In this document: piece by piece, positions 1-64,000 of the stretch
How positions within the stretch are numbered: position 1 is the first letter of the stretch
Layout of the letters: every line of letters begins with the position of its first letter
From: a virus
Lineage: Duplodnaviria; Caudoviricetes
IMG/VR virus record: IMGVR_UViG_3300025809_001850
Strand: one strand, 5' to 3'
Length of the DNA stretch: 64,000 nt
Translations under genes and position numbers: made by a program
The notes under the pieces: generated by a model
Seen by the model: the letters and a program-made list of their open reading frames with translations, nothing else
Database searches by the model: none
What the model was told of the DNA's origin: nothing

Positions 1-11
1 CACACGAAAAC

Positions 12-725
12 ATGACATTCATGAATAGTCGTGAAGCACGATGGTTGAGAGTTCTTGCGGAATTGATGGAAACAGAAGCCAGAATGAAAAAAACTGGTAT
101 TAGACACACAATTGTTTTTCAAGGAAGTGCAAGAATCAACGAAGAATCTGAACAATTTAAAAAGAACAAATATGATCGTTATTATACCGAAGCATATCAA
201 CTCAGCAAGCAATTGACTGAGTGGTCAGAAGAAAACTTCACAGAACGAGAAAACAAATTTTATATCAGCAGTGGTGCTGGACCAGGCATTATGGAAGCAG
301 CCAATAAAGGCGCACACGATGCAGGAGGAAAATCAGTTGGTCTTGGAATCAATCTTCCGTTTGAACAAACCAACAATGAGTATGTAACTCCTGAGTTGGA
401 TTTTGTTTATCATTATTTCTTTACACGCAAATATTGGTTTCTTTATCAAGCAAAAGCATTGGTTGTATTTCCAGGTGGTTTCGGAACAATGGACGAACTA
501 TTTGAAGCATTAACTTTAATTCAATGTCAAAAGATTGAAAAACCTGTTCCAACAATTTTATACGGAAAAGATTTTTGGGAAAATGTGATTGGTTGGGACA
601 AATTTATTGAAGCAGGAACAATCAGCAAAAAAGACTTGAATTTGTTTAAAATTGTAGATGATGTAGAAACTGCAAAAACTTTTTTGATTGAACAGTTAAC
701 AAAACACTATAAACTTCATTTTTAG
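12..725 (+). CDS. LOG family nucleotide monophosphate nucleosidase (SLOG, TIGR00730-like)
   Basis: SGAGPGIMEAANKGA, FFTRK and the PGGFGTMDE signature. Confidence 0.9.
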   Translation: MTFMNSREARWLRVLAELMETEARMKKTGIRHTIVFQGSARINEESEQFKKNKYDRYYTEAYQLSKQLTEWSEENFTERENKFYISSGAGPGIMEAANKGAHDAGGKSVGLGINLPFEQTNNEYVTPELDFVYHYFFTRKYWFLYQAKALVVFPGGFGTMDELFEALTLIQCQKIEKPVPTILYGKDFWENVIGWDKFIEAGTISKKDLNLFKIVDDVETAKTFLIEQLTKHYKLHF

Positions 726-1397
726 ATGCGACTTTCATGGACACATAAATTTTTGTATATTTCTATACACAAAACTGCAAGTTCAACGGTAAGAGAACTT
801 TTAGATCCTTATTCGGATATGACATCATGTGGTGACAAACAAACAATTTGTTATCATCATATTCCTGCAAAGAAAATGAAATATTATTTTGATGAAAGAT
901 ATATTAAAGCAGATAAACAGAATTGGGACTGGAATAACTTTTTTAAATTTACCACTGTACGAAATCCTTGGGATAGAAAATTATCTACATTTTCATACTT
1001 AAAACGAAAAGCACAGGAATTCAAAAAATTTGATTTGGGGTTTGATCCAACATGGTTTGTTGAAAAAACCTTGCGAATAGATGAAGAATGTGATAACTTT
1101 AAAGATTATCTCAAAAAATATTGTAAACCAAATAAAAAAAGAAATCGACAGGTTGATTGGGTACTTGACAAAAATGGAAATAATATGTTAGACTATGTAG
1201 TTAAAGTGGAAAATTTAAAACATGATTTAAAGTATGCTTTCAAGCAAATCGGTTTACCTGAACCTAATCTCGTTCATGCAAACAAAAGTGAACATCGTCC
1301 TTATACGGAAACATACGATGAACAATGGATGATTGATAAAGTTGCACAAAGATACAAAGATGACATTAAACACTTTGATTATGAATTCGGAAACTAA
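726..1397 (+). CDS. Sulfotransferase family 2 protein
   Basis: 5'-PSB loop IHKTASSTV and 3'-PB motif VRNPWDRKLS. Confidence 0.85.
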   Translation: MRLSWTHKFLYISIHKTASSTVRELLDPYSDMTSCGDKQTICYHHIPAKKMKYYFDERYIKADKQNWDWNNFFKFTTVRNPWDRKLSTFSYLKRKAQEFKKFDLGFDPTWFVEKTLRIDEECDNFKDYLKKYCKPNKKRNRQVDWVLDKNGNNMLDYVVKVENLKHDLKYAFKQIGLPEPNLVHANKSEHRPYTETYDEQWMIDKVAQRYKDDIKHFDYEFGN

Positions 1398-1403
1398 CAT
1401 TAT

Positions 1404-2564
1404 ATGAACAAAAAACTATTTACATCAGAAAGTGTGTCGAGTGGACATCCAGATAAAGTATGCGATCAAATTTCAGATGCAGTTCTTGACGCATTTTTGA
1501 CACAAGACCCCAACGCAAGAGTTGCGTGTGAAACATTTGCGACAACCGGATTGGTTGTTGTTGGAGGAGAAATTACCGCAGAGGGTTGGGTAAACTTTCA
1601 AGAAGTAGCACGTGAAGTTTTATCAGACATTGGATACACCAATGAAAAATACGGAATAAGTGCAAGTGGATGCTCTGTATTGTTTACAGTTGATCGTCAA
1701 AGTGCTGATATTGCTATGGGGGTTAATGAAAATGAAGGGGAGCACAAAGAAGCAGGTGCAGGTGATCAAGGACTTATGTTTGGATATGCTTGCAACGAAA
1801 CACCTGAACTTATGCCATTGCCTATTATGTTATCGCATCAAATTATCAAACGGGTAGAATCAGCAAGACACAACAAAGAACTTGAGTATCTTCGTCCTGA
1901 TGCAAAAGCACAAGTTACGGTGGAATACGATGAAAACGATAAACCAATTCGTGTAGATACAATTGTGTTATCAACTCAGCACGATGAGAATATAACGCAA
2001 GAAACAATCAAAGCAGATATAGAAGTTTTAATTCGTGAAGTTGTAAATGAAAAGTATTTAATGAACACCAAATTTCATATCAATCCAACAGGTCAATTCA
2101 TTATCGGTGGACCCCACGGAGATACAGGCCTTACTGGTCGTAAAATCATCGTTGATACTTACGGAGGAATGGCAAGACACGGAGGTGGAGCATTTAGTGG
2201 CAAAGACCCTACCAAAGTAGATAGAAGTGCGGCTTATATGGCACGACACGTTGCTAAAACAATTGTAGCAAGTGGAATAGCAGACAAATGTGAACTTCAA
2301 CTTGCTTATGCAATTGGAGTTGCGAAACCTGTGAGTGTTCGGATTGATACATTCCAAACAAGTAAAGTCGCCGAGACCAACATTGAAAATGCAGTTTTGA
2401 AAAACTTTGATTTAACACCAGAGGGAATCATCAACTACCTTGATCTCAGAAAACCTATTTATCGCAAAACTTCTTATCACGGACACTTTGGTCGTAACGA
2501 TGTTTCGTGGGAAAATATAAACGAAGACAAAAAACAAATTTTTGTGGAATTACAAAACAATTAA
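1404..2564 (+). CDS. metK: S-adenosylmethionine synthetase
   Basis: [57 protein letters not shown]. Confidence 0.98.
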
Positions 2565-2570
2565 AATATC

Positions 2571-3017
2571 ATGGCAGACGAAAAAGAAAAAGTAGCATTA
2601 TATGATGCAATTGATGCAAGCATATTAAAAACAATTCCAAATCCAAGCAAAGAACCTTACGAAATAAAAGTAAAAGTTCCTGAGTTTACATTTCTTGGTG
2701 TGAACGAACAACCAGATTTTGGTGTGCTTTATATCACAATTTATCCAACCAAGAAAATTATTGAACTTAAAAGTTTAAAGCAATACACTTATCAGTTGCG
2801 TAACATCGTTGTTTCATATGAACGACTTATCAACGTGGTATATGATCAGTTAATGCAAGTGTATGCTCCAGATCGTTTGCGGTTGGTTTTGAAAAGCAAT
2901 CCAAGAGGTGGTATCAGTAGTCGTTTGGTTATTGATAGTGATTGGTCTGCAAGAGGTGGCAAAGAAAAATATCGTGACTGGGGATCAACTGATGATTCTT
3001 GGGAAGTAACGATGTGA
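2571..3017 (+). CDS. QueF-like T-fold protein lacking the catalytic Cys
   Basis: PEFT..QPDF, ELKSLKQY and PRGGIS motifs of QueF; PEFTFLGVNEQPDF replaces canonical PEFTSLCPxTGQPDF. Confidence 0.75.
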   Translation: MADEKEKVALYDAIDASILKTIPNPSKEPYEIKVKVPEFTFLGVNEQPDFGVLYITIYPTKKIIELKSLKQYTYQLRNIVVSYERLINVVYDQLMQVYAPDRLRLVLKSNPRGGISSRLVIDSDWSARGGKEKYRDWGSTDDSWEVTM

Positions 3018-3063
3018 CTATAAAAACTCGTTTCCAATCATATTTATAAATTGGAGATGATGT

Positions 3064-3723
3064 ATGTTACTTTCGCACGACAAAAAGTTTTTATTCGTTG
3101 CAGTTCATAAAACTGGAAGCACTTCTATTAGAAGGTTGCTCAACAAATACACAGATGTAAAAGCATCATCGGATAGTAAATCACCTTACTTTTTTCATGC
3201 GTCTGCGTTATCGTTAAAGCATGAATTCGCAATGAATAAATGGAACTGGTCTTCTTATTTCAAATTTGGATTTGTTAGAAATCCGTGGGAACGATTAGTA
3301 TCAGCATATTTTTATCGTCAGAAAATGGTAAAAAAATGGAAAGAAAACCCACCTACCACCAATTTTTATCATAATGTCAATGAAGCATTTTCTTATGAAC
3401 TTGGAACAACAAAAAACTTCAAAGATTGGATAAAGAAGTTTTTGGTAAACGGAAAACATGAAATTGTAATGCATCAACACAAATATCTTGTTGATGAAAA
3501 TAAAAAATTGTTGATAAACTTTGTTGGAAAACTAGAAAACATAAATCAAGATTTTAATAAAATAATCAACAAACTTGGTGTAGACGTAAAACCTCTTGAA
3601 AACAAAAACAAATCAAATCACAGAAAGTATTCAACTTACTACGATGAATATACTCAAATGTTGGTGCATGATTATTACTCGGTTGATATAAATTTGTTTG
3701 AATATGAATTCAATGAAAAGTAA
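3064..3723 (+). CDS. Sulfotransferase family 2 protein
   Basis: VHKTGSTSI and FVRNPWERLVSAY; paralogue of 726..1397. Confidence 0.85.
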   Translation: MLLSHDKKFLFVAVHKTGSTSIRRLLNKYTDVKASSDSKSPYFFHASALSLKHEFAMNKWNWSSYFKFGFVRNPWERLVSAYFYRQKMVKKWKENPPTTNFYHNVNEAFSYELGTTKNFKDWIKKFLVNGKHEIVMHQHKYLVDENKKLLINFVGKLENINQDFNKIINKLGVDVKPLENKNKSNHRKYSTYYDEYTQMLVHDYYSVDINLFEYEFNEK

Positions 3724-4624
3724 ATACTTTATGCTGAAACCTATCAATGGTCTGGCAAACCGTTTGCGAGTTTTATTTTCCTATAAAATAATTGCAGATT
3801 ATTTAAAACTTCCATTTTATGTTTACTGGACGAAGTCAAGTGGATTTGACGAAACGCAGTTAACAGACCTGATTTCAGTTTCGGACTTGGAATTTATAAA
3901 CGAAGATGTATGGAACGAACATCGTCCTGTGTCATTTCACATAGACAAACGAATCTCAGGAACAAGTGAGTTTAAACTTGATTCAACAAAAGAAAAGAAA
4001 AGTGAATCAATGGCAAATTTATTGATGAACAAAACATTTACCAAGATAACCGCAGAAGTTTCAAATTTACCGAACTGGTCTTTTAATGATGCTCTTGTAA
4101 ATAAAATACCAAATCATAAAAAATTATACAAGAAAATGGTTCGTTCATTGTCAGTTTCAAATAAAGTAAAAACTGAATCTCAGCAAACATTGAAGTTATT
4201 TGATAATGATGTGATCGGGGTGCATTTAAGATTTGGTGATGCAATGGATTCCGAAAATCCAAAGCACAAACTGCACACTAAAAATAATTTGGAAAAAATC
4301 ATAGATACTTGTAAAAATCATGTTGGAAAAGTTTTTGTATCAACGGACGATCAAGAAGTGCTAGAACTGTTCAAAAATAAATTACCCAATAAACTTCTAT
4401 TCAGAGAAAAGCAATTCGTGCAAAGTAAATTAAATGCACAAAAGAATGGACAATTTGATGCAATGGTAGATTTGTATTTATTGTCACAAACAAATTATAT
4501 GCTTCCCACAAGTCCGAGTTCATTCGGAAAGTTTGCATCTGATGTCGGTGGGGATTTGTATAAAAAATATAGAAGTAATGAATCAAATATTTTAAAAGAA
4601 TTAGAAACTATAATTACTTGGTAA
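3713..4624 (+). CDS. O-/alpha-fucosyltransferase-like glycosyltransferase (NodZ/GT23/GT11-like)
   Basis: NGLANRL, IGVHLRFGD (HxRxxD), FVSTDD, AMVDLYLLS..SSFG; ATG 3713 preferred over TTG 3698. Confidence 0.7.
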   Translation: MKSKYFMLKPINGLANRLRVLFSYKIIADYLKLPFYVYWTKSSGFDETQLTDLISVSDLEFINEDVWNEHRPVSFHIDKRISGTSEFKLDSTKEKKSESMANLLMNKTFTKITAEVSNLPNWSFNDALVNKIPNHKKLYKKMVRSLSVSNKVKTESQQTLKLFDNDVIGVHLRFGDAMDSENPKHKLHTKNNLEKIIDTCKNHVGKVFVSTDDQEVLELFKNKLPNKLLFREKQFVQSKLNAQKNGQFDAMVDLYLLSQTNYMLPTSPSSFGKFASDVGGDLYKKYRSNESNILKELETIITW

Positions 4625-4641
4625 ATGATATTTATATTAAA

Positions 4642-6336
4642 ATGGATTTAACTAAAGACAGATTTTTAGCAATTGCTCCGGTAAATGGTTTGGGTAATCG
4701 TATGCGGGCAATATGTTCATACAAAGTTCTTGCTGATTATTTGAAAGTTCCGTTGTTAATATATTGGCACAAAACAGAAGGATTTGATGACACACCAATT
4801 GAAAAACTAGTAAAGACCGATAAATTAAATGCGACATTTATAAAAGAGTCTGAATGGCAACGATGCAGAGAAAACTCCAAGCATATTGATAAATTAGTTG
4901 CAGGTGTATATGAAAAAGATATAGCATCGGCCGACACAAGTGTCGAGGATTCAACTGCACACATTGAAAATGTAAACAACATCATGTCAGGATCATTTAA
5001 AAGTTATAGTGTAATGACCAGTAATTCATTTTGTATTCCGTTTTTTGGTAATTCATCAGGATCTGAATATACAAAATACAAATATGATTTTTGGAAAGCA
5101 TATTTAAACGAAATAAAAAGTTTAGAACCGAGTGATGAAGTTTTAGCAGCCTGTGGTCAAACTCTTTCTGAGTTTGATGCCGACACCATCGGAATTCATA
5201 TAAGAAGAGGAGATGCAACATCACGTGATAATCCAAATTGCTATCATTATGGAATACACCCTAAATACATTGATCTTGAGGTAGGAAAGTTGATTAAAAA
5301 AAATTCCAAGCTTAAAGTATTTTTGGCTACAGATTCGGTAGATACACATCAAAAATTAAAAGCAAAATACAAAGATAAAATAATTTCATACGATAAAAGT
5401 TTTGTCGAAAGTAAGTTTAACTCGGAAAAACCCGGACAATTTGATGCAATGGTGGAGGTGTATTTGTTAAGTAAAACAACAAAACTATATACTACCCGGT
5501 GGAGTACCTTTTCAGAATTAGCTCGTGGAATGGGGAAACTACCAAGTGAGGTAATCTCAGTTTCTCCTGGTAGCACAACATCGTTGCGTAATTTACCCAA
5601 GCATACAGGTGTAAGTTTGTTAACTTGTTGTATGAACAGAAATGAAAATTTAAAGAAATCACTTGAAACATGGCTAAAAGTACCTGAAATAGATGAGATT
5701 ATAATAGTTGATTGGGGATCGTCCGTACCTGTTTGGAAACTAATTCCCAAAGAAACAAATGGAAAGAAAATTAAATTAGTTTCTGCACCTGATGAAACAA
5801 AATGGATTCTGAGTCGTGCTTTTAACTTGGGTGCGTCATTTGCCACTCGGCAGAATTTACTTAAATTAGATGCGGATATAATGTTGTCTCCTGATGTTAT
5901 CAAAGACAATAAACTGACTGACCACAATTTTTTTCATGGTACTTGGAAAACTGCCAAAGACTTAAATGAAGAAAGTTTAAACGGGCAATTATATTGTAAA
6001 ACGGCAGACTTCTGGAAAGTAAATGGATACCACGAAGGAATTGTTACATACGGTTGGGATGATGATGATTTGTACGGAAGATTGATTGGTGCTGGATTGA
6101 CCGAGGAGTATATGACATCTGAACATATTTACCACATACCGACTTCACATAAAAAACGAATAGAGTCTCAAGACGAGTTTAAAGGCAAGGATGCTAGTTT
6201 GGAGATTATAAGAGAGTCTATTCAAACAAATCGTAAGTGGTGTCTTGAAAATCCGTGGGGCCCAAGCAAAAGACTAATAAATTACGATGTGCAAAAAATT
6301 GACGAGTATGTTTATGTTTGCTTTCCAAAGAGGTGA
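4642..6336 (+). CDS. Two-domain glycosyltransferase: fucosyltransferase-like N-terminus plus GT2/GT7-like C-terminus
   Basis: NGLGNRM, GIHIRRGD, FLATDS; then LTCCMNR, IVDWGS, DAD, GWDDDDL. Confidence 0.75.
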   Translation: MDLTKDRFLAIAPVNGLGNRMRAICSYKVLADYLKVPLLIYWHKTEGFDDTPIEKLVKTDKLNATFIKESEWQRCRENSKHIDKLVAGVYEKDIASADTSVEDSTAHIENVNNIMSGSFKSYSVMTSNSFCIPFFGNSSGSEYTKYKYDFWKAYLNEIKSLEPSDEVLAACGQTLSEFDADTIGIHIRRGDATSRDNPNCYHYGIHPKYIDLEVGKLIKKNSKLKVFLATDSVDTHQKLKAKYKDKIISYDKSFVESKFNSEKPGQFDAMVEVYLLSKTTKLYTTRWSTFSELARGMGKLPSEVISVSPGSTTSLRNLPKHTGVSLLTCCMNRNENLKKSLETWLKVPEIDEIIIVDWGSSVPVWKLIPKETNGKKIKLVSAPDETKWILSRAFNLGASFATRQNLLKLDADIMLSPDVIKDNKLTDHNFFHGTWKTAKDLNEESLNGQLYCKTADFWKVNGYHEGIVTYGWDDDDLYGRLIGAGLTEEYMTSEHIYHIPTSHKKRIESQDEFKGKDASLEIIRESIQTNRKWCLENPWGPSKRLINYDVQKIDEYVYVCFPKR

Positions 6337-6342
6337 TGTGAA

Positions 6343-8160
6343 ATGGGATATCCTCTCGTTTCAATAATAACATCGTTGTATGATGGTGATGAATATATCC
6401 ACGACTTTCTACAAAATATAACAAAACAAAGCATTTTCAACAAATGCGAACTCATTATTATTGACGCAAATTCACCCGGTGAAGAACATTCAGTAATTTG
6501 CAGTTTTCAAGAACAATACGATAATATATTTTACGAATGTCTAGACCACGATCCAGGTATTTACGAAACATGGAATCATGCTATAAGAAAATCAAAAGGC
6601 AAATACATTACAAATGCCAATCTTGATGATGGTCGTTTATCAACGCACATTGAAGAATGTGTAAATGCGATGGAAAAAAATTCCACAATTTCAGTTGTTT
6701 CAACTGCGACTTATGTAATAAACGAACACGAAAACTTTTACGAAAAAAATGCAGATTCAATTCAACGATGGTTTATGAAAGGAGTACCTGAGTTTTATTG
6801 TGCGAAAGATATGTTTACAAACAAAAACGGAAAAATTGAATCTCGTAACATACCACACAATAGTCCTGTTTGGAAAAAATCCATCCACGATGAAATTGGT
6901 TATTTTGACGAAGCAAATTTCAAACACGCATCCGATTGGGAATTTTGGTTAAGAGCATCAACCAAAGGATTTTATTTTTATCACATAGCAAAACCACTAT
7001 CGGTATATAGAATTGTGGAAAACTCCCACAACCGACGTTCACGTGAAATTCACACCAACATCGCAGATAAAATTATCGATACGTATTATGATAAATCCCA
7101 GAAGTTGAATGGAATATTTGATTTCAATACTCAGTTTAAAGGAAGTTATGGAAAACATCGTAGTGGGTGGTCATTTGTAATGAATAGTTTGAAACCAAGA
7201 GGGAATAATCCACACGGATTAATATTTTCTTCGTTTATCGAACGAGACTTCGGATGGGCATTCAGTAACGAACTAATGAAGATAATGATGTTTCGTGGTT
7301 GGGTCGGCATTGCCCACGCACCCCATGAATATCCAAAATTTCTTGCAGACATAGTAAATCAATATCCAGACAAATATGTTAAAGATAAAAGATTTAGAAT
7401 GGTGTGGGGCAAATGTAAGGGTTTATTTACATTGACTGAGTATTTGGCAAACGAATGGAGACGGTTGCTTCCAAATGTTCCTGTGTCTGTATTAAAACAT
7501 CCAACTGAATTTACGGATGTTAAGTTTTCGATGGAAAGATTTTTATTGAATCAAGATAGAAAGATTATTCAAATTGGTTATTGGTTGCGTAAAATGACTG
7601 CAATTTTAAGATTAGAACCGAGGTATGATGTTCAAAAGGCAATCATTGAAATCGAAATAGATAAACATATTCCACATATTGCGAAATTATGGAATGCGTG
7701 TGTGAAGAACGAAATGCGAGAATCAAAATTTCAATTAAAGTTTGGACCCAATGACTTTGGTGACAATAAACGGAAATTTGACAATCTGTGTTCCAAATAT
7801 AAAACACAAGTTATACCCCGTCTATCAGATTACGAATATGATGTGCTGTTGTCGGAGAACATAGTGTTTTTTGATTTCTATGATATTTCGGCAAGTAATC
7901 TTGTTGTGGAGTGTATTGTTAGAAACACCCCGATACTGATAAAGAAGCATCCTGCCACAATTGAATATTTGGGTGAAGATTATCCGTTTTTCTTTGAAAC
8001 GATTGAAGATGCAAACTTAAAGGCAACTGATATGGAATTGATAAACAGAACTCACTTATACATGAAAACAGAAATTGATGTTCATAAATTTACCGCAGAA
8101 AGTTTCATCAGTTCTTTTTTTACAAGCAAGGTATACAATCAAATAAGCAACTCAAAATGA
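6343..8160 (+). CDS. GT2 glycosyltransferase with uncharacterised C-terminal domain
   Basis: VSIITSLY, IIIDANS, GIYETWNHAI, NLDD, SDWEFWLR. Confidence 0.8.
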   Translation: MGYPLVSIITSLYDGDEYIHDFLQNITKQSIFNKCELIIIDANSPGEEHSVICSFQEQYDNIFYECLDHDPGIYETWNHAIRKSKGKYITNANLDDGRLSTHIEECVNAMEKNSTISVVSTATYVINEHENFYEKNADSIQRWFMKGVPEFYCAKDMFTNKNGKIESRNIPHNSPVWKKSIHDEIGYFDEANFKHASDWEFWLRASTKGFYFYHIAKPLSVYRIVENSHNRRSREIHTNIADKIIDTYYDKSQKLNGIFDFNTQFKGSYGKHRSGWSFVMNSLKPRGNNPHGLIFSSFIERDFGWAFSNELMKIMMFRGWVGIAHAPHEYPKFLADIVNQYPDKYVKDKRFRMVWGKCKGLFTLTEYLANEWRRLLPNVPVSVLKHPTEFTDVKFSMERFLLNQDRKIIQIGYWLRKMTAILRLEPRYDVQKAIIEIEIDKHIPHIAKLWNACVKNEMRESKFQLKFGPNDFGDNKRKFDNLCSKYKTQVIPRLSDYEYDVLLSENIVFFDFYDISASNLVVECIVRNTPILIKKHPATIEYLGEDYPFFFETIEDANLKATDMELINRTHLYMKTEIDVHKFTAESFISSFFTSKVYNQISNSK

Positions 8161-8888
8161 AAATATCGTTTTTGACTTCTTGTATGGATAGATGCCACCA
8201 TCTAAAAAAGACTTATTTGAAGAACATTGAGAATAGCAAACCAACTTCGAACTGCGAAGTAGAGTTTGTGCTATTAAACTACAACTCCAAGGATGATTTA
8301 ACATCTTGGGTAGAAAAAACCAAGTTTTCTCAGAACTTTAGATTTTTGACAACCGACAAACCAACACAATTCAGTATGTCAAAAACAAAAAACATACTTG
8401 GTCGAAATGCAACCGGTGATATATTGTGTTGGTTGGATGCCGATAACTACACTCAACATGGTTTTGTTGATTATGTTGTGTCTGTATATACAAAGCAACC
8501 AAACTCTGCGTTGCGTGTCACGTGGAGCAATCAAACACAAGGAATGTGTGGGCGTGTCGTGTGTCGTAAGTCAGATTTTATTAAAATCGGTGGTTATGAT
8601 GAGCAACTAACTGGTTGGGGATACGAAGAACTTGACTTTTGCAAACGACTAGAAAAAACAGGAATCAATATGATTGAATTACCGTATCCGTTTCTTGGTA
8701 AAATCCAACATACGGACGCAGATAGGTTCAAAAATTATCCAACGAATTTGGTTGAGAAGTTGCCAAGTAATCATATATGTAGTCAAATGAATACCAAGTC
8801 AAATTATTTGAACTTCAAACTCAGTGAAAAAAACATCAAAAGAAATAAATTTATAGCAAACAAAAACTCTGATTGGGGTATTATATAA
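8157..8888 (+). CDS. GT2/GT7-like glycosyltransferase
   Basis: LTSCMDR, WLDADN, GGYDEQLTGWGYEELDF. Confidence 0.8.
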   Translation: MKISFLTSCMDRCHHLKKTYLKNIENSKPTSNCEVEFVLLNYNSKDDLTSWVEKTKFSQNFRFLTTDKPTQFSMSKTKNILGRNATGDILCWLDADNYTQHGFVDYVVSVYTKQPNSALRVTWSNQTQGMCGRVVCRKSDFIKIGGYDEQLTGWGYEELDFCKRLEKTGINMIELPYPFLGKIQHTDADRFKNYPTNLVEKLPSNHICSQMNTKSNYLNFKLSEKNIKRNKFIANKNSDWGII

Positions 8889-8925
8889 ATTATAAAAACT
8901 CCTTTGTTGTATATTTATTATATTA

Positions 8926-9462
8926 ATGGGAGCATCATCTAAAGATAAAGGAAACGCATGGGAACTTGAAGTAGCAAAGTTCCTTGAAGAAAACTTCGAA
9001 GGTAAGTTTAGTCGTGTTCCTAGATCAGGAGCAATGTTCGGTGGAGAAAATGCGGAAAACGCAGAAGGAGAGCGTTCAGATGTCGTTGAAATACTCACAG
9101 GAGACATTATCACACCAAAAGACTTTCCGTTTACCATTGAAGCAAAGCATTATGATGACTTTAAGTTTTCTCATTTGATACAAGGTGAAAACAAATTACT
9201 TGACGGGTGGTTGGAGTCTGCAATTAAAGACGCAGACCTTGCCAAGAGACTTCCTATGATAATGGCAAAGTTTAGTTACATTGGAAGTTATGTTGTGTTT
9301 GATTACCGAGTAGTGAAATCTGACAATGGAATATGTCCGAGTACATATTTTGAAAATCATTTGATATACAAACGAAAATGGTTGATGATTTCATTTGATG
9401 AATTTGTAAACGTTAAAAACATAATTGTGGATATGGCACGATTGAAACTTATATCAGACTGA
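8926..9462 (+). CDS. Holliday junction resolvase-like PD-(D/E)XK nuclease
   Basis: SKDKGNAWELEVAK, RVPRSGA, GDII, IEAK: Hjc-like phage resolvase pattern. Confidence 0.75.
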   Translation: MGASSKDKGNAWELEVAKFLEENFEGKFSRVPRSGAMFGGENAENAEGERSDVVEILTGDIITPKDFPFTIEAKHYDDFKFSHLIQGENKLLDGWLESAIKDADLAKRLPMIMAKFSYIGSYVVFDYRVVKSDNGICPSTYFENHLIYKRKWLMISFDEFVNVKNIIVDMARLKLISD

Positions 9463-9464
9463 TC

Positions 9465-9590
9465 ATGTATCATACGATTTTGGCATTTTTATTTTACTTA
9501 CATCTAATTCTGGGTGGATTGATTATATTCGGTTTTCTTGGAAGTGTATTATATACTTCATGTACGAATATGTTGCAATGGATAAGTTAA
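9465..9590 (+). CDS. Small membrane protein (41 aa)
   Basis: Read manually: MYHTILAFLFYLHLILGGLIIFGFLGSVLY..; below the ORF-track cutoff. Confidence 0.45.
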   Translation: MYHTILAFLFYLHLILGGLIIFGFLGSVLYTSCTNMLQWIS

Positions 9591-9718
9591 TTGAGATATT
9601 AAAATTTTTTGGTATACTGATACTGATAATCATACCTGTGGTTGTATTTTGGTACATATTATCAATGTACATGATCACAATCAATCTATTTGAGTTTTTC
9701 ATTGGAATCTTCTCATAA
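9578..9718 (+). CDS. Small membrane protein (46 aa)
   Basis: Read manually: MDKLIEILKFFGILILIIIPVVVFWYILS..; overlaps previous ORF. Confidence 0.45.
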   Translation: MDKLIEILKFFGILILIIIPVVVFWYILSMYMITINLFEFFIGIFS

Positions 9719-9758
9719 TAAAATTATAAAAACTAATATATACCATAGTTATTATAAT

Positions 9759-10241
9759 ATGAAGAAAGTAATATTTATCGGCAACGGAGATATGTATCGC
9801 AGTAAATTTGCGGAAGCATATTTTAACAATTTGGGCAAGTTAGAGTGTTTGTTTATGTTGAATACTCATGGAATGGGACGGTATCCCAGTTCAAGGTATC
9901 CAGCTGCATATAGCAGTAACATTGAGTTGACTGATTCGGTTGAGTTGAATGAGTTTTCAAAACAAGTATGTGATAGTTACTTGATGTTCGGAAATGATTG
10001 CTATTCTAAAGAACATACAGCTATATCAGACGAAGATTTTTCACATTGTGATATTATCGTGGTGGTAAGTGAAACAGAACAAAAAGATTTTATGATGAAA
10101 AACTATGAACAATATGCAGACAAAATGCAGTTCTGGAACATCAAGAAAGTTGCAGGTGACGAAAACGTAAAAACGAAAGTCACTTCAAGCATACGAAATA
10201 AAGTAAAAGAACTTTATGAAGATGTAACCAAAAAAAAGTAA
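9759..10241 (+). CDS. LMW protein-tyrosine phosphatase/ArsC-like fold, catalytic Cys absent
   Basis: KVIFIGNGDMYRSKFAEAYF resembles F[IV]CxGNxxRSxFAE; DFSHCDIIV and QFWNI also fit. Confidence 0.6.
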   Translation: MKKVIFIGNGDMYRSKFAEAYFNNLGKLECLFMLNTHGMGRYPSSRYPAAYSSNIELTDSVELNEFSKQVCDSYLMFGNDCYSKEHTAISDEDFSHCDIIVVVSETEQKDFMMKNYEQYADKMQFWNIKKVAGDENVKTKVTSSIRNKVKELYEDVTKKK

Positions 10242-10258
10242 ACACATATTTATAATAG

Positions 10259-10699
10259 ATGATGATAAACCAAACAATCAAGCATATTCGTGCATTTGAT
10301 AATTTTTCCACCGACAAACGAGTGGTTTTAAATTATACATCAAGTGCCAAAGAAATTGATGGAATCAATCGCAGTGCGGTTGATTCATTTTTTGCGTTTT
10401 GCAAACAAGAAGGTTGTTTAATATCAATGAGTGATTTTTCGTTGAAAAGCATGGCAGGAGACTCAATTTCTAGGTTTGAGGGAACATATTTCAATATAAA
10501 ATATGTTGAAACCACAGGTCAAAGAGAAATTTTGTTTGAAACCAAGTTTCCATCTGAGTCTGTTAAAATACTTTTTTTGAACCGAAACAAATCGGTTCGC
10601 GTGATAGAAAACACTTTTGATAAAAATCAAATAAAAGGTTCTTTGTTCAAACGAACTATTACAGAACTACCAAACTTACAATATATAGAGAGAATTTAA
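10259..10699 (+). CDS. Hypothetical protein
   Basis: 146-aa ORF preceded by ATATTTATA motif. Confidence 0.6.
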   Translation: MMINQTIKHIRAFDNFSTDKRVVLNYTSSAKEIDGINRSAVDSFFAFCKQEGCLISMSDFSLKSMAGDSISRFEGTYFNIKYVETTGQREILFETKFPSESVKILFLNRNKSVRVIENTFDKNQIKGSLFKRTITELPNLQYIERI

Positions 10700-10721
10700 T
10701 TATAATAACTGGAGATTAAAA

Positions 10722-13700
10722 ATGGCAGAGGGAAAGAAAATTAGTGAATTGACAAAGGTATCTGAAATTTCTGATAACGATGAATTGCTTATGGTGAACA
10801 AAGAAGTCACCTCAGGCGATGACGCAGGTTCAGAAGGACAGACGAGTATAATCACATTTAGTGATTTAAAAGATGCAATTGGTTCACAAGGTCCTATGGG
10901 CCCAGCTGGACAAGTAGGTGACACAGGTCCTGCAGGACCTAAAGGTGAACCAGGTGATTCTGCGTTTGCAATCAATGATGGAAAGGTTTCACTTGGTGAC
11001 AACCACATCGGCATCGGAACAACTGATGCTCAAGTACCTTTACACATTTCAGGTAAACGACCTGCAATTAGACTGACCGACACGGAGTTACCAGGTACGG
11101 CAAACTTTGAAATAGTAAACAATGGTGATAAATTAGCATTTTTTAATCATCCAGGTTCTACCATTCTGGCTCTTACTGCCGATGGATCACTTGGTGTTGG
11201 AACTGAGACTCCTGCAGCTCGTTTACACATAGATGATAAGCACACAAACCAAGCAAGTGCTTCTGGTCAACTTTTGTTGAGCAATGGTGCAGCTAATGGT
11301 GGAAAGTGGGGAATTGGTACAACTGCTGATCAATGGAACATCGGTGGAGGTGGTAAGTTAGGATTTTTTGCTGACAATAATGCTGATGACGCACGTGTTG
11401 TATTTACACAAGACGGCCATGTTGGTATCGGTACATCTGATCCAGAGTGGCTACTTGACTTGCAGGGAAAAAACAGTACTGTACAACTTCATATGAGTCG
11501 TTCGGGGGATAACGTCGGTGAAGCATGGATGGGTGCAAACGAAAGTGGTTTTCATTTAGGTGTCGGTGAATATGGTGTGGGTAACGATCAATTAACACCA
11601 AACGGATTTTCAGTTTCTACACAAGGAAATGCAACTTTCAAAGGTAACATTGAAGCAAAATCATTTTCAATTGGTGGTACATCAGTCGGAGCAGCCGATT
11701 TAAAAGGACCAAAGGGAGACACAGGTCCTGTTGGTGCAACCGGTGCAGACGGAGTAGATGGTGAAGACGCATTTGCAAATCGTCATCTTGATCTTGCAAC
11801 CGATGGTCCTTTGGGTATGTCAATCGCATCTCCAAGTGGTCATAGTTTTTCTAAAACATCAGGTGACCAGCAATGGAACGCAGCTGTACATTCAAAAGTA
11901 GGATTTACAGGAGGATGCTATATAGCATTTGCTTCTTCATACAACAACAAGTATTTTATGATGGGTCTTTCCCAAGACGTAAATCGTGGAACAAATAGTG
12001 GTGATCATTATGACGGCATAGATTTCGCATGGTATTGTGCAAACGGTGTTGCTCAAATTTACGAAAGTGGATCAAACAAAGGATCGTTTGGTGCATATAG
12101 TGCAGGAGACAATTTTACTATTACATACGACAACGAAACTATTCGTTATTTCGTAAATGGTTCAGAAAAACGAGCAGTTCCTGTTGGAGAAAATAAAACA
12201 TTTTATTTAGATTCATCTGTGTATCATGTTGCAAACAACATAACAAAGTATCTTCATTTTGCACCAATGGCATCAAGGGGTGCAGTTGGAATGACAGGTC
12301 CTCAAGGTCCTATCGGTGCAGAAGGTCCCAGTGGAGTTCAAGGTGAAAAAGGTAACGCAGGTGAAAAAGGTGAACCAGGAGTTGCGGGTAACCCAATGTC
12401 TGTTGCAGAACCAATTAATCGTTGGGATGCATCTAACTATTCAACTGGTGCATTGTTGTATCCATTAAAAGGGTCTGCTCAACTGAATGTTGTAGGAAAC
12501 GTTATTACAACTGACGATGAACGAGGAAAAGTATTTGAATTTCCTGCGGTTCCTGGTGGATTAAACAAAACACAATTATGGTCACCTGATATTTGGGATG
12601 CAGAAATTGCAGATGGAACATTTTCGTGGTCTGTGTGGGTAAAACCAAGATCACTCAACGCAACGACAGATGATACAAAAGGACATGGATCAGTAATTGC
12701 TAAATGGAATACGGCAAGTCCGGTGGACGGTGGAAATAATTCATTTATTTGTTATGCTAACGGAACATTCGTATCATCATTTTCATATTCAACAACTCCT
12801 CTTAATAATTGGACACCTGAATTAAACAAATGGACACATTTAACATGGACATTAAATAATGGAGTGTGTACGTTATATGCAAATGGAAAACTCATTCCAA
12901 CTGTATCAAGTCCTGCCGTGGCATCCTCCGACTACCGAGTAACAGAAAGTTCATATAATCCTGCAACGATGGGTGATTCAAACTTTATGTCTACAATACA
13001 ATCACAGGGAGACCTAATTTATATAGAAGATTTGCTCGCAGACCCAAGTATTATTACCAAAATCGGAGCATCTGAGTTAAATAATGTAGGAATGGTTGTG
13101 CGTGATCCTAGCAAGTTAAGTAAACTGAACGGAACTACACGTACACTTTACTATGATCAAACAAGTCCTTCTCTTAAACGTAATTATTATTTACAAACAG
13201 GAACAAGTGGACTTACACACACATACAATGGAAGTCATCCATTTAGTGAATATAATTTATACATTAAATCTTGGACTGGTTCATATCAGTATCTTGTTTC
13301 TGATCCAATCGTGTCCAACGGTTCCAGTCCACAACACCAATTCAAAAATAGTTCAGAGAGAATCCGTGTAGGAGCTCTTTCTTCACGTGGGCATTATCAG
13401 TTTAATGGTAGCATCGATGATGTTAAGTTTTACGATGTTGCACTTGATGAAGGTGAAGTTTATTTTGCTTACAATGGTATCGGTGGTGGAGGACTTGTGG
13501 GTCCTCAAGGTCCTGCGGGTATCGGAGAACCAGGAGAAAAAGGTGACATAGGTCCTCAAGGTCCTGCTGGAATTCAAGGTGAACGTGGTCAAGAAGGTAT
13601 TCCTGGAACACCCGGTGAACCAGGTGAACCAGGTGATAAAGGTGATAAAGGTGATAAAGGTGATAAAGGTGATTCAACTCTTATGAATTTTGCGTCCAAT

Positions 13701-16526
13701 GTAAATTGGGAAATCGCAACTAATAGACCAACTTATTCATCTCAAGATGGTGATTTGTTTGGTGTTAATGGAACAGCTGCGGAAAACTCGGTGGCATGGG
13801 GAAATGATCCATTTGGTCGTAGAGTCAAAATTTGGAAAGCAAGAAACAATGACGCAGCTTCCAATGCAGATGGTGGATGGGGAAAAATCATCAAGGGACT
13901 TAAGAAAAATGCAGGATATATGTCTGTTGTTTATATTCGTAGAAATGGAACAAGCACAAATGGTAGATTTTATCATGGATGCAAACAAGGCACAGATACA
14001 CTCAACTTGGATGGTACACCAAATGGAAATCCATATTTTCATTATCCAACAATCGGTGAATTGCCACAAGACAAATGGTTATTGTCGGTAGGATTTATTC
14101 GTGCTAATAATGATACAAGTACAACTCAGTCTGGATTAAGTGGAATATACGATGTTACAACAGGTAAAAAACTTACATTGTCGAGAAGTTTCGGTGATTA
14201 TAAAATGGGAACATCGGGTGTACAATCACATAGAACTTATTTGTATTACTCAACAAACGGAAATGATTCAATTGATTGGACATTACCTGGTTTTTACGAA
14301 CTTGGTAGTGATGCTCCTACAATAAACGATCTATTGAAAATAGGTGGTGGAGGTGGTGCTTCTGCGGTATCCACCAACTATCAAGTAACAGAAAGTTCAT
14401 ATAATCCTGCAACGATGGGTGATTCAAACTTTATGTCTACAATACAATCACAGGGAGACCTAATTTATATAGAAGATTTGCTCGCAGACCCAAGTATTAT
14501 TACCAAAATCGGAGCATCTGAGTTAAATAATGTAGGAATGGTTGTGCGTGATCCTAGCAAGTTAAGTAAACTGAACGGAACTACACTATCACTTTACTAT
14601 GATCAAACAGATCAAGGTCTAAAACGTAATTATTATTTACAAACAGGAACAAGTGGACTTACACACACATACAATGGAAGTCATCCATTTAGTGAATATA
14701 ATTTATACATTAAATCTTGGACTGGTTCATATCAGTATCTTGTTTTATCTGCAACCGGAGGAGTGCCTGGTGCAAGAGGCCCACAAGGGGAACAAGGTCC
14801 TCCCGGTGACGTCCGAGAATTAGCAAGCACAACACTTCCAAGTCTGAAAACTCAAGCACTTACTATGGAAGGTGACATTCGCATGGCACAACATAGTGTG
14901 CGTTTTGGAAATGCTTCAACACGAATCTTTGATTCAAGTGGAACTCCACACTACTACTCAGCATCTGCCGTTCATAACTTTAATAGTTCGGATGGTGGGA
15001 AGGCAACTGTTAATGTGAATACAATTTCTACTGCAAAATTTAGTAGTTCTGCAATGAAGTTTGGTGAAAAGGACAAAGAAACACAAGTAGATTTCTTGGG
15101 AACGTTGACTTGTGGCAATGTTGTAATAAATAAAAGTGGTCATCAGATGTATGGTGGTTCTCAGATTACTTCTATGTCGGAAAACAACGGCGCAGGAAAT
15201 CATCTTTATACCACAAATGATGGTGTGTTTCATATACAACCAAGAGAACGTAATGGTAACAATGATAAACTTGCAAGAGTTTCTTTTAATAGTCGTTTAA
15301 GAATTGATACGTCCGATAGAGCAAATACATACATTACTGCTCATACGAATCCATCACGTGATCCTGGCACTTCGCAAGACGGTCCTAGAACACTACATTT
15401 GGAAGCACCAAAGGGTGACATCAATATCCGAGCAGGTGATGGTTCACGTGGTTGGGGTACAATCATGCTTCGTGCAAGAGGGTACGTATCAACTATGGGT
15501 ATCTCAAAGAAACCAAATGAATATTTTGGAAATCCTTGGTTTTCTTCAAAAAATGCCGCCAGAGAAACGATAATTAGAATTATGGGTGGAGCAATGTTCC
15601 CTGAGAAGGGTCATACTGATCTCGGAACACCGAACTTTGAGTATCGTTTTGATACGTTGTATGCAAAGAATCACATAGATACCGGTTCTGACAAACGTCT
15701 TAAACGACAAATTGAAAAATCAGATTTGGGACTTGAGTTTATTACAAAACTTAAACCAGTTAAATACAAGTATAAGTCCGAGAAAATCAAAGACCAGGAG
15801 ACCGGAAAAGTTCAGACTATTGATCACAATCGTTTTCACTACGGATTGATTGCTCAAGATGTCAAGGAAGCACTTGGTGATACGGATTTCAGTGGATATG
15901 TTGATCCTGCTCATGGTGGTGAAGAACTGCCTGAAAAAGATGCTATGTTAGGTCTTCGTTATGGTGAGTTTATTTCACCTATGATTATGGCAATTAAACA
16001 ACTTGATAGAAAACTTGATAAACTTGAAACTGCGGATGTAAACAAGAAGAAGAGAATTGGTGACCTTGAACAGAAACTTGAGAAGAAGCATAAAATGCAA
16101 ATGCAGAAAATCAAGGATATAGAAACAAGTGAAACTACAACAGAATCAGAACCTGTGTTGACCGCTAAAGAACTGGACGCAAGGGTAGAAGAAAAGTTCA
16201 AGTCAGCAGAAGCAGAACGAGAAACTAGATTGCGTGAAATGGAAGAACACCTTGAAACCACACGAAAAGAGTTGGCATTGGAATTTCCTTCTCATTGGGG
16301 TGATCAACCCGAAATGGAAACCAACGATTATGTGAAGTTACCAGGTCATTATGGATGGGGTAGTTCAACACTTAAAAATTGGATTGAAGTTAATATGCAG
16401 TCTGACAGAAATGAAATGGATGAATCAAAAACTCTTAACCTAAAGATTTTGGATACTCTTAAAACAATAAACGAAAGATTAACAAGACTGGAAGGCAATT
16501 CTGATCCAGAAACACAAGAACTATAA
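10722..16526 (+). CDS. Long tail fibre/appendage protein with collagen repeats, LamG domain and C-terminal S74 intramolecular chaperone
   Basis: KISEL N-terminus; several Gly-X-Y tracts; GIGT..P..LHI repeats; LamG (WSVWVKP..WTHL..LYANG..FNGSIDDVKFY); SDKRLK..GLIAQDV..LRYGEFISP; terminal coiled coil. Confidence 0.85.
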   Translation: MAEGKKISELTKVSEISDNDELLMVNKEVTSGDDAGSEGQTSIITFSDLKDAIGSQGPMGPAGQVGDTGPAGPKGEPGDSAFAINDGKVSLGDNHIGIGTTDAQVPLHISGKRPAIRLTDTELPGTANFEIVNNGDKLAFFNHPGSTILALTADGSLGVGTETPAARLHIDDKHTNQASASGQLLLSNGAANGGKWGIGTTADQWNIGGGGKLGFFADNNADDARVVFTQDGHVGIGTSDPEWLLDLQGKNSTVQLHMSRSGDNVGEAWMGANESGFHLGVGEYGVGNDQLTPNGFSVSTQGNATFKGNIEAKSFSIGGTSVGAADLKGPKGDTGPVGATGADGVDGEDAFANRHLDLATDGPLGMSIASPSGHSFSKTSGDQQWNAAVHSKVGFTGGCYIAFASSYNNKYFMMGLSQDVNRGTNSGDHYDGIDFAWYCANGVAQIYESGSNKGSFGAYSAGDNFTITYDNETIRYFVNGSEKRAVPVGENKTFYLDSSVYHVANNITKYLHFAPMASRGAVGMTGPQGPIGAEGPSGVQGEKGNAGEKGEPGVAGNPMSVAEPINRWDASNYSTGALLYPLKGSAQLNVVGNVITTDDERGKVFEFPAVPGGLNKTQLWSPDIWDAEIADGTFSWSVWVKPRSLNATTDDTKGHGSVIAKWNTASPVDGGNNSFICYANGTFVSSFSYSTTPLNNWTPELNKWTHLTWTLNNGVCTLYANGKLIPTVSSPAVASSDYRVTESSYNPATMGDSNFMSTIQSQGDLIYIEDLLADPSIITKIGASELNNVGMVVRDPSKLSKLNGTTRTLYYDQTSPSLKRNYYLQTGTSGLTHTYNGSHPFSEYNLYIKSWTGSYQYLVSDPIVSNGSSPQHQFKNSSERIRVGALSSRGHYQFNGSIDDVKFYDVALDEGEVYFAYNGIGGGGLVGPQGPAGIGEPGEKGDIGPQGPAGIQGERGQEGIPGTPGEPGEPGDKGDKGDKGDKGDSTLMNFASNVNWEIATNRPTYSSQDGDLFGVNGTAAENSVAWGNDPFGRRVKIWKARNNDAASNADGGWGKIIKGLKKNAGYMSVVYIRRNGTSTNGRFYHGCKQGTDTLNLDGTPNGNPYFHYPTIGELPQDKWLLSVGFIRANNDTSTTQSGLSGIYDVTTGKKLTLSRSFGDYKMGTSGVQSHRTYLYYSTNGNDSIDWTLPGFYELGSDAPTINDLLKIGGGGGASAVSTNYQVTESSYNPATMGDSNFMSTIQSQGDLIYIEDLLADPSIITKIGASELNNVGMVVRDPSKLSKLNGTTLSLYYDQTDQGLKRNYYLQTGTSGLTHTYNGSHPFSEYNLYIKSWTGSYQYLVLSATGGVPGARGPQGEQGPPGDVRELASTTLPSLKTQALTMEGDIRMAQHSVRFGNASTRIFDSSGTPHYYSASAVHNFNSSDGGKATVNVNTISTAKFSSSAMKFGEKDKETQVDFLGTLTCGNVVINKSGHQMYGGSQITSMSENNGAGNHLYTTNDGVFHIQPRERNGNNDKLARVSFNSRLRIDTSDRANTYITAHTNPSRDPGTSQDGPRTLHLEAPKGDINIRAGDGSRGWGTIMLRARGYVSTMGISKKPNEYFGNPWFSSKNAARETIIRIMGGAMFPEKGHTDLGTPNFEYRFDTLYAKNHIDTGSDKRLKRQIEKSDLGLEFITKLKPVKYKYKSEKIKDQETGKVQTIDHNRFHYGLIAQDVKEALGDTDFSGYVDPAHGGEELPEKDAMLGLRYGEFISPMIMAIKQLDRKLDKLETADVNKKKRIGDLEQKLEKKHKMQMQKIKDIETSETTTESEPVLTAKELDARVEEKFKSAEAERETRLREMEEHLETTRKELALEFPSHWGDQPEMETNDYVKLPGHYGWGSSTLKNWIEVNMQSDRNEMDESKTLNLKILDTLKTINERLTRLEGNSDPETQEL
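12938..14745 (+). repeat. 362-bp near-identical direct repeat within the fibre gene (12938-13299 and 14384-14745)
   Basis: Offset 1446 bp in frame; differences seen only in two short patches (TTRTL..QTSPSLK vs TTLSL..QTDQGLK). Confidence 0.9.
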
Positions 16527-16529
16527 TTT

Positions 16530-16565
16530 AAAAATGGAGGAGGTCTAAATCCTCCTCCATTTTTT
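16530..16565 (+). terminator. Intrinsic terminator after fibre gene
   Basis: AAAAATGGAGGAGG-TCTAAAT-CCTCCTCCATTTTT. Confidence 0.8.
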
Positions 16566-16580
16566 CAGGAGACAACAGAG

Positions 16581-18440
16581 ATGACAAACGAAGAATTATT
16601 AAACGAAATCAATAAACTTAAAGCAGACCTTGCTAAACTTTCACAAAAACTTGACAACAAACAAGGTCGTGTGGCGGCAAGAGTTTCTGAGTTGGAAGAT
16701 AGCACTAAAAAGTATAAAAACCAAATCGCAAACCTTGATTCTGCAAACGACAACAAAAAAGAAAGAATTGCAGGTCTTGAAAGAAAACTTGATACCAAGC
16801 AGGGTAGAATGGGTGACCGAGTTAGAGCATTGGAAGGTGTTGTTGCTGGTCAAGCAGATGAAATTGCGGAACACGCAGATGATGGTGATGGCCACGTAGG
16901 ATTAATTCAGTCTAAGGTATTTCTGATGAAAGGAAGTATCAACCGAGTTAATAATTCTTGGAGACGATTGTCGTTTGATGGAAACTATGCAATGGAAATG
17001 GAAGATTGGACTTTCACAAGTGCAAGTGGCCACAAAGGATTGCGTCCTTCGGTTACTGGTTTCTACGACATCGATTTGTCAATGGGTCTTGAAGCATCCC
17101 CCAGCAATACGATGATAGTGTCGCAATCAATCCGTGTCTACAAAATGAGTGTAACAACGGATCAGATTATCGGAATCTTGGCAAAAACAATCAATACTGC
17201 TTCGATACGTGGCGACGATGCACCTACAATTTCGTTGTCAGTCAAAAACGTTTATTTAAAAGACGATGAATTTATTTTGGTTGTCGCAAAGACTGATGAT
17301 GGTGAAGCAAATGAATTCAGATTTATAGACGGAACACCTGAAACAACTCATTTGAGTTTGGAACTTAAATATGCTCATGTGTTGGAAGGACTTGAAATAC
17401 AGGAACCAGAAGTTGAACTACCAGAGATACTTTCAGTTGACTTTACTCGTAGTGATTCCGTGAGTGCAATGTCATCACTTCCAGTAGTGGTGGACTCTAC
17501 AGAACCAACTGCAACCAACAATGAATTTTCTGAATTGTCGGGTAACTATGTTATTGCACCAAATACCCACCAAGGTGTGGCATATTGGAAGCACGAAGAT
17601 GGCCATTATATTCATTATTCAGGAGAAAAAGATACGTGGGTGATAACTTCACCTTCAAATACATCTGAAAGTTGGGTTATGTCTACAATGACACCAGTAC
17701 AAGATGCTCCATCATGGCCATGGACAGGTTCTTGGGTAACGGAAAATGCAGAAGGTGAATTACTTGATCTTCCAATAGTTGTGTATGGTGGAAAACTTCC
17801 ATCTACTCCAACTCCAACTCCAACGACTGGAAGTTTCTATGAAAAAACACCAACTCCAACGACTGGAAGTTTTTACGAAAAAACACCAACTCCTACGACA
17901 GGAAGTTTTTACGAAAAAACACCAACTCCTACGACAGGAAGTTTTTACGAAAAAACACCAACTCCTACGACAGGAAGTTTTTACGAAAAAACACCAACTC
18001 CTACGACAGGAAGTTTTTATGAGAAATCTCTAACAAGTTATGAGGGAGCAATTGATAAATTGAATGAACAACAACTTCAGTGGAATTCGTTGAACATAAC
18101 CGAGTATAAGTTTGAGTTTGTATGGAAGTGCTATTGTTCAGCTGAATACACAACTCCCGTGATACTTCATGTTAGAGACAACGAGATTATTGACGTAGAG
18201 TGGGCAAACGCATCTGAAAATGATGAGGAACTTGTAAATCCTGATGTGGAAAATTATTATACCATGCCCGAGTTGTTCTCATTTACGTCAGATTACTATG
18301 CAAAGAAACCACATACAATGGATGTAAAGTTTGATGATGATCATCAGTTTGTTGCGGAAATGTATGCGGATGTTCAAGAGAATATAGCAGACGAGGAAAT
18401 GGGATTTGTAGCAAGTAATCTACAAGTTATTTCTGAGTAA
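16581..18440 (+). CDS. Modular appendage-associated protein: coiled coil, beta domains, Thr/Pro repeats, C-terminal DUF6174-like domain
   Basis: Internal KLDxKQGR..RV..LE duplication; 6x TPTPTTGSFYEK; C-terminal W..Y.F....CYC..V.V.D..I..D.E pattern. Confidence 0.6.
   Translation: MTNEELLNEINKLKADLAKLSQKLDNKQGRVAARVSELEDSTKKYKNQIANLDSANDNKKERIAGLERKLDTKQGRMGDRVRALEGVVAGQADEIAEHADDGDGHVGLIQSKVFLMKGSINRVNNSWRRLSFDGNYAMEMEDWTFTSASGHKGLRPSVTGFYDIDLSMGLEASPSNTMIVSQSIRVYKMSVTTDQIIGILAKTINTASIRGDDAPTISLSVKNVYLKDDEFILVVAKTDDGEANEFRFIDGTPETTHLSLELKYAHVLEGLEIQEPEVELPEILSVDFTRSDSVSAMSSLPVVVDSTEPTATNNEFSELSGNYVIAPNTHQGVAYWKHEDGHYIHYSGEKDTWVITSPSNTSESWVMSTMTPVQDAPSWPWTGSWVTENAEGELLDLPIVVYGGKLPSTPTPTPTTGSFYEKTPTPTTGSFYEKTPTPTTGSFYEKTPTPTTGSFYEKTPTPTTGSFYEKTPTPTTGSFYEKSLTSYEGAIDKLNEQQLQWNSLNITEYKFEFVWKCYCSAEYTTPVILHVRDNEIIDVEWANASENDEELVNPDVENYYTMPELFSFTSDYYAKKPHTMDVKFDDDHQFVAEMYADVQENIADEEMGFVASNLQVISE
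17811..18026 (+). repeat. Coding tandem repeat, 6 x 36 bp (TPTPTTGSFYEK)
   Basis: Unit acaccaactcc(a/t)acgac(t/a)ggaagtttttacgaaaaa, contiguous and in frame. Confidence 0.95.
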
Positions 18441-18475
18441 TTTATACCTTAGATACCTCGGTATCTAAATTTCAT

Positions 18476-19681
18476 GTGGAGAGAAAAATGAGAGATGATG
18501 AATTAAAATTACCTGAGTTTAAGGTAAACGAAACGATGAGTACCCTCAGTCAACGAATTGATTGGGGATTGCGACAATTGAATGTACCAAAAACATGGAG
18601 CATTACACGTGGTGAGGGAATTACTGTTATGGTAATTGACACAGGACATCCTGTTCATCCTGACATCGGTGATAATGCAATAGAAGGAAAAAACTGCATT
18701 CCCAATGAACCAATTGAAGATGAAAACGGACATCAATCTCATTGTACAGGTATCATTTGTGCAAAAGACAATGAAACTGGAATGGTGGGTGTTGCTCCTG
18801 GATCAAAATGTATTTCAGTAAAAGCATTAAGTAAAAGTGGAAGTGGAAGTTATCGTGGATTGGCAGAAGCATTGGATTATGCAATTGAAATGAAACCAGA
18901 CTTGATAAGCATGAGTTTAGGAGGTTCTTCACCTTCAGCTGCTATGCAATCACGCATACAAAAATTGTACGATATGAATATTCCTGTTATTTGTGCAGCT
19001 GGAAACTCAGGTGATGGTGGAGTTAATTATCCAGCAGCCTTTGATGAAACAATAGCAGTTGCAGCTTACGACAAATACGGAAATGTAGCAAGATTTTCTT
19101 CTAAAGGAGAAAAAGTAGAATGGGCTGCTCCTGGTGTAAACATTTATAGTACATATCTTAACAATGGATATGCTAGTTTAAGTGGAACTTCAATGGCGTG
19201 TCCGTTTATTGCGGGTGTTGTGGCGTTGATGCTTGCAAAGCACAAAAAGCAAGAAGAATCAACTGGTATGAACGATTGTAAAACAGTTGAACAAATTCGT
19301 GAGCATCTTCTTAAATACACCAAAGACAAAGGTGAAGTCGGCCGTGACAATTCATGGGGATACGGAGTTATTGATGTAGAGAAACTTATCGGTGGTGGTG
19401 ATATTGAACAACCAGTTCCAACACCTACTCCAACACCTACTCCAATAGAAAAACCAACACCTCAACCACCTGAAGAGAAACCTGTGGAAAAAGAACCGGT
19501 GAAAGAAGAACCAAAAAAGAAAAACAAAAACACTTTATTTATTGTTATTGGAGTTGTGGTAATTGCAACAATTATTGGAATTGCCGTGGTAATGAACAAC
19601 AAAGTTGATATACCAACACCACCTTATTATGATGAAAATGGTGAAATCAATTGGGACAAGAAATTTGAACTTGATCGATAA
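18476..19681 (+). CDS. Subtilisin-like S8 serine protease with Pro-rich linker and C-terminal TM anchor
   Basis: Triad motifs IDTG, NGHQSH and GTSMACP; AAGNSG; PTPT linker; hydrophobic LFIVIGVVVIATIIGIAVVM. Confidence 0.92.
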   Translation: MERKMRDDELKLPEFKVNETMSTLSQRIDWGLRQLNVPKTWSITRGEGITVMVIDTGHPVHPDIGDNAIEGKNCIPNEPIEDENGHQSHCTGIICAKDNETGMVGVAPGSKCISVKALSKSGSGSYRGLAEALDYAIEMKPDLISMSLGGSSPSAAMQSRIQKLYDMNIPVICAAGNSGDGGVNYPAAFDETIAVAAYDKYGNVARFSSKGEKVEWAAPGVNIYSTYLNNGYASLSGTSMACPFIAGVVALMLAKHKKQEESTGMNDCKTVEQIREHLLKYTKDKGEVGRDNSWGYGVIDVEKLIGGGDIEQPVPTPTPTPTPIEKPTPQPPEEKPVEKEPVKEEPKKKNKNTLFIVIGVVVIATIIGIAVVMNNKVDIPTPPYYDENGEINWDKKFELDR

Positions 19682-19705
19682 CTTTATTAAATGGGAGAAT
19701 AACAA

Positions 19706-20305
19706 ATGGAAAATGATGTAAAAAAAGAACTGGATGATTTAAACAAAAATCTCAGAATCATAGAATCTGAATTGACATGGCAACTTGACAAGCTCAAAGA
19801 TTATATGAAACGAGACAACGAAAATGATATGGAGTCTCATTTGAAGATTGCAGATATTAATGCCAGTATTGAATTGCTTCAAGAACAAATTAAATCTCAG
19901 GCAGAAATTTTCACAAGCAATTCAAATAAACAATCATCGTCAACAAGCAACTTGAAGAAAAGTATTGAAGATATATCAAAAACAACAAATTTACTTCAAC
20001 AACACTTTGAGTTTCAAAAAAATAAATTGTCAGAATACATTGAACGAGATAGTGAATTTACAAAGCAGTTTGGTGATACATTACGAAAAATGCGTGACGA
20101 TATGAAAACAATCACATATTCAAAATCAATTGTAGATACACTCAATGTTGCTAGTCAGAAAGATGATGTGGATAGTCTCAAAAAGAAAGATGTATACAGA
20201 AAAGAAAAATTGTTGCATCTTGAAAAGAAACTTGAGAACACCCACATTAATATGAAGAAACGAGTTTCTGAACTTGAAAACAAGATAAAGAAACTAGAAT
20301 CTTAA
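19706..20305 (+). CDS. Coiled-coil protein
   Basis: Heptad pattern; ends KKRVSELENKIKKLE, like motifs in the two preceding proteins. Confidence 0.6.
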   Translation: MENDVKKELDDLNKNLRIIESELTWQLDKLKDYMKRDNENDMESHLKIADINASIELLQEQIKSQAEIFTSNSNKQSSSTSNLKKSIEDISKTTNLLQQHFEFQKNKLSEYIERDSEFTKQFGDTLRKMRDDMKTITYSKSIVDTLNVASQKDDVDSLKKKDVYRKEKLLHLEKKLENTHINMKKRVSELENKIKKLES

Positions 20306-20391
20306 TTGACATATTCATTATTTGCAATGTATTCCATAAATTCATATCAATAATAATTATAAAAATAACATCATTTGCTATTTATTATAAT

Positions 20392-20973
20392 ATGGGAACT
20401 GATGGAAAAACAATTTTTCCGACTGAATATTTGTCGGCTGATTACTTTGAAAAAGTCGGAGGTCGCAAAGCATATGCATTTTGGTTGGTTGGTAATAGTG
20501 GAAGTGGTAAAAGTACACTCACTAAGACCGTAGAAACAATGCTGATGGAACATGAATATTGGGTAAAGTGCTTAGACGGAGACAATATGCGAAGCACCAT
20601 CAATTCAGACTTGGATTTGTCAGTTGAATCTAGAACAGAAAATGTTCGTAGAAGTGCTGAAATTTCAAAAATGTTTTTGATGAATGGAACAACTACAATT
20701 AATTGTTTTATTTCTCCAACTGAAGAAAGTCGTAATCAAGCACAAAAAATTATTGGTGAACGTTTTTGTTTGATTTATATCAAAGCATCACATGAAGAAG
20801 TTAAAAAACGAGATGTTAAAGGATTATACAAAGATAATGCTGAAAACATGAACAATTCTTTGAATTTATTTGAAGAACCTAGTGACCCTGATTTGATTAT
20901 AGACACCACAGGTAAAACGATAAAATATTCTGCGAATATTTTATTTAATTTTATAATAAACCAACCCATTTGA
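20392..20973 (+). CDS. cysC: Adenylyl-sulfate (APS) kinase
   Basis: GNSGSGKST, LDGDNMR, RTENVRR.AE, FISP, DVKGLYK. Confidence 0.93.
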   Translation: MGTDGKTIFPTEYLSADYFEKVGGRKAYAFWLVGNSGSGKSTLTKTVETMLMEHEYWVKCLDGDNMRSTINSDLDLSVESRTENVRRSAEISKMFLMNGTTTINCFISPTEESRNQAQKIIGERFCLIYIKASHEEVKKRDVKGLYKDNAENMNNSLNLFEEPSDPDLIIDTTGKTIKYSANILFNFIINQPI

Positions 20974-20988
20974 TATTTATAAAAAGAG

Positions 20989-21894
20989 ATGAAAAAATGT
21001 AATTTAACACACTTAGAGGAACTTGAAGCAGAAAGCATTCATGTGTTGCGAGAAACCGCTGCACAATTTTCAAGTTCAACATTGCTTTTTAGTGGTGGTA
21101 AAGATAGTTTGGTCTGTCTGCACCTTATCGCAAAAGCATTTTATCCTGCTAATGCTCCGTTTGTTGCACTTCATGTCGACACAGGACACAACTTTCCAGA
21201 GGTAATGGAATTTCGTGACAAAGTTCTTGAACAATACAAAATGAAATTATTTGAACGCAAAGTTGAAGATGCGATTGCAGAAGGTCTTATTAAAGATGAA
21301 ATCGGCATCGGTGCAACTCGTAACGAACTTCAAATACCTGTGCTTCTTGATGCAATTGAGCATCACAAGTTTGATGCTTGTTTAGGAGGAGCAAGACGAG
21401 ACGAAGAAAAAGCAAGAGCAAAAGAACGTTTCTTTTCACATCGTGATGACTTTGGTCAATGGGACCCAAAAAATCAACGACCAGAAATTTGGGATGCATT
21501 TAACGGAAAGAAAAATCAAGGTGAACACTTTCGTGTATTTCCAATCAGTAATTGGACTGAACTTGACGTATGGACTTATATAAAACAAGAAAACATTCCG
21601 TTGCCATCATTATATTTTTCACACAAAAGAAAATGCTATGAACGTGACGGAGTTTGGTATGGTCACGCTGATTACATTAAATTAAAAGACGATGAAAAAC
21701 TAGAAGAAAAAGTAGTTCGCTTTCGTTCAATTGGTGATGTAACAACAACTGGTGCTTGTTTAAGTACTGCAAACAATCTTGATGATATTATCGCAGAAGT
21801 TGCAAGTGCAACCACAACTGAACGTGGAACAAGAGGAGACGATAAAAAATCCGATACAAGTATGGAAGATCGTAAGCAACAAGGATATTTCTAA
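20989..21894 (+). CDS. cysD: Sulfate adenylyltransferase subunit 2
   Basis: LEAESIHVLRE, FSGGKDS, GGARRDEEKARAKERFFS, FRSIG, RKQQGYF. Confidence 0.97.
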   Translation: MKKCNLTHLEELEAESIHVLRETAAQFSSSTLLFSGGKDSLVCLHLIAKAFYPANAPFVALHVDTGHNFPEVMEFRDKVLEQYKMKLFERKVEDAIAEGLIKDEIGIGATRNELQIPVLLDAIEHHKFDACLGGARRDEEKARAKERFFSHRDDFGQWDPKNQRPEIWDAFNGKKNQGEHFRVFPISNWTELDVWTYIKQENIPLPSLYFSHKRKCYERDGVWYGHADYIKLKDDEKLEEKVVRFRSIGDVTTTGACLSTANNLDDIIAEVASATTTERGTRGDDKKSDTSMEDRKQQGYF

Positions 21895-21895
21895 G

Positions 21896-23233
21896 ATGGC
21901 AAAGAACAACAACAACGATAAAGAAAACAAGAAACCTGTGGAAAATCAAAAAAAAGAACCAAAACAGAATGTTGATAAGTTGCAAAACAACGAACTTCTT
22001 CGTCTTTCAACTGCGGGTAGTGTAGATGATGGCAAAAGTACCTTAATTGGTCGTTTACTTTACGATACAAAAAGTGTGATGAAAGATCAATACGAAGCAG
22101 TTCGTGCCACTTCCAAAAAGAAAGGTGAAGAAGAAGTAAATCTTGCTTATTTGACAGACGGACTTAAAAGTGAACGTGAACAAGGAATCACGATTGACGT
22201 AGCATATCGTTATTTTAATACTGCGAATCGTAAGTTTATTATTTCAGATACACCAGGACACGTTCAATACACTCGTAATATGATTACAGGTGCAAGTAAA
22301 AGCAACGTTGCAATTATTTTGGTTGACGCACGAAAAGGAATTTCTGAACAAACAAGAAGGCATTCGTTTATTGCAAGTCTTTTGAAAATACCTCATGTTA
22401 TTTATGCGGTAAATAAAATGGACTTGATTGATTATGATGAGCAAAAGTTCAATAAAATTCGTAATGAACTTAAACAATTTAGTGCAAAATTAAGATGTAA
22501 CGATATTCGTTTTATTCCTATATCAGCATTAAAAGGTGATAATGTTACAACCAAGAGTCAAAAAACATCTTGGTATAAAGGTGGTCATTTGCTTGGTATG
22601 CTTGAAAACATTGAAATTTTCTCTGACAATAATTTGGTAGACGCACGATTTGATATTCAAACTGTGATTCGTCCTCATAGTGATAAATGGCATGACTTTC
22701 GTGGATACGCAGGAAAAATCGTAAGTGGTAGTTTTGAAAAAGGACAAAAAGTTTCTGTGCTTCCAAGTGGATTTGAAACACGAATTAAAGATATGCGAGT
22801 ATATAAGGATTTAATAAATCATGCGTGTACACCTGCGAGCATCGTAATGCAACTTGAAGATGATATAGATGCAGGTCGTGGTGATATGATTGCCCGTGTA
22901 GATAATCTTCCAAAAACTTCTCAAAATTTTGATGCAATGATTTGTTGGATGTCGGATGGTGTTATGCAACCTCGTAAAAAATATTTGCTAAAACACGGAA
23001 GCAACGAAGTAACTGCTATGATTACAAAAAAGGTTTATACATTAGATGTAAATACTTTCAGTAAAGCAGAAGATCAAACATTGCAACTTGGATTAAATGA
23101 TATTGCAAGAATCAGCATAAAAACAAGCAAACCCATTAACTTTGATTCATTTGAAAGCAATCGTGCCAATGGAAGTTTTATTTTAATTGATACGCAAACA
23201 AATGAAACACTTGCCGCTGGAATGATAAAGTGA
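21896..23233 (+). CDS. cysN: Sulfate adenylyltransferase subunit 1 (GTPase)
   Basis: GSVDDGKSTLIGRLLYD, EREQGITIDVAYRYF, DTPGH, NKMD; ATG at 21896. Confidence 0.97.
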   Translation: MAKNNNNDKENKKPVENQKKEPKQNVDKLQNNELLRLSTAGSVDDGKSTLIGRLLYDTKSVMKDQYEAVRATSKKKGEEEVNLAYLTDGLKSEREQGITIDVAYRYFNTANRKFIISDTPGHVQYTRNMITGASKSNVAIILVDARKGISEQTRRHSFIASLLKIPHVIYAVNKMDLIDYDEQKFNKIRNELKQFSAKLRCNDIRFIPISALKGDNVTTKSQKTSWYKGGHLLGMLENIEIFSDNNLVDARFDIQTVIRPHSDKWHDFRGYAGKIVSGSFEKGQKVSVLPSGFETRIKDMRVYKDLINHACTPASIVMQLEDDIDAGRGDMIARVDNLPKTSQNFDAMICWMSDGVMQPRKKYLLKHGSNEVTAMITKKVYTLDVNTFSKAEDQTLQLGLNDIARISIKTSKPINFDSFESNRANGSFILIDTQTNETLAAGMIK

Positions 23234-24288
23234 AAACTGTAATTGTAACGGGTGGTCTTGGATACATCGGTAGTCATACCGTTGTGGAACTTTTAAATGC
23301 AAATTATGATGTGGTGGTTGCAGACAATTTGTCAAATTCTTCGGAAAAAGTAATTGACGGAATTCGTCAAATCACGGGCAAAAGTATAACCTTCGTTAAT
23401 CTTGATATTCGTGATTATTTTAAATTAGAGTCATTGTTAGGATTTTATCAGCAAAGCACAATTGGTGTAATTCATTTCGCTGCTTGTAAAAGTGTCGGAG
23501 AAAGTATGAAAGAACCAAGCAAGTATTATGATAATAATGTTACAGGTACAAACAACTTGCTTAAAGCAATGAAACGATACAAAGCAGATAATCTGGTGTT
23601 TAGTAGCAGTTGCACTGTTTATGGTCAAGCAGATGATTTACCAGTCACAGAACAAACTCCACAAAAACCTGCGGAAAGTGTTTATGGTCGTACCAAGCAA
23701 ATTTGTGAGCAAATGATAAAAGATTTTCACACAGAACACAATTACAATTCTGTGCTTCTTCGTTATTTCAATCCAATTGGCGCACATGAAAGTTCTTTGA
23801 TTGGAGAACTTCCAAACGGAACTCCCGACAACCTTTTACCGTACGTCGCCGAGACTGCAAGTGGAAAACGGAAATTGTTTACTGTGTTCGGAGAAGACTA
23901 TGACACCGAAGATGGAACTTGCGTTCGTGATTACCTTCATGTGGTTGATTTGGCAAAAGCACACGTTTTGGCATTGGAAGTTTCGGTGGAAAAAAATCTG
24001 AAAGCAGAACCTGTTAATTTAGGAACAGGTACTGGATATTCCGTGAAACAAGTTCTTGAAGCATTTGAAAAAGAAAACGACATTAAGATAAACACTCACT
24101 ACGGAAATCGTAGAAAAGGAGATGTTGAAGCAATTTATGCAGACCCAAGTTACGCAGAAAAGTTGCTTGGATGGAAATCAAAACTTGGATTAAAAGAAAT
24201 GGTAACTTCAGTTTGGAACTGGCAAAAAACAATATCAAGCAAATGTTGTGGTGGTGGTTGTGGTTGTCATGTAAACAAAGAAATTTAG
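23230..24288 (+). CDS. galE: UDP-glucose 4-epimerase
   Basis: GGLGYIGSH, FSSSCTVYG, YGRTK, LRYFNPIGAH, VRDYLHVVDLA. Confidence 0.95.
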   Translation: MKTVIVTGGLGYIGSHTVVELLNANYDVVVADNLSNSSEKVIDGIRQITGKSITFVNLDIRDYFKLESLLGFYQQSTIGVIHFAACKSVGESMKEPSKYYDNNVTGTNNLLKAMKRYKADNLVFSSSCTVYGQADDLPVTEQTPQKPAESVYGRTKQICEQMIKDFHTEHNYNSVLLRYFNPIGAHESSLIGELPNGTPDNLLPYVAETASGKRKLFTVFGEDYDTEDGTCVRDYLHVVDLAKAHVLALEVSVEKNLKAEPVNLGTGTGYSVKQVLEAFEKENDIKINTHYGNRRKGDVEAIYADPSYAEKLLGWKSKLGLKEMVTSVWNWQKTISSKCCGGGCGCHVNKEI

Positions 24289-24322
24289 ATTGGTTTCGCT
24301 ACCAACCTATTGGTCACATGGG

Positions 24323-24355
24323 ATGGACAGGAATTAAGTTTCCTGTCCATTCTTC
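24323..24355 (+). terminator. Terminator-like hairpin after galE
   Basis: ATGGACAGGAA-TTAAGT-TTCCTGTCCAT followed by a pyrimidine-rich tract. Confidence 0.65.
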
Positions 24356-24377
24356 TTTATAAAGTAAATCTTTTTTG

Positions 24378-24406
24378 TTGACTTTTTATAATAAGTTTAG
24401 TAGGAT
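24378..24406 (+). promoter_or_regulatory. Early promoter cassette copy
   Basis: TTGACT-TTTTATAATAAGTTTAG-TAGGAT. Confidence 0.8.
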
Positions 24407-24412
24407 ACTTGT

Positions 24413-24583
24413 ATGACAATGAGAGATAACAAAGTTAATTTTTTTGCTAAAGTCACTCCTGAGGAGTTTGAAGACGAGATCCTTGGATTAGAGGAGTTGA
24501 ATCGTTTGCTTGTGGAAGATGCAACTGACGAACCTACGGAAGTTGAAAAAGAACTTTTTAATGAACCCGCATCCATTGGTTGA
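24413..24583 (+). CDS. Small acidic protein (56 aa)
   Basis: First ORF after promoter 24378; read manually. Confidence 0.5.
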   Translation: MTMRDNKVNFFAKVTPEEFEDEILGLEELNRLLVEDATDEPTEVEKELFNEPASIG

Positions 24584-24828
24584 TTATGAAACATAAAATC
24601 GAGTTAACAACCGAAGAAATGCTTTGCATTGCTCAGTCAACTGAACGAAATCTACAAAATGCTATTGACAACAATATACCATGTAGGATATTATTTTATA
24701 CAAATATGCGAAATAAAATACAATTAGCACTTTCAGGACCTGTAGCTCAGTGGTTAGAGCAGGACACTCATAATGTCTTGGCCGCAGGTTCAAATCCTGC
24801 CAGGTCCACCATTGTACTTTCCAACTAA
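24580..24828 (+). CDS. Hypothetical ORF whose 3' half overlaps the tRNA
   Basis: Open frame from 24580/24586 runs through tRNA 24736-24811. Confidence 0.35.
   Translation: MIMKHKIELTTEEMLCIAQSTERNLQNAIDNNIPCRILFYTNMRNKIQLALSGPVAQWLEQDTHNVLAAGSNPARSTIVLSN
24736..24811 (+). tRNA. tRNA-Ile2 (CAU anticodon, lysidine type)
   Basis: 76-nt cloverleaf GGACCTG..CTCATAA..CAGGTCCACCA with encoded CCA; paired 1-72 and no GGG/CCC anticodon stem (not initiator); C4,C5 and D-arm resemble E. coli tRNA-Ile2. Confidence 0.9.
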
Positions 24829-24830
24829 TT

Positions 24831-25706
24831 ATGATAGATTTCAAAAATGTAACTAAAATTGTGACTCATCCAGGTCATGCACATAGAGACGACTTTCTGT
24901 CGGTCTGTTTTGTTCTTGCAATGTGTTCACAACATCAAAATATGCCATCAGTTTACAGACGTGATCCAACAGAGCATGAACTGAAAGACCCCAACATTGT
25001 AGTGATTGATATCGGAGAACGACACGAACCTGAGTTGAGTAACTTTGATCATCATCAATTTCCACGTGATCACAAACCATGTTGTGCATTATCTTTAATT
25101 TTACAGAATATGACCATCTACGAAGAAGCAAATCGTGGATTTCGTTGGTTAACTGTAACTGAAAAGTTTGATAGCAAGGGACCATACGAGGTGGCAAAAG
25201 ATATCGGAGTAGATTGGAATACCATTTCAGATGCTACATTTTCTCCTGTAGAGGAGGCTGTGTTACATCTATTTGCAAAAACATTTGATGGTGGTCAAAG
25301 TGGAATATATCTGGGTTTAATGACTACCATCGGAACTGAGTTACTAAACACCCTTGAGATGTTCACAGGTCGTTGGCAACAATTATCAGATTCAATTACG
25401 ACATCGTTGGTATACGGAAACGAAGTAGTATTTTCACTTGGTATTTTGGGTGACAATGATCCTTCATTTGCATTGAGTGCATATGTTGAAGAAAATCATC
25501 CGAATGCAGTTGCCACAATCACCCACGATGATCGAGGAGATGGTTATTGTCTGTTTAGACTCAATGATAGTTCAAAGATTGACTTTTCTAAAATTGAGAA
25601 TGACGAACACATATTATTTGCTCACAAAAATGGATTCGTGGCAAAGACTCATACTACAATTTCAAATGAAAAACTTATTGAACTTCTTGAAAAATCTTCA
25701 AAATAA
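24831..25706 (+). CDS. MYG1-like (DHH-related) hydrolase
   Basis: VTHPGHAHRDD, DIGERH..NFDHHQ, FAHKNGF. Confidence 0.75.
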   Translation: MIDFKNVTKIVTHPGHAHRDDFLSVCFVLAMCSQHQNMPSVYRRDPTEHELKDPNIVVIDIGERHEPELSNFDHHQFPRDHKPCCALSLILQNMTIYEEANRGFRWLTVTEKFDSKGPYEVAKDIGVDWNTISDATFSPVEEAVLHLFAKTFDGGQSGIYLGLMTTIGTELLNTLEMFTGRWQQLSDSITTSLVYGNEVVFSLGILGDNDPSFALSAYVEENHPNAVATITHDDRGDGYCLFRLNDSSKIDFSKIENDEHILFAHKNGFVAKTHTTISNEKLIELLEKSSK

Positions 25707-25729
25707 ATCGACTTTTTATAACTTTGGTG

Positions 25730-25758
25730 TTGACTTTTTACAGTAAGTTTGGTACTAT
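25730..25758 (+). promoter_or_regulatory. Early promoter cassette copy
   Basis: TTGACT-17-TACTAT. Confidence 0.75.
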
Positions 25759-25794
25759 ATATACATAATCAAGATTAAACCAATTAAGACAAAT

Positions 25795-26397
25795 ATGAAA
25801 AATAAAATACTACTAATCGCAATCGCAACTTCGTTTTTCGCAAGCAGTTTATCTGCCAATAATGGGTGGGGTTCAAAGCAAACTTCACGCACCGTTGGTG
25901 GTGCTTTAGGTGGAGCAACTATCGGTGGAATCATTGGACATCAACACGGCAAGCAAAAAGAAGGAATCATCATTGGTTCTGTACTTGGTATGCTCATCGG
26001 AAACAAAAGTGGCAAGGGTCACGATTCACGAATGGAGCAACAGAGGTGGGAACAACAACAACGAGAAATGGCACAACGTGAAGAGTTGCGTAGACATGAA
26101 CAAGAACGTCAACGTCAATATCGTGTACAACAAATGCGTACCAACACAAGTTCCAATTCGGTTAGATCTTCTTCAGATGAACTAACCCAAGCACGTCATC
26201 GTGCAGAACAACGTGAAGCAGAACTTCAACGTGAAATGGAAATTATACGAATTCAACAAGAACGTCGCAGAGCATTAGAAGAATATCGTCAACGTGAAAT
26301 TCAAGCACAACAACAACTTGAAAGAGTTCGCAACGGAGAATCAGTTCAAACTCAGTCTTCAAGCAGTTCTAGGTATTCTCACAATCTTAGTTATTAA
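25795..26397 (+). CDS. Exported glycine-zipper protein with Q/R/E coiled coil
   Basis: Signal peptide; GGALGGATIGGIIG..GIIIGSVLGMLIG. Confidence 0.7.
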   Translation: MKNKILLIAIATSFFASSLSANNGWGSKQTSRTVGGALGGATIGGIIGHQHGKQKEGIIIGSVLGMLIGNKSGKGHDSRMEQQRWEQQQREMAQREELRRHEQERQRQYRVQQMRTNTSSNSVRSSSDELTQARHRAEQREAELQREMEIIRIQQERRRALEEYRQREIQAQQQLERVRNGESVQTQSSSSSRYSHNLSY

Positions 26398-26418
26398 TAA
26401 AAAATTTATTTAAAACAA

Positions 26419-26709
26419 ATGCAAAAACAAATCAAAGATCTACCGATTGCTTTTCAATCATTATTTGCGGAATTGAAGGCAGAAAAAGATGCAGAAGAAG
26501 GATCGTCAACTGACTATGTAATTCAACCAACCAAGAAGGATGTTCAAGAAGAATACGAACAACTTGACACCGTTCTTGAAGAAGAAAACGAAGCAGATTA
26601 TGATGAGTATGATGAAAACACATATGATATGAATGCAGTATCCCCTTATATGCGAGATGCGTTTGGAGAACTTGATGAAGACGAAGACGAAGAATACGAC
26701 TACGAATAA
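26419..26709 (+). CDS. Highly acidic hypothetical protein
   Basis: D/E-rich 96 aa. Confidence 0.55.
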   Translation: MQKQIKDLPIAFQSLFAELKAEKDAEEGSSTDYVIQPTKKDVQEEYEQLDTVLEEENEADYDEYDENTYDMNAVSPYMRDAFGELDEDEDEEYDYE

Positions 26710-26737
26710 GTAAACTCAAATCAATTTAAACTAAATA

Positions 26738-27106
26738 ATGCAGAAAATACCATTAGCTTTGTTGATCAGTTTCGTTGCATTTGTTGGATATCTCGTAATA
26801 TCTAAAGTATCAGGTGGTGACTTTACCAATCAACTTGAAGTTTATGTTGGTGGTGACAAAATATTACATCTGGTGCTTGCATTCGTATTGTCGTTACTTT
26901 CAATGATGTCATTTTCACACAAATTTTCCAGCTGGAACATCTTGACAGTATTAATGATTATACTGACAATTGAAGAAACTGCTCAATATTTTTTACCAAA
27001 TCGTCATTTTGGATTTGATGATTTAATTGCAGGGTGGAGTGGATTGATATGTGGAGGACTTTTATACAACTTAATAAAAACACTAACAAAAATAAGATAT
27101 GAATGA
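26738..27106 (+). CDS. VanZ-like membrane protein
   Basis: DKILHLVLAF, EETAQYFLPNR.F..DLIAG. Confidence 0.75.
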   Translation: MQKIPLALLISFVAFVGYLVISKVSGGDFTNQLEVYVGGDKILHLVLAFVLSLLSMMSFSHKFSSWNILTVLMIILTIEETAQYFLPNRHFGFDDLIAGWSGLICGGLLYNLIKTLTKIRYE

Positions 27107-27118
27107 GAACAGCGCACC

Positions 27119-27379
27119 TTGGGGAACAATATTATTAATTTTAATCGCAATGATGCTTATTATGTGGAAATGTTGATTATGGACGATTATATCAATTTTG
27201 CAAACCTACCACATATTCTTACGATAACACATCGTCAAACTAATCAATTGATTTTAAAAAAGAAATTCAGCAACGAAGGTGATGCATTGCAGTATATGAA
27301 CGAAGCCAGAGAATTTCAAAATAACAAACAAAACTTTAGTTTCGTGATCTCTGGTCCTAATATGTATTATAGCACCTGA
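27119..27379 (+). CDS. Hypothetical protein
   Basis: Fills gap, TGATG coupling to rhomboid; start uncertain. Confidence 0.45.
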   Translation: MGNNIINFNRNDAYYVEMLIMDDYINFANLPHILTITHRQTNQLILKKKFSNEGDALQYMNEAREFQNNKQNFSFVISGPNMYYST

Positions 27380-28065
27380 TGTACACATCTGGAGTCAGAA
27401 TCATCATTTGGATATGTGCAATATTTTATTTATTGCAACATTTATATTATCCTTTGGTAAGTGAAATGTTCGGACTTGCTTATATTGGTCATCCCAATTT
27501 CAATTCATTGCAACTTTTAACTTACACATTCTTACACGGAGATGCGTTCCACATTTTTATTAATATGTTTATGTTGGCAATTTTCGGACCACGCATAGAA
27601 CAATCAGTTGGAATCCAAAATCTGTTTGTATTGTTTGTATTATCTTCAATTGGTGGTGCGGTTGCTCAAACAATGTTTACTATGTTTTCTGTGTACACTG
27701 CGTTCGGAACTTTGTTTCCGATTGCTCCACTTGATTTTTATGAACAAGTTCAATTTTCACTGATACACGGTCATGAAGCATCAGCAACATTCAACAGAAT
27801 AACCATAGGAGCATCTGCAGGGGTATTCGGGGTGATGCTTGCATTTACGTGTATGTTTCCAACACAGCGACTTGGATTACCTTTATTAAACATCACATTG
27901 TCTGCACGATTAATTATGATTATTTACGTCGTGGGAGAAATTTACATGGCAATATACGATCCCACTCCAAATATTGCTCATTACGCACACATTGGAGGAG
28001 CAATCGTTGGATTACTATTGGCATTATATTGGAGAAACTCACTCAAATCAAAAAATAATGCTTGA
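27379..28065 (+). CDS. Rhomboid intramembrane serine protease
   Basis: FLHGDAFHIFINM, GASAGVFG (Ser), AHIGG (His); multiple TM segments. Confidence 0.92.
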   Translation: MYTSGVRIIIWICAIFYLLQHLYYPLVSEMFGLAYIGHPNFNSLQLLTYTFLHGDAFHIFINMFMLAIFGPRIEQSVGIQNLFVLFVLSSIGGAVAQTMFTMFSVYTAFGTLFPIAPLDFYEQVQFSLIHGHEASATFNRITIGASAGVFGVMLAFTCMFPTQRLGLPLLNITLSARLIMIIYVVGEIYMAIYDPTPNIAHYAHIGGAIVGLLLALYWRNSLKSKNNA

Positions 28066-28108
28066 CTTTTTATAATAAATTTGGTAGTATACTTGTATTG
28101 AGAGTGAC
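28062..28108 (+). promoter_or_regulatory. Full-length early promoter/leader cassette
   Basis: TTGACTTTTTATAATAAATTTGGTAGTATACTTGTATTGAGAGTGAC. Confidence 0.88.
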
Positions 28109-28145
28109 TAAGAACCAAATTAAAAATTCAAACAAAAGAGAGAAA

Positions 28146-28589
28146 ATGAATATTGAACTAAGCAATCCTGTGATTTCCAAGTTGGCAAACGATTATGTTA
28201 TGTCGTTTCTTCATCATACTGGTGAAAATACCAAGCATATCAACAATCAACAAAGTGGGGACGTTAAATTTTATCACGCAGATGGTTTCGGAAATTTGTC
28301 GGAAAAATCAAATAATATGTATTCCGAATCAATGAAGGATATGTTGTTTGATTGGAGTCACGTTCGTGATTCATCTGATGAAGCATTTCTTGCAATGGCA
28401 CACGCAATAAGTGCTTGTGTTCCATGTGAAGCAAAATTTGCTGATTCGTTGCTTGATTTTAAGACATACGTTGCAAATCATTTTCAAGACCTTCGCAGAG
28501 AATTGGATTATTATACATTGCACGAACCTGATGCAACTTCAGAGATTGACAGAATTGATCAAGAACTATATCACGAAGCACAAGTTTAA
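28146..28589 (+). CDS. Hypothetical early protein
   Basis: ATG after AAGAGAGAAA; track start at 28062 is the promoter -35. Confidence 0.6.
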   Translation: MNIELSNPVISKLANDYVMSFLHHTGENTKHINNQQSGDVKFYHADGFGNLSEKSNNMYSESMKDMLFDWSHVRDSSDEAFLAMAHAISACVPCEAKFADSLLDFKTYVANHFQDLRRELDYYTLHEPDATSEIDRIDQELYHEAQV

Positions 28590-28590
28590 G

Positions 28591-28782
28591 ATGACAGAAA
28601 TAGCAAAACAAACAATTTTAATTCTAAGCAACGCAATGCTTGAAAACGACATTGGTCCCGTTTGGGATGTTCGTAATAACATTGATACTTTAAAAGTAAC
28701 CGATGAAGAACGGGAAGTTATTCGTCAGTTGATGGTAACTGCCGATGCAATGGTTGAATTTCAGCACAATGTGCTATATTAA
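28591..28782 (+). CDS. Hypothetical protein
   Basis: ATG immediately after upstream stop. Confidence 0.5.
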   Translation: MTEIAKQTILILSNAMLENDIGPVWDVRNNIDTLKVTDEEREVIRQLMVTADAMVEFQHNVLY

Positions 28783-28809
28783 TAATAAGTAAAAGGAGAG
28801 AATAATAAA

Positions 28810-29184
28810 ATGGGATTTTTTAGTTGGAATTGTAAGTGTTGTGGAAAGAGTATTGTGTCACCGTATTCACCCAAGCAAATTGATTGGATGAACAAAATTA
28901 CGATGGTTCTTGAAACAGGAGAAGTAGTTCAAGGTGAGTATGATGGATACGGAAACATTGGTAATCGTACTGATGAACACGCATTTGGGGATAATTGGGA
29001 CATAGATGAAAATGCTGAAAGTATTTGCTTAGACAATGAACATCAAGCAACTTTTTATCATACTGCTTGTTACGAAGAAAATAATCAACCAGGATTTCAA
29101 GGTCAAAATGATTCTGCAAGTGATCAAGGATTTTTCTTGGAAGAATCAAATTATGCTGATTGCGTACCCACCAATGCGTCATGA
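28810..29184 (+). CDS. Phage hypothetical protein (MGFFSWxCxxC type)
   Basis: MGFFSWNCKCC, GEYDGYG, HTAC; GGAGAG RBS. Confidence 0.65.
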   Translation: MGFFSWNCKCCGKSIVSPYSPKQIDWMNKITMVLETGEVVQGEYDGYGNIGNRTDEHAFGDNWDIDENAESICLDNEHQATFYHTACYEENNQPGFQGQNDSASDQGFFLEESNYADCVPTNAS

Positions 29185-29492
29185 CACGACAAGTCAAAGC
29201 AACATTGCAAGCATTTTCAGAGTACTTTAACGAATTTGAAGATGCCGAAGATTTTAATTATGGTTCAATTCAAATGTGCTACGAAATAGATGAAGAACGA
29301 GATGATGGAAGTGTAATTGGAAGAACGATGGTTTATTCAGGTCAGAATAAAGATGGTCATTCAATGGTTCGTGATGAAGGTATATTTGAAGTAAATGCCA
29401 ACGGAGAAATTATGAAATGCGATGGATTACTAAGTTCCACTTGCGATTATATTTCAGATAAAGGATTAAAACTTTACGAAGAAGAACATTGA
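29181..29492 (+). CDS. Hypothetical protein
   Basis: ATGA overlap with previous gene. Confidence 0.55.
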   Translation: MTRQVKATLQAFSEYFNEFEDAEDFNYGSIQMCYEIDEERDDGSVIGRTMVYSGQNKDGHSMVRDEGIFEVNANGEIMKCDGLLSSTCDYISDKGLKLYEEEH

Positions 29493-29527
29493 CAAACATT
29501 TTGTTATAGTTTAATTTAGTATCTGTT

Positions 29528-29872
29528 ATGACAAAAAAATGTAAATTTGAAGTAGAAGTTACGTACAATTCTGATTATTTTGCAGAAGGAGAAATAAAAG
29601 ATACAATTAAAAAAGCAATTAAAGATTTAAACGATGCCAAAGAACAAAAATTTGGCAAACGAACTATGTGTGATCCAGGTAAAACAAACAAAGGAATCAC
29701 CAGCAATGTAACTCAAACTGTATACACCGATAATAACGAATCAACTGATATAGTAGAAACATTAGTTAGTTTAAGTGCGTGTATGGACGAGACTGAATCT
29801 CCAAACATTGTTTTACCTGAACCTAAAATCGAAGAATTAATGTCCCAAGTACGAAAAACATTCAATCAATAA
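29528..29872 (+). CDS. Hypothetical protein
   Basis: 114-aa ORF after a TTGACA element. Confidence 0.55.
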   Translation: MTKKCKFEVEVTYNSDYFAEGEIKDTIKKAIKDLNDAKEQKFGKRTMCDPGKTNKGITSNVTQTVYTDNNESTDIVETLVSLSACMDETESPNIVLPEPKIEELMSQVRKTFNQ

Positions 29873-30027
29873 AATGGCAAAACGAAAACAAAAACCTTCT
29901 CAAAAACAACTTCAACAAATACAAGATGAATACATTGACTTTTGGAGTCGTTGCGTAACCGAGTCAATCTTTTGGTTGACTCCTTATATAATAATTTTTA
30001 TAGTTCTCGGATTTATATTTAATTGAC

Positions 30028-30393
30028 ATGAATGAAGTAGCAATATTACTACAGGTGTTTGTAGCACTTGTTATTTTTAACGTATGGACTTTCCGTTCAG
30101 ATAAACCAACAAAATATCGTGGTGGATCAGCAAGAACATTGAAAGAAGAATTCGTTGAGTTTGGTCTTAGTGAAAAAATTTATTTGTATACAAGTTTGGC
30201 GAAACCAATGCTCGCAGTTGCTTTGATAGTAGCAATATTTTTTCCATTTATGACTATACCCGTTGCATTGGCAATGGCATTTTTTATGGCAGCTGCATTG
30301 TTAATGCATTATCGCGTAAAAGATAAATTCATAAAGTTTATTCCTGCGGGTATTACTTTTGCTTGTTGCATTGCCATTGTCATTGTTTCTTGA
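30028..30393 (+). CDS. DoxX-like membrane protein
   Basis: NVW.FR..KPT.YRGG.A..LKEEF..FGL; 3-4 TM; MH.RVKD. Confidence 0.65.
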   Translation: MNEVAILLQVFVALVIFNVWTFRSDKPTKYRGGSARTLKEEFVEFGLSEKIYLYTSLAKPMLAVALIVAIFFPFMTIPVALAMAFFMAAALLMHYRVKDKFIKFIPAGITFACCIAIVIVS

Positions 30394-30608
30394 TGTCTAA
30401 AGCAATTGCTCTACTAGAAGAATTCGCCGAGACCAACGATGATGTCATTTCTATTGATGGTGACATTTTGTATCGTTGTTTAAAAAAATATATGCCAATT
30501 GTATATCCACGATTAGCAAGCATGGGGTACGCTGTATCTGAAATAGAAATACTTGATTCTACAGATGAATATATGAGTGTAAGATTTTATTCCGTGTTCA
30601 AAAAATGA
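30393..30608 (+). CDS. Hypothetical protein
   Basis: TGATG coupling. Confidence 0.5.
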   Translation: MSKAIALLEEFAETNDDVISIDGDILYRCLKKYMPIVYPRLASMGYAVSEIEILDSTDEYMSVRFYSVFKK

Positions 30609-30610
30609 AC

Positions 30611-30639
30611 TCGACTTTTTATAATAACTAAAGTATATT
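30611..30639 (+). promoter_or_regulatory. Variant early promoter upstream of uvsE
   Basis: TCGACT-TTTTATAATAACTAAAG-TATATT. Confidence 0.55.
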
Positions 30640-30645
30640 AAAACA

Positions 30646-31635
30646 ATGAAACTAGGACTTGTCTGTATCTCTGAACAACTAAAAAGCATCAATAAAGAAA
30701 TTGCGTTTCGCACAATGACACGCAAACGATTTAATGATTTAACTGCATTATATGATCGTGATTATGCTATCAAAGAATTGTCGGAAAGAATTCTGATTAA
30801 CATAGAAGTTACAGGTTTAGTTATTGATCATTGCGAAAAACAAAACTTTGCTCATTATCGTCTTACTTGTGCAGGATTTCCACTTATCACAGATCCCACA
30901 CTTGATTTGTCGTTTACAAAACTGCACAATCACCAAGAAATCAAAAAGCAACTAAATTTACTTGGAAAACAAATCAATGAATCATCAGTAAGCATCGGAA
31001 GTCATCCTGATCAATTCAATGTTCTTGCTTCTCTTAATCAAGACTCGGTAAATAAAACTATCAAGGAACTTAACTTTCAAACGAGTATCATTGATATGAT
31101 GCTTCAACCAAGAAATCACAAATGTCCTGTGAACATTCACATCAACGCAAGTCCTGCAAACAAATCTGTCGATGTATCAGATCAAATAGAAGAAATGGTG
31201 AATCGTTTTTATGCAGGTTTCTCGCAATGCAATGAATCAGTTAAAACTCGTCTGACTTTAGAAAACGAAGACAAAGGATTTTTCAGTACAGAGCATATTC
31301 TTATGTTTCATGCTAGATTAAAGGAAAAGTATGATGTTGATGTTCCTATATGCTACGACAACCTCCATGATGTCTGCAACAACACTTGTGGTAACGATGT
31401 AGAAACTAATATGAACCTATGCATGGAAACATGGCCAAACGATGTAGAACCCGTGTTTCATTGGTCAGAAGGCAAAGAAGATAAAATGCGTAGTCATCGT
31501 GATTATTATACCGACAACTTCTTTCCACCAACTGCAACTCGTAGCATAAAGTGGGAGTGTGAAGTAAAAGCAAAAGATAATGCAATTTGCCAGTTGCTTG
31601 AACAACACGAAGCACACAATCTACTTGTTGCGTGA
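30646..31635 (+). CDS. uvsE: UV damage endonuclease (UvsE/UVDE)
   Basis: MKLGLVC, HPDQFNVLAS, HI, LENED, YDNLH, FHWSE, SH.DY, EVKAKD. Confidence 0.88.
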   Translation: MKLGLVCISEQLKSINKEIAFRTMTRKRFNDLTALYDRDYAIKELSERILINIEVTGLVIDHCEKQNFAHYRLTCAGFPLITDPTLDLSFTKLHNHQEIKKQLNLLGKQINESSVSIGSHPDQFNVLASLNQDSVNKTIKELNFQTSIIDMMLQPRNHKCPVNIHINASPANKSVDVSDQIEEMVNRFYAGFSQCNESVKTRLTLENEDKGFFSTEHILMFHARLKEKYDVDVPICYDNLHDVCNNTCGNDVETNMNLCMETWPNDVEPVFHWSEGKEDKMRSHRDYYTDNFFPPTATRSIKWECEVKAKDNAICQLLEQHEAHNLLVA

Positions 31636-31639
31636 TTAT

Positions 31640-31726
31640 GCTTGATATATCATGCACATTGGTAGATTTAAGGTGGAAATCCAGAAGTTAGGTGCTTAAT
31701 TCTGTATATTGCATGATATATCATGC
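31640..31726. repeat. Pair of 16-bp palindromes GC(A/T)TGATATATCATGC
   Basis: 31640-31655 (1 mismatch) and 31711-31726 (perfect), intergenic. Confidence 0.85.
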
Positions 31727-31763
31727 CTAGCAAGCAATTTGGTGATTATTATAAAAATAATGC

Positions 31764-31810
31764 TTGACTTTTTATAATAAATTTGGTAAGATACTTGTAT
31801 TGAGAGTGAG
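31764..31810 (+). promoter_or_regulatory. Full-length early promoter/leader cassette
   Basis: TTGACTTTTTATAATAAATTTGGTAAGATACTTGTATTGAGAGTGAG. Confidence 0.88.
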
Positions 31811-31838
31811 AAAGAACCAAAACAAAAATATTAAAAAT

Positions 31839-32261
31839 ATGAATAACGATCAAAATATAAACGAGAGAATAGAAAACTTTATGCAGTTGGTAAACCAAAA
31901 TATGCATAATCATTACAGAAACAACTTTCCTTCCACTTATGCGGAAACTGCCGAAGATCATCAGTATGTGATTGCTGATACCGGCCGTAAGTTTCTTAGA
32001 ATTGCAAGTGTTGATCGTGATGGCAATGCTCGTAGTGTTTATTGCTTCGTTGCTCTTGTTGACGGAAACACCAAGAGTATGGGTTCATATTCCGTTGGTG
32101 ACATTCTGAAACCAGCAACTTGGAAGGCACCTGCAAGACACTCAAGAGGTTCAGTTCTTGCTGATGACTTTGGTCTTTCGTGTGTTGGTCCTTACGGAGT
32201 TGATTATTTAACTCGTAAGGGTGGTACTTACAAGTTTTCACCTTTAACGGCAACTGCATAA
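31839..32261 (+). CDS. Conserved phage hypothetical protein
   Basis: GRKFLRI, SVYCFV, GDILKPATWKAPA motif typical of large-phage early proteins. Confidence 0.65.
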   Translation: MNNDQNINERIENFMQLVNQNMHNHYRNNFPSTYAETAEDHQYVIADTGRKFLRIASVDRDGNARSVYCFVALVDGNTKSMGSYSVGDILKPATWKAPARHSRGSVLADDFGLSCVGPYGVDYLTRKGGTYKFSPLTATA

Positions 32262-32277
32262 TAAAAGTCGATTTAAC

Positions 32278-32306
32278 TTGACTTTTTATAATAATTTTGG
32301 TAATAT
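32278..32306 (+). promoter_or_regulatory. Early promoter cassette copy with hairpin over the -35
   Basis: AAAAGTCGA-TTTAAC-TTGACTTTT; TTGACT-17-TAATAT. Confidence 0.8.
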
Positions 32307-32365
32307 ACTTGTATTGATGATAAGGAAATACTTCCTTTAAAAACAAAAAAAAGAGAGAAAATAAA

Positions 32366-32572
32366 ATGAGTTTTAATAACGGAGATAGAGTTAGAAGTAG
32401 AAATGGAATTGGCTTAGTGGGAATTGTAAGTTACAGAATTGAAGTTCCTCCACCCCGTTGGGAAGAAAACGGAGAAACTCAGATTTCATATGCGATTTCA
32501 TATCCCACCATCGGATCACAAACGATTCTTGACGAAACTGATATAGTTCTCGTAGAGAATCCACTAATATAA
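32366..32572 (+). CDS. Small SH3/KOW-like hypothetical protein
   Basis: FNNGDRV..G.VG.V; AAGAGAGAAA leader. Confidence 0.5.
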   Translation: MSFNNGDRVRSRNGIGLVGIVSYRIEVPPPRWEENGETQISYAISYPTIGSQTILDETDIVLVENPLI

Positions 32573-32588
32573 TTTCAGCAGAATATAT

Positions 32589-32771
32589 ATGAGTATGGAT
32601 TGGAAAGAATTAGCAGAAGATTTAGTATTACTTGAACAACTTAAAAAAAGATTCGTTGAAATTGGTTGTACAGACGATGATGCGTATACATACGCAACTT
32701 ATTTGTATATGACCAATCAACCTATCATAATCAAAACAACAACAATTTCGGACAACAATAATAATAGATAA
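32589..32771 (+). CDS. Hypothetical protein
   Basis: 60-aa ORF in operon context. Confidence 0.45.
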   Translation: MSMDWKELAEDLVLLEQLKKRFVEIGCTDDDAYTYATYLYMTNQPIIIKTTTISDNNNNR

Positions 32772-32774
32772 ATT

Positions 32775-33215
32775 ATGACAATAATCAAAAAAAGAGGACC
32801 AGGTCGTCCCAAGGGTAGCAAAAATAAGATTCAAGCAAACAAATCAACAACTTCGGTTAAACGTGGTCGTGGACGTCCCAAGGGTGCTAAAAACAAGGTG
32901 GTAGAACAAGTTGTAGTAACTTACGAATTACCATTTCCAAATCCTATACATGAATCTCAGAGAATTGAGAATATTCGTTATATGACATCTTTTTATCAAC
33001 ATCCTGACGGCAGAGCAAAACAATTGGCAAGTAAACCCAAGAAACGAGGAAGAAAGTCCGAACTTGAAAACTTTGATCCAGAAAAACTTCTTAAAGAAGA
33101 CTTGGATTCAGATAAAATGACTTACAAGGAATCTGATATTCAAGACGAGTTGAGTCGTATGGACGGATATCGTGATATGTCCGTAAATTCTGCCAGATAT
33201 TCCGATTCTTTTTGA
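32775..33215 (+). CDS. AT-hook DNA-binding protein
   Basis: KRGPGRPKGSKNK, KRGRGRPKGAKNK, KPKKRGRKS. Confidence 0.75.
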   Translation: MTIIKKRGPGRPKGSKNKIQANKSTTSVKRGRGRPKGAKNKVVEQVVVTYELPFPNPIHESQRIENIRYMTSFYQHPDGRAKQLASKPKKRGRKSELENFDPEKLLKEDLDSDKMTYKESDIQDELSRMDGYRDMSVNSARYSDSF

Positions 33216-33249
33216 TGCTTTGCAATATTTATTATTGTGAGACATTAAA

Positions 33250-33663
33250 ATGGGAAACGATAACCAAAATATAAACGGTTACAACAATGATGATGGTGAT
33301 GAAGGTACTGATTACAGAGAGCAAATCTTGCAACTTTGTAAGATGGCACAGGGCAACATAACCACGATTTATTGGTGTAAACAACAAATACGAAAACGAT
33401 TGAAAGTTCTTGATCGTCTCGTCAAACGGTTATCAGATACTAAAGAAGACGATGAATCCCAAAAAAGTCGCATAGAAAACATCATCAAAAAGCAAACTGA
33501 TGCGTGTAAAGAACTTGGTGATAAAATTGAAACTGAAATCGAGAGTTTAGAAGCAATTCGTATAGCAGCTAAATCATTTGGCATTGACATCAAAGCAAGA
33601 TTACTCGAATTGGATGATACATTAGACGGTGAAGATATAGATTCGTTTTTTGAAGACGAGTAA
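33250..33663 (+). CDS. Coiled-coil hypothetical protein
   Basis: 137-aa ORF. Confidence 0.55.
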   Translation: MGNDNQNINGYNNDDGDEGTDYREQILQLCKMAQGNITTIYWCKQQIRKRLKVLDRLVKRLSDTKEDDESQKSRIENIIKKQTDACKELGDKIETEIESLEAIRIAAKSFGIDIKARLLELDDTLDGEDIDSFFEDE

Positions 33664-33707
33664 AAAACTTTAGTTTTTATATTTTCTATATATTTATATT
33701 ATATAGA

Positions 33708-33947
33708 ATGAAACGAACTGCTTACAATTGGCAATATGGTGATTGTCTTTATAGAATAGAGCATTGGAGAAATGCACCAAACGATGTATGTCCGTTTACC
33801 GTTTATATGCTTAGTTCTAATAATGGAAACGGACCAGGAAGTTTTATTGGTTACTTTATGAGTAAAAGTGATGCAGAAGATGCAATTCAAAAAAGTACAA
33901 TAAAAACCTTGAAAGTTAAGATGTCAAGTGGTATTATATTACCATAA
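33708..33947 (+). CDS. Hypothetical protein
   Basis: Preceded by ATATTTATA. Confidence 0.5.
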   Translation: MKRTAYNWQYGDCLYRIEHWRNAPNDVCPFTVYMLSSNNGNGPGSFIGYFMSKSDAEDAIQKSTIKTLKVKMSSGIILP

Positions 33948-34147
33948 TGATGTTTTCAGAACTTTCTAATCGTGCCAAATTAAACTATGTGTTCTTTTGG
34001 ATTAATTTAATTGTTGCTTTTATACTTGCATACGGTGGAAGTTGGTTTTGTATATTCAGTTTGGTTGTATCCTTTTTTTCATGGACGGCATACAAATTTC
34101 AAGATAAAATTGAAGACCAAAATAAAAACATTGACGAAGAAAAGTAA
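33947..34147 (+). CDS. Small membrane protein
   Basis: Two hydrophobic segments. Confidence 0.55.
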   Translation: MMFSELSNRAKLNYVFFWINLIVAFILAYGGSWFCIFSLVVSFFSWTAYKFQDKIEDQNKNIDEEK

Positions 34148-34165
34148 TTTATTTAATATAATTAA

Positions 34166-34378
34166 ATGAATAATCGTCAGATAAGCATTGATATAAAATA
34201 CGGAAACGAGATTTATAAGAAAAATTTTTCGGAATACGACAGTATTGCTTACATTTCGTTTTTGGAAGAATTCAAATTGTGGTATGAAATTAACGATGCA
34301 ACGGATGGGGAAACTCCGGTATTTGACGAAGAGTATATAGAAACGGACGATAAAAATGAGCAACAGAAAATATTATGA
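34166..34378 (+). CDS. Hypothetical acidic protein
   Basis: 70-aa ORF. Confidence 0.5.
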   Translation: MNNRQISIDIKYGNEIYKKNFSEYDSIAYISFLEEFKLWYEINDATDGETPVFDEEYIETDDKNEQQKIL

Positions 34379-34823
34379 TTACACAGAAATACATGGTTTT
34401 TGTGAAACTTTAGCAAATAGATTAAAACGAAGTAACTTTGATTCGGTAGTGGGTGTAAGTAGAGGTGGATTGATTCCTGCTACTATCATTGCCGAGTGCA
34501 TGAATGTGCGTGAATTAAGAACGGTAGGAGTACGTTCTTATGCGTTAAATGGAATTGGCAAGAGAAGCACCTCCGTTTTGTATCAAAGTTGTTCTCCGTA
34601 CTTAAAGGGTGATGTATTATTGATTGATGATATTGCAGATACAGGTGAAACTTTTAACTTTCTGCTTGATCATTTCAGCAAAAATAAAAACATCAATAGC
34701 ATCACCACTTGTAGTTTGTTTGTTAGACGAAGTTCAAGTTATGTTCCCGATTATTATCATACAGATATTGTAGGAAATGATTGGATTGTGTTTCCTTGGG
34801 AACCTGCTCCACCTTCTAATTAA
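34356..34823 (+). CDS. Type I purine phosphoribosyltransferase (Gpt/Hpt-like)
   Basis: VSRGGLIPA, VLLIDDIADTGET PRPP loop, WIVFPWE. Confidence 0.88.
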   Translation: MSNRKYYDYTEIHGFCETLANRLKRSNFDSVVGVSRGGLIPATIIAECMNVRELRTVGVRSYALNGIGKRSTSVLYQSCSPYLKGDVLLIDDIADTGETFNFLLDHFSKNKNINSITTCSLFVRRSSSYVPDYYHTDIVGNDWIVFPWEPAPPSN

Positions 34824-34888
34824 GATTTCCGCAAAAAAAAGTTATTGATTTCATCAACAACTTTTTTTCACTTCAATCAAGTTTTTGA

Positions 34889-34917
34889 TTGACTTTTTAT
34901 AATATTCTTGGTAGTAT
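34889..34917 (+). promoter_or_regulatory. Early promoter heading the DPW array
   Basis: TTGACT-TTTTATAATATTCTTGG-TAGTAT; TCAATCAA/TTGATTGA hairpin overlaps the -35. Confidence 0.8.
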
Positions 34918-34926
34918 GTAAAAAGA

Positions 34927-35247
34927 ATGAGAGATAAAAGAGATAGAGTTTTAATTGATGGTGGAATTTCTTGGCAAACAGATAAATTGCTTGAAAAATA
35001 TCCTATATCAAATGATACAGAGTGGAATGTTGATTTTACAAGCAATCGTTATCCGATGATCGTTTCAAGAATCAAAGAACCTAAACATGATCCTTGGGAT
35101 CGTCCTACTTTGCCTTGGAATTTCAATCAAGGTGATGGCAACAAATATAACTGGACTGCATCATCAATGCACGTCAAAGAATATACTCATTTTCGTTATA
35201 CATCAATCAAAGAAACTGCAATTAAGTTATGGCAAAAGAAACAATAG
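34927..35247 (+). CDS. DPW-family paralogue 1
   Basis: KYPISNDTEW / DPWDRPTLPW / FRYTSIKETAIKLW. Confidence 0.75.
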   Translation: MRDKRDRVLIDGGISWQTDKLLEKYPISNDTEWNVDFTSNRYPMIVSRIKEPKHDPWDRPTLPWNFNQGDGNKYNWTASSMHVKEYTHFRYTSIKETAIKLWQKKQ

Positions 35248-35546
35248 AAATTAATCCGAATGTTGCTTGGTATTCGTTGCAAGAATTATCATTTAGATTT
35301 CCGGTTGTTAATAAACGTTGGCAACGCAATGGAGATTTATTTGAATATTTTTATGATTTAGATGAACAACCTGAAAGTGATCCGTGGGGAAGAAAACTAA
35401 CTCCGTGGACTCGTCTCGGACAAACTGAAATTAATCATTGGGTAAATGCAACTACCAACGGAACATATTATCGGCTAACATCGGTTATGCGAAAAACGGT
35501 TGCATTGTGGATGTATCCTTCACCAAGTCATCCTTTGTATAAATGA
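35229..35546 (+). CDS. DPW-family paralogue 2
   Basis: RFPVVNKRW / DPWGRKLTPW / YRLTSVMRKTVALW. Confidence 0.75.
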   Translation: MAKETIEINPNVAWYSLQELSFRFPVVNKRWQRNGDLFEYFYDLDEQPESDPWGRKLTPWTRLGQTEINHWVNATTNGTYYRLTSVMRKTVALWMYPSPSHPLYK

Positions 35547-35908
35547 CGTTAATTAAAAACGGAATTTTGAATATTGATTTGCTTGCTCCCGGCAACGGAC
35601 TGCACATTCAATCCGAGTATGAACCGAAAAACAAACAATGGTTTCGTTTAGATTCTGAGTGGATTGCTCACGTGCGTCCTGAAACAAACAAAACATCAAG
35701 ATGTCCATTGTTGGAAGAAATTAAAACTGATCCGTGGGAACGGCCACTTATTCCGTGGACTTATGCGTATGCTCAACCTGGTGAAGATTGTTATGGAGCA
35801 CAAAATTGGAAACCAGAAACTAATGATCCTGATGTTCTCAAATTTTATCGGTATGTTACAATAAACGGAAAATATGTAAAACTGAAATTGATTTTCAAAA
35901 ATGATTGA
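35543..35908 (+). CDS. DPW-family paralogue 3
   Basis: EYEPKNKQW / DPWERPLIPW / YRYVTINGKYVKL. Confidence 0.75.
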   Translation: MTLIKNGILNIDLLAPGNGLHIQSEYEPKNKQWFRLDSEWIAHVRPETNKTSRCPLLEEIKTDPWERPLIPWTYAYAQPGEDCYGAQNWKPETNDPDVLKFYRYVTINGKYVKLKLIFKND

Positions 35909-36314
35909 ACCTATTACAATTCGTGGAAACCGAAGTATGACTAATTATGGTCAATTGATTTATGATCGTAATCAAGAGCATTTTTATACTTGGCACGAAG
36001 AACTTGATTATATTATCAAAGAGTATCCTATAACGAATCCTGTGTACGATTATTCTCCACATGATATACGATTTAACATAGCAACGAAAACAAATGTAAG
36101 TGTGTTAACGGAGCGGCAAAAAAAGTTTCTCGACTTTGATCCTTGGAATCGTCCACTTCGTAAATGGACTGCAACAGAAACCGCATATCCTGATACAAAC
36201 TTTGCAAGAAAATATGGTCGTGGTCCATACGAATGGTTAGATATTTATGACGGAGTTGATTTTCGTTGGACAACAATAGAAAACAAAGGAATTCGTTTTT
36301 ACAAATATCTATGA
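35901..36314 (+). CDS. DPW-family paralogue 4
   Basis: EYPITNPVY / DPWNRPLRKW / FRWTTIENKGIRFY. Confidence 0.75.
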   Translation: MIEPITIRGNRSMTNYGQLIYDRNQEHFYTWHEELDYIIKEYPITNPVYDYSPHDIRFNIATKTNVSVLTERQKKFLDFDPWNRPLRKWTATETAYPDTNFARKYGRGPYEWLDIYDGVDFRWTTIENKGIRFYKYL

Positions 36315-36748
36315 AAACAAACAACGATTTTATATTAATTAAGAAATGGCAATTTTATGATGTTTATCCAAAGATTGTGGGTGAGAATGCGTTTCCGATT
36401 ACCAACGAAGATGAATGGGAACGATGGGTTGAACCCATTAATTATCGTAGTCATTTGATTGCACTTGTACCGAATCCTAAATGTGATCCTTGGGGAAGGC
36501 AAATGCTTCCGTATAAAACTGATCACGAAAAAACTCCTTTAATGTGGGGAAAAGTTGGATGGCCACATCCTCCGTTGGATGATATGAATTCCGAAACTTG
36601 CATGACGGTTACTTCAGTAAATGGATTTGCAGTAAAATTGTATCGCAGAAAAGCAGAATGGAATGATCCTTGGCATCGTGCAGAATGCAAAAAACTTGGA
36701 ATAACTTTGAGTGAATATTATGATCGTAAAAAAAATAATAACATTTGA
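36311..36748 (+). CDS. DPW-family paralogue 5 (second DPW near the C-terminus)
   Basis: AFPITNEDEW / DPWGRQMLPY / TVTSVNGFAVKLY / NDPWHR. Confidence 0.75.
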   Translation: MKTNNDFILIKKWQFYDVYPKIVGENAFPITNEDEWERWVEPINYRSHLIALVPNPKCDPWGRQMLPYKTDHEKTPLMWGKVGWPHPPLDDMNSETCMTVTSVNGFAVKLYRRKAEWNDPWHRAECKKLGITLSEYYDRKKNNNI

Positions 36749-36773
36749 CATAATTTTTATAATATCGTAGAAT
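36745..36773 (+). promoter_or_regulatory. Internal sigma70-like promoter in the DPW array
   Basis: TTGACA-17-TAGAAT. Confidence 0.7.
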
Positions 36774-36785
36774 ATAATTAGTAGT

Positions 36786-37028
36786 ATGAGTAAAGAGTGG
36801 GATGTAAATAAATTGATAAACAAATATCCAATCAAGAATATTTGGGAATGGAAATTCACAGGAAATGTTATTACTTCAGTTGTTTGTTTGCATGATATAA
36901 AACAAGATCCTTGGAATCGTGATTTCACAAAAACAAAATCAAACTTTACCGTAGATGAAATGGGATTACTTGTGCATGGATTTACAAAAGTAGATGGAAA
37001 AAAAATAAGATTATGGAGTTGTGTATAA
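36786..37028 (+). CDS. DPW-family paralogue 6 (minimal, 80 aa)
   Basis: KYPIKNIWEW / DPWNR / FTKVDGKKIRLW. Confidence 0.75.
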   Translation: MSKEWDVNKLINKYPIKNIWEWKFTGNVITSVVCLHDIKQDPWNRDFTKTKSNFTVDEMGLLVHGFTKVDGKKIRLWSCV

Positions 37029-37319
37029 ATGAGAACATGGAATAAAGAAAAACTATTATTAAAGTATCCTGTGAGAAATTCATCGGATTATGATGTAAAT
37101 TATGTATTGGGATGTGGCAACGCATATTGGTATCCTGGATTACCAACTAAAATTGTAACTACTGATGGTGATGTTGCATATGATCCTTGGAACCGTGAGT
37201 GGCAAAAAAATACAAAGTGGGAAGCATACAAACCACATAAAGATACATACTTTCGGTGGGTGACCGTTGATAAACAAAAAATTGATGTTTATCTTGTTCA
37301 AAAAAATTATTCAATATAA
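37029..37319 (+). CDS. DPW-family paralogue 7
   Basis: KYPVRNSSDY / DPWNREW / FRWVTVDKQKIDVY. Confidence 0.75.
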   Translation: MRTWNKEKLLLKYPVRNSSDYDVNYVLGCGNAYWYPGLPTKIVTTDGDVAYDPWNREWQKNTKWEAYKPHKDTYFRWVTVDKQKIDVYLVQKNYSI

Positions 37320-37717
37320 TGCCTGTAAAAGAACTTAACATCAATAAAGATACTTGTGGTAAATGGAAATCACGATACATTCTTGATATTCTTGAAAAGT
37401 ATCCACAAATCAATTTCAAAGAATGGGAACTTCTTGAAATGCATCATCAAAATAAACCAAATGAAATTGCAGTTAATATGGTTTGTAAAATATGGTATCC
37501 TAAATTTGATCCGTGGAATAGAGAAATGTGCGATTGGACAATTGGAAATAACAAGTTTTCTGCAAAACACGGAAATCAAGTGAAGCAAGGTGATAACCAT
37601 TCAGTACAACTTCCAAGTATGAAAATCTGGAATACAACGGTTGCAGGACAACTTGTGCGATTGCATGGTCCTGTAAAAAGTTATTTTGTTATTCGTGGAA
37701 CATCTAAAATTTCATAA
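37319..37717 (+). CDS. DPW-family paralogue 8
   Basis: KYPQINFKEW / DPWNREMCDW / WNTTVAGQLVRLH. Confidence 0.75.
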   Translation: MPVKELNINKDTCGKWKSRYILDILEKYPQINFKEWELLEMHHQNKPNEIAVNMVCKIWYPKFDPWNREMCDWTIGNNKFSAKHGNQVKQGDNHSVQLPSMKIWNTTVAGQLVRLHGPVKSYFVIRGTSKIS

Positions 37718-37718
37718 C

Positions 37719-38087
37719 ATGAGTTCTTACGCAAATAGTATTCCTCTTTATATTCAACACAACGATATTCAATGGGATGCATTTGATTTGGTAAACAACA
37801 ATTATCCAATTGAAAATGATAATTGGGAAATACAAGAAGGTAATTTTTTGATGCTCAAAGAAAATTCTTCATTTGATCATAATTATGATCCGTGGAATCG
37901 TAAACTAAGAGCATGGAAGTTTCTTGATAAAGATGGTTTTATTGTAGAATGTGATGCGTGGACAATGAAACTTACAAGCAACATTGCAGCTTCACTTTAC
38001 GAAATTCGTTACACCACGGTTGCAGGAAAATCAATTCCATTATGGAGATATTGCGATGAATCAAAATATGTGTGCGTTCCATCCTGA
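37719..38087 (+). CDS. DPW-family paralogue 9
   Basis: NYPIENDNW / DPWNRKLRAW / IRYTTVAGKSIPLW. Confidence 0.75.
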   Translation: MSSYANSIPLYIQHNDIQWDAFDLVNNNYPIENDNWEIQEGNFLMLKENSSFDHNYDPWNRKLRAWKFLDKDGFIVECDAWTMKLTSNIAASLYEIRYTTVAGKSIPLWRYCDESKYVCVPS

Positions 38088-38439
38088 AGAAATAATTTTA
38101 GAGAATTTTTCAATGGGTGATCACTGGGGAACCGTTGAACTTATGAAACGATATCCAATTCAAAATCATGAACATTGGTCGTATGTATGTGATCCAATGG
38201 ATGTTGATTGTGATCCTGATGTAGCAAAAAAAATAACTTGTATTTCTGATACAGAATTTGATCCTTGGTTTCGTAAAATGATTCCGTGGAAATGGAGAGG
38301 TCATCAAGAAAGTTGTGAGTGGGATTTTCCTACACCTCATTTGTTTTTAAACGGAAAAAAGAAATATGCACTTGCAGAACGATACACAACAATTCAAGGA
38401 AAGCATACAAAATTGTATAAACGAATATACGATTATTAA
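38056..38439 (+). CDS. DPW-family paralogue 10
   Basis: RYPIQNHEHW / DPWFRKMIPW / ERYTTIQGKHTKLY. Confidence 0.75.
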   Translation: MNQNMCAFHPEEIILENFSMGDHWGTVELMKRYPIQNHEHWSYVCDPMDVDCDPDVAKKITCISDTEFDPWFRKMIPWKWRGHQESCEWDFPTPHLFLNGKKKYALAERYTTIQGKHTKLYKRIYDY

Positions 38440-38469
38440 TACAATTCTATGAATTTACACAAAACAATA

Positions 38470-38498
38470 TTGACTTAGAACCTCTTTTAAAATATATT
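38470..38498 (+). promoter_or_regulatory. Sigma70-like promoter
   Basis: TTGACT-17-TATATT. Confidence 0.6.
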
Positions 38499-38507
38499 AT
38501 TATTATT

Positions 38508-38726
38508 ATGAACAAACAAATACCAAAAAACATTCATTCTGCTTTAATTAAAAAATACGAAGCAGAAGCAGATATGGCAAAAGCAAATCTCTCGGTTTAC
38601 GACAACAATATGGTCGGAATAGGAGAACATCAAATTATCGCCGAGACCATTGAAGCAGAATACAAAAAACTTGATTCAGCAATTTCAATGCTTGAAACAC
38701 TAAAAAACAATCCGATTGGTGTATAA
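38508..38726 (+). CDS. Small helical phage protein interrupting the array
   Basis: LIKKYEAE..KANL..Y..N.VGIGEH; no DPW motif. Confidence 0.6.
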   Translation: MNKQIPKNIHSALIKKYEAEADMAKANLSVYDNNMVGIGEHQIIAETIEAEYKKLDSAISMLETLKNNPIGV

Positions 38727-38741
38727 GCACATAAACTGATT

Positions 38742-39092
38742 GTGGCAACGATGGATAAACCCAGTTTAAACATCAACTTTTATTCAGGTGAACAATGGAG
38801 TGACATCACACTTGTCAAAAAATTTCCACCAAGCAATTCTGTTTGGAATATAGGACTTCACTCTGATGTTGGATACGAACGATATTTCGTATTACCTGAT
38901 GATGCTTTGCATGAAGGACAAGACCCGTGGGAACGATGGATGCTTCCGTGGAGAAAAAACAAAACAGATACAACTACATACGCATGGACTGACACAGAAG
39001 CAGTTTTTGATTTACCTGAGAATCTTGAATATCAATTTCGGTGGACAACTGTAGCAGGTAAAAGAGTGAAGTTGTGGCGTAAAAAACCTTGA
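38742..39092 (+). CDS. DPW-family paralogue 11
   Basis: KFPPSNSVW / DPWERWMLPW / FRWTTVAGKRVKLW. Confidence 0.75.
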   Translation: MATMDKPSLNINFYSGEQWSDITLVKKFPPSNSVWNIGLHSDVGYERYFVLPDDALHEGQDPWERWMLPWRKNKTDTTTYAWTDTEAVFDLPENLEYQFRWTTVAGKRVKLWRKKP

Positions 39093-39117
39093 CTTTTTAT
39101 AAGATTTCAAGTAGTAT
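39089..39117 (+). promoter_or_regulatory. Early promoter cassette copy
   Basis: TTGACT-TTTTATAAGATTTCAAG-TAGTAT-ACTTGTAT. Confidence 0.8.
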
Positions 39118-39123
39118 ACTTGT

Positions 39124-39498
39124 ATGACGATGAAAGAAAAGAATGATGTTTTATTTGTCAATGAAGAATTACCATATGATGGTTGGGTTAAAAAACTTTT
39201 AAAAGAGTATCCTGTTAGAAATGCAGGTTGGAGTATTTTCAAACAAAACAAAGAAACTGCGTTCGTTTGGAACATTGATGATAATTTGATGACAGGTCGT
39301 GAAATTCCTTGTTATTCTAAACGTGATCCTTGGAATCGTCCAATTCGCAATTGGAAGTTTTTTGAAAACGATGAACCAAATGTTTGGTTACCTGTTGATG
39401 ATATGCAACGTCAAAGTTTTGAAGTTCCAACGAACGCAATTCAGTATGCGTGGACAAGCATCAATAATCGTTGCTTTTGTTTGTATTTGATTCAATGA
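39124..39498 (+). CDS. DPW-family paralogue 12
   Basis: EYPVRNAGW / DPWNRPIRNW / YAWTSINNRCFCLY. Confidence 0.75.
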   Translation: MTMKEKNDVLFVNEELPYDGWVKKLLKEYPVRNAGWSIFKQNKETAFVWNIDDNLMTGREIPCYSKRDPWNRPIRNWKFFENDEPNVWLPVDDMQRQSFEVPTNAIQYAWTSINNRCFCLYLIQ

Positions 39499-39857
39499 GT
39501 AATTTAACTGGAATCATGGTTGGAAGTGACTTTTATTCGTATAAAGAATTAAAGCAATTGATAATTGACTTTCCTATTCAAGTAAACGGATGGATTTGTG
39601 ATGTAAATAAAACTCATATGTATTTGTATTACGAAAAAGCATTTGGATTGAGCGATCCACTTTTAACTTTACGTGATCCGTGGAATCGTAGCATTCGTCC
39701 TTGGACTTATTATACAGATGACAATCCCACAATTTGGCAAAGTCGCAAAGCAGAACATCCAAGTCGTAATGCTATGTTTATGCCAACTGCTCCAAAAAAA
39801 GCAAGTCATTATGCGTACACAAGCATAAACAACAAATGGATATTTTTGTATGTTTGA
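39495..39857 (+). CDS. DPW-family paralogue 13
   Basis: DFPIQVNGW / DPWNRSIRPW / YAYTSINNKWIFLY. Confidence 0.75.
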   Translation: MSNLTGIMVGSDFYSYKELKQLIIDFPIQVNGWICDVNKTHMYLYYEKAFGLSDPLLTLRDPWNRSIRPWTYYTDDNPTIWQSRKAEHPSRNAMFMPTAPKKASHYAYTSINNKWIFLYV

Positions 39858-40152
39858 TTTAACAGAAATTGAAGAACGCATTGAACAATCAGAAAAAACG
39901 TTGATTGCGATTACTGATAAAATAAAAGATATGCGAAGTGACTTTGAAGAAATATATTCAGAACTTGAAAATAAAGAGGATGCATATTTTGAAGAACATC
40001 CGAAAGAACGAAAAGCATTAAATGAAAAAATTCGTAAAAGAATGTCGGTGTATGATTTATTAAAAGAAACTGCTGAGAATATTCGCACCAAGACATTTGA
40101 AGATATGCGATTAGTATTTGATGAACTTCAGAAAAACAAATATTACGAGTAA
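39850..40152 (+). CDS. Coiled-coil hypothetical protein
   Basis: Charged heptads, 100 aa. Confidence 0.55.
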   Translation: MFDLTEIEERIEQSEKTLIAITDKIKDMRSDFEEIYSELENKEDAYFEEHPKERKALNEKIRKRMSVYDLLKETAENIRTKTFEDMRLVFDELQKNKYYE

Positions 40153-40181
40153 GAAAATTATAAAAAAGAAGCATTTAGGTG

Positions 40182-40228
40182 TTGACTTATTATAATAGTT
40201 GTGGTAAGATTACTGTATTGAAAGTGAG
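40182..40228 (+). promoter_or_regulatory. Early promoter/leader cassette variant
   Basis: TTGACT-17-TAAGAT-TACTGTATTGAAAGTGAG. Confidence 0.8.
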
Positions 40229-40247
40229 AAACGAGAATTTAAAAAAT

Positions 40248-42887
40248 ATGAAAAATATAAGTGATATTACCGGGTATGATTACAATGATAAAGATGGATT
40301 TTTCCCCATATCGAATTCAACAGCTACACCAAACAACCGAACGATTCTTAAAAATGCAAGTGATCGTAAAATCAGTAATGCTATGAATCCTTCACTTAAG
40401 CATCGTTGGGATGCCAAGAAAAAAAGACAGGTTAGAGAAATTTCAGACAAAATTAGTGCAGAAGACATTAAAAAGCAAAAACTCAAGAACGAGTTTGAGT
40501 CTGCCAACTCTGCTATTTCACATAAGCAACTTGAAAAGAAACTCAAAAAGGAATCCAAGAAGAAATCCAAGCATCTTAGAAATATGATGCTGGAACCTTT
40601 CAAGGCAAAAGTTGCGGAAATCGCAAATACTATTGAAAGTCGTAGAATCGCAATGATGTATATAATAAAGGGTGCAACTAACCAAGGCAAAACTTACACA
40701 TCAGCAAAGTTCGCAGTTCCTTATTTAATGAAGAAGCAAGGTGTAGATGTTGTTTTTTATACTTACCCTCAAAATGAAATCTTCAATAAGAACGAGTGGA
40801 GAACCAAAGGTTACAAGATTATTGCTATTGGTGAAAATGATCAAAGAATTTCAAGTCAGATTGATTCACTTTTAGATGACATTGAAAATGATGTTGATCC
40901 TGTCAAATATGTAATCGCAATGACCAACAAAACTCTTGCGTGTGCTAAAAGTAGCACTAATCGTGAATCGCATGGAAAATACCTTGCCAAAAAACTTCAT
41001 TCACTTGGTAAGAAAATGGCATTCATTCTGGATGAATGTCACACATGGACGATCAGCCACATAGATGCTTACACTGATGTCACGGGTAACACGGGTGTAC
41101 CTCCTCAGTATGATGCTTCATTGTTTAAGTTTGTTGCTTGGTTGTCTAAGTACACTAAATTTCTGTTCGGACTTACCGCAACTCCTAACTTTGAGCAAAC
41201 TGGATTACGAGATACAATTAAAAAAGAAGCAAAACTTGATTACTCAGTAATCAACGAGTTTCCTGAACGTGAGGATTTGCTTCACGGACAAGCATGGTCA
41301 AAGAAGTTTGATTTCATGGACATGAAAAATGAAAATGACATTCAGACTAAAATTAGAAATATCACACGGGAGCATCTATCGGACAATATGACTTTGTCAG
41401 CTGCTGGACTTAAGGGAACAATGTTTATTCAGTCTAACACAGAGAAATCCACGAATAATAAAGCATTTGATGTGATGGACAGAATGAAGACTGTTGTCAA
41501 GGATTTACTCATTACTGACGATACCATTGATGATATTTATGATTATCTTAATCCTGAGACTGCTTCATTTGCGATTATATCTTCACATGATGACTGGCAA
41601 GGAGTATATTCCCTTGGGTCAGCATCCCGTCCGTACGACAGATTGGGTGGTTATCTCACCGAAACAGAAATCTACAAAAGGTTGGGTAATCCCAACGACC
41701 CACTTACTTTTTTAATTGCAGTTCAAAAAGGAAAAATGGGATTAAGTGTACACTCGTTCAGAAGTCTTATTTCCTTCAAAAATACCGAAAAGAAAGGCAA
41801 AGACGATGATAACAATTCTATCATAGTAACAACTATGCACGTTCAAACACTTGGACGTATGCCAAGATTGTATGTCCGACCGGACAACAAGAACTATGTA
41901 AAAGAATTCGGATATTCCACATTTGAGTATATAGCAAGAGCAAATGAATCAGAACTTAGTATATTGAAACTCAGTAATTCATATAATGTCCTCGTTGCCG
42001 ACTCGCAGACTTGGAGAGAATCTGTTGCCTGCTTCAACAAGCACTATGGTACTTCTCTTGAAATGGCAGAAAAGGAAATCGATAAAGTTCGTGCTGAATA
42101 CCCAAAGGCAAATCAAATTCCGGTCAATCATAACCTCCCAATAAACGGTGGTATTGTTTCAAACAAAAACGGATTTATTCTTGAAGCAAAGGTATGTCAG
42201 GCACTTATTTTTCAGGTGGAAGAACTCAATGAAAAACTTGGATTAACGGGTAACGATATATACAGAGTTCATTATTTCAAGTACAAGAAACTTCTTCCTT
42301 TGATTGATTCTAAGTATCACTATCTGATTGCGTCCTACCCAACCGATAAAACACCCGGTGGTCACAGAAAAATTCTTTCCAATAAAAATGAAGGTGGTGA
42401 GTATTCTATTGATTTAGATGCTTATATTGCTACACAGAATGATCCATTTGATATAGCAATCGGGTTCACAATTAAGAATGCAACCAAAGATCAAAACGGA
42501 GACGGACTATTAAATGGACTGACAGCAATGGAAGTTGATCTTGGGTTCCCTGGAATCGCAATAGTAAATCTTTATAGTGTAGATGAAAAAAAAACCCAAA
42601 AAAAGTCAAATACCTTTGCAAACAAGAAATCATCAAACACCTACGATAAATTTAAGTTTAATCAACACAAGTATAAGAACTCATTGGAAAGTGAAAACTT
42701 CAAGATCTTTGGTTTGAATGATCGGTCCGACTACGAGAAAATCAATTCAGATTTTCGTGACATGATCGGATATTACTATGATGAAGGAAGTGCTGAAATT
42801 GACCGACTTGTTACGAACCACCACACGGAACTCAAAGAAATACCCACCAAAATACCACGAAGAGGTGTGGATTTAATCTTCAGTTAG
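40248..42887 (+). CDS. SF2 (DExH, ResIII-like) helicase with putative C-terminal PD-(D/E)XK nuclease
   Basis: GATNQGKT, ILDECH, GLTATP, QKGKMG, QTLGRMPR; C-terminal GFILEAKV..IDLD..GFTIK. Confidence 0.72.
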   Translation: MKNISDITGYDYNDKDGFFPISNSTATPNNRTILKNASDRKISNAMNPSLKHRWDAKKKRQVREISDKISAEDIKKQKLKNEFESANSAISHKQLEKKLKKESKKKSKHLRNMMLEPFKAKVAEIANTIESRRIAMMYIIKGATNQGKTYTSAKFAVPYLMKKQGVDVVFYTYPQNEIFNKNEWRTKGYKIIAIGENDQRISSQIDSLLDDIENDVDPVKYVIAMTNKTLACAKSSTNRESHGKYLAKKLHSLGKKMAFILDECHTWTISHIDAYTDVTGNTGVPPQYDASLFKFVAWLSKYTKFLFGLTATPNFEQTGLRDTIKKEAKLDYSVINEFPEREDLLHGQAWSKKFDFMDMKNENDIQTKIRNITREHLSDNMTLSAAGLKGTMFIQSNTEKSTNNKAFDVMDRMKTVVKDLLITDDTIDDIYDYLNPETASFAIISSHDDWQGVYSLGSASRPYDRLGGYLTETEIYKRLGNPNDPLTFLIAVQKGKMGLSVHSFRSLISFKNTEKKGKDDDNNSIIVTTMHVQTLGRMPRLYVRPDNKNYVKEFGYSTFEYIARANESELSILKLSNSYNVLVADSQTWRESVACFNKHYGTSLEMAEKEIDKVRAEYPKANQIPVNHNLPINGGIVSNKNGFILEAKVCQALIFQVEELNEKLGLTGNDIYRVHYFKYKKLLPLIDSKYHYLIASYPTDKTPGGHRKILSNKNEGGEYSIDLDAYIATQNDPFDIAIGFTIKNATKDQNGDGLLNGLTAMEVDLGFPGIAIVNLYSVDEKKTQKKSNTFANKKSSNTYDKFKFNQHKYKNSLESENFKIFGLNDRSDYEKINSDFRDMIGYYYDEGSAEIDRLVTNHHTELKEIPTKIPRRGVDLIFS

Positions 42888-43777
42888 TGCTTGATATCAA
42901 TCAATCCATTTTCATTGTAAACAACAAACGGCATTGCATTGGTAGTATGAGCAACACCATAATTACCTTTAGAATCAATTCCAATGTACCCATAAAAATG
43001 TTTTCGTTGTTTTGCTTCTACAAAAGTTTTGTTGAATGCTTCTTTCAAAGACATTCCATCACGAATTCTCGTTTCTGTTTTTGAAGCAACTGCATCGTTG
43101 GTAATTTGTTCTCCGATACCTGTGACGGTAACAGCTGCAAACTTACTTGCATAATTTCCTGCGATTGTCCCAGAATCCGAAACTCTTCCTGGCATTTCAT
43201 TTCCGATACCACCGGTTGATGATCCACTTGCTAATTGTCCTTTGCTATCAATGACCACACAACCAACTGTATCATGTTCTGCCGTAGATGGGTAGTTTTG
43301 TTTGTGAAGATTACTTAACCACCTTTTAGATTTATCCTCGGTCAAATTAGAAGCAACGGGTAACTTCATTTCTCTTGCAAGTAATTCAGCACCTGGTGAA
43401 GCAAGAACCTTGGCATTTCTATTTTGAAGTTTTTCCGCAAGTTTACTTGGATTGCTGATGTAAGGAACAGATACAACTCCACTGAAGTTTTGTTTGTGTC
43501 CATTCATTATACTTGAAGTTAATCGTGGAACACCATCAGATTGTAATGCACTTCCGATACCTGCGTTGAATTGTTCATCATTTTCAAGCATTTCAAGACA
43601 TTGAACTACAACCTTAATTGCCGATTTGCCAGACTTTAAATTGGACATACATATATCCGCCATATTTTCTATTGATGCAATTGCTGATTTTAAAGCATTT
43701 CCTTTTGGATCAATCGGACTTGCTCCTCCGTGAATAATGATTAAAGGTAATTGTTCTTTTCCGTAAAATTGATTCAC
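42884..43777 (-). CDS. Isoaspartyl peptidase/L-asparaginase (Ntn hydrolase)
   Basis: IIIHGGA, LENDEQFNAGIGS, HDTVGCV (nucleophile Thr), STGG, GRVSDS, TGIGE. Confidence 0.92.
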   Translation of the reverse strand: MNQFYGKEQLPLIIIHGGASPIDPKGNALKSAIASIENMADICMSNLKSGKSAIKVVVQCLEMLENDEQFNAGIGSALQSDGVPRLTSSIMNGHKQNFSGVVSVPYISNPSKLAEKLQNRNAKVLASPGAELLAREMKLPVASNLTEDKSKRWLSNLHKQNYPSTAEHDTVGCVVIDSKGQLASGSSTGGIGNEMPGRVSDSGTIAGNYASKFAAVTVTGIGEQITNDAVASKTETRIRDGMSLKEAFNKTFVEAKQRKHFYGYIGIDSKGNYGVAHTTNAMPFVVYNENGLIDIKH

Positions 43778-43861
43778 ATAATATAAGTATTTAATTATAT
43801 TTATATAAACGCAAACTGAGTATTCTAAACAAAATTAGGACATACAATCGAGAAACAATAA

Positions 43862-46738
43862 ATGAGTGAAATTAAAGTAGGAGATTTTTATAATTCAGAT
43901 GGCGAGATCACGCAAGAGGATATTCAGTATTTTTTACACGGACTGAAGACTACACTCTTTTCGGAGGCAAACACTACAGAATTTGAAAAATCAAATATAA
44001 CACACAAAGAAAACTTTCGTGGTCCTGGATTTTATGAAGTTCTTAAACTTACATTAATTTCGGGTTCAGAAGTTCCAGATCCAACATTCTACACAGAATT
44101 AACAAGCAACAATACAATAACTTGGACTTGGACTAAAATCGATGGAGCAGTAAAATATTTAATTAAAATAAATGAAGAATCTAAAAATCCAGTAACTACA
44201 GAAGAATATACTATTAGTAATTTAACTGATGGTTCATACAAAATAAGTGTCGCAAGTGAAAATAATGCAGGTATAATTAGCAATTATGGTACACATAAGG
44301 TAGAAGTTGATTCTACTGCTCCTGATGTTCCTGCTCCATCACCGACAACAACAACAACTAATACAACTCCAAACTGGATATGGAAACGTGTAACTGATGC
44401 AGTTAACTATGAGGTTAACCTAAATGGAGAAAGCAAAGGTTCTCAAACCGGAAACAGTTATACTGCACCCACTTTGCAAAATGGAGAATACACAATTTCT
44501 GTGATTGCGATTGATGTGGTGGGAAACAGAAGTGTTGCAGGAACTCACACACTAACAATCAATGCAGATGGTGATTCTGAAAATGCTGAGTTTACAATGA
44601 ATACATCAAATGCAACTGATATGCAATATATGTTTAGTGGTTGTTCATCACTCGTTGAGTTAAATGCTACTAATTGGGATACATCAGCAGTTAAAGAAAT
44701 GGATTATATGTTCAATGCTTGTTCATCTTTGACTTTCGTTGATCTTGGAAAATGGGATGTTTCCAACACAACTGGAGGTGATGCAGACGTAAATGGCATG
44801 ACTTATATGTTTAATGGTTGTTTATCGTTAGACAACAATGGAGTAAACTTCTCCAAGTGGTGTGTAAGTCAATACACAGATGAACCAAGAAACTTCCGAA
44901 CAGAAGGTGTTAAGTTTGTAGAAAAACCAGATTGGGGATTTGCTTGTGAAAACAAAACCCCTGGTCCTATTTCTTCTCCTCCGTATGATTACATTGAATT
45001 AAAATACGATAGAGATATTGCACATTTAATCACGGCAGCGTACACAAGTAAGCAAAGAATTTACTTGCCATTCACCGACTATGGAACGGGAACAACGATT
45101 GAATGGGCAGATGGAAATGTAACATACAAAGAAGGAGTAATTGCATCTACTAATACAACAAACGATTCAGATACTACTATACTCACTTCGAAATACACTA
45201 CAGGTTCAACTATTACTATAAAAGTATATGGAGATGTCAAAAAATTCCTTGGAGCAACTGGTCCACATAATTCATATTGGCGATCCAATATGATTTGGCA
45301 TTCAAATACTGCGTTGAAAAGTGTAAAAATTGTGGGAATGTCAAGTATCATCCACTGCCAACGTGCGTTTGCTAATGCAATCAACTTAGAATCAGTTGAT
45401 TTAACTGAGTTTGATTCAAGCAATGTAATTAATATGGATTATATGTTTTACAAATGCAGTAGCATTGAGACACTCGATTTAAGTAACCAAGACGTAAGCA
45501 ACGTAACTAATTTCGGAAATTTCTTTGATGGTTGCTCTGCATTAACTGATCTGAATATAACAACATGGCAAACCACCGAAGCAACCGCAATGAATCATAT
45601 GTTCAGAAATTGTTCAGATTTACCTTATATCGCACCATCATCCGATAACAATCGTGCAACTGCTGAGTTTACATTGAATACATCAAAAGTTGCTGATATG
45701 AATCATATGTTTAGTGGTTGTTCATCACTTGTAAAACTGCATCCAACCAACTGGGATACATCAGCAGTTAAAGAAATGGATTATATGTTCAATGCTTGTT
45801 CATCTTTGACTTTCGTTGATCTTGGAAAATGGGATGTTTCCAACACAACTGGAGGTGATGCAGACGTAAATGGCATGACTTATATGTTTAATGGTTGTTT
45901 ATCGTTAGACAACAATGGAGTAAACTTCTCCAAGTGGTGTGTAAGTCAATACACAGATGAACCAAGAAACTTCCGAACAGAAGGTGTTAAGTTTGTAGAA
46001 AAACCAGATTGGGGATTTGCTTGTGAAAACAAAACCCCTGGTCCTATTTCTTCTCCTCCGTATGATTACATTGAATTAAAATACGATAGAGATATTGCAC
46101 ATTTAATCACGGCAGCGTACACAAGTAAGCAAAGAATTTACTTGCCATTCACCGACTATGGAACGGGAACAACGATTGAATGGGCAGATGGAAATGTAAC
46201 ATACAAAGAAGGAGTAATTGCATCTACTAATACAACAAACGATTCAGATACTACTATACTCACTTCGAAATACACTACAGGTTCAACTATTACTATAAAA
46301 GTATATGGAGATGTCAAAAAATTCCTTGGAGCAACTGGTCCACATAATTCATATTGGCGATCCAATATGATTTGGCATTCAAATACTGCGTTGAAAAGTG
46401 TAAAAATTGTGGGAATGTCAAGTATCATCCACTGCCAACGTGCGTTTGCTAATGCAATCAACTTAGAATCAGTTGATTTAACTGAGTTTGATTCAAGCAA
46501 TGTAACGAATATGAAATATATGTTCTATAATTGCAGTAAAATTGAAACAATGAATTTAACTGGTTTATTTGATGTAAGCAAAGTAACTGATTTCACTAGT
46601 ACATTTTACAATTGCTCTTCATTGACTGATTTGAATATATCAACATGGCAAACCAACGAAGCAATTACTTTTTATAGTATGTTCAGAAATTGTAGTTCAC
46701 TGGAACATATAGCACCAACCGCAGTAACATCTGAATAA
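43862..46738 (+). CDS. Surface/virion protein with Ig/FN3-like domains and BspA/DUF285 leucine-rich repeats
   Basis: Ig-like beta modules (W..V.GA..Y); repeats MxYMFxxCxSLxxLDLxxWDxS; 359-aa internal duplication. Confidence 0.8.
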   Translation: MSEIKVGDFYNSDGEITQEDIQYFLHGLKTTLFSEANTTEFEKSNITHKENFRGPGFYEVLKLTLISGSEVPDPTFYTELTSNNTITWTWTKIDGAVKYLIKINEESKNPVTTEEYTISNLTDGSYKISVASENNAGIISNYGTHKVEVDSTAPDVPAPSPTTTTTNTTPNWIWKRVTDAVNYEVNLNGESKGSQTGNSYTAPTLQNGEYTISVIAIDVVGNRSVAGTHTLTINADGDSENAEFTMNTSNATDMQYMFSGCSSLVELNATNWDTSAVKEMDYMFNACSSLTFVDLGKWDVSNTTGGDADVNGMTYMFNGCLSLDNNGVNFSKWCVSQYTDEPRNFRTEGVKFVEKPDWGFACENKTPGPISSPPYDYIELKYDRDIAHLITAAYTSKQRIYLPFTDYGTGTTIEWADGNVTYKEGVIASTNTTNDSDTTILTSKYTTGSTITIKVYGDVKKFLGATGPHNSYWRSNMIWHSNTALKSVKIVGMSSIIHCQRAFANAINLESVDLTEFDSSNVINMDYMFYKCSSIETLDLSNQDVSNVTNFGNFFDGCSALTDLNITTWQTTEATAMNHMFRNCSDLPYIAPSSDNNRATAEFTLNTSKVADMNHMFSGCSSLVKLHPTNWDTSAVKEMDYMFNACSSLTFVDLGKWDVSNTTGGDADVNGMTYMFNGCLSLDNNGVNFSKWCVSQYTDEPRNFRTEGVKFVEKPDWGFACENKTPGPISSPPYDYIELKYDRDIAHLITAAYTSKQRIYLPFTDYGTGTTIEWADGNVTYKEGVIASTNTTNDSDTTILTSKYTTGSTITIKVYGDVKKFLGATGPHNSYWRSNMIWHSNTALKSVKIVGMSSIIHCQRAFANAINLESVDLTEFDSSNVTNMKYMFYNCSKIETMNLTGLFDVSKVTDFTSTFYNCSSLTDLNISTWQTNEAITFYSMFRNCSSLEHIAPTAVTSE
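44675..46505 (+). repeat. Tandem 1077-bp duplication with apparently identical ~754-bp core (44675-45428 and 45752-46505)
   Basis: Identical antisense ORFs 45079-45423 and 46156-46500; ends match at offset 1077; flanking LRRs diverged. Confidence 0.9.
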
Positions 46739-46788
46739 AGAATGGAAAAAACTTTAATTGGTAAAACCTAACGGGTATATCATTGAAA

Positions 46789-47496
46789 TTAATCCAACCA
46801 ACGAATTGTAAACAACGTTGATTTGGTATTCGTGTAATTAGTATGTGGTAAATTTGGATACCAATAAACAAAATCTCCTTGAGTATTCATTTCGCATCGT
46901 TTATCTTGAAACTGAATTTTAAACTCCCCGTCAGTTAATACGCACATACTTTTCCAATCTTCGTTTATTATTTCATCATTCAATTTTGGTTGACGAATAT
47001 AAGGAACTTCGTGACGAATTGACCATTTGAATTCAAGATTGTCAGAATAAAATTGTGGATGTTTGTTTTGATCAACAAACGGTCCTATAACCCAATTTTT
47101 ATACAGATTCGTGTAATTAGAAACGTTTCCGTATCGTTTACCTTCGTAGTTACTTTTCCAACGCAAAACAATTGCGACACAATCTATGTTGATGTGAAAC
47201 TTAGGATGACGAACAGAATCGTGAACTGCATAATCACCATAATTAGAAAGCAAAATACTTTCTGATTCGTATTTAACAAACATTTCTCCTTTGATTAAAA
47301 ATACTGCTTCGCACCAATCGTAATCTCTTCCAATTTCTGTTTGATTACGAATTTCACCTGCTTTCCAATTACACCATCTAAAATAAACACTATCGGTGTG
47401 TGTTCTGCACATATTATTTTTAAATGGAGCAAGAACCCATCCGTCTTTATCGGCGATAGATGACACATTATTATTTTGAATATCACTATATTTCAT
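46789..47496 (-). CDS. Tandem two-domain cupin-like protein
   Basis: Two repeats of W(V/I)(L/I)xxF..xKW..LxxGxF..L...GD(Y/F)V.W/H..H..(L/I)RW. Confidence 0.6.
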   Translation of the reverse strand: MKYSDIQNNNVSSIADKDGWVLAPFKNNMCRTHTDSVYFRWCNWKAGEIRNQTEIGRDYDWCEAVFLIKGEMFVKYESESILLSNYGDYAVHDSVRHPKFHINIDCVAIVLRWKSNYEGKRYGNVSNYTNLYKNWVIGPFVDQNKHPQFYSDNLEFKWSIRHEVPYIRQPKLNDEIINEDWKSMCVLTDGEFKIQFQDKRCEMNTQGDFVYWYPNLPHTNYTNTKSTLFTIRWLD

Positions 47497-47582
47497 AGAA
47501 TCTCCTATATTATCATTTGTTGTAACGTAAAGTCAATTCAGAATAAGTATTAAACAAAACTGACTAACGAATATTTATATTT

Positions 47583-50033
47583 GTGACGATATATTTGCAG
47601 ACAGAAACTGATTTAATATCTTATGAACTAGGTGATGATATAAATCCTCCTACAAAGGTATTGTTTTTGGTATCTGATGCCCAATTAAGTGATGTAGACA
47701 GACGGTTTACATTAGAGTATGCGTATGAGTATGCTCAACCGGTTGGTAACACAGAGGATATTCAACTACCATTCGTTGTTGAACTTGAAAACAAGTTTTA
47801 TTATTCACTTCCGTGGAGAACGATTCAATTAATAGATGAAACCTTACCTGGTACAGGAGGAGAAACTCCTACTCCTTCTCCGAGTCCAACTACAACAATT
47901 ACACCGACTTTTTTTGAGGAAGAACCACTTGGAGAATATATTTATGATAGTATGGAAGCAACAAGTATAACAGGAGGATCAGACGGAAACTCTGTTGTTG
48001 GGTACAACGACAGAAGTTTAACTACGATTCAAGGTGTAAACGGAGTAACTGGATTATCTCTTGATAACAATGTTGTTACACTTACAGAAACAGGAAGATA
48101 TTATTTAAAAGCCCGTGGTGATGCTTGGAAACCAAGATATGTAAATACTAGTATTAATTTTATAAGTGGTGATTATGCAGGTGACGTATTTGACGGACCA
48201 CAAAGATGGGCAGATGATTCTGCAAAAGATCTTATTGTTACTGAAAATAGTGTTGTGGTTGATATAACTCAACCCACATCTTTGAAAGTACAAACAAAGG
48301 TGACAATAGGACAAACTTTTGGACTAGGTCACGGAGGAGCAACTTTATTCGTTCAGAAACTTGCGAATGCTGATGGTGGTGGTTCTTCAAGTGGTGTTGA
48401 AATAGGAAATGCAGATGTATTTAAAGACAAAAGTAACTTCAATGGAACGTTGCCAAGTGTTATTTACACAACATACCAAACTTTTATGTTTGCGTTGACA
48501 TTAACCGATATAGATGAAAATCCCGTAACCAATGCACCCACGGGTAGAATTTATTACCGATTTCCATATAGTAATAATGACGGAGGATGGTGGTTAGAGT
48601 TTTCCAACAATTCAGACGGAACTGTAATGTCTGCTTATGGAGTTTCACACCAATCGGTGAATGGTACGCAACTTTCTTCTTTACAAGAATATATTGATAA
48701 TGGATATGCTACGTTCCTTGGAAGTGGTGGAGGTGGTTCTTCTTTAAGTAATGGTTCTTCAACATTTTCATCACTAACAGATACACCATCTGAACTTTCT
48801 GCCGGAAAATACATCAAAGTAAATGATGAAGGGAATGGAATTGAATTTGTGGACGCACCGAGTGGTGATTCTTCTTCAAGTGGTGGTTCTTCAAGTGGAG
48901 GTTCTTCCAACTTTTATGGAGCGAATATATTTTTGACACAAGGGACGTTAGCAATAAAATCACAAACATCTGATTTTATTGAGTCGATCATCATGGTGGG
49001 TAATACGAATAACTTTGATATAACATTCAAGGACGGTATTTTCACAGAGCCACCAATTATGGTTTCCACCGCGGTAAATACGTCCGATAATTATCTTGAA
49101 GGAGTTCTTGTAAAATCAGATGCCTCTAGTGGAGATCTTTACGCTAGTGGTAAGAAGATGACAATAAGGTGGGAGTTGACTAGTGCGATTCGTTCTTATA
49201 TGACCACTGCGATTGACGGGGTTGGAGCAAATTTAGTCTTCATGAAAACCGGAGCCGATTTTGATGCTGGTTCTTCAAGTGGTGGTTCTCCTGCTGGTTC
49301 GGGTGGTGGTTCTTCTGGTGGAGCAGGTAGCTTGCAAGTCATTAAAGATAAGTCAAATTTTTACACAGATTTACCAGATGCAATTGTATGGCCACATTCT
49401 CCGGTAAGCACAGAGGCAGCTGACAGATCAGAAGCAATTTTACATTTAAAATATGTACATGAACCACATCCAACAAATGGGGTTGCAATAGATATATTTT
49501 ATGAATGCAGAGATGTAAATCAAGGAGGTGTATTTTTAGGATTTGGATTCAACAACAACTCAAATGGTGATTACGCACATTTGTATAGTAGTATTGCACA
49601 CTTCCAAGATATCCCAAGTGCTACAAATTCATTAAAATGGTTCATTGAAAATAATCGTGCGATTTATTATGGTGGAGGTAGTGGAAGTACATCAACCTTT
49701 TCATTGTCCAACAAAACTAAAGAAGTTCTGGTTGATACAAGCACTACGTCAATAACAGAATCTTCCGAAGAAACATCCAGTGGATTTTCAAATCCACCAT
49801 ACAAAGTTTTTCACAATGGATACGAATTCTTTTTGGTGTCACATACACAAGATTATATCAAATACCAAGGACTTGATGCAGATGATCTTATTCACACTAT
49901 ATTCTTTGAAAATGATGAAATGGGAACTTTGAAATCAGTTAGTGACGATAATAATACGGTATTTTTTGTGGGTGTATCTGATTTAAAGATTATGATAGAC
50001 AACGGAAATTGTGAATATCTTGATTCTCAATAA
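47583..50033 (+). CDS. Large Gly/Ser-linker modular structural-type protein with internal domain repeats
   Basis: KDKSNF..LP..I occurs twice; I(D/E)N(G/N)xxx(F/Y) three times; SSGGS linkers. Confidence 0.6.
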   Translation: MTIYLQTETDLISYELGDDINPPTKVLFLVSDAQLSDVDRRFTLEYAYEYAQPVGNTEDIQLPFVVELENKFYYSLPWRTIQLIDETLPGTGGETPTPSPSPTTTITPTFFEEEPLGEYIYDSMEATSITGGSDGNSVVGYNDRSLTTIQGVNGVTGLSLDNNVVTLTETGRYYLKARGDAWKPRYVNTSINFISGDYAGDVFDGPQRWADDSAKDLIVTENSVVVDITQPTSLKVQTKVTIGQTFGLGHGGATLFVQKLANADGGGSSSGVEIGNADVFKDKSNFNGTLPSVIYTTYQTFMFALTLTDIDENPVTNAPTGRIYYRFPYSNNDGGWWLEFSNNSDGTVMSAYGVSHQSVNGTQLSSLQEYIDNGYATFLGSGGGGSSLSNGSSTFSSLTDTPSELSAGKYIKVNDEGNGIEFVDAPSGDSSSSGGSSSGGSSNFYGANIFLTQGTLAIKSQTSDFIESIIMVGNTNNFDITFKDGIFTEPPIMVSTAVNTSDNYLEGVLVKSDASSGDLYASGKKMTIRWELTSAIRSYMTTAIDGVGANLVFMKTGADFDAGSSSGGSPAGSGGGSSGGAGSLQVIKDKSNFYTDLPDAIVWPHSPVSTEAADRSEAILHLKYVHEPHPTNGVAIDIFYECRDVNQGGVFLGFGFNNNSNGDYAHLYSSIAHFQDIPSATNSLKWFIENNRAIYYGGGSGSTSTFSLSNKTKEVLVDTSTTSITESSEETSSGFSNPPYKVFHNGYEFFLVSHTQDYIKYQGLDADDLIHTIFFENDEMGTLKSVSDDNNTVFFVGVSDLKIMIDNGNCEYLDSQ

Positions 50034-50080
50034 AAATATTTGTATTGAAAAATGAATAAAGTTGTGTTATATTCACAACA

Positions 50081-50710
50081 ATGAAATCAAAGGCAAATAT
50101 ATTTCAAGATATTATTCAAGATGCACGTGAAAAACATCGTTTGTTGGTCGTGAACACTCGTTTAAAATTAAAAGAACTTGAAAAACCATTTCTATGCCTT
50201 AGACTTGCCTTCAAACAACCAAAAGTTAAAAACAGAACATACAAAATTAAAGGACTAGAACCACGACATCTCAGCATTTTACCCATCAATTCAAAAAAAC
50301 GAACATCAACTGGTTTCATATCCGTGCATAACAATGCTTCGTTTTTTGGGTACGAACTTTCTAAAGTTAAATTAGATTTTGTAAAAATGCAATCAGATGG
50401 TTACGACAAAGAATTATTAACACTTGAAAGAAAACTACACGAAGAGTTTTCCAACAAAACCAGAGTAATGATAATGTCTGCGGAAATAGATATGGCTGCC
50501 AATGAAATTTTTGAAAGTGATGTAGATTTTTATTTGGCATCAAAAGCATATAAAGTCAACCGACTGCATTCTACACCACGACACACCGGTAAAATTGTAG
50601 GTTTAGAATATAATCCACATATGGCAGAAATAAACGCAAAAGTAAAATCTGAACATCAAGGAGAACAAATTATTGACAACGAACAACATATTGTTAATAT
50701 ATGGGATTGA
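50081..50710 (+). CDS. Hypothetical protein
   Basis: 209-aa ORF. Confidence 0.6.
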   Translation: MKSKANIFQDIIQDAREKHRLLVVNTRLKLKELEKPFLCLRLAFKQPKVKNRTYKIKGLEPRHLSILPINSKKRTSTGFISVHNNASFFGYELSKVKLDFVKMQSDGYDKELLTLERKLHEEFSNKTRVMIMSAEIDMAANEIFESDVDFYLASKAYKVNRLHSTPRHTGKIVGLEYNPHMAEINAKVKSEHQGEQIIDNEQHIVNIWD

Positions 50711-50711
50711 T

Positions 50712-51299
50712 ATGAAAGCAATATTTGGAATGCACAAAGGTGACTTCGGAGAGGTTCAGTTCTCCGAATTGGTAACGAATCAACTTTATCGTGTTAGTGT
50801 ATCTTGTGGTGATGAACGTTGGATTAATCCAAAGTTAAGTCGGTGGAAAGGTCATTTAATATTATGGATTCGTCAGAAAAACGATGCAGGATATTTTCCA
50901 CGAAAAGGTTGGGGATTCAATTTGTTGTTTAAACCCGAAAGTCAACAAGAAAAGAAAATGCTTTATGAATATCAATGGACATATTCACCTGCACCAAATG
51001 TGATTTCATATTTAATAACTCCACAGTGGCCTAATAAAATTGAACCAGATTCTATTTGGGAAAAAGTGCAGGATAACAAACTTTATTCAGCAACCATTTC
51101 TGATTACCAAGAAGACTTGAAAAGCAAAATGCAAGCAAAAGCAAAAGAAAATAAAGCACAACGAGAAACTCTTGAACAATTTGTTCCGGAAAAAGTGAAT
51201 GAAATAATTCCAGATGACAACTATGATGCTTTGTTTGACGGAGAAGATTTACCATCACATGAAGAACTACAGGCCGAATTTAATGTTGACGATGATTAA
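50712..51299 (+). CDS. Hypothetical protein
   Basis: ATG 50712 directly after upstream stop. Confidence 0.6.
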   Translation: MKAIFGMHKGDFGEVQFSELVTNQLYRVSVSCGDERWINPKLSRWKGHLILWIRQKNDAGYFPRKGWGFNLLFKPESQQEKKMLYEYQWTYSPAPNVISYLITPQWPNKIEPDSIWEKVQDNKLYSATISDYQEDLKSKMQAKAKENKAQRETLEQFVPEKVNEIIPDDNYDALFDGEDLPSHEELQAEFNVDDD

Positions 51300-51321
51300 A
51301 ATAATTGACATAATAAAAAGC

Positions 51322-51609
51322 ATGAATATTAATTTAGATGATAAACTGGTGAAAGAACTTGATTCTGTATTTGAAAACGAACGAAAAACCCAAGTTGAAT
51401 GGGATGTATGCATTGAAGACATTGTAGAAGAATTCATTGCAAGACAAAAAGGAACTTGGTATGAAGATAACTTTGTAGAAGAGCAAGAAGAACCTGATGA
51501 GGTTCACTTTGATCTCAGAGGCATTGGTTCTTCCAACGGAAAAAATGGCCATTTAAATGGTTCACTTACTCAACCACCATTTAAAAAGAAGAATTTACAC
51601 AATCGGTAA
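51322..51609 (+). CDS. Acidic hypothetical protein
   Basis: Probable start ATG 51322. Confidence 0.5.
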   Translation: MNINLDDKLVKELDSVFENERKTQVEWDVCIEDIVEEFIARQKGTWYEDNFVEEQEEPDEVHFDLRGIGSSNGKNGHLNGSLTQPPFKKKNLHNR

Positions 51610-51649
51610 CGATAAGTAAATGGTGGAACGTGTCATTCGTGACATCCCT

Positions 51650-51681
51650 AAAGTGGTCATTGAAAGATGACCACTTTTTTT
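51650..51681 (+). terminator. Intrinsic terminator
   Basis: AAAGTGGTCAT-TGAAAG-ATGACCACTTT followed by T-run; preceded by TGTCA-TTCG-TGACA hairpin. Confidence 0.8.
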
Positions 51682-51899
51682 GTACTTGTGGTGTGTTGAT
51701 AATATGTTAATAACTTTTTGTTGCAATATTCATGAATATCATTCATAGTATATAAATCATGTATATCAATCATTCATCATTCAAAGAAGTCGAGTGGTTA
51801 TATTAACCTAGTCGGAGCAATTCGGCATCGTCCGCAAAACGAAGATATCGTGTAGACCTCCCCTTCCCCAGGGGGAGGTCATTTTTATAAAAATAATGC

Positions 51900-51946
51900 T
51901 TGACTTTTTATAATAAATTTGGTAGTATACTTGTATTGAGAGTGAG
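51900..51946 (+). promoter_or_regulatory. Full-length early promoter/leader cassette
   Basis: TTGACTTTTTATAATAAATTTGGTAGTATACTTGTATTGAGAGTGAG. Confidence 0.88.
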
Positions 51947-52135
51947 TTAAAAGAAACTTAAAAAAAAGAAAAAATATGAATGAGAGTGAAATAGTAGAAT
52001 ACGTCCAAACTAACGCAAGGTATCATAGTCAGATTGATATGCCTTATGCAGTATATTTCAACGGTCGTCCTCTTTTTGGAGATGACCCGAGAGATTTGGT
52101 GGAACAAATTTTGGACATTGTAAACGGATAATAAA

Positions 52136-52396
52136 ATGAATATCAAAGAAAACATATACGCAAACGAAAATTTAACCAAGTCACAGGAAGATGTAATTGA
52201 CGTAATCAATTCACAAGGTTTGGAAACTTTCTTTCACACTTCAACATACGGATCAGAAGTTACTCCAAATACCGAAGGTGGTTATGGTGGCTATGCTCAT
52301 CAAATGGCAATTCGTGGTCTTGAAAAAAGAGGAATAATTATCGTACAACATATGTGGAGAGGCGCAACTTGCAGATTGAACTTAAATAAACAATAA
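52136..52396 (+). CDS. Small winged-helix-like hypothetical protein
   Basis: LTKSQEDVI..AIRGLEKRGII..W.G..CRL. Confidence 0.5.
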   Translation: MNIKENIYANENLTKSQEDVIDVINSQGLETFFHTSTYGSEVTPNTEGGYGGYAHQMAIRGLEKRGIIIVQHMWRGATCRLNLNKQ

Positions 52397-52560
52397 CATG
52401 AACTTAAATAATTTTTCAGATACAATAGAAGTTCCTGAATGTGGAATGTATCAACTAACTAAAATAGAAAACCAAGGAGTTGCAAACAGAGAAACTGCAA
52501 TTTACGAAAGAATTGAATGGGATGCTCTTGCTCCTTGGATTGTAAAAATAAAGGCAAATA

Positions 52561-52773
52561 ATGATTCCTAAGTATAATATCGGAGACATCGTCTCAAGCA
52601 ATGGCATTAAAGGGTCAGTACGTGCCATAGAACTTGATTCTATGATTACTGCTAACGTTCAACCATATTATGTTGTAAGCATGGAATATGGTAAAGAATT
52701 ACTACCGGAGAGTTCACTTGAAACAAGTGGATTTTTAAATGTGATTAAAAGTATGATTTCCAAAATATTGTGA
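52561..52773 (+). CDS. Small SH3/KOW-like hypothetical protein
   Basis: PKYNIGDIV..G.V..I..YYV..E..L. Confidence 0.5.
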   Translation: MIPKYNIGDIVSSNGIKGSVRAIELDSMITANVQPYYVVSMEYGKELLPESSLETSGFLNVIKSMISKIL

Positions 52774-52912
52774 AAATCGGAGATCAATACAATTTAAAAG
52801 GATTTGGTCGGATAACCATAAAATCATTCAAAAAAGAAATAGTTGTGGTATCAGGATCAGGATTAAATTTGACAATCAAAAAAACAAGACTAATATCAAT
52901 GGGAACAAAATT

Positions 52913-53233
52913 ATGAGCAATTATGTATTTAATGGAAAAGACAATTTAGATGATGAAGCAACACATCCATTCGCAGGAATAACAGGAACCTTGATTGATC
53001 AAGGTGCAATGACAGAAGCAGGATACGATGGTTTGATTGCTTTGAATACCACATTCAAAGATTTAGCAAATAGTATGACTGAACAAAGCAACGGACAATA
53101 TACTTTTACAGAACAAGAAGTAGAAGAATTATATTCTCCATACAACTTTGATTTTGATTCTACTCAAACTGCAATTGTTGCAGAACGACCTGTCACAGAA
53201 GTAAATGTCAAGATTGAGTTGTTTCCTCTATAA
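52913..53233 (+). CDS. Hypothetical protein
   Basis: 106-aa ORF. Confidence 0.55.
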   Translation: MSNYVFNGKDNLDDEATHPFAGITGTLIDQGAMTEAGYDGLIALNTTFKDLANSMTEQSNGQYTFTEQEVEELYSPYNFDFDSTQTAIVAERPVTEVNVKIELFPL

Positions 53234-53241
53234 TTAGAACA

Positions 53242-53270
53242 TTGACAATATTCGTTTGGTGTCTTACTAT
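53242..53270 (+). promoter_or_regulatory. Sigma70-like promoter of clpP, near-leaderless
   Basis: TTGACA-17-TACTAT, 9 nt before ATG 53280. Confidence 0.65.
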
Positions 53271-53279
53271 TTAACACAT

Positions 53280-53897
53280 ATGGAAATTCAAAACAATGTA
53301 TACTTACCACTTCCGCACGTTTACGAACGTGAAGGCAGACAAGAACGTGCTTGGGACATTTATAGTCGTTTGCTTAGAGATAGAATTATTTTTATCGGAA
53401 CGCAAATTGATTCTTATGTCGCAAATTCCATCATTGCACAACTTTTGTTTTTGCAAATGGAAGACCCCAAGAAAGATGTTCATGTTTACATCAATTCTCC
53501 GGGTGGAAGTGTTTCCGATGGAATGGCAATTTACGATACCTTGAGATTCATGGAATGTGATGTTACTACTTACTGCATCGGAATGGCTGCAAGCATGGGA
53601 GCAGTATTACTTGCAAGTGGAACAAAAGGAAAACGATATGCACTTCCCAATAGTCGTGTTATGATTCACCAACCAAGTGGAGGAGCACAAGGACAAGCAA
53701 GTGACATCAGCATTTCAGCAAAAGAAATTATTCGTTGGAGAAAGATTCTCAATGAAGTTCTTGCAGAACAAAGTGGACAACCTGTGAAAAAAATTGAAAA
53801 AGATACAGATCGTGATTATTATATGACTGCACTTGAAGCAAAAGAGTATGGTCTTATTGACGAAGTAGTTGAACGCAAATCAGATTCAGACAAATGA
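53280..53897 (+). CDS. clpP: ATP-dependent Clp protease proteolytic subunit
   Basis: [28 protein letters not shown] (Ser), MIHQP (His), DTDRD (Asp). Confidence 0.97.
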
Positions 53898-54568
53898 GAA
53901 GTATTTTTATTTTAAAACTTTTAGTGTGCAACGCATTAATTGCCGAGCAATCATTATTTGACGGAAAAACCTTAAATGGATGGTCCGGCAATTCACAATA
54001 TTGGAGTGTAGAAAATCAATCAATCGTTGGAATAAATACAAAACAAAATCCAACTAAAGGAAACACATTTCTGATTTGGAAAAACGGAACATTAAAAAAC
54101 TTTGATTTAAGTCTTGAATGTAAAATAGAAACTGGAAATAGTGGAATTCAATACAGAAGTTTTTTGAAACCTGGGAAGCATGACGGATTCAGAGTTGGTG
54201 GATATCAAGCAGATTTTGAATCAGGAGATAAATTCTCTGGAATATGCTATGGAGAAGCATTTCGTGGAATATTATCATTGCGAGGAGATTCTACCACTTT
54301 AACCCGAACTTCTGATGGAAAATTAAGCAAACGAATCACTAAGATTGGAAATGCAAATGAACTTGGAAGTTATGTTAAAAAGAATCAATGGAATCATTAT
54401 CGCATCGTAGCAAACGGATTTCACTTTGAGCATTACATCAATAACAAAAAAATGTGCGAAGTAATAGATAATGATGTTAAACAACGAAGAACTGAAGGCC
54501 TGCTTGCATTGCAACTTCATGCAGGACCTCCAATGAAAGTTTATTATCGCAACATTATACTAAAATGA
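53894..54568 (+). CDS. DUF1080 / 3-keto-disaccharide hydrolase family, exported
   Basis: [51 protein letters not shown]. Confidence 0.88.
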
Positions 54569-54747
54569 GAAACCGCAAATTAAGTATACAAGATCATATT
54601 CAGGTACTTGAAGAAACCATAAAATGGTACGAAGCACAAATTCTTCCACAAGATTGTGGATGGATGCACACAACCATCAGTGGAATTGAAAACAGAATCA
54701 AAGACTTGAAACGGCAGTTACCGCCGAGACCAAACATCCATTTGTAA
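54565..54747 (+). CDS. Hypothetical protein
   Basis: ATGA-coupled 60 aa. Confidence 0.5.
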   Translation: MRNRKLSIQDHIQVLEETIKWYEAQILPQDCGWMHTTISGIENRIKDLKRQLPPRPNIHL

Positions 54748-54757
54748 AAAATAGTGC

Positions 54758-54786
54758 TTGACTTTTTATAATATCTATGGCATACT
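54758..54786 (+). promoter_or_regulatory. Early promoter cassette copy
   Basis: TTGACT-TTTTATAATATCTATGG-CATACT. Confidence 0.75.
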
Positions 54787-54792
54787 TTAGGT

Positions 54793-54987
54793 ATGATTGA
54801 GAGTAAAGTAGAAGTAAGAATTCAAAAGTGGTCAACTCATTGGTCGGTTAAAATATTTGATCAAGGTGAATATCCACGTGTACGAACTGCATCAAGTATT
54901 TCGCACCTGAAGACAATCAAAAAAGAAGAAAATCTAAATTCTTCTCGTTATAGGATTATTATTCAGAATCACGATTTTAGTGCTTGA
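54793..54987 (+). CDS. Hypothetical protein
   Basis: Single gene between two promoter cassettes. Confidence 0.55.
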   Translation: MIESKVEVRIQKWSTHWSVKIFDQGEYPRVRTASSISHLKTIKKEENLNSSRYRIIIQNHDFSA

Positions 54988-55030
54988 CTTTTTATAATAA
55001 TTTTGGTAGTATGTTTATATTGAGAATGAG
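54984..55030 (+). promoter_or_regulatory. Early promoter/leader cassette
   Basis: TTGACT-17-TAGTAT-GTTTATATTGAGAATGAG. Confidence 0.82.
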
Positions 55031-55051
55031 TAAGAGAGAAATAAAAAAAAT

Positions 55052-57373
55052 ATGAGTTTGTTAAAAGATTTACATAGTTCCTTTTGGATGGATGATGACG
55101 GATTAGACGATGATGATTTCCTCGTTGATAATTCCCATCAAGAACGTAAAGGTGGATTGAGTTACGGAGATTTAATCAAGTTGACTTCACGACGTCGTGC
55201 GATTGCCAACTTTGTTAATATTCTTACAGGTCAAAATATTCCTGTTGAATTTAGTTCACGTGGTGGTGAAAATTATACTGATGGTAAAAAGGTTGTGATT
55301 TCAGCAGATGCCAAAAACGAAACATTTGATGCAGATGTTGGATTGGCACTTCACGAAGCATCCCACATTTTACTAAGTGACTTTGAAGTTATTCAAAGAA
55401 TTATCGGTGATCCAACATCAATGCGTTCAGATGATCACTTTCCGATTTTGCGTGAAAGTTTTGTTGCAAAAAATCAAGCAGAAAAAAAGTTGGTTAAGTT
55501 TGTTTTGAATATTCTGAAAAACGAAGATATTAAAAAGCAACTTAATGATAATGGACAAATCAAGTTTCAAAGACAAATGGTTTTGTTTGCCAAAGATATG
55601 TGGAATTGGGTTGAAGATCGTAGAATTGATCATTATGTGTTTTCAAATGCTCCTGGATATCGTGAATATTATATGTCACTTTATGGTCAGTATTTTCGCA
55701 CCAAAGAAATCGGCAAAGCACTTCAAAGTGATGAATACCGTGACGAAAATCTTGATAGTTACACAATGCGTGTGATTAATCTTCTTAATGACGAACGTGA
55801 TTTAAATGCGTTGAGTGGTCTTCGTGATATCATCAAAGTTCTTGATTTGAATAACATTGCACGATTAAAGAATTCGTATGATGCTCTTTCAGTTGCAGTT
55901 GATATTTCCGAAATCATTTTCAATAACGTTGATTGGAATCAGCAAATGGAACAAACCAAAAACGGAGAATCTTCCGAAGGAAATTCCGAAACTAATTTCA
56001 ACAACGATGATTTTAATGATCCACCTGAATCTAAAGAAAGCAAGTCAGATTCAAATGAAAACTCTGATGAAAATCAAAAAAGTGGTGAAGGTCAATCTGA
56101 CGAAAATTCTGATGAAAATGGTGCTTCAGGTGCAAGTGAATCTTCTGATGACAATTCAGAAAGTGCTTCAAATGGAAGTAATGATTCTGATGAAGATGCT
56201 GAAGGAAATTCTGCGGAATCGTCTGATGAAGATAATAAGGAATCTGACGAAAAATCCAAAAAGAATTCATTAAGCAAGACTTTAAAGAAACGAGTTGAAA
56301 ACCAACTCAAAAAGCAAAAAGAATTCATGGAAGGTGATACCAAGAAAAAAAGTGCTTCCAAAAAAGATCAAGAAGCAATGAAGTCAGTTGAACAAAGTGG
56401 TTCAGAAATTGTTCAAGTTGGAACTGACGTTCATGGTGAACATGGTTACTATAAAGCACGAAGCATTGATTGCATCGTAGTTAAAAATCTTACCAAAGCA
56501 CTTATTGAAAGCAGAGAATTTCCAATGAAAAGTTATCAACGAGAAACATTTTCAAAAACGAGTGTTGAAAAAGGAATTGTTATGGGAACCGTTCTTGGAA
56601 AGAAACTTCAAATTCGTAGTGAAGTTCGTGAACTTAAAACGATGCGTCAACGCACCGGCCGAATTGAAAGAAGATTGCTGAGTGAACTTGGATATGGAAT
56701 GGAAAATGTGTTTGGTCACATTGAAATCAGCAAATACAAAAAGGCAATGCTTTATATCAGCATTGATGCTTCTTCAAGTATGTTTAGTGGAAGTTACACC
56801 AACGATAATAGCAAGTGGCATCGTACAATGACTGCAAGTGTTGCAATGGCAAAGGCCGCAAGCATGATTGACAATCTTGATGTTCGCATTGATTTTCGTG
56901 CAACTAAAGGTGATTTTCCTTATGTTGTAATTGCATACGATTCAACTAAAGATAACTTTATGAAGTTGAGAACTTTGTTTCCTATGCTTTCACCTTGTGG
57001 TTATACTCCCGAAGGATTGTGCTTTGAAGCATTAAGCAAAACATTTGTTCCTGCAACAAGTGAACGTGATGTTTACTTTGTGAACATTTCAGATGGTCAA
57101 CCTTATTTTCAAACAAAAGGAGCAAACGGATTTGATTATGTAGGCAACGAAGCTGCAAATCACACTAAAAGACAAGTTGATATTCTTCGTAAAAAAGGTA
57201 TCTTGGTTTCAAGTTACTATGTTGAAGATTCTGATTCATCTTGGTATCGTGAACGTTTCGTTCAAGCATTCAAAAGAATGTACGGCAAAGATGCTCAGTT
57301 TATCAATGTCAGCAATGTTCACGAAGTTGCAAAAACTATGAACAAAAAGTTTCTTGCTAAAAGTGTAAATTAG
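55052..57373 (+). CDS. VWA-domain protein with N-terminal HExxH domain and acidic low-complexity linker (CobT-like MoxR partner)
   Basis: LHEASH, VEDRRID, D/E/S/N-rich linker, MIDAS IDASSSM..TPEG..ISDGQP. Confidence 0.85.
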   Translation: MSLLKDLHSSFWMDDDGLDDDDFLVDNSHQERKGGLSYGDLIKLTSRRRAIANFVNILTGQNIPVEFSSRGGENYTDGKKVVISADAKNETFDADVGLALHEASHILLSDFEVIQRIIGDPTSMRSDDHFPILRESFVAKNQAEKKLVKFVLNILKNEDIKKQLNDNGQIKFQRQMVLFAKDMWNWVEDRRIDHYVFSNAPGYREYYMSLYGQYFRTKEIGKALQSDEYRDENLDSYTMRVINLLNDERDLNALSGLRDIIKVLDLNNIARLKNSYDALSVAVDISEIIFNNVDWNQQMEQTKNGESSEGNSETNFNNDDFNDPPESKESKSDSNENSDENQKSGEGQSDENSDENGASGASESSDDNSESASNGSNDSDEDAEGNSAESSDEDNKESDEKSKKNSLSKTLKKRVENQLKKQKEFMEGDTKKKSASKKDQEAMKSVEQSGSEIVQVGTDVHGEHGYYKARSIDCIVVKNLTKALIESREFPMKSYQRETFSKTSVEKGIVMGTVLGKKLQIRSEVRELKTMRQRTGRIERRLLSELGYGMENVFGHIEISKYKKAMLYISIDASSSMFSGSYTNDNSKWHRTMTASVAMAKAASMIDNLDVRIDFRATKGDFPYVVIAYDSTKDNFMKLRTLFPMLSPCGYTPEGLCFEALSKTFVPATSERDVYFVNISDGQPYFQTKGANGFDYVGNEAANHTKRQVDILRKKGILVSSYYVEDSDSSWYRERFVQAFKRMYGKDAQFINVSNVHEVAKTMNKKFLAKSVN

Positions 57374-57376
57374 GGG

Positions 57377-57405
57377 TTGACTTTTTATAATAATTTTGGT
57401 AAAGT
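57377..57405 (+). promoter_or_regulatory. Early promoter cassette copy
   Basis: TTGACT-TTTTATAATAATTTTGG-TAAAGT. Confidence 0.75.
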
Positions 57406-57414
57406 ATATAAACA

Positions 57415-57675
57415 ATGAGTGATACAGAAAATACAATAAAATGGCAACCTTTGCCATCATTGAAATCAGAAAAGATTGATGATCTTTTCAAAAATTTGTA
57501 TGGAGTTGATCGTAAAACTTCAATTACCAATTGTACTTGTGTTTCGTGTGGTGTTGAAAACATTACGGAAAACTCGTTTCGTGAAGATGTTTCACTTCGT
57601 GAATTTCACATCTCCGGATTGTGCCAAGTGTGTCAAGATAAAATCTTTGGATTTGAAGAAACTTTAGAAAAATAA
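57415..57675 (+). CDS. Small CxxC..CxxC zinc-finger protein
   Basis: CVSC..FR..SL.EF.ISGLCQVCQD.IF. Confidence 0.65.
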   Translation: MSDTENTIKWQPLPSLKSEKIDDLFKNLYGVDRKTSITNCTCVSCGVENITENSFREDVSLREFHISGLCQVCQDKIFGFEETLEK

Positions 57676-57678
57676 AGC

Positions 57679-57707
57679 TTGACTTTTTATAGAAAATTTA
57701 GTAATAT
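57679..57707 (+). promoter_or_regulatory. Early promoter cassette copy
   Basis: TTGACT-17-TAATAT. Confidence 0.75.
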
Positions 57708-57755
57708 TAAGATTCAAAACTGAGAGAATAACAAGAGAAAAAAAAAACAAAAATT

Positions 57756-58958
57756 ATGAGTGAGATTATAGCAAAGGTAGTTCAAAACAAAACACGTTTC
57801 AATGCAGTAGACGCAGATGGAAATAAAGTTGATGGAATTTCAGCAAGTTTGCGACGTAAAGCATTTGATGCCAACAAAGCACTTCAACGTGCAATCGGCA
57901 AAACAGGTCGTCCGTTTTGGAGATTGGTAAACATTGAGGAATTCGTTTCCATTGATACCAAGTCTGCTCCTACCACTTCACGTGATGAAGCAAGTATGGA
58001 AATTTCAGAGATTCCTGAAAAGCACAACGAAATTGTTGAGTTTCTTAAAAAGTGTTTTTCGTTGAAACCCAACAAATTGTTTATGAATGAAACCAAGTGG
58101 AAGTATTTGGTTCGTTCAGCAGTTCGTGGAAAGAACGTTATGATGACGGGCAACTCCGGTTGTGGTAAAACTTTGGCAAGTAAAACTCTTGCAGAAGTTC
58201 TTGATCGTCCTTTTTATTATTTCAATCTCGGAGCAACACAAGATCCTCGTTCTGCTTTGATTGGTAATACTCATTTCAAAAAAGAAACTGGAACCGTGTT
58301 TTCCGAAAGTTCTTTTATCAAAGCAATTAGAACTCCCAACTCTATTATTCTTCTTGATGAATTATCAAGAGCACATCCTGATGCATGGAACATTTTAATG
58401 ACTCCACTTGATCCTCTTCAACGTTATGTTCGGTTGGACGAATCTGAAGATTCTGAAGTTGTTCCTGTTGCAGATGGAGTTACTTTCGTTGCTACTGCAA
58501 ATGTAGGTAACGAGTATACTTCCACACGGGTAATGGACAGAGCATTGCTTGATCGTTTTGTAACCGTGGAAATGGATGAACTTGAATACGAAGAAGAAGT
58601 TCAACTTCTTAAATTACTTTATCCTGATGCCGATGTTAATATGCTCGGAACAATTGCAGAAATTACTACTCACACTCGTAAGGTTGTGAAAAGTGCTGAA
58701 GCAAAAATTACTGATGCTCTTTCAACTCGTAGTGCAGTTGAAATGGCAGGTCTTGCTTATGATGGTTTCAATTTACTTGAAATTGCAGAAGCATCAATTT
58801 ATCCTCACTTTTCAGATGATGGTGGTGCAGATTCGGAACGTACTTACATGAAGCAATTCGTTCAAAAGTATGTTCAAAACGAAGATACTCCCGAGGAATT
58901 ATTTTCTCTCAATCCCGATGAAAATCAAGAAGATGCAGTTCAAAGAACTCCATATTGA
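57756..58958 (+). CDS. MoxR/CbbQ-like AAA+ ATPase
   Basis: GNSGCGKT, LIGNTH, ILLDELSR, ATANVG, DRALLDRF, STR. Confidence 0.9.
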   Translation: MSEIIAKVVQNKTRFNAVDADGNKVDGISASLRRKAFDANKALQRAIGKTGRPFWRLVNIEEFVSIDTKSAPTTSRDEASMEISEIPEKHNEIVEFLKKCFSLKPNKLFMNETKWKYLVRSAVRGKNVMMTGNSGCGKTLASKTLAEVLDRPFYYFNLGATQDPRSALIGNTHFKKETGTVFSESSFIKAIRTPNSIILLDELSRAHPDAWNILMTPLDPLQRYVRLDESEDSEVVPVADGVTFVATANVGNEYTSTRVMDRALLDRFVTVEMDELEYEEEVQLLKLLYPDADVNMLGTIAEITTHTRKVVKSAEAKITDALSTRSAVEMAGLAYDGFNLLEIAEASIYPHFSDDGGADSERTYMKQFVQKYVQNEDTPEELFSLNPDENQEDAVQRTPY

Positions 58959-58965
58959 TAAGTAA

Positions 58966-59069
58966 TCGGTTCTCTCATGGTGGAACTCCTACTCTCTCGG
59001 GAGTTCCACCTTTTCTTTCTCTCACACTCGGTGGGACTTCTACTCTCTCGGAAGTCCCACCTTTTTTTT
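58966..59069 (+). ncRNA. Twin-hairpin element (terminators and candidate small RNA) with identical TACTCTCTCG loops
   Basis: GGTGGAACTCC/GGAGTTCCACC (58979-59010) and GGTGGGACTTC/GAAGTCCCACC (59030-59061) + T8; two compensatory pair swaps. Confidence 0.55.
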
Positions 59070-59110
59070 GGACTTGATTTTTAATTTAAATTACTTTATA
59101 TTATATAACA

Positions 59111-59377
59111 ATGAAAATAGAGATTGAAATAAACAACGAAACATATTGCTGGAAATCCGATTACGAAGATCACAACATATACGATATTGCAGAAAAATTC
59201 AAAGGTTTGCTTGTAAATGCAGGATTTCATCCCGACAACGTAGATGATCTTTTTGATGAATGTGTTATTGGTAGTTGGAAATTACCAACTGATAAAAATT
59301 TGTATGCAGATGAACTTGACGATGAATACGATAAACACGACAACGAAACAAACATTAACACAGAAACTTTAAAGTAA
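59111..59377 (+). CDS. Hypothetical acidic protein
   Basis: 88 aa. Confidence 0.55.
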   Translation: MKIEIEINNETYCWKSDYEDHNIYDIAEKFKGLLVNAGFHPDNVDDLFDECVIGSWKLPTDKNLYADELDDEYDKHDNETNINTETLK

Positions 59378-59931
59378 TGGGAATGTTTGATTATGTAATG
59401 TGTGAGTACGATTTGCCGTTACCAAAAGATTGCAAAGAACTTGCAGATATACAATGGAATGAATTCGCATTTCAAAGCAAGAATATGAATTGTTTGATGG
59501 ATGATTATAGAATAACCAAAAAAGGAAAACTTTTGGTTCGTGAAAGTCGTCCTGATTTTTTTGATAAACCTCCGAAAGATTTACCTGAAGTTGAAAGTAA
59601 TTATCACGGTGAGTTGAATTTTTATGCATATGAACAACGAAACAAATATGATTATAGTGTAACTTTCAATGCAAAATTTTCGTATGGCAAACTTGATGCA
59701 ATTGAATTAACAGAATTTGAAAAGCATTCCAACGAAAACAGAAAATCATATCAAGCAGAATTTAAAAAACAAGCAGAACTTCATCAAACCAGACGCACGA
59801 AATTGTGGTACAAACTGTATCGTGTATTTTATGTAAAACCAATTAAGTGTTTATTTGGAACTATGTATAAAGTATTATCACACATAAAATCAAAATGGTT
59901 TATGTATGAATCAAAATTATTACCTTGGTAA
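59377..59931 (+). CDS. Conserved phage hypothetical protein (MGMFD type)
   Basis: MGMFDYV.C..LP, FQSK..C..Y.I..G.L, HG..FY, F..GKL. Confidence 0.65.
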   Translation: MGMFDYVMCEYDLPLPKDCKELADIQWNEFAFQSKNMNCLMDDYRITKKGKLLVRESRPDFFDKPPKDLPEVESNYHGELNFYAYEQRNKYDYSVTFNAKFSYGKLDAIELTEFEKHSNENRKSYQAEFKKQAELHQTRRTKLWYKLYRVFYVKPIKCLFGTMYKVLSHIKSKWFMYESKLLPW

Positions 59932-59934
59932 ATT

Positions 59935-60567
59935 ATGAAAACTGCAAACGCAACAAATGTAACACAATACAAACAACTTCCGAAATCAGAACGAGAAGCT
60001 TTCGGATTTTGGTATCGTTTGCCAAAATTGTATGAATGGGGTGGTGAACGATTTGAAGATTATTGGAAGAAACATTATCCTATTCAATTCAGAATTCGTG
60101 AGGGTATTGAAAATTTGTTGATTTCAATTTCTGTATACAAAGACAAATTGATAGAAAATACTTGGACACGCATTTTTCCAAAAAATGCATGGGCAAGAAA
60201 AATAATTCCACATACATATTCAGATAAACCAGAACTAATTCAAGATTTTCTATTTGCGAGTATAATTGATTTTGTTGAAAATGAACCAACAGAATACACA
60301 GATTGGGAATCTAGTAAAGAACACAAACAAACTTGGAAAACTATAAACAAGTTATACAAATTTGCCAAGCAGACTTTACCTGCAAGACGAAATAGATTAA
60401 ACGAAATGTTGTCTGACTTGTATGATGAAAAAAGTTTAATGGAGTTTGTTGACAATTCTGATGATCCAAGATACGAAGAAATGTCTGCTCTTGAAAAACA
60501 AACAGATAAAGAAATTCAACAAAATCTTCTTGAAATTGTAAAAATCAGACAATATCTTTGGACATAG
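59935..60567 (+). CDS. Hypothetical protein
   Basis: 210 aa; ends LxEIVKIRxYLWT, as in many phage proteins. Confidence 0.6.
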   Translation: MKTANATNVTQYKQLPKSEREAFGFWYRLPKLYEWGGERFEDYWKKHYPIQFRIREGIENLLISISVYKDKLIENTWTRIFPKNAWARKIIPHTYSDKPELIQDFLFASIIDFVENEPTEYTDWESSKEHKQTWKTINKLYKFAKQTLPARRNRLNEMLSDLYDEKSLMEFVDNSDDPRYEEMSALEKQTDKEIQQNLLEIVKIRQYLWT

Positions 60568-60579
60568 TAATCTTTTTTC

Positions 60580-60626
60580 TTGACTTTTTATAATAATTCT
60601 GATAGGATTACTGTATTGAGAGTGAG
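60580..60626 (+). promoter_or_regulatory. Early promoter/leader cassette
   Basis: TTGACT-17-TAGGAT-TACTGTATTGAGAGTGAG. Confidence 0.85.
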
Positions 60627-60654
60627 GGAAGAGTCCCTTTAAAAAAGAGAGATT

Positions 60655-61320
60655 ATGGCAAAGATATACAAAGACGGAAAGTTCTTCAAATATTACAAAG
60701 AAACATGGTTCAATCCAAAGGGAATGACCAAAGACGGATACTTCATTCATGTACCTGATGATGACATTTGTAGTGAGTACCACACAGTCAAGGAGCATGG
60801 ACGTTTAAAGGCATTTCATGCATCATCCGAGGTTACTACTCATCCTGTTGCTATAGAACCTTCTGGGTTGTTTAAAACCAAGAATTTTACAGGTCGTTGG
60901 TACTTTATTGATACCAAGGTTACTGATGAAGAAATTCAAAACAAAGTTGATTGGTTTGAAAACAACCAAAAACTAATTGCTGAAGCAGATGAACGCAAAG
61001 CAGACAACATTGCCAAGTGGAAAGCAAAAAGTGCATTTCAAGGTGAAATTGGTGATACTCTTGAATTGGAACTTGGTATTATGTTTCAGAATCAGTTTCC
61101 TACAAGTTGGGGAACAGGACATCTTACCACTTTAAAAGATGATGATGCGAATGTTTATGTTATTTGGAGAGAATTTTGGAACAACGAAAATGACGAACCT
61201 ATGCCAACGGGAACCAAGATCAAAGGAACATTCAAAGTTAAAGATCACAACGAACGCAATGAACAAAAGCAAACCGTTCTTCAAACTAAGATTGAAAATA
61301 CTGAATTTATTTTCAAATAA
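60655..61320 (+). CDS. Phage protein with C-terminal OB-fold-like domain
   Basis: GEIG....L....F...WG...L.DD..NV..W..G..VK.H......QT.L. Confidence 0.55.
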   Translation: MAKIYKDGKFFKYYKETWFNPKGMTKDGYFIHVPDDDICSEYHTVKEHGRLKAFHASSEVTTHPVAIEPSGLFKTKNFTGRWYFIDTKVTDEEIQNKVDWFENNQKLIAEADERKADNIAKWKAKSAFQGEIGDTLELELGIMFQNQFPTSWGTGHLTTLKDDDANVYVIWREFWNNENDEPMPTGTKIKGTFKVKDHNERNEQKQTVLQTKIENTEFIFK

Positions 61321-61333
61321 ATGCACTTTGGGG

Positions 61334-61380
61334 TTGACTTTTTATAATAATTTTGGTAGTATACTTGTATTGAGAGTGAG
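61334..61380 (+). promoter_or_regulatory. Full-length early promoter/leader cassette
   Basis: TTGACTTTTTATAATAATTTTGGTAGTATACTTGTATTGAGAGTGAG. Confidence 0.88.
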
Positions 61381-61423
61381 TTAATAAAGAGTTAAAAAAA
61401 CAAAAAAAAAGAGAGAAAAAATT

Positions 61424-62044
61424 ATGCCATTATTTACACCAGTTTATTCAAAAGAACGTGACGGAGGTCATGCTGAAATTATTGAAACCAAGGAAACTTA
61501 TGTAGGACGAGTTTTAGAAACCTACGAAGAAAACGGATATAACGATTCTGATTTTTATGCGATTGTTTGGGATGACGAAACGAATTCTCTTATTCACAAG
61601 CAGTTTGCTACCACTCGTTTTTACTCTAATGGTTACGGAGCAAAAATTGATGCGACTCCTGAGATTATTGAAAAAGCAACTGCTGAACGCAAAACAAGGT
61701 TTTTGAAGTCTGCAATTGAAGCAGATGAAGAAACTGCAAAAACGGTTGCAAAAGGCAAGATGGTTGAAATCAATCGTGGTCGCAAGAATCGTGGAATTAT
61801 CGGTGAAGTATTTTGGGTTGGAAATCCTGATAAGTTTTCTTATTATGCAAAAGAGCATCGTTCAGTTGGAATCAAGTTGGATGATGAACGTGATGACAAC
61901 GGAAAGTTCAAGAACATTGTTTTTGCTTACGACTATAACTGCGACGTTATCAACTTTGAATCACATTTAACCAATACAAAGGAACTTGAAGAAACTGCAA
62001 CGAATAAAGCAAACACTTATTCTTATTCTTATCCTGTTTCCTAA
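61424..62044 (+). CDS. Hypothetical early protein
   Basis: NGYNDSDFYAIVWD; AAGAGAGAAA leader. Confidence 0.6.
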   Translation: MPLFTPVYSKERDGGHAEIIETKETYVGRVLETYEENGYNDSDFYAIVWDDETNSLIHKQFATTRFYSNGYGAKIDATPEIIEKATAERKTRFLKSAIEADEETAKTVAKGKMVEINRGRKNRGIIGEVFWVGNPDKFSYYAKEHRSVGIKLDDERDDNGKFKNIVFAYDYNCDVINFESHLTNTKELEETATNKANTYSYSYPVS

Positions 62045-62057
62045 AACTTAAATTATC

Positions 62058-62336
62058 ATGAAAAATAATCCAAAAGATATTCCTTATGTGCTTGTTCAGC
62101 ACAAAAACACCGGTAAAGCATTTGCGTTAAGTCGTGGTTATCGTTTGATGAGTGCAGATGTTCCTACTGCCGTTAAGTCGTGGATGATCAACAATCAAAA
62201 TCAATCAGATACAGGATGGTTTCCTACCAACGAAAATCAAAGTCCAAGATGGGCAAAAGAATTTGTTGCGGAAGATTTTACTGCATATTGGATTGATTAT
62301 AGTAAGCATTATCAGAAACTTGTTGTTAACGGATAA
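62058..62336 (+). CDS. Hypothetical protein
   Basis: 92 aa. Confidence 0.55.
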   Translation: MKNNPKDIPYVLVQHKNTGKAFALSRGYRLMSADVPTAVKSWMINNQNQSDTGWFPTNENQSPRWAKEFVAEDFTAYWIDYSKHYQKLVVNG

Positions 62337-62473
62337 TTTTAATTAAACATAAATAATACAAAATAGAGAGATACAGATATGAATAAGAATACAATTAAAC
62401 AACTAAAGAAAAAACTTAAAGGCCTGAGTCCTGAAGAACGTATGCTTGCGTTGATGGTAGCACTTGCAAAAGG

Positions 62474-62818
62474 ATGAGTTCACGAACTCAGAGTTCAACA
62501 CTTCGTTACGAAACTCATAACGATTCTGAAATTGATGTTAATGGAACATCACATCAAGGAGAAATTTCCACGACCTTTGAAAATTTGTTGAAAATCTTTG
62601 GAACTCCTATGGGTGCATCTGATGATAACAAAGTTGATGTTGAGTGGAACATAATGTTCAATGACGGAGTGGTTGCAACAATTTACAATTGGAAGAATGG
62701 TCCTGCAAGCATGGGAGAAACAGGCACAAATCCAGTTGATATTGAAACTTGGCACATCGGTGGAAAAACTATAAGTGCAGTATTGGATACAAAGCAAATA
62801 CTTGAAGATAATGCTTGA
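62474..62818 (+). CDS. Conserved phage hypothetical protein
   Basis: GTS.QG....F..L...FG.P..KV..EW...ATIYNWK..WHIGG. Confidence 0.65.
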   Translation: MSSRTQSSTLRYETHNDSEIDVNGTSHQGEISTTFENLLKIFGTPMGASDDNKVDVEWNIMFNDGVVATIYNWKNGPASMGETGTNPVDIETWHIGGKTISAVLDTKQILEDNA

Positions 62819-62861
62819 CTTTTTATAATAAATTTGGTAAGATACTTGTATTGAGAGTGAG
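62815..62861 (+). promoter_or_regulatory. Full-length early promoter/leader cassette
   Basis: TTGACTTTTTATAATAAATTTGGTAAGATACTTGTATTGAGAGTGAG. Confidence 0.88.
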
Positions 62862-62892
62862 TTTTAACTATATAAAAAAAAAGATAAAAAAG

Positions 62893-64000
62893 ATGAAAAG
62901 AGAGATGAAAAAAATAATGTTGTTTTTGTTGTTGTTCAACTATGTATCAGGTCACGGACCACATGGTCATAGTGGACAACACGCAGAGTCTGAACAGTCA
63001 ACTAATCCAAATCACCTTGTCAACTACATTGGTGATTTTACTGATACTGATACTGATGGCATGACTGATGTTGCCGAAATCAAGTACGGATTTGATCCAT
63101 CGGATGCAAATAGTGTTCCTAATAAATCAACCGGATATTTTCTTGATGATCTTGGATTGTCTAAATCAGATATTGTAGATGATTCTCAAATAAGTTCCAA
63201 GAGTGATCGTGTTTATTTTTACTTTTCTAACTTTACTCCTGAGATTGAAGAAAAAACACGAAACTTTATGATCAAGTTGTTTCCAATTTTGTATGATCGT
63301 TTAGGTAATCCATCACGAAATATTGTGTGTAAGTTGCACAATCGTGGTGGTAATCGTGGGTCGTGGATGGCAAGTTCAAGTGGCACACGAATTTACACAG
63401 ATGATACATGGAATCCTCGTTTGCTTGTTCATGAAATTACTCACGTATGGGCAGGTAGATACAAATTCGCATCCAATTCAGATTGGAATTATGATGCTAT
63501 GCTAAGTGGGTTTGAAGAAATTGCCGAAGGAATCGCATATGAAATAATCAACGATTACATTATGGCATATCCAAATGATATAAACTCTATTAATTTTGTT
63601 AAAGGTGGAGCATGGGATGAATGGTCAGGTAGATTCAGTAACTACGATTTAGTTAAACATCAAAGATGGACCGGTGGTGGTGACTTTTGGATTTGTCCTA
63701 TAACTACCAATGACAGATACAGTATTTCTGCGGTATTATTTCAAGTGCTTGTGTCGCATGACAAAGACTTCTATAAGAATGTAATGACCAAGTTTTATGA
63801 AACTATTAATACTGATCCTACGTTTCGTCCGAATCGTGAAAATCTTATTGATTTATGGGCAAGTGTATTACCTGAAGTAAATGGAATACCAACCAAGCAT
63901 TATTTAAAGGCAATGCCAATTCTTAATGGTCACAAACTTGATAACGAGTTTTACGCAGTTGCATTACCCAACGGAAGACTTTCAAGTGGTGGTTCTCAAA
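62893..64000 (+). CDS. Secreted zinc metalloprotease-like protein, truncated by window end (absent from ORF track)
   Basis: Translated manually, open to 64000: signal peptide, His-rich GHGPHGHSGQH, DTDTDGMTDVAE..GFDP Ca-repeat, HEITH + EEIAE gluzincin pattern. Confidence 0.75.
   Translation, partial: MKREMKKIMLFLLLFNYVSGHGPHGHSGQHAESEQSTNPNHLVNYIGDFTDTDTDGMTDVAEIKYGFDPSDANSVPNKSTGYFLDDLGLSKSDIVDDSQISSKSDRVYFYFSNFTPEIEEKTRNFMIKLFPILYDRLGNPSRNIVCKLHNRGGNRGSWMASSSGTRIYTDDTWNPRLLVHEITHVWAGRYKFASNSDWNYDAMLSGFEEIAEGIAYEIINDYIMAYPNDINSINFVKGGAWDEWSGRFSNYDLVKHQRWTGGGDFWICPITTNDRYSISAVLFQVLVSHDKDFYKNVMTKFYETINTDPTFRPNRENLIDLWASVLPEVNGIPTKHYLKAMPILNGHKLDNEFYAVALPNGRLSSGGSQ

Follow-up and report, generated by a model that had tools for sequence, protein, structure and literature searches.

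A tandem array of thirteen diverged small Trp-rich proteins under purifying selection in a marine phage

Why would a phage keep thirteen diverged versions of one small protein side by side? Large DNA viruses maintain numerous host-directed tools in the form of tandem families whose small proteins have diverged, and few of these are known from phages. The locus considered here lies in a window of 64 kb, by which we mean the whole stretch of phage DNA that was analyzed, and a preliminary description had read it as 13 co-oriented, mostly translationally coupled small ORFs. All 13 were confirmed on the plus strand between positions 34927 and 39857, encoding DPW proteins of 80-145 aa (Table 1), and the start sites chosen for them agree with the gene lengths called in relatives. 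Most neighboring ORFs overlap, by 1-32 nt; other junctions are gaps of 0-1 nt, and a promoter-like site lies in each of the four remaining gaps. A single unrelated ORF of 72 aa interrupts the array, and no 14th DPW copy was found elsewhere in the window. The tight translational coupling, together with the conserved composition described below, is also compatible with subunits of one assembly.

Table 1. Positions of the DPW genes, their neighbors and the promoter-like sites in the window
Feature	Position	Strand	Remarks
Type I phosphoribosyltransferase	34356..34823	+	155 aa; upstream neighbor, conserved
Hairpin	34834..34868		
Promoter-like site	34889..34917	+	Before dpw01-dpw05; TTGACT, 17 nt, TAGTAT; 17-copy 29-nt motif
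dpw01	34927..35247	+	106 aa, DPWDR; L011 orthologue 70% identity, dN/dS 0.16
dpw02	35229..35546	+	105 aa, DPWGR; 19-nt overlap with dpw01
dpw03	35543..35908	+	121 aa, DPWER; ATGA overlap with dpw02
dpw04	35901..36314	+	137 aa, DPWNR; AlphaFold model 2
dpw05	36311..36748	+	145 aa, DPWGR; extra W-x-DPW-x-R in C-terminal tail
Promoter-like site	36745..36773	+	Before dpw06-dpw10; TTGACA, 17 nt, TAGAAT; 11/12
dpw06	36786..37028	+	80 aa (shortest copy), DPWNR
dpw07	37029..37319	+	96 aa, DPWNR
dpw08	37319..37717	+	132 aa, DPWNR; not in relative L014
dpw09	37719..38087	+	122 aa, pI 4.7 (acidic), DPWNR
dpw10	38056..38439	+	127 aa, DPWFR; 32-nt overlap with dpw09
Promoter-like site, looser	38470..38498	+	Before 72-aa gene and dpw11; 10/12
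Unrelated gene	38508..38726	+	72 aa; occupies slot of extra DPW copy (cX) in relatives
dpw11	38742..39092	+	DPWER; 116 aa (GTG 38742) or 113 aa (ATG 38751); AlphaFold model 1
Promoter-like site	39089..39117	+	Before dpw12; 17-copy motif member
dpw12	39124..39498	+	124 aa, DPWNR; sister to dpw13; L011, L014, L018 lack an orthologue
dpw13	39495..39857	+	120 aa, DPWNR
Downstream gene	39850..40152	+	100 aa; conserved; 8-nt overlap with dpw13

The neighbors of the array, in the window and in its relatives, are the phosphoribosyltransferase, the 100-aa gene, the 72-aa gene and an asparaginase. The phosphoribosyltransferase also lies upstream of the array in the relatives L006, L009, L011, L017, and L018, and the 72-aa gene is found downstream of it in the relatives that have cX. 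The 100-aa product gave nothing significant in Pfam, its one match being weak, sub-threshold, and of coiled-coil type.

The copies are related in protein sequence, as had been proposed from three blocks in a common order. All three blocks are present in every copy, and a leave-one-out HMM built from 12 copies recovered the 13th with E values of 7e-8 to 7e-21 (28-70 bits), compared with a best score of at most 13.4 bits among 200 shuffled controls per copy. The Asp, Pro, Trp, and Arg of the DPWxR motif are invariant in 13 of 13 copies; of 97 family proteins, 93 keep all four residues and the other four look truncated or frameshifted. At least 90% of the copies also have the Pro and Asn of the YPIxN block. 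Pairwise identity between the 13 paralogues is 18-33% and mean column identity across the family is 17%; the N-termini are the least alike region and cannot be aligned between copies, the conservation sitting in the three internal blocks. That this conservation acts at the protein level also held, since the DPWxR codons vary (GAT/GAC, CCT/CCG, and five different Arg codons) and the DNA is alike only in the DPWxR...PW stretch. Within 34800-40200, the shared DNA amounts to this coding stretch of 19-48 nt, at 60-77% identity to a reference copy over stretches of 31-48 nt.

Trp accounts for 3.6-6.9% of residues in the DPW proteins versus 1.46% in the long ORFs of the window, an approximately fourfold enrichment, and the pI ranges from 4.7 to 9.4 across copies, with a wide spread of charge. 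No hydrophobic segment was found in the DPW copies and no conserved His, Cys, Ser, or Glu in the family. Judged by composition, the proteins are probably soluble and varied in charge. The tail of dpw05 carries its second W-x-DPW-x-R at 36664-36682, which is retained in all four orthologues and suggests that DPWxR may have a role beyond the domain core. The invariant Asp, Trp, and Arg and the near-invariant Asn are also compatible with a small-molecule pocket.

The DPW proteins thus constitute one family of small Trp-rich proteins that has not been previously described, and the initial impression that they belong to no named family agrees with the database searches. Ten copies had no match in Pfam at E ≤ 1, and 58 family members gave only single-member noise. 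The best PHROG match, for one copy, had an E value of 5e-4, and each PHROG family was matched by at most three of 68 members; PADLOC profiles returned noise only and the best PDB profile match had an E value of 0.3. An HMM search of 1.84e9 protein cluster representatives yielded 61 matches, 58 of them with DPWxR. The matching contigs that were fetched are all marine, and adjacent DPW genes were found on every one with a readable neighboring gene. The family appears to be restricted to a marine megaphage lineage, and we found no such tandem family described for marine megaphages. At least part of this exact DNA is present in marine metagenomes, in 20 runs from 17 studies; 11 of the 20 hold half or more, and nine of those 11 may be source samples. 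Parts of it are found in RNA libraries of 12 studies, and marine RNA-library contigs map onto the array, for which carried-over DNA is possible since these are contigs only.

The preliminary description had further proposed a fixed scaffold with differing loops, and two AlphaFold models are in line with this. Model 1 (dpw11) has a pLDDT of 83.4 and a pTM of 0.77; model 2 (dpw04) has a pLDDT of 74.2, with 27 N-terminal residues below 50 and most later blocks above 80. Common to both are an N-terminal block-A helix and a C-terminal block-C beta-hairpin, between which the inter-block segments form ordered, copy-specific elements, and in both the confidence peaks around DPWxR. Regular secondary structure is scarce, and part of either model may be wrong. 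Neither model matched the libraries searched: for model 1, Foldseek gave E ≥ 0.6 (PDB), ≥ 0.65 (AFDB), and ≥ 0.87 (BFVD), VIA-align a best Z of 2.3 among 48,161 chains, and the ESM Atlas a best TM of 0.39; for model 2, the values were E ≥ 2, Z 2.3, and TM ≤ 0.35, respectively. As modeled, the domain is likely a new fold.

In related phage contigs the array recurs with its gene order intact and its members in 1:1 orthology. Copy number varies modestly (one copy more or fewer, or a different occupant in one slot): apart from the absences listed in Table 1, each of L006, L008, L009, and L010 has an extra DPW copy, and the cX slot between dpw10 and dpw11 differs between relatives (cX is 38% identical in L011 versus L018 and absent from the window). 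Some gain and loss between relatives, as anticipated, is therefore seen, with composition and order largely fixed. The loops had been described as hypervariable and under diversifying selection, and this part is reversed because orthologues were compared. Orthologue dN/dS is 0.07-0.47 for every copy, near that of the flanking genes (0.07-0.26), and when pooled the loops have 0.27 versus 0.18 for the motif blocks; a few positively selected sites could escape such pairwise estimates. In the dpw11 orthogroup, loop 2 is less variable than block A and among the better conserved parts. The loops are divergent between paralogues and conserved between orthologues, and every copy, loops included, is under purifying selection. 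In the tree, orthologue pairs have 96-100% support, with stems of 0.6-2.6 changes per site and tips mostly below 0.4; because paralogue stems are long and orthologue tips short, the duplications are ancient. As a matter of method, wide divergence among the paralogues of a single genome does not necessarily indicate that diversifying selection is still at work.

Four promoters had been assigned to the array. Two of these promoter-like sites, at 34889 and 39089, are members of a 29-nt motif that has 17 copies in the window, all on the plus strand, with 0 expected by chance, and that is common to the array and genes between 24 and 63 kb. Those at 36745 and 38470 are looser sigma-70-like matches. 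By inference, the array may be expressed early.

Our preferred explanation, a tentative one with a probability of about 0.4, is that the copies share one Trp-rich scaffold and form a panel of soluble, early-expressed proteins, each copy with its own conserved partner. The core (block-A helix, invariant DPWxR turn, and block-C beta-hairpin) would present two ordered copy-specific inserts, with DPWxR either holding the fold together or serving as a contact site common to the copies. Transcribed from sigma-70-type promoters, the 13 anciently diverged copies would act independently as binding or modulating proteins, each on a host or phage partner; the functions initially proposed (binder, inhibitor, anti-defense factor, or sponge) would still be plausible. 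Since purifying selection has conserved every one of the members, each should have a definable partner or ligand. The array looks like a fixed toolkit of specialized proteins rather than a fast-evolving arms-race family.

Another explanation, which we consider unlikely, is a sponge or lectin-like family in which DPWxR and the conserved Asn and Trp would form a pocket for a nucleotide, signaling nucleotide, or sugar, with the inserts tuning the ligand. Trp, Arg, Asp, and Asn commonly contact ligands in proteins, and the four invariant residues despite the low column identity, the near-invariant Asn, and the Trp enrichment are consistent with such a pocket, as are the large glycan-building region of the phage and the purine-salvage-type phosphoribosyltransferase that is the constant upstream neighbor. 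However, the hairpin and the 34889 promoter-like site stand between that gene and the array, the structure searches gave no likeness to known sponge, lectin, or carbohydrate-binding folds, and 13 conserved small-ligand specificities are hard to motivate. In addition, confidence in the packing of both models is highest in the DPWxR region, as would befit a structural keystone. More doubtful is joint assembly of the paralogues into some structure or machine specific to the phage. The start/stop overlaps suit balanced synthesis, conserved order, 1:1 orthology, and purifying selection would fit, and co-assembly is one of two readings of paralogue arrays in the SUKH paper (Zhang, Iyer and Aravind 2011, PMC3113570). 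Nevertheless, some relatives lack one member or have another gene in its place and still retain the others, and this individual dispensability argues against a single obligate 13-subunit complex; the division of the array by four separate promoter-like sites and the wide charge range between copies point the same way.

We give somewhat less credence still to the arms-race effector repertoire initially envisaged, with two loops still under diversifying selection. The loops do differ freely between paralogues, their dN/dS is somewhat above that of the blocks, the dpw10-dpw11 slot turns over, and dpw12 is strain-specific. However, all orthologue pairs have dN/dS values like those of the flanking genes, loop 2 of dpw11 is comparatively well conserved, and the paralogue stems are far longer than the orthologue tips. 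A long shot is that the DPW domain, as a new fold, is a modular recognition scaffold with 13 fixed specificities on two grafted inserts, all docked onto one machine by DPWxR, of which the dpw05 tail has a free-standing copy; the phage ClpP and AAA+ proteins encoded 14-19 kb downstream would be one candidate. Such a panel of substrate adaptors would deliver chosen host proteins for destruction or remodeling. Least probable of all is a small enzyme family with catalytic Asp and Arg, both of which are invariant, as the smallest copy has 80 aa, the family has no conserved His, Cys, Ser, or Glu and no enzyme-fold similarity, and it would be unusual for one enzyme to have 13 conserved paralogues.

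With 13 or more members the DPW family is large; it is also undescribed, confidently modeled, and with no relative in the sequence and fold libraries searched. It offers a tractable entry to megaphage action on the host and may also supply a new small recognition scaffold. Among known systems, the SUKH paper describes bacterial immunity-gene and betaherpesvirus US22 arrays, in which one scaffold is read as binding many different protein partners and the virus arrays as acting on host proteins (PMC3113570). Like the SUKH arrays, whose domain is alpha+beta, the DPW array consists of tandem, strongly diverged paralogues of one small domain. The two have no similarity in sequence (Pfam) or fold (structure search), and whereas relatives mostly keep the same DPW composition, the number and type of genes in SUKH arrays differ widely. 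Unlike SUKH and polymorphic-toxin immunity arrays, the DPW array has no adjacent toxin or nuclease gene in the window and relatives. A SUKH/Imm immunity role was rejected on these grounds and on the lack of any SMI1_KNR4 or Imm match in Pfam. A diversity-generating retroelement target was also rejected, there being no long near-identical DNA repeat in 34800-40200.

T4-type internal proteins are likewise small phage proteins grouped in one locus; they are polymorphic, share only an N-terminal capsid-targeting peptide, and their locus is linked to counter-defense. The unalignable N-termini and internal conservation of the DPW proteins led us to reject this candidate. The host-takeover module of phage SPO1 has strong early promoters, and its genes, unlike those of the DPW array, are not known to be paralogues of one family. 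That module comprises 26 genes, and at least one product is described as an adaptor-like regulator of a host Clp protease (bioRxiv 10.1101/569657). Both loci are blocks of many small phage genes, and the DPW array, a possible early host-takeover block, is interspersed with sigma-70-type promoter-like sites (two of them in the 17-copy motif) and overlain by RNA-library contigs. The MGF360/505 genes of African swine fever virus belong to another host domain, encode much larger proteins with roles in interferon evasion, and have no sequence relation to DPW. Nevertheless, they too are lineage-restricted tandem paralogues in a very large genome, in which strains share orthologous members while some others are gained or lost.

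The preliminary description had reported a tandem array of small paralogues sharing three ordered motif blocks, and the ORFs, the alignment, and a leave-one-out HMM all confirm this observation. The array consists of 13 ORFs of 80–145 aa, annotated dpw01 to dpw13, which run head-to-tail. Adjacent genes overlap by 1–32 nt or lie 0–1 nt apart, except at four wider gaps, each of which holds a sigma-70-like promoter site. Every copy carries, in identical order, block A (W..L...YP(I/V)xN..W), block B (DPWxR...PW), and block C ((F/Y)R(W/Y)T(T/S)VxGK...L(W/Y)). In the alignment, the D, P, W, and R of block B are invariant in the 13 copies, at least 90% of which also keep the block A residues P and N. 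A 72-aa ORF located between dpw10 and dpw11 has no kinship to the DPW family.

When each copy was scored with an HMM built from the other 12, values of 28–70 bits were obtained (E 7e-8 to 7e-21), as compared to a top score of ≤13.4 bits for shuffled copies (200 shuffles per copy). Pairwise identity is about 18–33%, and BLASTP is significant for 34 of the 78 copy pairs. A six-frame HMM scan of the window recovered exactly the 13 copies and no 14th below E 0.4. At the DNA level, likeness between copies is limited to the 19–48 nt that code for DPWxR...PW, and since the Asp, Pro, and Arg codons in this stretch differ by copy, conservation acts on the protein. The high leave-one-out scores, together with orthologue dN/dS well below 1, rule out non-coding or chance ORFs. 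The DPW proteins are soluble; their maximum 19-residue hydropathy of 0.79 rules out secreted or membrane proteins. Trp makes up 3.6–6.9% of their residues versus 1.46% in the long ORFs of the window. Their pI spans 4.7 to 9.4, a spread that rules out a uniform nucleic-acid binder. A diversity-generating retroelement target was rejected, as positions 34800-40200 hold no template-like repeat. The resemblance to eukaryotic DPW/DPF adaptor-binding motifs is a chance agreement of three letters, and this reading was rejected.

Features of the array and its surroundings, in window coordinates unless a related contig is named
Feature	Position	Strand	Remarks
DPW genes dpw01–dpw13	34927-39857	+	
72-aa ORF	38508-38726		
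Second W-x-DPW-x-R of dpw05	36664-36682		Residues about 117–123
Promoter-like motif TTGACTTTTTATAATAAnTTTGGTAGTAT, example sites	28062, 34889, 39089, 51900, 54984, 61334	+	
TTGACTTTTTATAATAAnTTTGGTAGTAT copy in listed GTG start of 902-aa ORF	40182-40210	+	Within 40179-40210
Inverted repeat	34834-34868		AT-rich; 16-nt arms, 94% complementary; 3-nt loop; flanking A and T runs
ResIII-type helicase-like gene	40179-42887		
Asparaginase_2 protein	42884-43777	-	
DUF285/LRR_5 gene	43862-46738		
ClpP	53256-53897		Full-length; E 8e-84
3-keto-disaccharide hydrolase family protein	53894-54568		
AAA_5 ATPase	57756-58958		
Giant WD40_RLD/RCC1-like gene, L011	16010-20360		
Giant WD40_RLD/RCC1-like gene, L012	10629-14979		
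Giant WD40_RLD/RCC1-like gene, L014	8992-11842		

When 1.84 billion cluster representatives were queried with a profile built from the 13 copies, only 61 proteins (49–181 aa) scored at E≤1e-3, of which 58 contain DPWxR. A second search raised the family to 97 proteins; the motif is present in 93, and the other four look truncated or frameshifted. Among the first-search representatives, every copy has an orthologue at 51–88% identity. All fetched contigs carrying the family are marine metagenome, and adjacent DPW genes were found in every case where a neighboring gene could be read. The earlier view that this is an unnamed, new family holds: Pfam, PHROG, and PADLOC returned noise only, per copy and per alignment, and a PDB sequence profile search returned nothing. 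GenBank phages gave no match to the DNA of 34000–41000 or to the dpw01 protein, and IMG/VR scans found nothing with the family alignment, dpw11, or the helicase as query. The exact array DNA is present in marine metagenome runs of many studies. Parts of it also occur in contigs from 17 RNA-library runs (12 studies), which is suggestive of transcription, although such contigs could also stem from carried-over DNA. The contrast in RNA coverage across 30–46 kb does not serve to control for expression, since coverage is low where the window has an insertion particular to its strain.

Structures were predicted for two copies. The dpw11 model (58-sequence alignment, pLDDT 83.4, pTM 0.77) has a block A helix and a C-terminal block C beta-hairpin, and its copy-specific part is mostly short bridges between these shared elements. 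The dpw04 model (68-sequence alignment, pLDDT 74.2) has the same helix and hairpin with additional helices in both inter-block segments; its 27 N-terminal residues are disordered, and most later blocks exceed 80 pLDDT. Confidence peaks around DPWxR in both models. These predictions fit a scaffold that the copies share and that carries ordered inserts particular to each copy. Foldseek searches of the PDB, AlphaFold DB clusters, and BFVD gave no match (best E 0.6), nor did VIA-align against 48,161 PDB chains (best Z 2.3 for both models) or an ESM Atlas fold search (best TM 0.39); Atlas feature searches were likewise without a match. According to the VIA-align documentation, models without a clear match still typically reach Z 7–8, so a best Z of only 2.3 suggests that either the predicted topology is unusual or part of the model is wrong.

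The whole array occupies the same place in the related phage contigs L011 (43.5 kb), L012, L018, and L017 and in the long-read contigs L008, L009, and L010 (95–319 kb). The gene order in relatives is the phosphoribosyltransferase, ∼13 DPW genes, a 100-aa gene, the 72-aa gene, and the minus-strand asparaginase. Content differs between relatives at the margins. A further copy, cX, lies between dpw10 and dpw11 in L011, L014, and L018 and is absent from the window; its L011 and L018 versions share only 38% identity. The same three contigs lack dpw12, and L014 lacks dpw08. One extra copy lies between dpw03 and dpw04 in each of L008, L009, and L010, and one lies ahead of dpw01 in L006. In L011, L014, and L018, the 72-aa gene comes after the 100-aa gene, and its position inside the array of the window is a small translocation into the cX slot that coincides with cX loss. 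In L011, L012, L013, and L014, the 100-aa and 72-aa genes directly abut the asparaginase and a 235-aa gene, and the helicase-like and DUF285/LRR_5 genes are missing; the latter two look like insertions specific to the strain of the window. In relatives, the array is followed within a few kb by giant genes of >2700 aa with WD40_RLD/RCC1-like repeats.

In a tree of 39 copies, dpw01–dpw11 and dpw13 each pair with an orthologue at 96–100% support, a pairing that covers the window copies having an orthologue in the compared contigs. The sole close relative of dpw12 is L004_c01, and its placement is ambiguous; dpw12 and dpw13 are the closest paralogue pair. Stems are long (0.6–2.6 changes per site) and tips are short (mostly <0.4), so the duplications are much older than the divergence between these phages. 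The loops between blocks had been called hypervariable and placed under diversifying selection, neither of which was borne out. Between the window, L011, and L018, dN/dS is 0.07–0.47 for every DPW gene and 0.07–0.26 for three flanking genes; pooled over 12 orthologue pairs, it is 0.18 for the motif blocks and 0.27 for the two inter-block segments. In the dpw11 orthogroup (13 sequences), the mean entropy of loop 2 is 0.75 versus 1.27 for block A. The inter-block segments are therefore paralogue-specific yet conserved among orthologues and, judged from these alignments, not hypervariable as a continuing arms race would make them. The proposal of a shared scaffold with variable inserts holds, and that of diversifying selection does not. 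Along the array, synonymous divergence spans values from 0.12 to >1.3. It changes abruptly between genes when window 34356-39857 is compared with L011 5129-10360: dpw10 has 0.12, most copies have 0.25–0.5, and dpw01, dpw07, dpw11, and the phosphoribosyltransferase reach ≥0.8 or saturation. Such a mosaic suggests recombination between strains.

With a GC content of about 34%, the window is AT-rich. Nearly all of its genes lie on one strand, and its products include a collagen/S74 fibre protein, glycosyltransferases, metK, ClpP, and an AAA_5 ATPase. A 29-nt sequence that resembles a promoter, TTGACTTTTTATAATAAnTTTGGTAGTAT, has 17 copies in the window versus 0 expected. They are confined to the + strand and to 24378-62843, leaving the first 24 kb (glycan and fibre region) free, and the motif probably identifies transcription units of a single temporal class. 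Two copies sit ahead of dpw01 (34889) and dpw12 (39089), whereas dpw06 and the 72-aa gene are preceded by sites (36745 and 38470) that match the sigma-70 type more loosely. Another copy falls within the listed GTG start of a 902-aa ORF, whose true start is probably further downstream. The upstream neighbor of the array is a type I phosphoribosyltransferase (155 aa). A functional link to this constant neighbor is weakened by the promoter of the array itself and by a hairpin, possibly a bidirectional terminator, that together separate it from dpw01.

Each of the thirteen old paralogues is kept under purifying selection, which would favor thirteen distinct, stable roles over redundancy or dosage. 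Relatives can miss single members, and the array is divided by four promoter-like sites, which favors proteins that act independently over a single obligate complex. The DPW proteins are small and soluble and combine a constant aromatic core with inserts that vary but are ordered, as would suit binding proteins, and sigma-70-type sites of a class missing from the fibre/glycan region suggest a non-structural expression class. Taken together, these points lead us to favor, at a probability of roughly 40%, a lasting panel of proteins that each bind or modulate one partner. A second W-x-DPW-x-R in the C-terminal tail of dpw05, outside the domain, is kept in 4/4 orthologues examined (an orthogroup that includes L011, L018, and P0012). 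This hints that the motif may have a role beyond holding the domain together, such as a shared contact site; the tail copy may be what remains of a partial copy, or it may function as a motif in its own right.

A family of ligand pockets, built on the same conserved core, is an unlikely alternative to such a panel. A single hetero-oligomer appears improbable next to the loss of single members in relatives. Slightly less credible still is an arms-race version of the array, which the differences between paralogues recall and the orthologue dN/dS speaks against. That the DPW proteins are enzymes is very improbable; several weak BFVD rows are named HNH or homing endonuclease, and this assignment was rejected given E≥0.87, TM ∼0.2, and the absence of a conserved His or Cys from the family.

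The nearest analogues of the DPW array would be functional ones, without homology. We take the multigene families of large DNA viruses to be one such functional analogue. The host-takeover block of SPO1 is another (10.1101/569657), and a third is provided by SUKH-type arrays, which comprise bacterial multigene immunity arrays and betaherpesvirus US22 arrays (PMC3113570). Sequence, fold, and neighborhood gave no grounds for placing the DPW family in any of these three groups. Paralogue arrays have been read in two ways, as one complex or as alternative versions (PMC3113570), and the same two readings apply here. In all libraries searched, the DPW family and the fold predicted for it are new, and as a viral tandem multigene family the array is of a known kind.

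Follow-up and report, generated by a model that had tools for sequence, protein, structure and literature searches.

Twin hairpins downstream of an early phage ATPase gene: a probable duplicated terminator in a conserved CU-motif 3' module

The twin hairpins that follow a MoxR/CobS-like AAA+ ATPase gene in the window (the whole 64-kb stretch of phage DNA analyzed) are, with high confidence, tandem Rho-independent terminators of the early ATPase unit, and termination is a well supported function of the site. The account of the locus that we favor overall, with moderate confidence, is a duplicated terminator residing in a conserved CU-motif 3' module that may pair with the GAGAG leaders of early genes. 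It is probable that this module has been selected for some role beyond termination, and RNA-RNA pairing with GAGAG leaders is tentatively put forward as that role from modeled hybridization. Coordinates are collected in Table 1.

Table 1. Features of the ATPase unit and its 3' end (positions in the window)
Feature	Position	Strand	Basis
Putative sigma-70-type early promoter, ATPase unit	57679..57707 (-35 TTGACT 57679-57684; -10 TAATAT 57702-57707)	+	consensus scan, conserved in relatives
Leader island UGAGAGAA within AAACUGAGAGAAUAA	57721..57728	+	sole copy of the 8-mer in the window
MoxR/CobS-like AAA+ ATPase gene, 400 aa	57756..58958	+	Pfam AAA_5 1.8e-17; PHROG 249 2.7e-25
CU motif 1, UUUUCUCUCAAU (TTTTCTCTCAAT), invariant core UUUCUCUCAA	58902..58913	+	invariance in relatives
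Predicted helix P1, CCGAU with AUCGG	58915..58969 (arms 58915-58919 and 58965-58969)	+	RNAfold, RNAalifold
Invariant 12-mer UCGGUUCUCUCA	58966..58977 (CU motif 2, UUCUCUCA, 58970-58977)	+	identity across lineages
Probable terminator hairpin 1 and interrupted U-tract UUUUCUUUC	58979..59019 (hairpin 58979-59010; loop ACUCUCUC 58991-58998; U-tract 59011-59019)	+	folding, stem covariation
Junction copy of UUCUCUCA	59017..59024	+	made by tandem duplication
Probable terminator hairpin 2 and U8 tract	59030..59069 (hairpin 59030-59061; loop ACUCUCUC 59042-59049; U8 59062-59069)	+	folding
AT-rich motif TTTATATTATATAA	59095..59113	+	upstream-region comparison with 33708, 8926, 20392

Twin hairpins at the end of the early ATPase unit

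The ATPase gene is the last of an early unit, and the hairpins are co-oriented with it and with early promoters upstream at 54984, 57377 and 57679. The last of these has a 17-bp spacer between its two hexamers and, judging from its consensus match, would act as an early promoter; the window has 17 copies of this early promoter cassette, and the next one lies beyond the hairpins at 60580, 1.5 kb off.

Each hairpin contains 11-bp arms (GGTGGAACTCC(T) and (G)GGAGTTCCACC in hairpin 1, GGTGGGACTTC(T) and (G)GAAGTCCCACC in hairpin 2) around the same 10-nt segment TACTCTCTCG, within which RNAfold closes an extra U.G pair to give a 12-bp stem, an 8-nt loop and about -22 kcal/mol per hairpin. Seven pairs of each stem are G-C, and the two stems differ by two base pairs (A-U/G-C and C-G/U-A), both of which are compensatory. 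The first-pass annotation had described these GC-rich 11-bp stems, their two compensatory swaps and the identical 10-nt segment just as they occur in the sequence. It had missed the T-runs, as the hairpins run into TTTTCTTTC and T8, respectively, on the + strand only, with no T-run after them on the minus strand. Tandem intrinsic terminators are indicated because the T-runs are on the + strand and the first hairpin is positioned 20 nt past the ATPase stop codon.

The 136-nt hairpin region scored z = -6.5 against shuffled sequences. Among 13 distinct sequences, the terminator stem was paired in 100% of 150 cells with three covarying pairs, and its covariation score was matched by none of 500 shuffles, so that stable folds and stem covariation uphold the earlier claim of real RNA hairpins on the + strand. 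The marks of an intrinsic terminator were thus found together: a GC-rich stem with a U-tract, a position at the end of a unit and compensatory stem changes. In two metatranscriptome runs, RNA contigs break off at 59024 and 59043, then start again at 59143/59144 with no loose ends, which is a weak hint, as such contigs cannot show true transcript ends and hairpins can break coverage. An antiterminator role for the flank was rejected, with about five weak pairs to the 3' arm compared to 12 in the stem. Downstream, the AT-rich motif TTTATATTATATAA lies close to the start of the next gene (88 aa, ATG at 59111) and, by inference only, resembles a late-type motif before other window genes. The terminators would end the early ATPase unit and keep early transcription from running on into the genes that follow, which are probably late.

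Comparison with relatives covered 15 metagenomic lineages with 72-98% ATPase identity. Two hairpins were found only in the window and L082, L083 and L085 (the four nearest), and a single hairpin in 11 of the 15 (L084, L163-L171 and L173); the stem and linker of the hairpin 1 type exist as a single hairpin in L164, and those of the hairpin 2 type in L170 and L173. The identity of the two loops, which the first-pass annotation had taken as a sign of function, is instead explained by a recent duplication of about 51 bp, because 11 of the 15 lineages carry only one hairpin. The duplicated unit would comprise the UUCUCUCA flank, the hairpin and the start of the U-tract; alternatively, unequal crossing-over may have joined two allelic variants. 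Either event would be placed in the window's own sub-lineage, making the tandem state young. The loop itself varies among relatives, with 10-nt CU-rich forms, a 5-nt UUCUC (L168) and a GUUU tetraloop (L166, L169), and is considered dispensable because it differs while the stem is kept. The earlier annotation had proposed this comparison of loops as a check, and a loop that changes while the stem stays counts against the loop as the functional element. Loop length varies by T/CT units.

A covariance model (R1) matched the two window copies and the orthologous site alone in 13 related loci; neither the 64-kb window nor roughly 150 kb of related loci contained a further copy. Searches of phage GenBank yielded no match by megablast of 57000-61000 or by tblastn of a structural gene, and the ATPase matched distant phages only (52% or less); in LR756508.1, the homologue is followed by neither a terminator nor a CU cluster. 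In IMG/VR, no comparable hairpin was found at 80 ATPase loci (57% or less), a hairpin-pattern search gave 0 matches, a promoter-pattern search led to a single unrelated provirus that lacks the ATPase, and a two-motif-pattern search gave four chance matches, none with a terminator. P0054 (61%) was rejected as a relative, being a different phage without the element. Marine DNA runs that contain the phage number at least 14.

CU motifs and helix P1

The terminator is proposed to be part of an older conserved 3'-end RNA module, which would consist, in order, of CU motif 1 (UUUCUCUCAA), helix P1 (CCGAY/RUCGG around an insert), CU motif 2 (UUCUCUCA), hairpin P2, with a loop that is usually CU-rich yet dispensable, and a U-tail. 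The CU-rich flanks reported by the first-pass annotation are present (GGTTCTCTCA at 58968-58977 and TTTCTCTCACACTC at 59016-59029), and the CU motifs are non-random in their placement, with seven of the nine + strand CTCTC in the 64-kb window lying within 58906-59045. In 300 first-order Markov simulations, four non-overlapping CTCTC per 100 nt were never reached (0/300) and three were reached in 3/300. When 162 loci (0.96 Mb) were scanned for CTCTC clusters, those on the + strand were confined to the orthologous site. CTCTC is otherwise depleted on the coding strand.

CU motif 1 is a fifth copy that had previously been overlooked, residing inside the ATPase gene, where it encodes Phe-Ser-Leu-Asn near the C-terminus with a rare CTC as its Leu codon (4.7% of Leu codons). 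It is unchanged in 13 aligned lineages and also intact in L083 and L173. In L165, L167 and L171 the motif is non-coding, and the coding copy there reads TTTACTATC or similar. The 12-mer UCGGUUCUCUCA, the first four bases of which (UCGG) form the end of the P1 3' arm, is the same in 14 of 15 lineages, with variation in the preceding bases and in the 2-4 nt linker that follows; the L082 form has C to U in the P1-arm part, keeping a G.U pair, and an inserted G, with GGUUCUCUCA intact. Both GGUUCUCUCA and UUUCUCUCAA are unchanged in 15/15 lineages, while neighboring bases, stem, loop, P1 insert and linker vary, and the linker after the junction copy (CACACUC) shows small indels among the twin-hairpin lineages. 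CU motifs 1 and 2 are unpaired in both MFE and centroid structures, CU motif 2 being predicted as single-stranded between P1 and the terminator. The single-stranded UUCUCUCA flanks, and not the loops, are in these models the plausible conserved candidates for pairing. Two other readings of the motifs were rejected: an inverted early promoter cassette as their origin, as the sequence beside CTCTCAAT does not match a reverse-complemented -10 region, and a MotA box at TGCTTGACT, which has the wrong spacing to the -10.

Helix P1 encloses a variable insert of 13-54 nt, which here contains the stop codon, and UUUCUCUCAA is found 32-70 nt upstream of UCGGUUCUCUCA across lineages. P1 is present in the MFE structure of 11 of the 12 lineages folded and in the RNAalifold consensus, and its five pairs can form in 13/13 sequences, one of them as U-A in eight, C-G in three and U.G in two. 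As read from these alignments, both helices contain G.U pairs, which assigns the structure to RNA of the + strand. P1 itself is short, at only 5 bp. Since motif 1 and most of P1 are translated in the window lineage, ribosomes would open both on the full-length mRNA. Rfam 15 yielded no family match, with CcsR1 as the best overlap (16 bits compared to a gathering score of 65.3, E = 1).

An alternative that we consider unlikely is a plain tandem terminator, with the CU runs a functionless, slippage-prone CT microsatellite and adjoining sequence that look conserved through closeness of the relatives and recombination homogenization. Consistent with it, the twin arose by recent duplication, the loop changes length in T/CT units and is lost in L166 and L169, and the nearest three relatives are 96-100% identical in adjacent coding DNA as well, so that identity among them says little. 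In addition, downstream gene content differs among relatives at this hyperplastic boundary and L170 is a mosaic, so recombination could homogenize the junction and inflate its apparent conservation. A microsatellite does not readily account for GGUUCUCUCA and UUUCUCUCAA staying unchanged in 15 lineages amid changed neighbors, for motif 1 being kept as non-coding sequence and lost from the coding paralogue, for the rare CTC codon, or for a density of at least three CTCTC per 100 nt that arises in about 1% of simulations on a coding strand otherwise depleted of them.

Predicted pairing with GAGAG leaders

The leader of the ATPase mRNA contains, at about +8 to +15, the island UGAGAGAA, which is the exact complement of UUCUCUCA and the window's only one. 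The island is kept in 13 of 15 lineages with both sides diverging; in L169 and L170 the leader reads AGAGAGAA (U to A) with the CU motif unchanged. It is located about 25-28 nt upstream of the ATPase ATG (57756), not at Shine-Dalgarno distance. More widely, GAGAG is about 7-fold enriched directly before start codons, and the early-leader GAGAG motifs fit the usual anti-Shine-Dalgarno sequence poorly. The earlier observation of GAGAGAAA just before the starts at 28146, 32366, 55052 and 61424 was confirmed (28138, 32353, 55034 and 61411, respectively), with an additional site at 18479.

Hybridization energies were calculated with a windowed search that included accessibility terms. Early leaders gave a mean of -8.3 kcal/mol compared to -3.5 kcal/mol for random + strand segments and -6.0 +/- 1.2 kcal/mol for composition-matched shuffles, 0/40 of which reached the leaders' mean, a comparison with shuffled controls being one of the checks that the first-pass annotation had proposed; these complementarity tests are post hoc, because the finding was picked for its complementarity. 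Seven of 17 early leaders had predicted net energies of -10 to -13.8 kcal/mol, the best predicted pairing being that of motif 1 with GAGAGAAAAUG/A at 28138 and 32353, and the early ribosome-binding sites GAGAGAAAA pair with the CU motifs in silico at about -11 to -14 kcal/mol. The loop does pair with GAGAGUG over 7 bp, as had been stated, but with one G.U pair and -7.6 kcal/mol net it is the weakest predicted pairing, which together with the GUUU loop of two lineages that keep the stem argues against the loop as a seed. No covariation between leader and CU motifs was found in the lineages compared; as both are invariant, the pairing stays a prediction and a protein reader would fit equally well.

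Pairing of the module with leaders, in cis or in trans, is plausible in these models. The two invariant motifs would most likely pair with GAGAG(AA) of early 5' leaders, the first candidate partner being the UGAGAGAA island in the leader of the same ATPase mRNA, which would give an icaR-like contact between 5' and 3' UTRs. In support of such a contact, a conserved UUCUCUCA (two to five copies) is complementary to a conserved UGAGAGAA in the same mRNA; the predicted pairing misses the ribosome-binding site and start codon of the ATPase mRNA, and only at other early genes, for example those starting at 28146 and 32366, would a ribosome-binding site be covered. Other early mRNAs might possibly be bound as well, through their GAGAGAAAA ribosome-binding sites, by a terminated or processed 3' fragment. 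The features of a 3'-UTR-derived sRNA seed were found, with a conserved single-stranded seed and predicted targets above controls (post hoc), and no conserved internal promoter for a separate 3' RNA was noted at the locus.

Repeated single-stranded motifs beside hairpins are the usual layout of protein-binding RNA modules, and UUCUCUCA could be a protein-binding site that tunes termination, 3'-end stability or processing, with either a phage RNA-binding protein or a host factor that favors single strands rich in pyrimidine or YC (Rho, the KH domains of NusA, S1, or an Hfq-like chaperone acting at the 3' hairpin and U-tail) as possible readers. The motifs fit this layout, being invariant rather than covarying with the leaders, repeated, and single-stranded beside hairpins. 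We nevertheless consider a protein site quite unlikely, as there is no candidate protein and no Rfam match, and as the exact complement that marks early leaders and is kept in the leader of the same mRNA would be a coincidence.

Comparably doubtful is a stronger form of the pairing account, in which the 3' end would be a multivalent "anti-leader" RNA with UUCUCUCA motifs that pair with the GAGAG-marked 5' ends and the ribosome-binding sites of early mRNAs, shutting off translation of these as it accumulates. The motif count would have been two ancestrally, three with a CU-rich loop and five after the duplication, making the duplication a recent increase in dose and the RNA a counterpart of the T4 RegA/RegB shut-off. 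The first-pass annotation had favored a stable sRNA of about 100 nt, derived from the 3' UTR, with the twin loops as seeds for global repression of GAGAG-leader early genes. Loops and flanks are indeed complementary to leader and ribosome-binding-site motifs, and strong hairpins with a U-tail at the 3' end of an early mRNA are the form of a 3'-derived sRNA. This reading has only a small chance of being correct, as the loop is not conserved (UUCUC in L168, GUUU in L166 and L169) and offers the weakest predicted pairing, the twin is confined to the nearest lineages, and contigs from two metatranscriptome runs join the 3' region to the ATPase coding sequence and show no distinct, abundant short RNA (assembled contigs, and not conclusive).

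Less probable still is a DNA-level element, with GAGAG/CTCTC boxes bound by a phage DNA-binding protein both at the terminator and at early promoters (+3 to +15), or with a conserved crossover site for modular shuffling of the kind seen at T4-like promoter-terminator cassettes. The locus does border a region of differing gene content, and L166 and L169 have an early promoter cassette directly after the hairpin, an arrangement known from PeSLs (PMC4122927), but compensatory, G.U-tolerant changes in both helices point to + strand RNA, and the element is single-copy by covariance model in the window and about 150 kb of related loci, unlike the repeated PeSLs. The minus-strand GAGAG-presenting sponge RNA that had also been suggested can be dismissed as extremely improbable, since, although the hairpins fold on the minus strand too, the U.G pairs of P1 and P2 become A.C mismatches there, and that strand has no T-run after the hairpins, no gene and no nearby promoter-like site with at least 9/12 matches.

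Known systems and significance

Small regulatory RNAs with pyrimidine motifs that seed on ribosome-binding sites include S. aureus RNAIII, through its loops, and RsaE/RoxS, through their C-rich regions. The phage module is similar in having copies of a pyrimidine motif in loops and between hairpins, a terminator end and complementarity to ribosome-binding sites; it differs in that its motif fits the unusual GAGAG(AAA) instead of GGAG/GGGA, and in that the candidate RNA has no visible promoter of its own. For a CsrB/RsmZ-type sponge, no GGA was found in the + strand loops ACUCUCUC, and there was no Rfam match. Tandem Rho-independent terminators share the two GC-rich hairpins with U-tracts past a stop codon and the compensatory stems, whereas the locus departs from them in its CU-rich 8-nt loops, which are long for strong terminators, in its very recent local duplication, and in its conserved two-helix module with invariant single-stranded motifs.

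PeSLs are composite terminator/promoter cassettes of T4-like phages (PMC2839356, PMC4122927). Likewise, the present locus is a stem-loop terminator of a T4-like phage that borders a hyperplastic region, with a conserved early promoter cassette right after the stem-loop in L166 and L169; in contrast, the window stem-loop with its CU flanks is single-copy and not a dispersed repeat (64-kb window and 13 related loci), and the window's next early promoter does not adjoin it. In S. aureus icaR mRNA, a 3'-UTR UCCCCUG pairs with the Shine-Dalgarno region of the 5' UTR (PMC3868564), and a 5'/3'-UTR contact is also described for B. subtilis hbs (PMC5737220). The phage mRNA resembles icaR in that its own 5' leader conserves a purine motif to which a 3' pyrimidine motif is the exact 8-nt complement, and differs in that the 3' motif is UUCUCUCA and not UCCCC, has two to five copies, has its predicted partner about 25 nt before the start, and belongs to a phage. 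In T4, early mRNAs are shut off by the RegB nuclease, which cuts GGAG in early Shine-Dalgarno sites, and by the RegA repressor (PMC1702504, PMC3014915). In both cases, early mRNAs have a class-specific purine motif in the leader or ribosome-binding site that a phage-made factor could read, though the readers in T4 are proteins and the candidate reader here is an RNA motif.

Taken alone, the twin hairpins are unremarkable: a terminator of a T4-like phage was duplicated where early genes give way to late ones. Rfam has no entry for the wider module, and a terminator-embedded element with an invariant motif exactly complementary to the signature of a whole temporal class of mRNAs would be unusual for a phage. 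Should the pairing not be real, the locus still shows a terminator duplication in which base pairing was then kept by compensatory change, and still documents an RNA motif maintained at synonymous sites and the survival of that motif in a 3' UTR after loss of its coding copy. If the pairing is real, it would explain why early leaders repeatedly carry GAGAG motifs that fit the anti-Shine-Dalgarno sequence poorly, and would represent a simple RNA-only feedback on early expression in an abundant uncultured marine megaphage.

Duplication of the terminator 3′ of the ATPase gene

A MoxR/CobS-like AAA+ ATPase gene of 400 aa has its stop codon at 58956-58958; the twin hairpins hp1 and hp2 begin 20 nt 3′ of it, and three copies of an early sigma-70-type promoter cassette lie 5′ of them. 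From 5′ to 3′, the site consists of the flank GGTTCTCTCA, TG, hp1 (GGTGGAACTCC TACTCTCTCG GGAGTTCCACC), TTTTCTTTCTCTCACACTC, hp2 (GGTGGGACTTC TACTCTCTCG GAAGTCCCACC) and TTTTTTTT. As RNA, each hairpin folds at about -22 kcal/mol into 12 pairs, a closing U.G among them, with ACUCUCUC as its 8-nt loop, and the fold of the region reaches z = -6.5 against shuffles. The first-pass annotation had described two stems that differ by two compensatory pairs, and this observation is confirmed. A T-run directly follows each hairpin on the + strand only, and a consensus scan placed hp1 and hp2 as the top two terminator-like sites within 50-64 kb. Ahead of the following gene (ATG 59111) stands TTTATATTATATAA, similar to an AT-rich motif near the starts of other, presumably late, genes of the window. 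A double intrinsic terminator, closing an early unit ahead of a differently timed one, is the simplest interpretation.

At least 14 marine DNA runs contain this DNA, and six metatranscriptome runs contain parts of it. The four RNA runs examined consist of assembled contigs, which are blind to true ends, strand and level, and in which hairpins may break coverage. In metatranscriptome runs X17 and X18, contigs over the ATPase gene stop at 59043 and 59024, assembly ends at which true ends are not visible; fresh contigs begin at 59143/59144 with no loose ends, and summed word depth across the gap drops from 19 to 5 and from 7 to 5. This gap is compatible with transcripts that terminate at the hairpins and a new one that starts downstream. 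Further downstream, one X18 contig links 59377 to 59944 with nine other letters between. Neither L082 nor L083 has the 184-aa gene found at this position, and L163 has no gene there; this is a presence/absence polymorphism downstream of the terminator.

No close relative was found in the GenBank phage collection or IMG/VR. A metagenome scan and a large protein collection yielded a graded series of orthologous loci, making 15 lineages with the window. Two hairpins occur only in the window and its three nearest relatives, and all eleven other lineages have one. The commonest single-hairpin stem is GGTGGGACTCC/GGAGTCCCACC, from which hp1 and hp2 are each one compensatory pair away. L164 has an hp1-type stem alone, and L170 and L173 likewise have only an hp2-type stem or linker, so the twin derives from a tandem duplication of about 51 bp or from unequal crossing-over between allelic variants. 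A recent duplication in the window's lineage is thus strongly supported, and the identity of the two loops reflects this history rather than selection on the loop. Over 13 distinct sequences, 100% of cells in the stem of the terminator hairpin (P2) are paired, with three covarying pairs, which strongly supports an RNA hairpin that is placed like a terminator, carries a U-tract and is maintained by compensatory evolution. Together, hp1 and hp2 amount to an ordinary terminator of a known class, duplicated recently.

ATPase identity and terminator loop in related metagenomic loci
Lineage	ATPase identity (%)	Loop
Window clade		TACTCTCTCG
L082, L083, L085	97-98	
L163	94	TTCTCTCTCG
L084	92	TTCTCTCTCG
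L164	92	TTTTCTCTCG
L173	90	TTTCTCTCG
L171	88	TTCTCTCTCA
L165	86	TTCTCTCTCA
L167	83	TTTTTCTCTC
L166	81	GTTT
L168	80	TTCTC
L169	76	GTTT
L170	72	TTCTCTCTCG

The P2 loop is CU-rich in most lineages and an ordinary tetraloop in two, and its variation looks like T/CT slippage. The earlier proposal that the loops seed on early GAGAG leaders did not survive this comparison: the loop varies among relatives down to the tetraloop of L166 and L169 while the stem is kept, an outcome that the first-pass annotation itself had set against its proposal, and the loops alone reach at best a predicted -7.6 kcal/mol. Judged from these alignments, the loop appears dispensable.

A conserved CU-motif module around the terminator

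Conservation lies instead in the flanks. A linker of 2-4 nt separates the 12-mer UCGGUUCUCUCA from the hairpin 3′ of it, and UUUCUCUCAA is found another 32-70 nt upstream. GGUUCUCUCA and UUUCUCUCAA are unchanged in 15/15 lineages and the full 12-mer in 14/15. L082 is the exception: a C has become U and a G has been inserted within the four bases at the 5′ end of the 12-mer, a part of the helix P1 where a G.U keeps the pairing. Meanwhile, the bases before the motifs, the sequence between them, the linker, the stem and the loop all vary. Motif 1, the upstream CU motif, is coding in most lineages (TTT TCT CTC AAT, Phe-Ser-Leu-Asn) and has undergone no synonymous substitution, unlike the codons next to it; its CTC codon makes up just 4.7% of leucine codons in the window. 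In L165, L167 and L171, the ATPase ends earlier and its last ~25-50 nt are doubled. The coding copy encodes the homologous peptide (e.g. ELFTINPDEK) by TTTACTATCAAC without the CU run, while the second copy (TTTTCTCTCAAA..CCGATGAA), truncated and non-coding after the stop codon, retains TTTTCTCTCAA and the P1 arm. Motif 1 thus persists in the non-coding copy but has gone from the one that only has to encode the protein.

P1, a 5-bp helix of CCGAY with RUCGG between the two CU motifs, has all five pairs in 13/13 sequences. One pair varies (U-A in 8, C-G in 3, U.G in 2), with a covariation score reached by 21/500 shuffles. P1 appears in the MFE and centroid structures of 11/12 lineages and in the RNAalifold consensus, around an insert of 13 to 54 nt whose sequence differs among lineages. 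Both P1 and P2 include G.U pairs, which the opposite strand would turn into A.C mismatches, so the structure belongs to + strand RNA. The module runs in the order motif 1, P1, motif 2, P2 and U-tail; its length is 170 nt in the window and 85-125 nt where there is one hairpin. Rfam has no counterpart, and a covariance model found no further copies in the window or 13 related loci, making it single-copy. The comparative data support constraint at the nucleotide level on P1 and on two invariant, apparently single-stranded UUCUCUCA motifs.

Features of the window and related loci
Feature	Coordinates	Strand	Remark
Early promoter cassettes (17)	24378, 25730, 28062, 30611, 31764, 32278, 34889, 39089, 40182, 51900, 54758, 54984, 57377, 57679, 60580, 61334, 62815	+	TTGACT, conserved 17-bp spacer TTTTATAATAAnTTTGG, TAGTAT-like
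Early sigma-70-type cassettes 5′ of hairpins (3)	54984, 57377, 57679		
AAA+ ATPase gene	57756-58958	+	Pfam AAA_5 1.8e-17; PHROG 249
Motif 1; motif 2	58902-58913; 58970-58977		
hp1; hp2	58979-59010; 59030-59061		
184-aa gene	59377-59934		
Terminator-like hairpin, 14 bp	24320-24353		followed by early promoter 24378
tRNA-Met (CAU) gene	24736-24811		after that hairpin and promoter
Strong terminator-like hairpin	51650-51677		
Strong terminator-like hairpin	51855-51880		GACCUCCCCUU CCCC AGGGGGAGGUC; immediately 5′ of early promoter 51900; anti-SD-like CCUCC in 5′ arm
Doubled ATPase end	L165:4130-4240, L167:4120-4230, L171:3450-3555		coding copy without CU run
Single GUUU-tetraloop terminator	L166:4189-4330, L169:2681-2810		early promoter cassette within about 15-25 nt

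Early leaders as possible partners of the CU motifs

The + strand of the window has nine CTCTC, seven of them within 58906-59045, against 36 GAGAG, a strong strand asymmetry; four non-overlapping CTCTC per 100 nt never arose in 300 Markov simulations, and three arose in 1%. GAGAG marks early 5′ regions: cassette transcripts start with AUUGAGAGUGAG, AGAGAGAAA(A) forms several ribosome-binding sites, AUGAGAGAU is the start of some early genes, and GAGAG is enriched about 7-fold over the last 25 nt ahead of start codons. It is predicted to pair only weakly, at about -6 kcal/mol, with a generic anti-Shine-Dalgarno tail. UGAGAGAA, which is exactly complementary to UUCUCUCA, has a single occurrence in the window (57721-57728). 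This site is located around +8 in the leader of the ATPase mRNA itself, where AAACUGAGAGAAUAA forms a conserved island amid diverged flanks in 13/15 lineages.

Leader AUUGAGAGUGAG follows many of the 17 cassettes, and at 24378 and 39089 an ATG lies exactly at the expected transcript start, suggesting leaderless early mRNAs. GGAGA and GAGAA are likewise enriched within 25 nt 5′ of start codons, as is the AT-rich TATTTAT, a likely late promoter. Three genes (18488, 24419, 34927) open with ATGAGAGAT (Met-Arg-Asp), the exact complement of UCUCUCAU in motif 2, with -7.4 to -10 kcal/mol predicted for the two scored (24419, 34927).

Pairing was scored as duplex energy plus the opening energies of both partners. 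The 3′ module is predicted to pair at -10 kcal/mol or better with 7/17 early leaders, best for motif 1 (UAUUUUCUCUC) on GAGAGAAAAUG/A at 28138 (-13.0) and 32353 (-13.8), where both duplexes cover or abut the start codon; the ATPase's own leader is predicted at about -10 to -11.6 kcal/mol. Without motif 1, the RNA averages -8.3 kcal/mol on early leaders versus -3.5 on random + strand 80-mers. Shuffling its unpaired parts gave a mean of -6.0 +/- 1.2, and 0/40 shuffles reached the observed value, so composition accounts for some of the effect in this post hoc test, though not for the whole.

The CU motifs may act by pairing with GAGAG(AA) motifs. Most economically, the contact would lie inside the ATPase mRNA, between its 5′ island and 3′ motifs, and would alter stability or translation, similar to what happens in the icaR mRNA, whose 5′ and 3′ UTRs interact (PMC3868564), and in hbs (PMC5737220). 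Action in trans is also conceivable, with a 3′ fragment left by termination or processing binding the GAGAGAAAA ribosome-binding sites in further early mRNAs. The first-pass interpretation is partly supported in this form, its trans pairing kept as a possibility and moved from the loops to the flanks. A protein reading the CU motifs would fit their invariance equally well. Leaders and motifs do not covary among lineages, the ATPase leader island is not at the ribosome-binding site, and motif 1 and P1 lie in translated sequence in the window's lineage, all of which count against RNA pairing. Recombination at this clear module boundary may also have homogenised the locus, a further point against pairing.

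The window's promoter cassettes resemble the promoter-early stem-loop (PeSL) promoter-terminator cassettes of T4-like phages (PMC4122927). The element studied here differs from these in having, in the window, no adjacent promoter and in not being repeated. L166 and L169 do have the PeSL layout; there the cassette is followed by an orthologue of window gene 60655, and the three genes at 59111-60567 are absent. The defining feature of CsrB-type sponges is absent from the module, which is a candidate only, alike in its putative working, for an icaR-type 3′ anti-leader or pyrimidine-motif regulatory RNA. For a class-specific leader motif, T4 RegB/RegA early shut-off (PMC1702504, PMC3014915) offers a functional analogy. 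The object of interest is the conserved CU-motif module around the terminator, for which a putative function beyond termination is plausible.
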